Translations under genes and position numbers: made by a program | Part shown: positions 1 through 24,665 of the stretch, piece by piece | Layout: each line of letters begins with the position of its first letter | How positions within the stretch are numbered: position 1 is the stretch's first letter | Notes under the pieces: model-generated | What the model saw: only the letters and a program-made list of their open reading frames with translations | Databases searched by the model: none | Told to the model about the DNA's origin: nothing | From: Octopus sinensis | Lineage: Eukaryota | Reading direction: 5' to 3' | Assembly: GCF_006345805.1 (NCBI RefSeq) | Contig: NW_021836354.1 | Location: forward strand, 1 to 24,665 | DNA: 24,665 nucleotides

Positions 1-147
1 CACTCCTCTCTCTTACTCTCTTTCTGTCTCTCTTTCACTATCTCTCGCGCTCTCTTACTCTCTTTCTCTCTCGCTTTCTCTATCTGTCTCTCTTACTCTC
101 TTTCTCTCTCTCTTTCTCTATCTCTCTCTCTCTCTCACACACACACT
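1..147. repeat. (CT)n/(CA)n compound microsatellite
   Basis: Directly visible low-complexity tract. Confidence 0.9.
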
Positions 148-379
148 CCATTTCATATACACGTACATCTTTCATTTTCTGCTCTCACTTTAAGCAAATA
201 TTGCCTTTTCACTTTCTCTTCTCTTTCAATTTCTGCTCTCTTCAAAGCATAAAGAAATGTTAAAATTTTTACAGAAATTAACGAACAATCATATGATTCC
301 ACATGATCGAATTGACAACTTTGTTTCTTCAAACGAAAGAATGCTATAAGACAACTTACTTTTCACACACACACACATA

Positions 380-410
<31 letters not shown>

Positions 411-1548
411 GCACTCTAGGTAAAACTTCTGTACGAATTGTTATTTCTTGCTGTGTGCATGCGCAAATTTACGGCTCAAATCCAATTGAAGTGACCATTT
501 TCTATTGTGTAATTTGTGTTTATGATGAGCGTATTTAAAAACTGATTTCCGATATAAACTTTAAAGGAAGTTTTCCCCAAAATCTTGTCCTTTACCTCTT
601 CTTTCTAGCATGTCCGAGACGACATTTGTGCCCCCGACCCCTTATTTTTTTCCTAAATTTCTTCCGATTCCTATCTTTGCGATACTGGAGATTTGGTTTT
701 CACCCACAAAACACGTTCTCAATATTTTAATTTTCTCCCTCTTCCATACCAAATTCATTTTTTACTTTAAAATTATTATTCTTGATAATCCATGGAGAAA
801 AAAGCAGAGCTACGAATCTTTAAGAATTTTACCCATCACCTCCTCACTTTCAAAAAGATACAAACTCCCAATGTTTCAATTTCAGCTTTTTGGAAAGCGG
901 GGAAGATTCTTCAGAAATAATGTCGTTTGCTTGTTGTTTCTAGCATGACAGGTTTTCTGGTGGTGGTCTGGTATTTTTTTACGTCTGCTATTTCAGTAGA
1001 ATTTTACGCATGCATGAAACAGTAGACGAAAGTGAAAGATTGGGAGATTTTAGCTTTTTGAAAGCGAGTAGGTGATGGATGAGCGAGCTGGGGAAAGGGG
1101 CATTGAGTGTTTCTTTAAGAAAGATTAAACTATAATATATATATATATGTATATATATGTATGTATATATATTTCCCAGATTCATAATCTCTGTATTTTT
1201 TTACGTGGATAACAACAAAAAAAAATTTGGAAAAAAGTTACAAATTAAGAAATTGCGGTGGGGATGGGAGGACATTAAAACTTTGAAAACGTGATTTCTG
1301 GACAAAATCGCATTAACCCTTTTTTATACGATGAAACAATACAGTTTCTGATCCTTCTTGAGAACAGAAGGCACTTGCATGCAAACCCATGAAAATTGCA
1401 CCTTTCCCCTTCACTTTTAACCAAACAATAATTTCCATTATGCCATTAACTACATATCAGTGACGCCGATTCTGCCCATAAGATAAGAGCAAATAATGCA
1501 ATGTGCTCGTAGGTCATAACACCCGGGCGATACGGGGATGCATTGCCA

Positions 1549-1594
<46 letters not shown>

Positions 1595-1623
1595 AGTAAG
1601 CAACAAGAATATCTTCGGTATTT

Positions 1624-1705
1624 TGGTACGATCGTTTCACGCTACATCATTCTATTAAACATTGTAAGTATTACATCAGTTTAAATGTTGAGCAATCATC
1701 AGCCA
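1624..1705 (-). ncRNA. Type I hammerhead ribozyme, long stem II (inverted copy)
   Basis: Minus strand reads UGG-CUGAUGA-[~57-nt stem II]-GAAA-CGAUCG-UA-CCA. Confidence 0.75.
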
Positions 1706-1736
1706 TTCATATGTACTGATGGAAAACCTCTATGAA

Positions 1737-1819
1737 TGGCTGATGATTGCCCAACATTTTAAACTGATGTAATACTTACAATGTTTAATAAAATGATGTA
1801 GCGTGAAACGATCGTACCA
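1737..1819 (+). ncRNA. Type I hammerhead ribozyme, long stem II
   Basis: Stem I UGG/CCA; core CUGAUGA at 1740-1746; extended stem II; GAAA at 1805-1808; palindromic stem III ACGAUCGU; GUA cleavage triplet ending at 1816. Confidence 0.75.
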
Positions 1820-1949
1820 AAATACCGAAGATATTCTTGTTGCTTACTTTGATTATAATCACCCCATGGATTTATATGGATAACAGCGTACAAAATTCGG
1901 GTGCATCTGACTTAAGTACCATATTCATTTGAATCTCTATATATATGTG

Positions 1950-1996
<47 letters not shown>

Positions 1997-2013
1997 AGTG
2001 TGTGTGTGTGTGT

Positions 2014-2307
2014 GGAGGCGCAATGGCCCAGTGTTTAGGGCAGCAGACTCGCAGTCGTAGGATCGTGGTTTCGATTCCCAGACCGGGCGTTGTGTGTGTT
2101 TATTGAGCGAAAACACCTAAAAAGCTCCACGAGGCTCCGGCAGGGGTGGTGATCCCTGCTGTACTCTTTCACCACTCTTTCTCTCACTCTTCTGTTGGCC
2201 TGCCGCTTAGCCAGCGGGGTGGCGTCATTCGAAGGCTAAAAAACAATGCGAACGCATTGTGACCAGCGATGTGTAACAACATCTGATGGTCTGGTCGGTC
2301 ACGTGAT

Positions 2308-2315
<8 letters not shown>
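2014..2315 (+). mobile_element. tRNA-derived SINE inserted in a (TG)n/(TA)n tract
   Basis: A-box-like TGGCCCAGTG and B-box-like GGTTTCGATTCC; ~300-bp body; ends in a CACGTGAT dimer. Confidence 0.8.
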
Positions 2316-2347
<32 letters not shown>

Positions 2348-2350
<3 letters not shown>

Positions 2351-2390
2351 TTCAAATGAATATGGTACTTAAGTCAGATGCACCCGAATT
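2348..2390 (-). repeat. Perfect 43-bp inverted copy of 1894-1936 (element tail end)
   Basis: Exact reverse complement by eye. Confidence 0.9.
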
Positions 2391-3240
2391 ATATGCATGT
2401 ATGTGTGTGTGCGTGTGTAATGATATGTAAAGGTAAGATCCAAAGATCCAGATGTGGGAAGTGAATAAGTTCCAAGGTGTCTTGGTCCTGATGCGTAGCT
2501 GGTGGAATGCCGCTCGTTGATTAATTACTACTTCCGAGATTCTTTTAGCTAAAAAACATAATTCTGAATAAAATGCGTAGGGCATAACACGCTTCGAAAT
2601 TTGCATGGTTTTGTTTCAACAAGTTTTCGTTTGGATTGAATTTATTTATTCATTTGTGTTGATCATTTTCTTTTCAGTTTTTCATTTTCCTTTTCTTTTC
2701 TTTTATTTAATATCTTTGATAATATGATAGGCCACATTCTAAACTAATGTTCAATTTAGTGGTAAGAAATTCTCAACAGAGCTAAACAGCAGAATATCTT
2801 TACAGAAGAAACTCCTCCTCAGGTAAGTGTTTCGGTCCTTAACTTCAATTTCCTTTCATTTAATTCTATCTGACGTTTTTGGTGATACGCTAGACCACAT
2901 TCTAAGGCTCAAGTTGAAATTATTTCATATTTCGTTAAATATTTTCAAAATTGAATAACAGATTTCAAGTATCAAGGAAGTTGATTTTCTGGAAATGAAA
3001 TTCAATATTTTAACTCAACTTCAAAATGGTTCAGCAGAAACTAGGAAGCAGTATAATACAAACGAAGCAAATGTCGGTATATTTGAAAGATACTAAATAA
3101 AAATATTCAGAATCGGTTTCATCGCCGGATTTTCATTAACTTTTTAAAAACACACATCATACACGCGTAGTAACAATTTGGAAACAATGGAAAATGCTCT
3201 ATATTAGAAAATATAAAACGCAATATCGTGAAAGTACTCT

Positions 3241-3324
<84 letters not shown>

Positions 3325-3337
3325 TGTGTGTGTGTGA
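3241..3337. repeat. (TG)n microsatellite
   Basis: Directly visible. Confidence 0.95.
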
Positions 3338-3512
3338 GCTTATAGGGATATACTATCAGGGAGGCTACCGTGGTGGCTCTCAGTTATGTTCAGGTTATGT
3401 TTAAACGCAAAGATTAATATTTAACGTTTATGACTAATGTCAGTTGTCATTCACACTGTAAATTCCTCGGATGGGTAATTCCGTGGGTGATTCCACAAAT
3501 GGATAGACCATG

Positions 3513-3620
3513 AAGAAGCTGCATGTGCACTGCCCGTCAACTGTGCAATGAAATAATATGTTGTATAAAATTGTAAAATAAGAGGAAATAAATTTTGAGG
3601 ATGAACAAGTTTCCATGTTT
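3513..3620 (-). repeat. ~105-bp inverted copy of 5360-5467
   Basis: Reverse complement aligns with scattered substitutions. The ORF track shows the same pseudo-peptide in both (KHGNLFILKIYF / KHGDLFILKIYF). Confidence 0.9.
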
Positions 3621-3646
3621 TATATCGTTATAATTATTGCTAGTAT

Positions 3647-3783
3647 AGGTGCAGGAGTGGCTGCATCGTAAGAAACTTGCTTCCCAACCACATGGTTCCA
3701 GGTTCAGTCCCACTATGTGGCACCTTGGGCAAATGACTTTTACTATAGCCTTGGGCCGGAAGCTGAAAAAAGACCGTCGTATA
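3647..3783 (+). mobile_element. tRNA-derived SINE family A, 5' part
   Basis: Matches the head of 10574-10986 (GGTTCAGTCCCACT..GGCACCTTGGGCAA). Confidence 0.8.
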
Positions 3784-3796
3784 AAGGATATATGTA

Positions 3797-4040
3797 TTTG
3801 CATTGAGACCCCTTCGCATCGAAGACCGGTGATTGTTGTGCCTTGACGACGGGAAAAATACACAGAAACCCGGATCCGTGCGTATCACGTCAGGTCGATG
3901 ATGGGAAGGATGGCTTCCCTTTGCAAATACTGATAGGACACAGAAAGTGTGTCAATAGCCAGCTGGAGAAGATGTTCTCCTGGGGCTACAAGCTACAGTA
4001 GCATCCACCCTTAGGGGTTAGCCACATTAAGTGGCAAATA
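3797..4040 (-). mobile_element. Probable RTE-tailed non-autonomous retroelement fragment
   Basis: Minus-strand 3' end GGTCTTCGATGCGAAGGGGTCTC resembles the stem-loop tails of other RTE-type ends in this window. Confidence 0.4.
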
Positions 4041-4053
4041 TACTTCACATTTA

Positions 4054-4123
4054 TTATATATATATATATATAAATATATATGTGTGTGTGTGTGTGTGGT
4101 ATTATGTATGTATGTATATATAT

Positions 4124-4218
<95 letters not shown>

Positions 4219-4232
4219 TATATATATATTAG

Positions 4233-4263
<31 letters not shown>
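4054..4263. repeat. (TA)n/(TG)n microsatellite
   Basis: Directly visible. Confidence 0.95.
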
Positions 4264-4266
<3 letters not shown>

Positions 4267-5467
4267 GTACGGTCGTTGTTCGTAGCGTCTGCCTGGACGG
4301 GTGGCTCGTCCACGAAAGTCGTAGGTCCCGCAATTGTACGTAGACCCACACCTCGCTCGTGGTGGACGGGTGTTAATGTGTGGGCATGCGGCGATCCATT
4401 TCCAATGGCCCAACACCGCACCACACCAATTATAGCCGCACCCGGGGATGGTTAGATGAATCCGGCAAGCGCGCACCCTCCGGTGCAAGGTGGAACCGCC
4501 CACTTGAAAATACCGGGGTTTAGGTGAGGTTATGATCCGTGCATCGAGGGATTTGCAGCCGATCCCGCAGGCGGATGGATTCACCCCCTGGACGCGTGGC
4601 TTCGTCCCCTTAAAGTCGGGGCCCTGCTTGATCCCTCGCTCGGTCGCTCGAGGACTTGCAGAAAATCGGCGATGGCGCTGCCCACTATAATAACCAGAGC
4701 ATCCCGATGAGCGCGTAGATTCGGGGTGAGTGGGACCGACCACTATAATACACCGGCGTCCTGGGTTAGATGACCCCTCCGCTGCGGACACGCTCTTAGT
4801 CCGTTTCGGTAGGGAAGCTCCACTCCTTGACGGATGGCGCCGTCCACCTTAATACACCGGCACCCCGGGATCCCCTTCGCCTTATGAGAAAGGTTGCTGG
4901 GCGTTGGACCAGATTCTGGGGAGGTGGCTGCGGTCACCAAATCTAGGGGTCCTGATGCGCGGCCAATTTGCCCTCGTCCGTCATTGAGGTCCCCTGCGGC
5001 GCTTGAGTGGGGTCTGCCTCGAAAGCGGCCTGCACACGGGAGTGGCCTGCATCAAGAGAGAGCTTCCGAGTTCGACCGACCCCTCTTGTGTGCCTCATCT
5101 CCTGCACTAGGTTGTCCTGGCGATCGGACATCCTAGAACGCGTGCAAAGGAGGGGGGGCTTGCTAATTGGCGATGGCTAACCTCTCAAGGCGCGATGGCA
5201 CCGTCCACGGTAAAAAACGAGACCGGCGCTGACTATTCGTGTGCGCCTTAGACTCGGCTTTGGTGTAGCAAGACAACCACCGGAAGGACAGCGTGCGCGT
5301 CGATATCGGATGAAGTACGCGTGGGACCGCCCACGTTAAATCAACAGGGAAAGATTGCGAAACATGGAGACTTGTTCATCCTCAAAATTTATTTCCTCTC
5401 ATTTTACAATTTTATGCAACATATTATTCCATTGCACAGATTACGGGCAGTGCACATGCAACTTATT
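4264..5467. other. Unassigned GC/CpG-rich ~1.1-kb segment ending in a degenerate hammerhead-like motif and AT-rich tail; probable mobile element
   Basis: Abrupt composition shift after (TA)n; many hairpins; five copies of a degenerate motif; tail duplicated in inverted orientation at 3513-3620. Confidence 0.5.
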
Positions 5468-5505
5468 ATTTATGTCAGGTCACTTTCGAGTGCTACTGGT
5501 AACAT

Positions 5506-6005
5506 GTAACCCAGTACAACCTGTTGCATGGTCGGGTCGTCGGCGACTAAACCGGCAACCCCACCAAGCTTTCTTGGTGAGGAGGGTCTTTATTGGACAC
5601 CCTGCGGGGTGAAAAACAAAACCCGTCAAAGGGCGGAAGAACTCTTGAGAGTCAACGGCCATCCAATAAATGCCTTAAGGATGTATCATGTAGGGGAGGG
5701 ATATAGAAATAATCGGACTGAATACCCGACTGCGGGGTTAAACCATTGGGAGTGAAGGACTCCTAGCCTTTGTTAGGGAATCCTTCTAGGAGAAGGTAAC
5801 TCAGGTAACTGGGATAACTCCGACATAAAACCTGCAGCTCAGTGGTTACCGATGATGTTGACTTGCTCTTCTTTTCGGATTATGGCTGCTGTTGCACAGC
5901 CTTTCCTCACTTAAAAAGAAATCTTCTTGCACAGGCATTGCACGATAACAACATTGATTAAGCTTCGTGCAATGGCCATACTCGATAACGAGGGGGCAGC
6001 CACCA
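5506..6005 (+). mobile_element. Non-autonomous RTE-type element (structured 5' region plus RTE-like 3' tail)
   Basis: 5' 160 nt is homologous to 14346-14491 (minus). 3' end CAATGGCCATACTCGATAACGAGGGGGCAGCCACCA parallels the tails at 13909 and 14832. Confidence 0.6.
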
Positions 6006-6039
6006 TATATGTGAGTGTGTGTGTGTGTGTGTGTATATA

Positions 6040-6540
6040 GTATTAATAAAATAGATGGTGTGCGTAATAGATTTTATTGGGTACAACACATGTTTCGACC
6101 CGTTCTGGGCCTCTTCGGGAACATTAGTAATAAGTCTCTCTAGAGATTTCTTGAGTCGGCTAACGTACCGCTATATGTCCAGCAAATTCGAGAATGAACA
6201 AAAACAGAGAAAAATTATTGAAACGCAAAAAATTCAAATATGAACGTGGAAAGTATACATTCCAGTTTAGAGAAAATGATGTGATGAGCCTTTGCTGTTG
6301 TAACTGTTCAGAGAAAGAAAAGGAAGTAGAAGTTGAAAGGAATATAATAAGTATTATCGAAACATGTGTTGTACCCAATAAAATAATAAAATCGATTACA
6401 CATTCCATCTATTTTACTAATAATGTTACCCCAACCGCCACTACGAAGTTCCTGCAATAAATCTACGGATAACAACAGGGAATCGAAACGGTGCCGGTGC
6501 TTAACTCATCATCCATTTATACATTTTCCATCATTTCTCT
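6040..6540. mobile_element. Fold-back Penelope-like remnant with degenerate hammerhead
   Basis: Inverted arms 6040-6098 / 6357-6424. Minus strand reads CCGAAGA-GGCCC-agaac-GGGTC-GAAA-CATGT at ~6087-6118. Microsatellites on both sides. Confidence 0.6.
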
Positions 6541-6542
6541 AT

Positions 6543-6575
<33 letters not shown>

Positions 6576-6600
6576 CACACACACACACACACATACATAA

Positions 6601-6640
<40 letters not shown>

Positions 6641-6641
<1 letters not shown>

Positions 6642-7894
6642 AGGATCTTGCAGGTAAATTGAGACAATTTTTACAATGCATAAAACTGCTTATAAATACT
6701 AAAATAATGGTAGTAGGAAGATATAATTTTAAAGTAACATTTATTGCAACTAAAACATCTATTACGCAATATGGCCGCCCTTTTGGGTAATTACTGCCTC
6801 CACACGAGAATGAAATTTTTTTGCAGCTGCCACAACCTCCGCGTTTTTGATTTTGCGCGTCGCACGGACGATGCAGGTCTTCAAACTGTTGAGGTTTGAG
6901 TGTGGTGAAGCATTGGTCCTTGCTTTAAGTACACCCCATAAAAAGTAATCGAGAAGGTTGAGATGTGGGCTATTACTGGGCCAGATGTTGGCCCTCACAA
7001 AAAATGATACCTTCTCACCAAAGGAAGGCCTATGTTGCTTTTAACCCATAGCGTGGTGTAGAATCTTAAATAAGCACCACATTGTCAAGCCCAAACTTCA
7101 GCTCCATCCAAGGTAACAGAGAGTTCTTCAGGATGTCCAGATACTCCTTTGCACAAGATTTAATGAAGTGTGAATCCATGACACTTCCATCACTCGCCAC
7201 GGCTTCAAATGCCATCACAGAGGCAGGATTCTTAGTCTCAAACACAGTGGAGACGTCAAAAGAATTGTATACAATCACTCGAGAATCTCTCCAATTCACC
7301 TTAGCGTCCACAAACACGAGACTTTTTCTTGCACCTTGATGCTTCATGAATGACAGAAACTTTGGGCATCTCTCGGCTCTGATTGCTTTGGCTTTGGCTG
7401 TTAGGAGGTGACCGCATCGTGGAACATAGCTAGTCATGCCCAGGCTCCAGTTCACGGCTCTGGACACCGTGAAAAGGAACACGTTGCGTTTCTTTGCACG
7501 AGTTGTCGTGGAGGTAGATGGGTTGGCTTCAATCGAGCGTTTGAGACGGCGTGAAACTTTGGATTGCGTTTCGAATCACTTCGAGTCTTTTGTTCTTACC
7601 TGTCAACCTTTCCCTCTTCTTTAAATCGTTTATAGACATAATAAACTGTTGCTTTTGACAGTTTCGTCAACTAAAGAATTCTATTGGCAGTGTGCCCGGC
7701 GCACACCAAAACAATAATGGCGGAACGATTATGTTGTTCCATGTCTTTCTGTTGTTGAATCAGTTCACTATTTACCTGAGAAATAAAGAGGAAGATTAGG
7801 TTTTCAAGGCAAGAAAGGTTTTGTCAAAAACTAAAATGCTAAACCTAGTAAGTCAACTGCTTAAAACTGGTCTCAATTAATCTGCAAGACCCTG
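6641..7894 (-). mobile_element. Full-length decayed Tc1/mariner transposon, DD37D (maT-like)
   Basis: ~31-bp imperfect TIRs (6641-6671, 7863-7894), TA at the right flank, sits in (TA)n, encloses a transposase remnant. Confidence 0.9.
6762..7742 (-). pseudogene. DD37D transposase pseudogene
   Basis: ATG at 7742 (MEQHNRSAII...). Motifs LVFVD, KNPASVM, *DSTPRY, WPSNSPHLNLLDYFLWG and GGHI. 37 residues lie between the 2nd and 3rd Asp after correcting one frameshift. Contains stops and frameshifts. Confidence 0.85.
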
Positions 7895-7942
7895 TATGTG
7901 TGTGTGTGTATATATATATATATAATAAAATAAATAAATGAA

Positions 7943-8187
7943 GCCTTTTTTTTAAAGCCTAGCCAGGCTCATGGGCCCGGGTTCCCGGTTTCTATGGCGT
8001 ATGTGTTCCCCAGCTGTACGGGACGCCAATCCATCGCAGCATTACTTATTTTTGCCGGCTGAGTGGACTGGAATAACGTGAAATGAAGTGTTTTGCTCAA
8101 GATCACAACGCGTCGTCCGTTCCAGGAATCGAAACCACAATCTTACGATCATGGTGCTGACACCCTAACCACTAAGCTACGCGCCTC
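7943..8187 (-). mobile_element. tRNA-derived SINE (head similar to 2014-2315, different body)
   Basis: Minus strand: GAGGCGCGTAGCTTAGTGGTTAGGG..GGTTTCGATTCC; central TTGAGCAAAACACTT; A-rich end. Confidence 0.8.
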
Positions 8188-8189
8188 GA

Positions 8190-8355
8190 CATGTATATAT
8201 ATACATATATATGTGTGTACGTATGTATGTATATATACGTTTGTATGTATATATACGTATGTATGTATGTATGTATGTATGTATGTATGTATGTATGTAT
8301 GTATGTATGTATGTATGTATGTATGTATGTATGTATGTATGTATATATGCATGTA
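8190..8355. repeat. (TATG)n microsatellite
   Basis: Directly visible. Confidence 0.95.
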
Positions 8356-8359
8356 TTTG

Positions 8360-8540
8360 CGTGTGTTTGTGTCTGCTTGTCTCCCTACCATCGCTTGACA
8401 ACAGAGGAGACCTGTAGAATAAGTACTAGGCTTACAAAGAATAAGTCCTCAGATCGATCTGTTCGACTAAAACCCGTTGAGGTGGTGCTCCATCACGGCC
8501 GCAGTCTAATGACTGTAACAAGTAACAGAGTAACAGACTA
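8360..8540 (+). mobile_element. SINE family A, 3' half
   Basis: TAGAATAAGTACTAGGCTTACAAAGAATAAGTCC..GGTGGTGCTCCA matches 10870-10985. Confidence 0.75.
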
Positions 8541-8557
8541 AATATATACATATATGA

Positions 8558-10555
8558 TATGAACTCTCCCGTCGGTTTCAACATATGAGGCTCTGGCAAC
8601 ATACTCTTTCTTTGTCAGTCATAATGCTAATGTCGAATGTGACATTTAAGTCCACCCAATGATTTGCAAAGAAGGCCACAGATCCTGCAAGTATGAGGAT
8701 CACAGGTCAGTGCAGGTGGTATATTTTCACCCGCTTTTCTCCTTTGCCTTGCACCATGAATCCTGTTAATGCTGGTTGCAACAAAGGTCCTAATACCATT
8801 TTCACACAACGATCCCCATTTTGTCCGTTCCAAGGCTGTTCACTCAAAGGTGTTGTGAGCAATCTTCAGTTCTAAGAGGTCACTCTTTAGCTTGTCCTTA
8901 TATCTGAGCCATGATCAACCAACATTCCTGTGCCCACTCTCAGGCTGGCTGTACATGAGGACTGTGGGTATTCTTCGGACACTCATTCAAGAGAGTAGTA
9001 AGAATGGCTACTTTATAGACCTTTACTTTGCTACCAAGTTTGATGCCCCTTTCATTCCATAGGCGTTGACGGTGTTTGCCAAATGCGTTGGTTGCCTTTG
9101 CAAGACAGTTAACGATTTCATCATCAAGGGAAGCACTCAATTTCACTATACTACCAAGATATGTAAATGACTTCACATAATTTAAGCTATTCCCATCAAC
9201 CTGTATAGGAGTGTCAGGAGAATTGTGAACCGCTAGCCTCTGCTTGACACCTCAAATTTGTTTAGGAGTAGAGCAAGGTTGGTGGATTACTTCTGTCTTC
9301 TTTATACTGATGGCCAAACCAAAGGCTTTACATGCAGAAGAAAACCGGTATAGAAGTTCCTGAGCTTCCTTTAAAGAGGTTGCTACTAGTGCAGCAGCAT
9401 CTGCAAAAAGTTGATGACGAATGATAATGGTGCGTAGCAGTGTTCTGACTTCGAAATGCTGATGATTGAATAGTCCACCACTTGTTCGAAACTGGAATTT
9501 GACACCACATTGTATGCCACCAAAAGCATACCTCAGCATCACTGAAAAGAAGAGTGCAAACAAAACAGGGGTCATAACACAACCTTGTTTTGTGCGTTTG
9601 TGACATTGACGGAAACCGAAAATTCACCACCGGACACAACAGCTTTTATTCTCTTATGAAAGGAGATAATAACATTCAACATCTTGTCAGGTATACCAAG
9701 CTTTGTCAGAACTTTCCATAGTTCTTGCTGGTGTCGAAGGCCTTAGTAAGATCAACTAATACCATGAAGAACTCTTGATTTTTCTCACATACCTTCTCCA
9801 TGACCTGTCGAGGGGAAAAGATCATGTCGATAGTGCCACGATCACAACGAAATCCACAATGTGATTCTGGATAGATATAATTTACAACGTGTTTAATAAT
9901 CTCGTCAAGAATGAGTCGAGCAAAAATCTTACCAGCGACAGACAAAAAAGTGATATCCCACGATGATTATCACAGACACCTCTCTTCAACACCGTGCTCT
10001 TCAGAACCATACACTTTCTGTCTTCTTGGAGTTCAGCAGCCTTGAAAGACCACCAAGTCTCCTTCATCTGTCTTTGGATTTGGCCTCTGCATTTCTTATA
10101 AGCATTCTCTTTTCTGGATGTGATCTTATCATTTATCCATGTTTTATGGGGGCTGTACATTTTGTCTGAACAGGAAGCCCAAGAACCTCTACAGGTGCAG
10201 AGTGCGTTGCATCACGCAGAGCCTTCCAAGATAATTCTGTGTCATCATTGATATCAACACTGTTGAGTGCAGTTTCCAACTTGATAGAGAGCTCAGTCTG
10301 CTTTTCGGTAGTTTTCAAAGGCAGAACATTGATGCGCTTAGGCGCTGATGACTTGTAGTCTTGTGTGTTCCAGATGGGGCATAGGGGGGGGGGCATAGCC
10401 TTGCTACGGAGAAGAAAATGGTCAGAGAGATAGCAAGTGTGACGAAAGGAATGTGTAATGTTAAAGTCCCTAATATCTCGCTTCTTAGTGATAACATGGT
10501 CCATGAGGCACCAATCCTTAGATCCAGGATGTCTTGCAATAATTTCGCTGTTGAA
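8558..10555 (-). mobile_element. 5'-truncated, decayed RTE/BovB-like LINE (APE C-terminus, RT, C2H2)
   Basis: Motifs MDHVI..SDHFLL (APE), CDNHRGISL, PESHCGFR.DRGTIDMIF, VDLTKAFD, KQGCV, QLFADAAAL, GLAISIKKTEV, FTYLGS, CRICGLLCKSLGGLKCHIRH. Many frameshifts and deletions. Confidence 0.92.
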
Positions 10556-10573
10556 ATATATATATATATATAT

Positions 10574-10986
10574 AGGCGCAGGAGTGGCTGTGTGGTAAAT
10601 AGCTTGCTAACCAACCACATGGTTCCGGGTTCAGTCCCACTGCGTGGCACCTTGGCCAAGTGTCTTCTACTATAGCCTCGGGCCGACCAATCCTTGTGGT
10701 GGATTTGGTAGACGGAAACTGAAAGAAGCCCTGTCGTATATATGTATATATATATATATATATATGTGTGTGTTTGTTGTGTGTCTGTGTTTGTCCCCCT
10801 AGCATTGCTTTTACAATCGATGCTGGGTGTTTTACGTCCCCGTCACTAGCGGTTCGGCAAAAGAGCCGATAGAATAAGTACTGGGCTTACAAAGAATAAG
10901 TCCCGGGGTCGATTTGCTCGACTAAAGGTGGTGCTCCAGCATGGCCACAGTCAAATGACTGAAACAAGTAAAAGAGTAAAAAGAGT
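10574..10986 (+). mobile_element. Full-length tRNA-derived SINE family A with internal microsatellite
   Basis: Head with A/B-box-like motifs; internal (TA)n(TG)n; AAGAGTAA tandem tail; several other copies in the window. Confidence 0.85.
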
Positions 10987-11083
10987 ATATATATATAATA
11001 TATATATATATATGATCCGTCCTTGTTTTCTTTGTATCGTCTATCTGGATGTTTTGCGTTCTTGTCCACATTTTGTATTTGTA

Positions 11084-11174
<91 letters not shown>

Positions 11175-11197
11175 TATATATATATATATATCATCTC

Positions 11198-11275
11198 ATC
11201 ATCATCATTGTCGACCGTGGTCGAGACAATGGAATTTACTACGTTACGCCAGACTTCACGGTCCATCATAGCATA
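11198..11275 (-). mobile_element. Extreme 3' end of an RTE-clade LINE
   Basis: Minus strand encodes AMMDREVWRNVV (A..DR..WR..V motif), then a GTCTCGACCACGGTCGAC stem-loop and (TGA)n tail. Confidence 0.65.
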
Positions 11276-11348
11276 TATATATATATATTATATATATACA
11301 TACATACATACATACATACATACATACATACATACATACATACATACA

Positions 11349-11382
<34 letters not shown>

Positions 11383-11810
11383 CTGGCATACGTACACTTT
11401 GGTCTCTTATATGTAAGTATATATTTATCTGAATCTTGTACGACTCTATTCTTTTATTCCTTCTTTCTTTTATTCTTTCCTTCTTTCTATCAGCCCTTTC
11501 ACGCTTACTCCGTTCATTCCACTCTTTGTTCTTTTGTTCCCCCTCTCTCACATTTCCTTGCTTTCTCTTCGTGCCCACTTTCCCTCCTCTTTTCACTTCA
11601 CTGTCTCCCTGTCATTTTTCTCGCCCCTCCTTATTTCTTCTGTCCCTCTGCCTCTACCTCTCTCTCATCTCTCCCCACATGACCGGTGTTCGGCCAAGAC
11701 TGACCTTTTTTTCTTGGTTCGGCCGCTATCCGTGCAACATCTATATTCTTCCCTGTACCTGTGAAATCTTGTATCCCTGCCGTAAGGCTCTACTTCTACA
11801 CACACCAGCT

Positions 11811-12068
11811 TAATTTAATTCGTCCCAAGTCGAATTGAAAGGGTTATTTCCCTTGGTAGTTATTTCCAGGAGGGAATGGGTTATTTCCCTTGCAAGCTTA
11901 AAAATAATTACTCACGCCCAAAACGTTATTCCTCCCGCCGTTTACCCGAACATTTTGTCGAAATCAATTTATACTTAAAACCTCCCCAGACACATAAGCA
12001 ATATGCGTGCGAAGTTTAAGAAAAAATCGGTCGAGTAGTTTTGGCACAAAACGAGGACATAGCGATAG

Positions 12069-12115
<47 letters not shown>

Positions 12116-12122
12116 ACACACA

Positions 12123-12186
<64 letters not shown>

Positions 12187-12208
12187 TTTTCAGTTTTAAT
12201 ATGTAAGA
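11811..12208 (-). mobile_element. Non-autonomous Helitron-like fragment (5' end)
   Basis: Minus strand begins A|TCTTACATATTAAAA followed by (TG)n; AAATCGGTCGAGTAGTTTT motif; internal GGGTTATTTCCCTT repeat. No 3' CTAG end seen. Confidence 0.55.
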
Positions 12209-12499
12209 TATAAGTAAAATGTTGTGTCTGTATGTGCATATGTACGTGTGTAAGTATGTATGTATGAATGTATGTGTGTATGCATGTATATGTGTATGTA
12301 TGTGTGTATGTATCTATGTATGTATATGTCTATGTATGTACGTGTGTATGTGTGTAAGCATATGTGTGTGTAAGCATGTATGTACGTATGTTATGTATGT
12401 ATGTATGTATGTATGTATGTATGTATGTATGTATGTATGTATGTATGTATGTATGTATGTGGATATCTTGCTTTGCCTTGTTTCTGTATCATGTAATTA

Positions 12500-12663
12500 G
12501 AGTGAAGAGTCTGTAAAGTGTTTTGCAAGCCTTACTGTGGAGCCGCGGGTGATAACCTGGATGAATCCGACTGTGGGTGCTATAACCTTATGCGCAGGCA
12601 TTACCGATATTTTGCATGAGCAATGGTCAGTGATAGTCTTCCTTGGTCACGAATGCACAACCA
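12500..12663 (+). mobile_element. 3' fragment of an RTE-tailed non-autonomous element
   Basis: TGCGCAGGCATT..GTCTTCCTTGGTCACGA is similar to the 3' end of 13909-14491. Confidence 0.55.
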
Positions 12664-12674
12664 ATATATATATA

Positions 12675-12920
12675 TTACGTTTATATATTTGTTTTGCAAG
12701 ATTTTTTATGTGAAATCGTGTGTTGAAACAGATATTGTTGTATTTAGGAATGGTCATTTTGCCAGTTTAGCCAATAAAAACACACGCACTATATATTTGG
12801 TGTTACTTTGCTTCAGCGTTATTTATTTTTTACATTAATCTTAATTTTATTTCGGCCAGAGTTCTTTCGTCACACTTCTGTGACCTCATCAGTGGTCCTT
12901 TGCTTTCTTCTTTCTTATTT
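12675..12920 (-). mobile_element. Inverted Penelope pseudo-LTR containing a hammerhead
   Basis: HHR plus AT-rich tail ending at (TA)n, fused in inverted orientation to the 5'-truncated GIY-YIG ORF. Confidence 0.7.
12854..12898 (-). ncRNA. Minimal type I hammerhead ribozyme
   Basis: CCA-CUGAUGA-G-GUCACA-gaag-UGUGAC-GAAA-GAAC-UC-UGG. Predicted cleavage between 12859 and 12858. Confidence 0.8.
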
Positions 12921-13515
12921 GTGTGTCATGGAACACTATTGAAAGGACTAAGAAGAAAATAGGGAAGGCCAACTCTTGGTATGATAGCCACAAATACCAG
13001 AGTGTTATGTTCGTCGACACCACCCCTAGAGGCGAACTGGCGTACCGCTTTAAAAGGGCCCTAGACAAACGTAAGCTAAGGATTAAAGTTGTTGAAAGAC
13101 CAGGCAACCCTATCAAATCCCTAATCGGTAGAACCTACCCTTTTAGTAGAACCCACTGTACGGATAGGAACTGTACTGTGTGTAGATTTAGCCCACAAAC
13201 AAACTGTAAAGCCAGAAATGTAGTCAATAGTATAAGATGTATAGAGGGACGATGCAGTAACAAGACAACGACATACGTAGGGGGAACGGCACGGAGCATA
13301 GGAAAGCGGGTAAATGAAACATGGGAGAGAACTTAGGAAGGAAAGAACTCATCGCGTCTGTACCAACACGCCGAGCAGGACACGGGGCTCACTCAACAAC
13401 ATAGAAGTTAAAATCTTGTCCACACTAGAACAGACGCAACAATCAGACACTTACGGAAGCTACACACATAATAGAAGATAAACCTAGCCTGAATAGGAAC
13501 TGGAATGGAACACTA
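12921..13515 (+). pseudogene. Penelope-like element C-terminus: Cys-rich linker plus GIY-YIG endonuclease (Naiad-like), frameshifted
   Basis: SVMFVDTTPRGEL..KVVERPG..CxxxxCxxC..C..NVVNSIRC..C..TYVGGTARSIGKRVNE. Continues in other frames (SRLYQHAEQ, IEVKILS, EATHIIEDKPSLNR). Confidence 0.85.
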
Positions 13516-13662
13516 GCACACACCACAGCATATGACAGAAGGGATCCCCATAACTGGTAACAATATAAACAAAACTAAAACATAATAAATACACAGATAA
13601 TAAAACAAATGGAAGTAAATAACTATATACATTAAAAAAAATCAAAAAACACAGCAAAAAGA

Positions 13663-13663
13663 A

Positions 13664-13745
<82 letters not shown>

Positions 13746-13771
13746 TAATAATAATAATAATAATAATAATA
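13663..13771. repeat. (TAA)n microsatellite
   Basis: Directly visible. Confidence 0.95.
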
Positions 13772-13865
13772 AGTAGGTGTAAACACATGAAGAAAATAAA
13801 AATAAACAAAAACAAATTACACGAACGTATATAAACAGGAGATACAAATATTACAGACACTTCCC

Positions 13866-13908
<43 letters not shown>

Positions 13909-13911
<3 letters not shown>

Positions 13912-14490
13912 TGGCCTTCCACTCGAGACCAAGGAAGACCATTGCTGACCTTCAGGAACATTGTGCGCTCTAGGATATAGGTGAAAAAACGCAGCACATA
14001 TCGACCAGAGATCAGCAATGCCTATGCATAGTTTTAGGTCCAATAATGCTTGCACGACACCTCATAGACCCTCTCTACCCGATTGACATTATCCAGAGAG
14101 AAGCCAGAGCGAGATGTCTGCTGCCAATATGAGTCGTAGGCTCGGGGAAGTGTGAGCGCCCTGATCTCTTGCACAAACCAAAGATACCCAAAATGTTCAA
14201 TGCCATTCCCTGCACATCTGGTATTATATCAGAGTGACCTTCTCCAAGAGATATGTTTCAACAGAAGCTGAGGGGTACCTCCCTCCCAGTGGTCTTCCAG
14301 CACGTTGGACACCATCCCGGAATTTCTGTGTACCTGTGCTATTGCTAGATAGCCGTTGAACCTGCACTAGGTTCATCTGACCTTTCAGCAGGTCTTGTTT
14401 TTAATCCTGCTGGGTTTCGCGCAACCCTCCTCACCAGGGTAGCCTGGTAGGGGTACCGACAACCCGACCATGCAGCAGGTTGCACTAGAT

Positions 14491-14491
<1 letters not shown>
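13909..14491 (-). mobile_element. Non-autonomous RTE-type element related to 5506-6005
   Basis: Shared 5' region (CAACCTG.TGCATGGTCGGGT.GTCGG..TGGTGAGGAGGGT) and an RTE-like tail CAATGGTCTTCCTTGGTCTCGAGTGGAAGGCCATCA. Confidence 0.6.
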
Positions 14492-14523
<32 letters not shown>

Positions 14524-14640
14524 CCACACACCACACACCGAATAAGCACATAAATACAAAACAAGGTGGAAAAAATAGTACACAACAACTGAAGGTAGAG
14601 TGATTTTTTTTTGTTAATGCTGCAAGAACATCCAAAAAGC

Positions 14641-14676
14641 TGTGACTCAGAGTTTCACGTGTCCGTTCGTCGGACA
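14641..14676 (-). ncRNA. Minimal hammerhead-like motif, core variant CCGACGA
   Basis: UGU-CCGACGA-ACG-gaca-CGU-GAAA-CUCUGAG-UC-ACA. Confidence 0.6.
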
Positions 14677-14704
14677 ATTGTGATCAAGTGTCTTGATCAC
14701 AACC

Positions 14705-14738
14705 GTTCGACGAACGGAAACGTGAAACTCTGAGTCAC
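14705..14738 (+). ncRNA. Minimal hammerhead-like motif, core variant UCGACGA
   Basis: GU-UCGACGA-ACG-gaaa-CGU-GAAA-CUCUGAG-UC-AC. Confidence 0.5.
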
Positions 14739-14831
14739 TGTTTTTTGTGATGTTTTTTGCAGCATTAACAAAACAAAAGTATATATATATATATATATAT
14801 AATATTTTTAAAAAAATATATATATATATAT

Positions 14832-14900
14832 ATGATGGCTGCCTACTCATGACAAAAGTAGACCTTACCAATGCCCATCCAATGGTCAATGATGGTCACG
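14832..14900 (-). mobile_element. Short RTE-like 3' tail fragment
   Basis: Minus strand GGTCTACTTTTGTCATGAGTAGGCAGCCATCA has the same stem-loop/GCCATCA end as 13909 and 6005. Confidence 0.5.
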
Positions 14901-15616
14901 TATGTAGGTAGGTAGGTAAGTAGGTAGGGAGGGAAGTAGGCAGGTGGGTGGGCAGGTAAGGGCATTTTCACACGAAAGTATTTCTTGAATTCAGCGGCCA
15001 TAAAATATATAAGGGCACGTGACATCGTATCAGCGGAATGACAGAGAGGAAGTCGTCAAAGAATTTAACAGTTCATATTCTCCCCTGGCGTTAAACCAAA
15101 GTTATACGGAAAGAGTCGAAAGCCAGAGGAATACAAATACCTCCAATTTGTTTGCAAAATGTTTAAGTTACAAAAATTAACATTAAAATTAGAATTTAAA
15201 ATTAACTGAGAGAAACAGGCTGTTATAGTAATTAAAAGATTAAATGCCACGTAATCATGAATGTATGTTATGGGGGCGCATACAATTCAGTGTGTGTGTG
15301 TGTGTGTGAGCGATGGTTGCGCACACTGGCGTGAAAACTGCGGCTCGTCGACCACGACTGACAAGTGGTATTTATTATATCCGAATTTCAGAGACACACC
15401 CTTGTAATTCGCGACACAAGAAATTAACCCATTAATTGGCCTGTTGGAAAATTGTAATCCGCGATACGTTATATGCAGAGTAACAATGCTACAAATGGTT
15501 TCATGCGGACAATTCAGCAATTTTTCAAGAATCACGATCAAGGATGCTGGTAATTTCAACATGGAGGCTGATATTACCAGCCTCCATAATGGAACGCTCG
15601 GAAATCACGAGAAGAT

Positions 15617-16097
15617 GAAAGGCAAAGTCGACCTCGGCGGAATTTGAACTCAGAACGTAAAGATGAACGAAATGCTGCATTTCGCCCAACGCGGTAACGA
15701 TTCTTTTCTACTCTAGGCACAAGGCTCAATTTTTTTTTATTTTTTTGTGGGGGGTGGCAGTTGATTAGATCCACCCTAGTATGAAAGTGGTACTTAATTT
15801 ATCGACCCCGAAAGGATAAAAAGGCAAAGTCGGCCTAAGTTAAGTTAGTTAAGTTAATTTTTTGGCTCAAAAAGCAAAAAGCAAGGCCATGTAGGGGGAC
15901 ATGGAGTTATGTCATGCAAAGAGTTCAGGCCATTTCTGGTCAAGAGAGACTTTGAACCGAGCGGTCGTCGGCATCTTCACCATCTCGTCCGGCAGCTTAT
16001 TCCACGGATCCGCAACCCGGCCTCAGCGGAATATGAACTCAGAACGTAACGGTAGACGAAACACCACTAAGCATTTCGCCCGACTTGCTCGCCTTGA
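15617..16097 (-). mobile_element. Two tandem copies of tRNA-derived SINE family B; the second is interrupted by a CR1-type fragment
   Basis: GATGAAAGGCAAAGTCGACCTCGGCGGAATTTGAACTC (B box GAGTTCAAATTCC on minus), matching 17055-17820. Confidence 0.8.
15837..16017 (-). mobile_element. CR1-type LINE 3' end with 6-bp TSD
   Basis: Encodes VADPWNKLPDEMVKMPTTARFKVSLDQKWPELFA*; (TAACT)n-like tail; CGGCCT duplicated at 15831-15836 and 16018-16023. Confidence 0.85.
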
Positions 16098-16121
16098 GGT
16101 GTGTATATATATCAACAGGAG

Positions 16122-16568
16122 AAGACGCACAGGCATGGGTGTTGGGTTGAGAAGCTCGGTTTGCAATCATGTGGTTCCAGTTCAGTTCCACTACGTAGCA
16201 CCTTGAGCCAGTTTCTTCTCTTACAGCTCCGGACCGACCAGCGCCTTGTGAGTGAACTTGGCAACAACGGAAACTGAATGGAAATCTGGTGTGTTGTGTG
16301 TGTGTGTGTGGTGTGTGTGTGTGTGGTGTTGTGTGTGTGTGTTGTGTGTGTGTGTGTTGTGTGTGGTGTGTGTGTGTGTGTGGTGTGTGTGTGTGTGTGT
16401 TGGTTTCTCACACAATCGCTTAACAACCAGTATTGGTATTTTACGTCTCCGTAACCTATCAGTTCGACAAAAGACACCGATAGAATAAGTACATGTCTTA
16501 AAAATCTGTGCCGGGGGTCGAATTGAGGTGCCCCAGCATGGCTGCAGCTGAATGACTTTAACAAGTAA
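16122..16568 (+). mobile_element. Diverged full-length SINE family A
   Basis: Colinear with 10574-10986, including an internal (TG)n. Confidence 0.8.
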
Positions 16569-16655
16569 TATATATATAATATATATATTATATACACACC
16601 ACGCACAACACACACACATACAAACGCGCACACACTCACACATTCGTAGATACAC

Positions 16656-16687
<32 letters not shown>

Positions 16688-16753
16688 TATTATATATATA
16701 TATATATATACATACATACATATACATATATTTATAAACATACATACATAAAT

Positions 16754-16788
<35 letters not shown>

Positions 16789-17054
16789 GTCGAAGGAAAA
16801 CCCCAAATTTTAAATAAATTGAATTAACCTCCTGTCGTCTGGCGAATAACTTGGTTAGAAGTATTTCATTTACACAACTTGCTGATTAACAGCTACGATG
16901 AAACAAAGATGCAGCTATGCGAAATGTGTAAAACGTCATAGGATTCAATGGTTTACTGGAATATCTCATTGTCTGTAAAAGATTTTTTTTGTTTTCCGCC
17001 TGTCTTTCAGCTTTAGCGTAATTCATTGTAAGAAAATACCATAAAATAATTTCC

Positions 17055-17820
17055 TTTCTTTCTACTCTAAGTACAAATCCCGAAATTTTGGGTGAGAGGG
17101 TCAGTCGATTAGATCGACTCCAGTACGCAACTAGTACTTAATTTATCGACCCCGAAAGGATGAAAGATAAAGTCGGAATTTGAACTCAGAACGTAAAGAC
17201 AGACGAAATACCGCTTAGTATTTCGCCCGACGTGCTAACGTTTCTGCCAAGCTCGCCGCCTTATATTCTTTTTGGGGGAAGGGGCCAATCGATTAGATCG
17301 ACCCCAGTATGCAATTGGTACTTAATTTATCGACCCCGAAAGGATGAAAGGCAAGTCGATCTCGGCGTGATTTGAACTCAGAACGTAGCGGCAGACGAAA
17401 TAACTATTTCTTTACTACCCACAAGGGGCTAAACACAGTGAGGACAAACAAGGACAGACAAACGGATTAATTCGATTACATCGACCCCAGTGCATAACTG
17501 GTACTTATTTAATCGACCCCGAAAGAATGAAAGGCAAAGTCGACCTCGGCGGAATTTGAACCCAGGACGTAGCGACGGACGAAATACCTATTTCTTTACT
17601 ACCCACAAGGGGCTAAACACAGAAGGGACAAACAGGGACAGACATAGGTATTAAGTCGATTACATCAATCCCAGTGTGTTACTGGTACTTAATTTATCGA
17701 CCCCGAAAGGATGAAAGGCAAAGTCGATCTCGGCGGAATTTGAACCCAGGACGTACGCGACGAATAACGACCGCTAATCATTTCGCCCGGAATGCTAACG
17801 ATACTGCCAGCTCGCCACCT
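17055..17820 (-). mobile_element. Head-to-tail array of four SINE family B units
   Basis: Four copies of TACTTA(A/T)TT..ATCGACCCCGAAAG.ATGAAAG. Full heads end near 17262 and 17820. Two alternative tails. Confidence 0.85.
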
Positions 17821-18521
17821 GAAATAATTTCCTTTCTAGCAAAACAGTTTCCTTTTATTTTCAAATGGCGAAAGAGCAACGAAATAGTTTTGGTTTCCTC
17901 TCCTGATTTGTTTGGCTTTTTTTTTTTCATCTACAAAGGCTACTAGAATGTGGCGAGTTAATGAGAAAATCAAAGACAGGTTATTTGATCCTCCTAAATG
18001 TAAACTGGAAAGAGGTCTCATCTAGAGAAGTCCTTTGTTTCCACGAAACAATTTGATAGGTAACCATACTTATACTTTACAAAACATTTGGTGTTTATTT
18101 AAGAATATGTCAACCGTCACAAATTACGGATTTACCGTCTTCTTATTTAAACTAATTCTCGACCATCTGTGATTTACGTACATTGGAAACATACAACGTC
18201 TATTGACAATGCGCTCACAAACACATTTTACGCACACACACACACATACACACACATACATACACATACACACACACACCCACGCACGCACACACACATA
18301 TGTACATGTATTGACACACTCACATACACACACACATACAAACATACATACATACATATATATATATACATACATACATACATCAATTTACAGAAGTAGT
18401 GCGTAGCAGCTTCGTGTGAGTAAAAATTGTAACGTAAGCCTTGTGAGTGGGTGTTTCAGAATAATAAAAAAACAAGCAATTTAACTTTGTAAAGAGTAAA
18501 CAAAGTACTTAAACCCCAGAT

Positions 18522-18613
18522 TCTCTCTCTCTCTCTCTCTCGCTCTCTCTCTCCTCTCTCTCTCTCTCTCCTCTCTCCTCCTCTCCTCTCCTCTATCTCT
18601 CTCGCCTCCTCTC

Positions 18614-18650
<37 letters not shown>

Positions 18651-18660
18651 CTCTTCTCTC
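18522..18660. repeat. (CT)n microsatellite
   Basis: Directly visible. Confidence 0.95.
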
Positions 18661-18799
18661 TGTGACCAGGAAAGGGGGATTTATTTGGCTAGTTTCAAAG
18701 TTTATTACCCCCTCACCAAGAACTGCATACTCACTTGTGTTCACAAAAAGTATGTTAGCTGTTTATATACTTACTAGCATACCCGTGTCGTCAAGAATG

Positions 18800-20178
18800 A
18801 CGACAACTCTATTATTGATAAAAAGAAATGGTGCATTGGTAAATGTCAGCATCAATGATCTCACTATCTCTCCCGACTCACACAAAGAATGCTACAAGTA
18901 CCTTGGCATTGATGAAAATATATCATACCAAGGTACCGTGAATAAAGGTAGAGTGACCCAAGAATATTACACCAGATTAAGTAAAATATGGCTATCTGAA
19001 CTCTCCTCTTATAGCAAGACAGTGTCCTACAGTGCATTTTCAGTACCAGTGCAGACTCCAATATTTGAGATACTTGACTGGTCTGTAGAAGAAATCCGCT
19101 CCAGAGACATGATTCTAACATAGTGTCGTTCAGAGAGCAGCTGCTAAACAACAGCAGCAAAAATAAATACATCAACTTAGTGTTGAAGCGTGAAGAGAAC
19201 AATATCCTACGTGTTGGAAGCGAGGTCCTCATGAAGCGCTCTCTTCCTGATAATCTCCCATACGACTCCAAACTAGCCGGACTAGCATACTTCAAAAACC
19301 GGGAGGTGAAACACTCGGCATACCAAAAAAAAAAGACTCTGCATGGGTATGCTTCTCGAAGACTTGAAGAAGATAGTAATATTGACATGGCACGAAACTT
19401 CTCATGGATTTGTGACACTTTGGAGGTTATGCATTTGCAATCTAGGAACAGGAGGTTGCTACAAAAATTCCTGTTCAACACTGAAGTCATTGGAGTTCCA
19501 AGTTACAACCGTAAATGTAGATGATGTCATATTTCTGTGTAAGATATCACACATATGATTAGCAGCTGCCCAAAAATGCCATCGAGGCACCACCTCCCTA
19601 TGCGACATGACGTTCTCGCAAAAACAATATACAATGCCATTCGGGTAAAAGACTGCCCTGGAATAAATATAGAGAATCCGTCCATTGTTGAATGTGTACA
19701 CATCTATCAGCACAAGGAATACTGGTCGAACATCCCCATCAAAACATGTCAAATGTAAGGATAACAAGCTGGTTATTGTGGGACAGACAAGAAAAAGCAT
19801 GTACCGCCATAAAGGTCAGCGGTCCTACTGCTGTGAAAAGCTCTTTGAAAATCAAAGAGAAAAGAGATAATTATGGACAACTGCTTCGAAACCTTCAGCT
19901 TCTATATCCGGATCACAAATTTACCAATAATTAATTGGAACACTTGATTTTGTAAGTAAATGCCGAACTGTAAGTCTGGATAATCTTGGATTTTCAGAAA
20001 AAGAAATCAACCACCTGATTCGCACATTATAAATACAATCTGTAAATGGAACAGTAAAACTATGCAAGACTTTTTTCAAGTTCAAATTGTGACGTTGTCT
20101 TCATTATCCACATTCCAATAATGAAGCTTTGTTAGAAACCAGCACCTTCCACAGAGGAAGATTTAAATGATTAAATAC
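18800..20178 (+). mobile_element. 5'-truncated decayed R4/Dong-clade non-LTR retrotransposon (RT C-terminus, CCHC, RLE)
   Basis: YKYLGIDE..EYYTRLSKIWLSEL..VPV..W; CR*C..HMISSCPKM..RHD (zinc knuckle); LWDRQEKACTAIKVSGP..KEKRDNYGQL (restriction-like endonuclease); 3' UTR hairpins. Confidence 0.85.
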
Positions 20179-20244
20179 ATAAAAGACAGACAGACATACA
20201 TACACGTGCAAACATACATCCTTATATACTTACATACAGACTTA

Positions 20245-20285
<41 letters not shown>

Positions 20286-20334
20286 TATATATATATACAT
20301 ACACCCACATACATACATACATACACACAAACAT

Positions 20335-24665: not shown

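Follow-up and report, generated by a model that had tools for sequence, protein, structure and literature searches.

Penelope-like retroelements (PLEs) offer the closest described systems, both for hammerhead motifs in opposite orientation and for head-to-head copies at the point of insertion. In the available parts of PMC4209133, PLE hammerheads have a larger helix II (6-8 bp), a short helix I (2-5 bp) and a small palindromic helix III; dual motifs lie 100-700 bp apart on opposite strands, and a tested PLE motif gave no detectable cleavage as a monomer. At the insertion level, the accessible sections of PMC3846280 describe PLEs whose pseudo-LTR is shorter and inverted and whose tail is one-sided, and report head-to-head junctions together with self-priming and silencing by small RNAs. 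The same layout, with the 5' end taken up by an inverted, 5'-truncated copy, is reported in the portion at hand of 10.1101/2021.04.23.441226, together with a bias for (TA)n and indiscernible target duplications. As far as the text of PMC11167929 was available, it documents internal starts of reverse transcription and cutting at AT-rich sites, together with a ribozyme cleavage that is assisted by protein and is not needed for insertion in vitro. Outside the PLEs proper, the axolotl retrozyme hammerhead HHR_Amex2 is weak as a monomer (22% in 1 h) and better as a dimer, and in the consulted part of PMC7229834 it stands as a natural cleaving motif with a U.U pair at the base of helix II. Cleavage sites of the GUA type also occur in natural hammerheads, according to the available part of PMC1636495.

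The stretch of DNA analysed here, referred to as the window, comprises the 24,665 nt of Octopus sinensis contig NW_021836354.1 and is repeat-laden DNA rich in microsatellites, with the look of an animal genome. A sequence-only reading had pointed to a 262-bp near-perfect palindrome at 1591-1852, and alignment confirmed it: arms of 121 nt (1591-1711) and 122 nt (1731-1852) differ by two substitutions (1652/1791 and 1692/1751) and one 1-nt indel, at 98% identity, around a central spacer of 19 nt. The palindrome is real, but it is no purpose-built cassette. Its location stood, whereas the unit does not end at 1852, the right copy spanning 1709-1936. It is very probable that the palindrome consists of two 5'-truncated ends of one abundant repeat, placed head to head in (TA)n, and that it goes back to a single insertion of a PLE whose terminal repeat carries a hammerhead predicted to be active only as a dimer. 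The features of the locus are collected in Table 1.

Table 1. Features of the palindromic locus and of the hammerhead motifs it carries (window coordinates).
Feature	Position	Strand	Remarks
(TA)19 microsatellite, left flank	1552-1590		adjoins 3' end of inverted copy; likely part of insertion target
Shorter, inverted, 5'-truncated repeat copy	1591-1711	-	equivalent to 1731-1852
Longer 5'-truncated repeat copy	1709-1936	+	includes 'spacer' and extension beyond palindrome
3-nt overlap of both copies at head-to-head junction	1709-1711		family letters at joint 1711>1845
'Spacer', ordinary upstream family sequence	1712-1730	+	longer copy only
84-nt 3' extension, tail-like, one copy only	1853-1936	+	records spanning 1823-1936
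Short (TA)n then (TG)35, right flank	1937-2014		
Third piece, inverted last 43 nt of repeat (1894-1936)	2348-2390	-	tail to tail with main copy; ends in (TA)n 2314-2348
Right-copy type I hammerhead motif	1737-1819	+	stem I 1737-39/1817-19, core 1740-46, GAAA 1805-08
Right-copy predicted cut	after 1816	+	GUA triplet
Left-copy type I hammerhead motif	1624-1705	-	core 1702-1696, GAAA 1638-1635, 57-nt stem II region
Left-copy predicted cut	after 1627	-	motif read 1705-1624
Interrupted 58-nt stem II region	1747-1804	+	U.U at base; distal hairpin 1768-72/1776-80
Self-complementary 8-nt stem III	1808-1815	+	monomer 2 bp and tetraloop; 8 bp between two molecules

The repeat family was followed in contigs of three DNA sequencing runs, bearing three different organism labels and aligned to the stretch. 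Part of 1591-1940 is contained in 20 of the 24 listed runs, with at most 0.31 of the 26 sampled words in any of them, so that the contigs represent relatives or other copies. Aligned contigs numbered 2179, 1875 and 1408 in the three runs, all 30 bins were covered and the largest class had 90-95% identity; the family is abundant and dispersed, contig counts giving no copy number. Family records begin at 1709-1710 and pass through the spacer, and others cover 1823-1936 and end at 1933-1936, with variable loose ends behind 1934/1936 and some copies about 15 nt longer. Since the family runs through the spacer to about 1936, it is itself no palindrome. Compared by eye, window positions 1709-1730 match the upstream family letters at joint 1711>1845 at 20 of 22 positions. 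The state at 1621/1822 is common to both arms and differs from more than 99% of family depth, which fits one arm having been copied from the other or, alternatively, a lineage trait. A metagenome pattern scan returned four loci, all of them chance matches to 14-29 letters of the element, and no family copy; viral contigs scanned for the family yielded 0 copies. A raw RNA run compared with the stretch gave 0 reads, a blank without bearing on expression.

Nine of the 13 listed joints connect left-arm sequence to spacer or right-arm sequence at differing points and look like head-to-head junctions with other centres; two strand changes and two internal deletions make up the others. Joints were called at a threshold of 80%, and each is represented by one contig per run (two of the nine in two runs) with a short side of 22-34 letters; junctions upstream of 1709 would escape detection. 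Judged by position, the motif is lost from both arms in six of the nine, has room on one arm in three and on both arms in none. Under a PLE fold-back at insertion, the two motifs and the hairpin would be by-products, and both arms would have the motif for no other reason than that each copy was truncated about 5-30 nt upstream of it. Contigs from two runs do cross a centre similar to that of the window (1655-1763 and 1647-1763, with 9 gaps each).

Of the features of a PLE insertion, an inverted 5'-truncated copy lying head to head, varied truncation points and a (TA)n target were all found. All three 3' ends adjoin (TA)n, and no target-site duplication is visible at the locus, where (TA)n would hide one. 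The motif at 1737-1819 is close to the 3' end, as in a PLE pseudo-LTR, with a distance of about 120 nt to position 1936, and the one-sided extension measures 84 nt versus the 30-40 nt of a PLE tail. No reverse transcriptase or endonuclease ORF could be linked to the family, whose contigs show at most short loose ends. The third piece (2348-2390) agrees with 1894-1936 in 52 of 54 aligned letters, flanking TA included, and has the same 3' end. (TG)n, a repeat of about 300 nt and (TA)n lie between these tail-to-tail pieces; the 300-nt repeat, in which ARAGORN found no tRNA, is presumably SINE-like. The two pieces could stem from one event or from two.

From the two unequal copies, the abundance of the family, the variable fold-back centres and the motif, we infer an insertion in which an element-encoded endonuclease would nick AT-rich DNA and reverse transcription would have several possible starting sites close to the element's 3' end, giving the ends at 1852 and 1936. 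Reverse transcription would then stop early, leaving a 5' truncation, and the new strand would fold back or switch template at the 3-nt overlap, the end being copied again in reverse. Internal starts of the kind described in the available part of PMC11167929 would explain the variable 3' ends. The motif of the parent element is likely a weak cleaver that acts as a dimer, joined by the palindromic stem III and perhaps with the help of protein; at this locus it is likely inert, and the hairpin of a read-through RNA would be a by-product.

Read outward from the centre, each strand carries UGG-CUGAUGA, a stem II region (58 nt on the right, 57 nt on the left) and GAAA-CGAUCG-UA-CCA, that is, a type I hammerhead motif. 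These motifs had been called intact, which is true of all 11 invariant core bases (C3-A6, G8, A9, G12-A14, A15.1-U16.1), present together with the NUH triplet. It is not true of position 10.1-11.1, where both arms have U.U instead of the highly conserved, although not invariant, G10.1-C11.1, nor of the right arm, in which a C/A mismatch at 1751/1800 replaces the U-A pair of the left arm and of more than 99% of family depth. A descriptor of the type I hammerhead, written post hoc after the motif had been seen, matches five places in the window (four loci, the two arms counted as one motif), whereas 300 dinucleotide shuffles averaged 0.057 matches, with one match in 17 of them and two in none; one of the five (914-871, minus strand) may be chance. 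At E<=1 the whole window was without an Rfam hammerhead match, a blank that carries little weight because the two short hammerhead motifs of the window were missed too. Rfam matches over the palindrome to miRNA families (mir-507, mir-12) lie far under their thresholds and reflect the hairpin. The paired motifs are likely passengers of a known kind, with only the long middle arm somewhat unusual.

Some of these traits would also suit a non-autonomous, retrozyme-like derivative of a PLE, short and without ORF, which passes through a circular RNA and of which the locus would be a fold-back insertion of one unit. The type I motif, the 2-bp stem III with its tetraloop and the basal U.U of helix II match HHR_Amex2 (PMC7229834, available part), and a preprint derives animal retrozymes from PLE terminal repeats (10.64898/2026.07.22.740005, as far as its text was accessible); the family is moreover highly abundant with no ORF seen, and its unit could reach upstream of the compared stretch, one record carrying 79 unaligned letters before 1709. 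However, there is no second head-to-tail unit at the locus, no end-to-start joint appears among the 13 listed, and the 3' ends lead into TA-rich or variable sequence, so that a retrozyme-like origin is unlikely and the truncated, folded-back end of a PLE remains the preferred explanation.

Predicted folding agrees with one part of the sequence-only reading and does not support another. The expectation that a read-through RNA would form a hairpin of about 120 bp that excludes the ribozyme was borne out by the folds, the 262-nt RNA giving a single hairpin at -190.9 kcal/mol versus -73.1 kcal/mol with the ribozyme fold forced, and the stem II helices that it had named were recovered in constrained folds. 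The further proposal that a lone RNA starting in the spacer could cleave was not supported. In six single-arm constructs the forced monomer ribozyme fold lies 6-11 kcal/mol above the minimum free energy, whereas joining two molecules by stem III brings the ribozyme fold to -26.4 kcal/mol for the right arm and -30.2 kcal/mol for the left, versus -11.6 and -15.4 kcal/mol for two monomer folds, a gain of about 15 kcal/mol from pairing two molecules through the palindrome. Single PLE motifs were likewise without detectable cleavage in the consulted part of PMC4209133. The free dimer has a minimum of -31.6 kcal/mol, 1.4-5.2 kcal/mol below the ribozyme dimer. These predictions favour a ribozyme of the dimer type. 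A monomer fold probability of at most 2e-5 was considered as proof of a dead motif and discarded, another motif of the window giving 1.8e-5 as a rough control; in these models a low monomer fold appears typical of the motif type and is no proof of inactivity.

The stable hairpin lends itself to a different explanation, that of a selected RNA switch in which the hairpin keeps the ribozyme inactive and supplies a substrate to Dicer or ADAR, cleavage being left to RNAs started in the spacer. The very stable predicted hairpin, arms 98% alike and the two records that cross a similar centre in two runs speak for it, as would the two arm substitutions, which relative to the family state are both A-to-G on one strand or the other, although two changes are too few to be interpreted as a trace of ADAR-type editing. 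Among the listed joints, however, other copies fold back at many centres with the motif removed from one or both arms, and the spacer is plain family sequence. Furthermore, the monomer ribozyme fold is disfavoured, the 1751 change in the right arm breaks a pair, and the identity of the arms is explained by young age, which leaves a selected switch very improbable.

Two accounts of the palindrome that do not involve a fold-back at insertion fare no better. A mirror half made after insertion by replication fold-back repair, or an amplification or assembly artefact, could be suspected, as no listed contig of the three DNA runs covers the entire stretch and palindromes are hard for assembly; it is highly implausible given that the arms differ at three places, that head-to-head junctions recur in three independent runs and that the window has older, diverged palindromes with the same layout. 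If the locus were a MITE or foldback DNA transposon, its 121-bp arms serving as terminal inverted repeats and the motif being incidental, the long inverted arms, the short centre and the TA-rich flanks would be accounted for; this account is scarcely tenable and already seems largely refuted by the family contigs, in which the family continues 84 nt beyond one arm and centres and 3' ends vary.

With the locus best explained as a truncated PLE end, attention turns to the motif within the family. The only core variant at 5% or more of family depth is at 1744, which is position 7 and free in hammerheads. Core sites are variable at 0 of 11 versus 29 of 225 overall (P=0.21; P=0.09 with stem I added), a difference that was rejected as proof of selection, being not significant and coming from clipped alignments that hide variants; the invariance of the core would be consistent with selection. 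Three of the variants fall at the stem II base. The change 1803 G>A turns U.G into U-A and accounts for 62-68% of depth; three pairs are kept with 1802 C>T and 1804 T>C (26-31%), and a loose end (three contigs of one run) carries a matching 5' strand that makes four Watson-Crick pairs, G10.1-C11.1 among them. Three changes in the distal hairpin, found at 23-40% (1767 A>T, 1782 T>C and 1783 G>A), would together add three Watson-Crick pairs. In the middle helix, 1797 T>A at 43-50% breaks one pair. All of these variants are unphased and possibly belong to one subfamily, and the pair-breaking 1751 T>C of the right arm is near-private to the window. The stem II region is no more stable than 500 shuffles (z = -0.7 and -1.0). 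On these aligned variants the long stem II appears to be family-wide and partly covarying.

Two further observations concern the shape of the motif. At the joint 1750>1796, seen in one contig of one run, 45 nt of stem II are missing and a single letter stands between the joined ends; a short basal hairpin would be left, possibly as a natural short-stem variant. Divergent copies, known from loose ends before 1757 and behind 1817, carry unphased changes on either side of stem I, with which this helix would reach 4-5 bp.

Elsewhere in the window, hammerhead-like and inverted features recur, several of them as parallels to the palindromic locus. A head-to-head palindrome at 14604-14778 has arms 87% alike, a 3-nt centre and (TA)n on one side; by eye, its arms contain a hairpin, GAAA, a near-palindromic stem III and UC with no intact CUGAUGA, as if the fold-back had been truncated within stem II or immediately ahead of it. 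The type I hammerhead motif at 12856-12895 (minus strand), in a segment that ends at (TA)n, is head to head with a broken, Cys-rich ORF from 12923 (plus strand) that has no Pfam match and is followed by (AAT)n. Features of this ORF resemble GIY-YIG clusters, a likeness that is no more than a lead from the Atlas (family on 11% and 27% of members) and concerns a repeat family different from that of the palindrome; the region 12660-13640 is likely a decayed PLE end. A short type I motif at 21470-21515 (minus strand), with a 5-bp stem I and a 4-nt palindromic stem III, lies beside (AAT)n. An older inverted pair (6041-6130 / 6357-6422, 80% alike) includes, by eye, a decayed hammerhead-like motif on the minus strand within 6041-6422, beside a TA/TG microsatellite. 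Pfam on nine window ORFs gave nothing PLE-specific and one sub-threshold reverse transcriptase match (RVT_1, E 6.7e-5) at 9252-9575 (minus strand), likely a decayed LINE fragment. Other repeats include an old, diverged inverted repeat just upstream of the palindrome (704-883 / 1028-1301, 68-86% alike, spanning about 600 nt), a 108-nt inverted repeat of 93% identity (3513-3620 / 5360-5467) that flanks 1.7 kb with a GC-rich stretch, and a tandem of about 2.6-3.7 units of 184 nt at 17086-17762, whose repeat is also found at 15608-16089.

Taken alone, the locus matters little, as one of many retroelement stubs; specialists may find modest use in the family. With its many fold-back junctions, it is relevant to the mechanism by which PLEs insert head to head, and some PLE motifs are overlooked by standard hammerhead searches, as its long stem II shows. 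The residual point of note is this long, partly covarying stem II. It is tentative, and on balance doubtful, that the PLE family has kept an active dimer-type hammerhead whose 58-nt, three-segment stem II is held by compensatory change as a functional domain. If so, the extra arm might for instance bind the element's own reverse transcriptase protein or replace the loop 1-loop 2 contact, and would open a way to understand the dependence of PLE hammerheads on protein. The family would then represent a hammerhead subtype with a long arm, one that escapes Rfam and short-helix-II descriptors, and its thousands of natural variants, together with a naturally deleted stem II, could serve as test material.

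Compared with known systems, the locus is closest to the insertion units of EN+ PLEs with an inverted 5'-truncated pseudo-LTR, as these are presented in the available parts of Arkhipova et al. 2013 (PMC3846280) and Craig et al. 2021 (10.1101/2021.04.23.441226). Unequal head-to-head copies, a short overlap, a one-sided extension, a (TA)n target and the lack of a discernible target duplication are shared. Unlike those units, it is a stub of about 350 nt without ORF, with an extension of 84 nt rather than 30-40 nt. With the PLE pseudo-LTR hammerheads of Cervera and de la Pena 2014 (PMC4209133, accessible part) it shares type I topology, a short helix I, an enlarged helix II, a small palindromic helix III, predicted dimer activity and opposite-strand pairs. 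The 3-bp stem I and the palindromic stem III, which had been taken as unusual, are both PLE hammerhead traits described in the same pages. The differences reside in stem II, which spans 57-58 nt in three interrupted helices versus 6-8 bp there, and in the U.U that replaces G10.1-C11.1 in the window copy, family fragments with G-C also occurring. A partial literature search turned up no PLE hammerhead whose stem II approaches 58 nt, although the supplementary alignments of PMC4209133 may contain some. In the consulted text of PMC7229834, HHR_Amex2 is alike in its 2-bp helix III with tetraloop and in the U.U at the base of helix II; it is called canonical type I and lies in 350-bp tandem repeats that give circular RNA, whereas the window locus has no tandem. 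The sCYDV-RPV (+) hammerhead belongs to a plant virus satellite RNA, with a 6-bp helix III and an unrelated context. Likened by description and not by sequence alignment (PMC1636495 Table 1, in the part available), it nevertheless resembles the present motif in a long helix II of 5, 4 and 4 bp split by internal loops.
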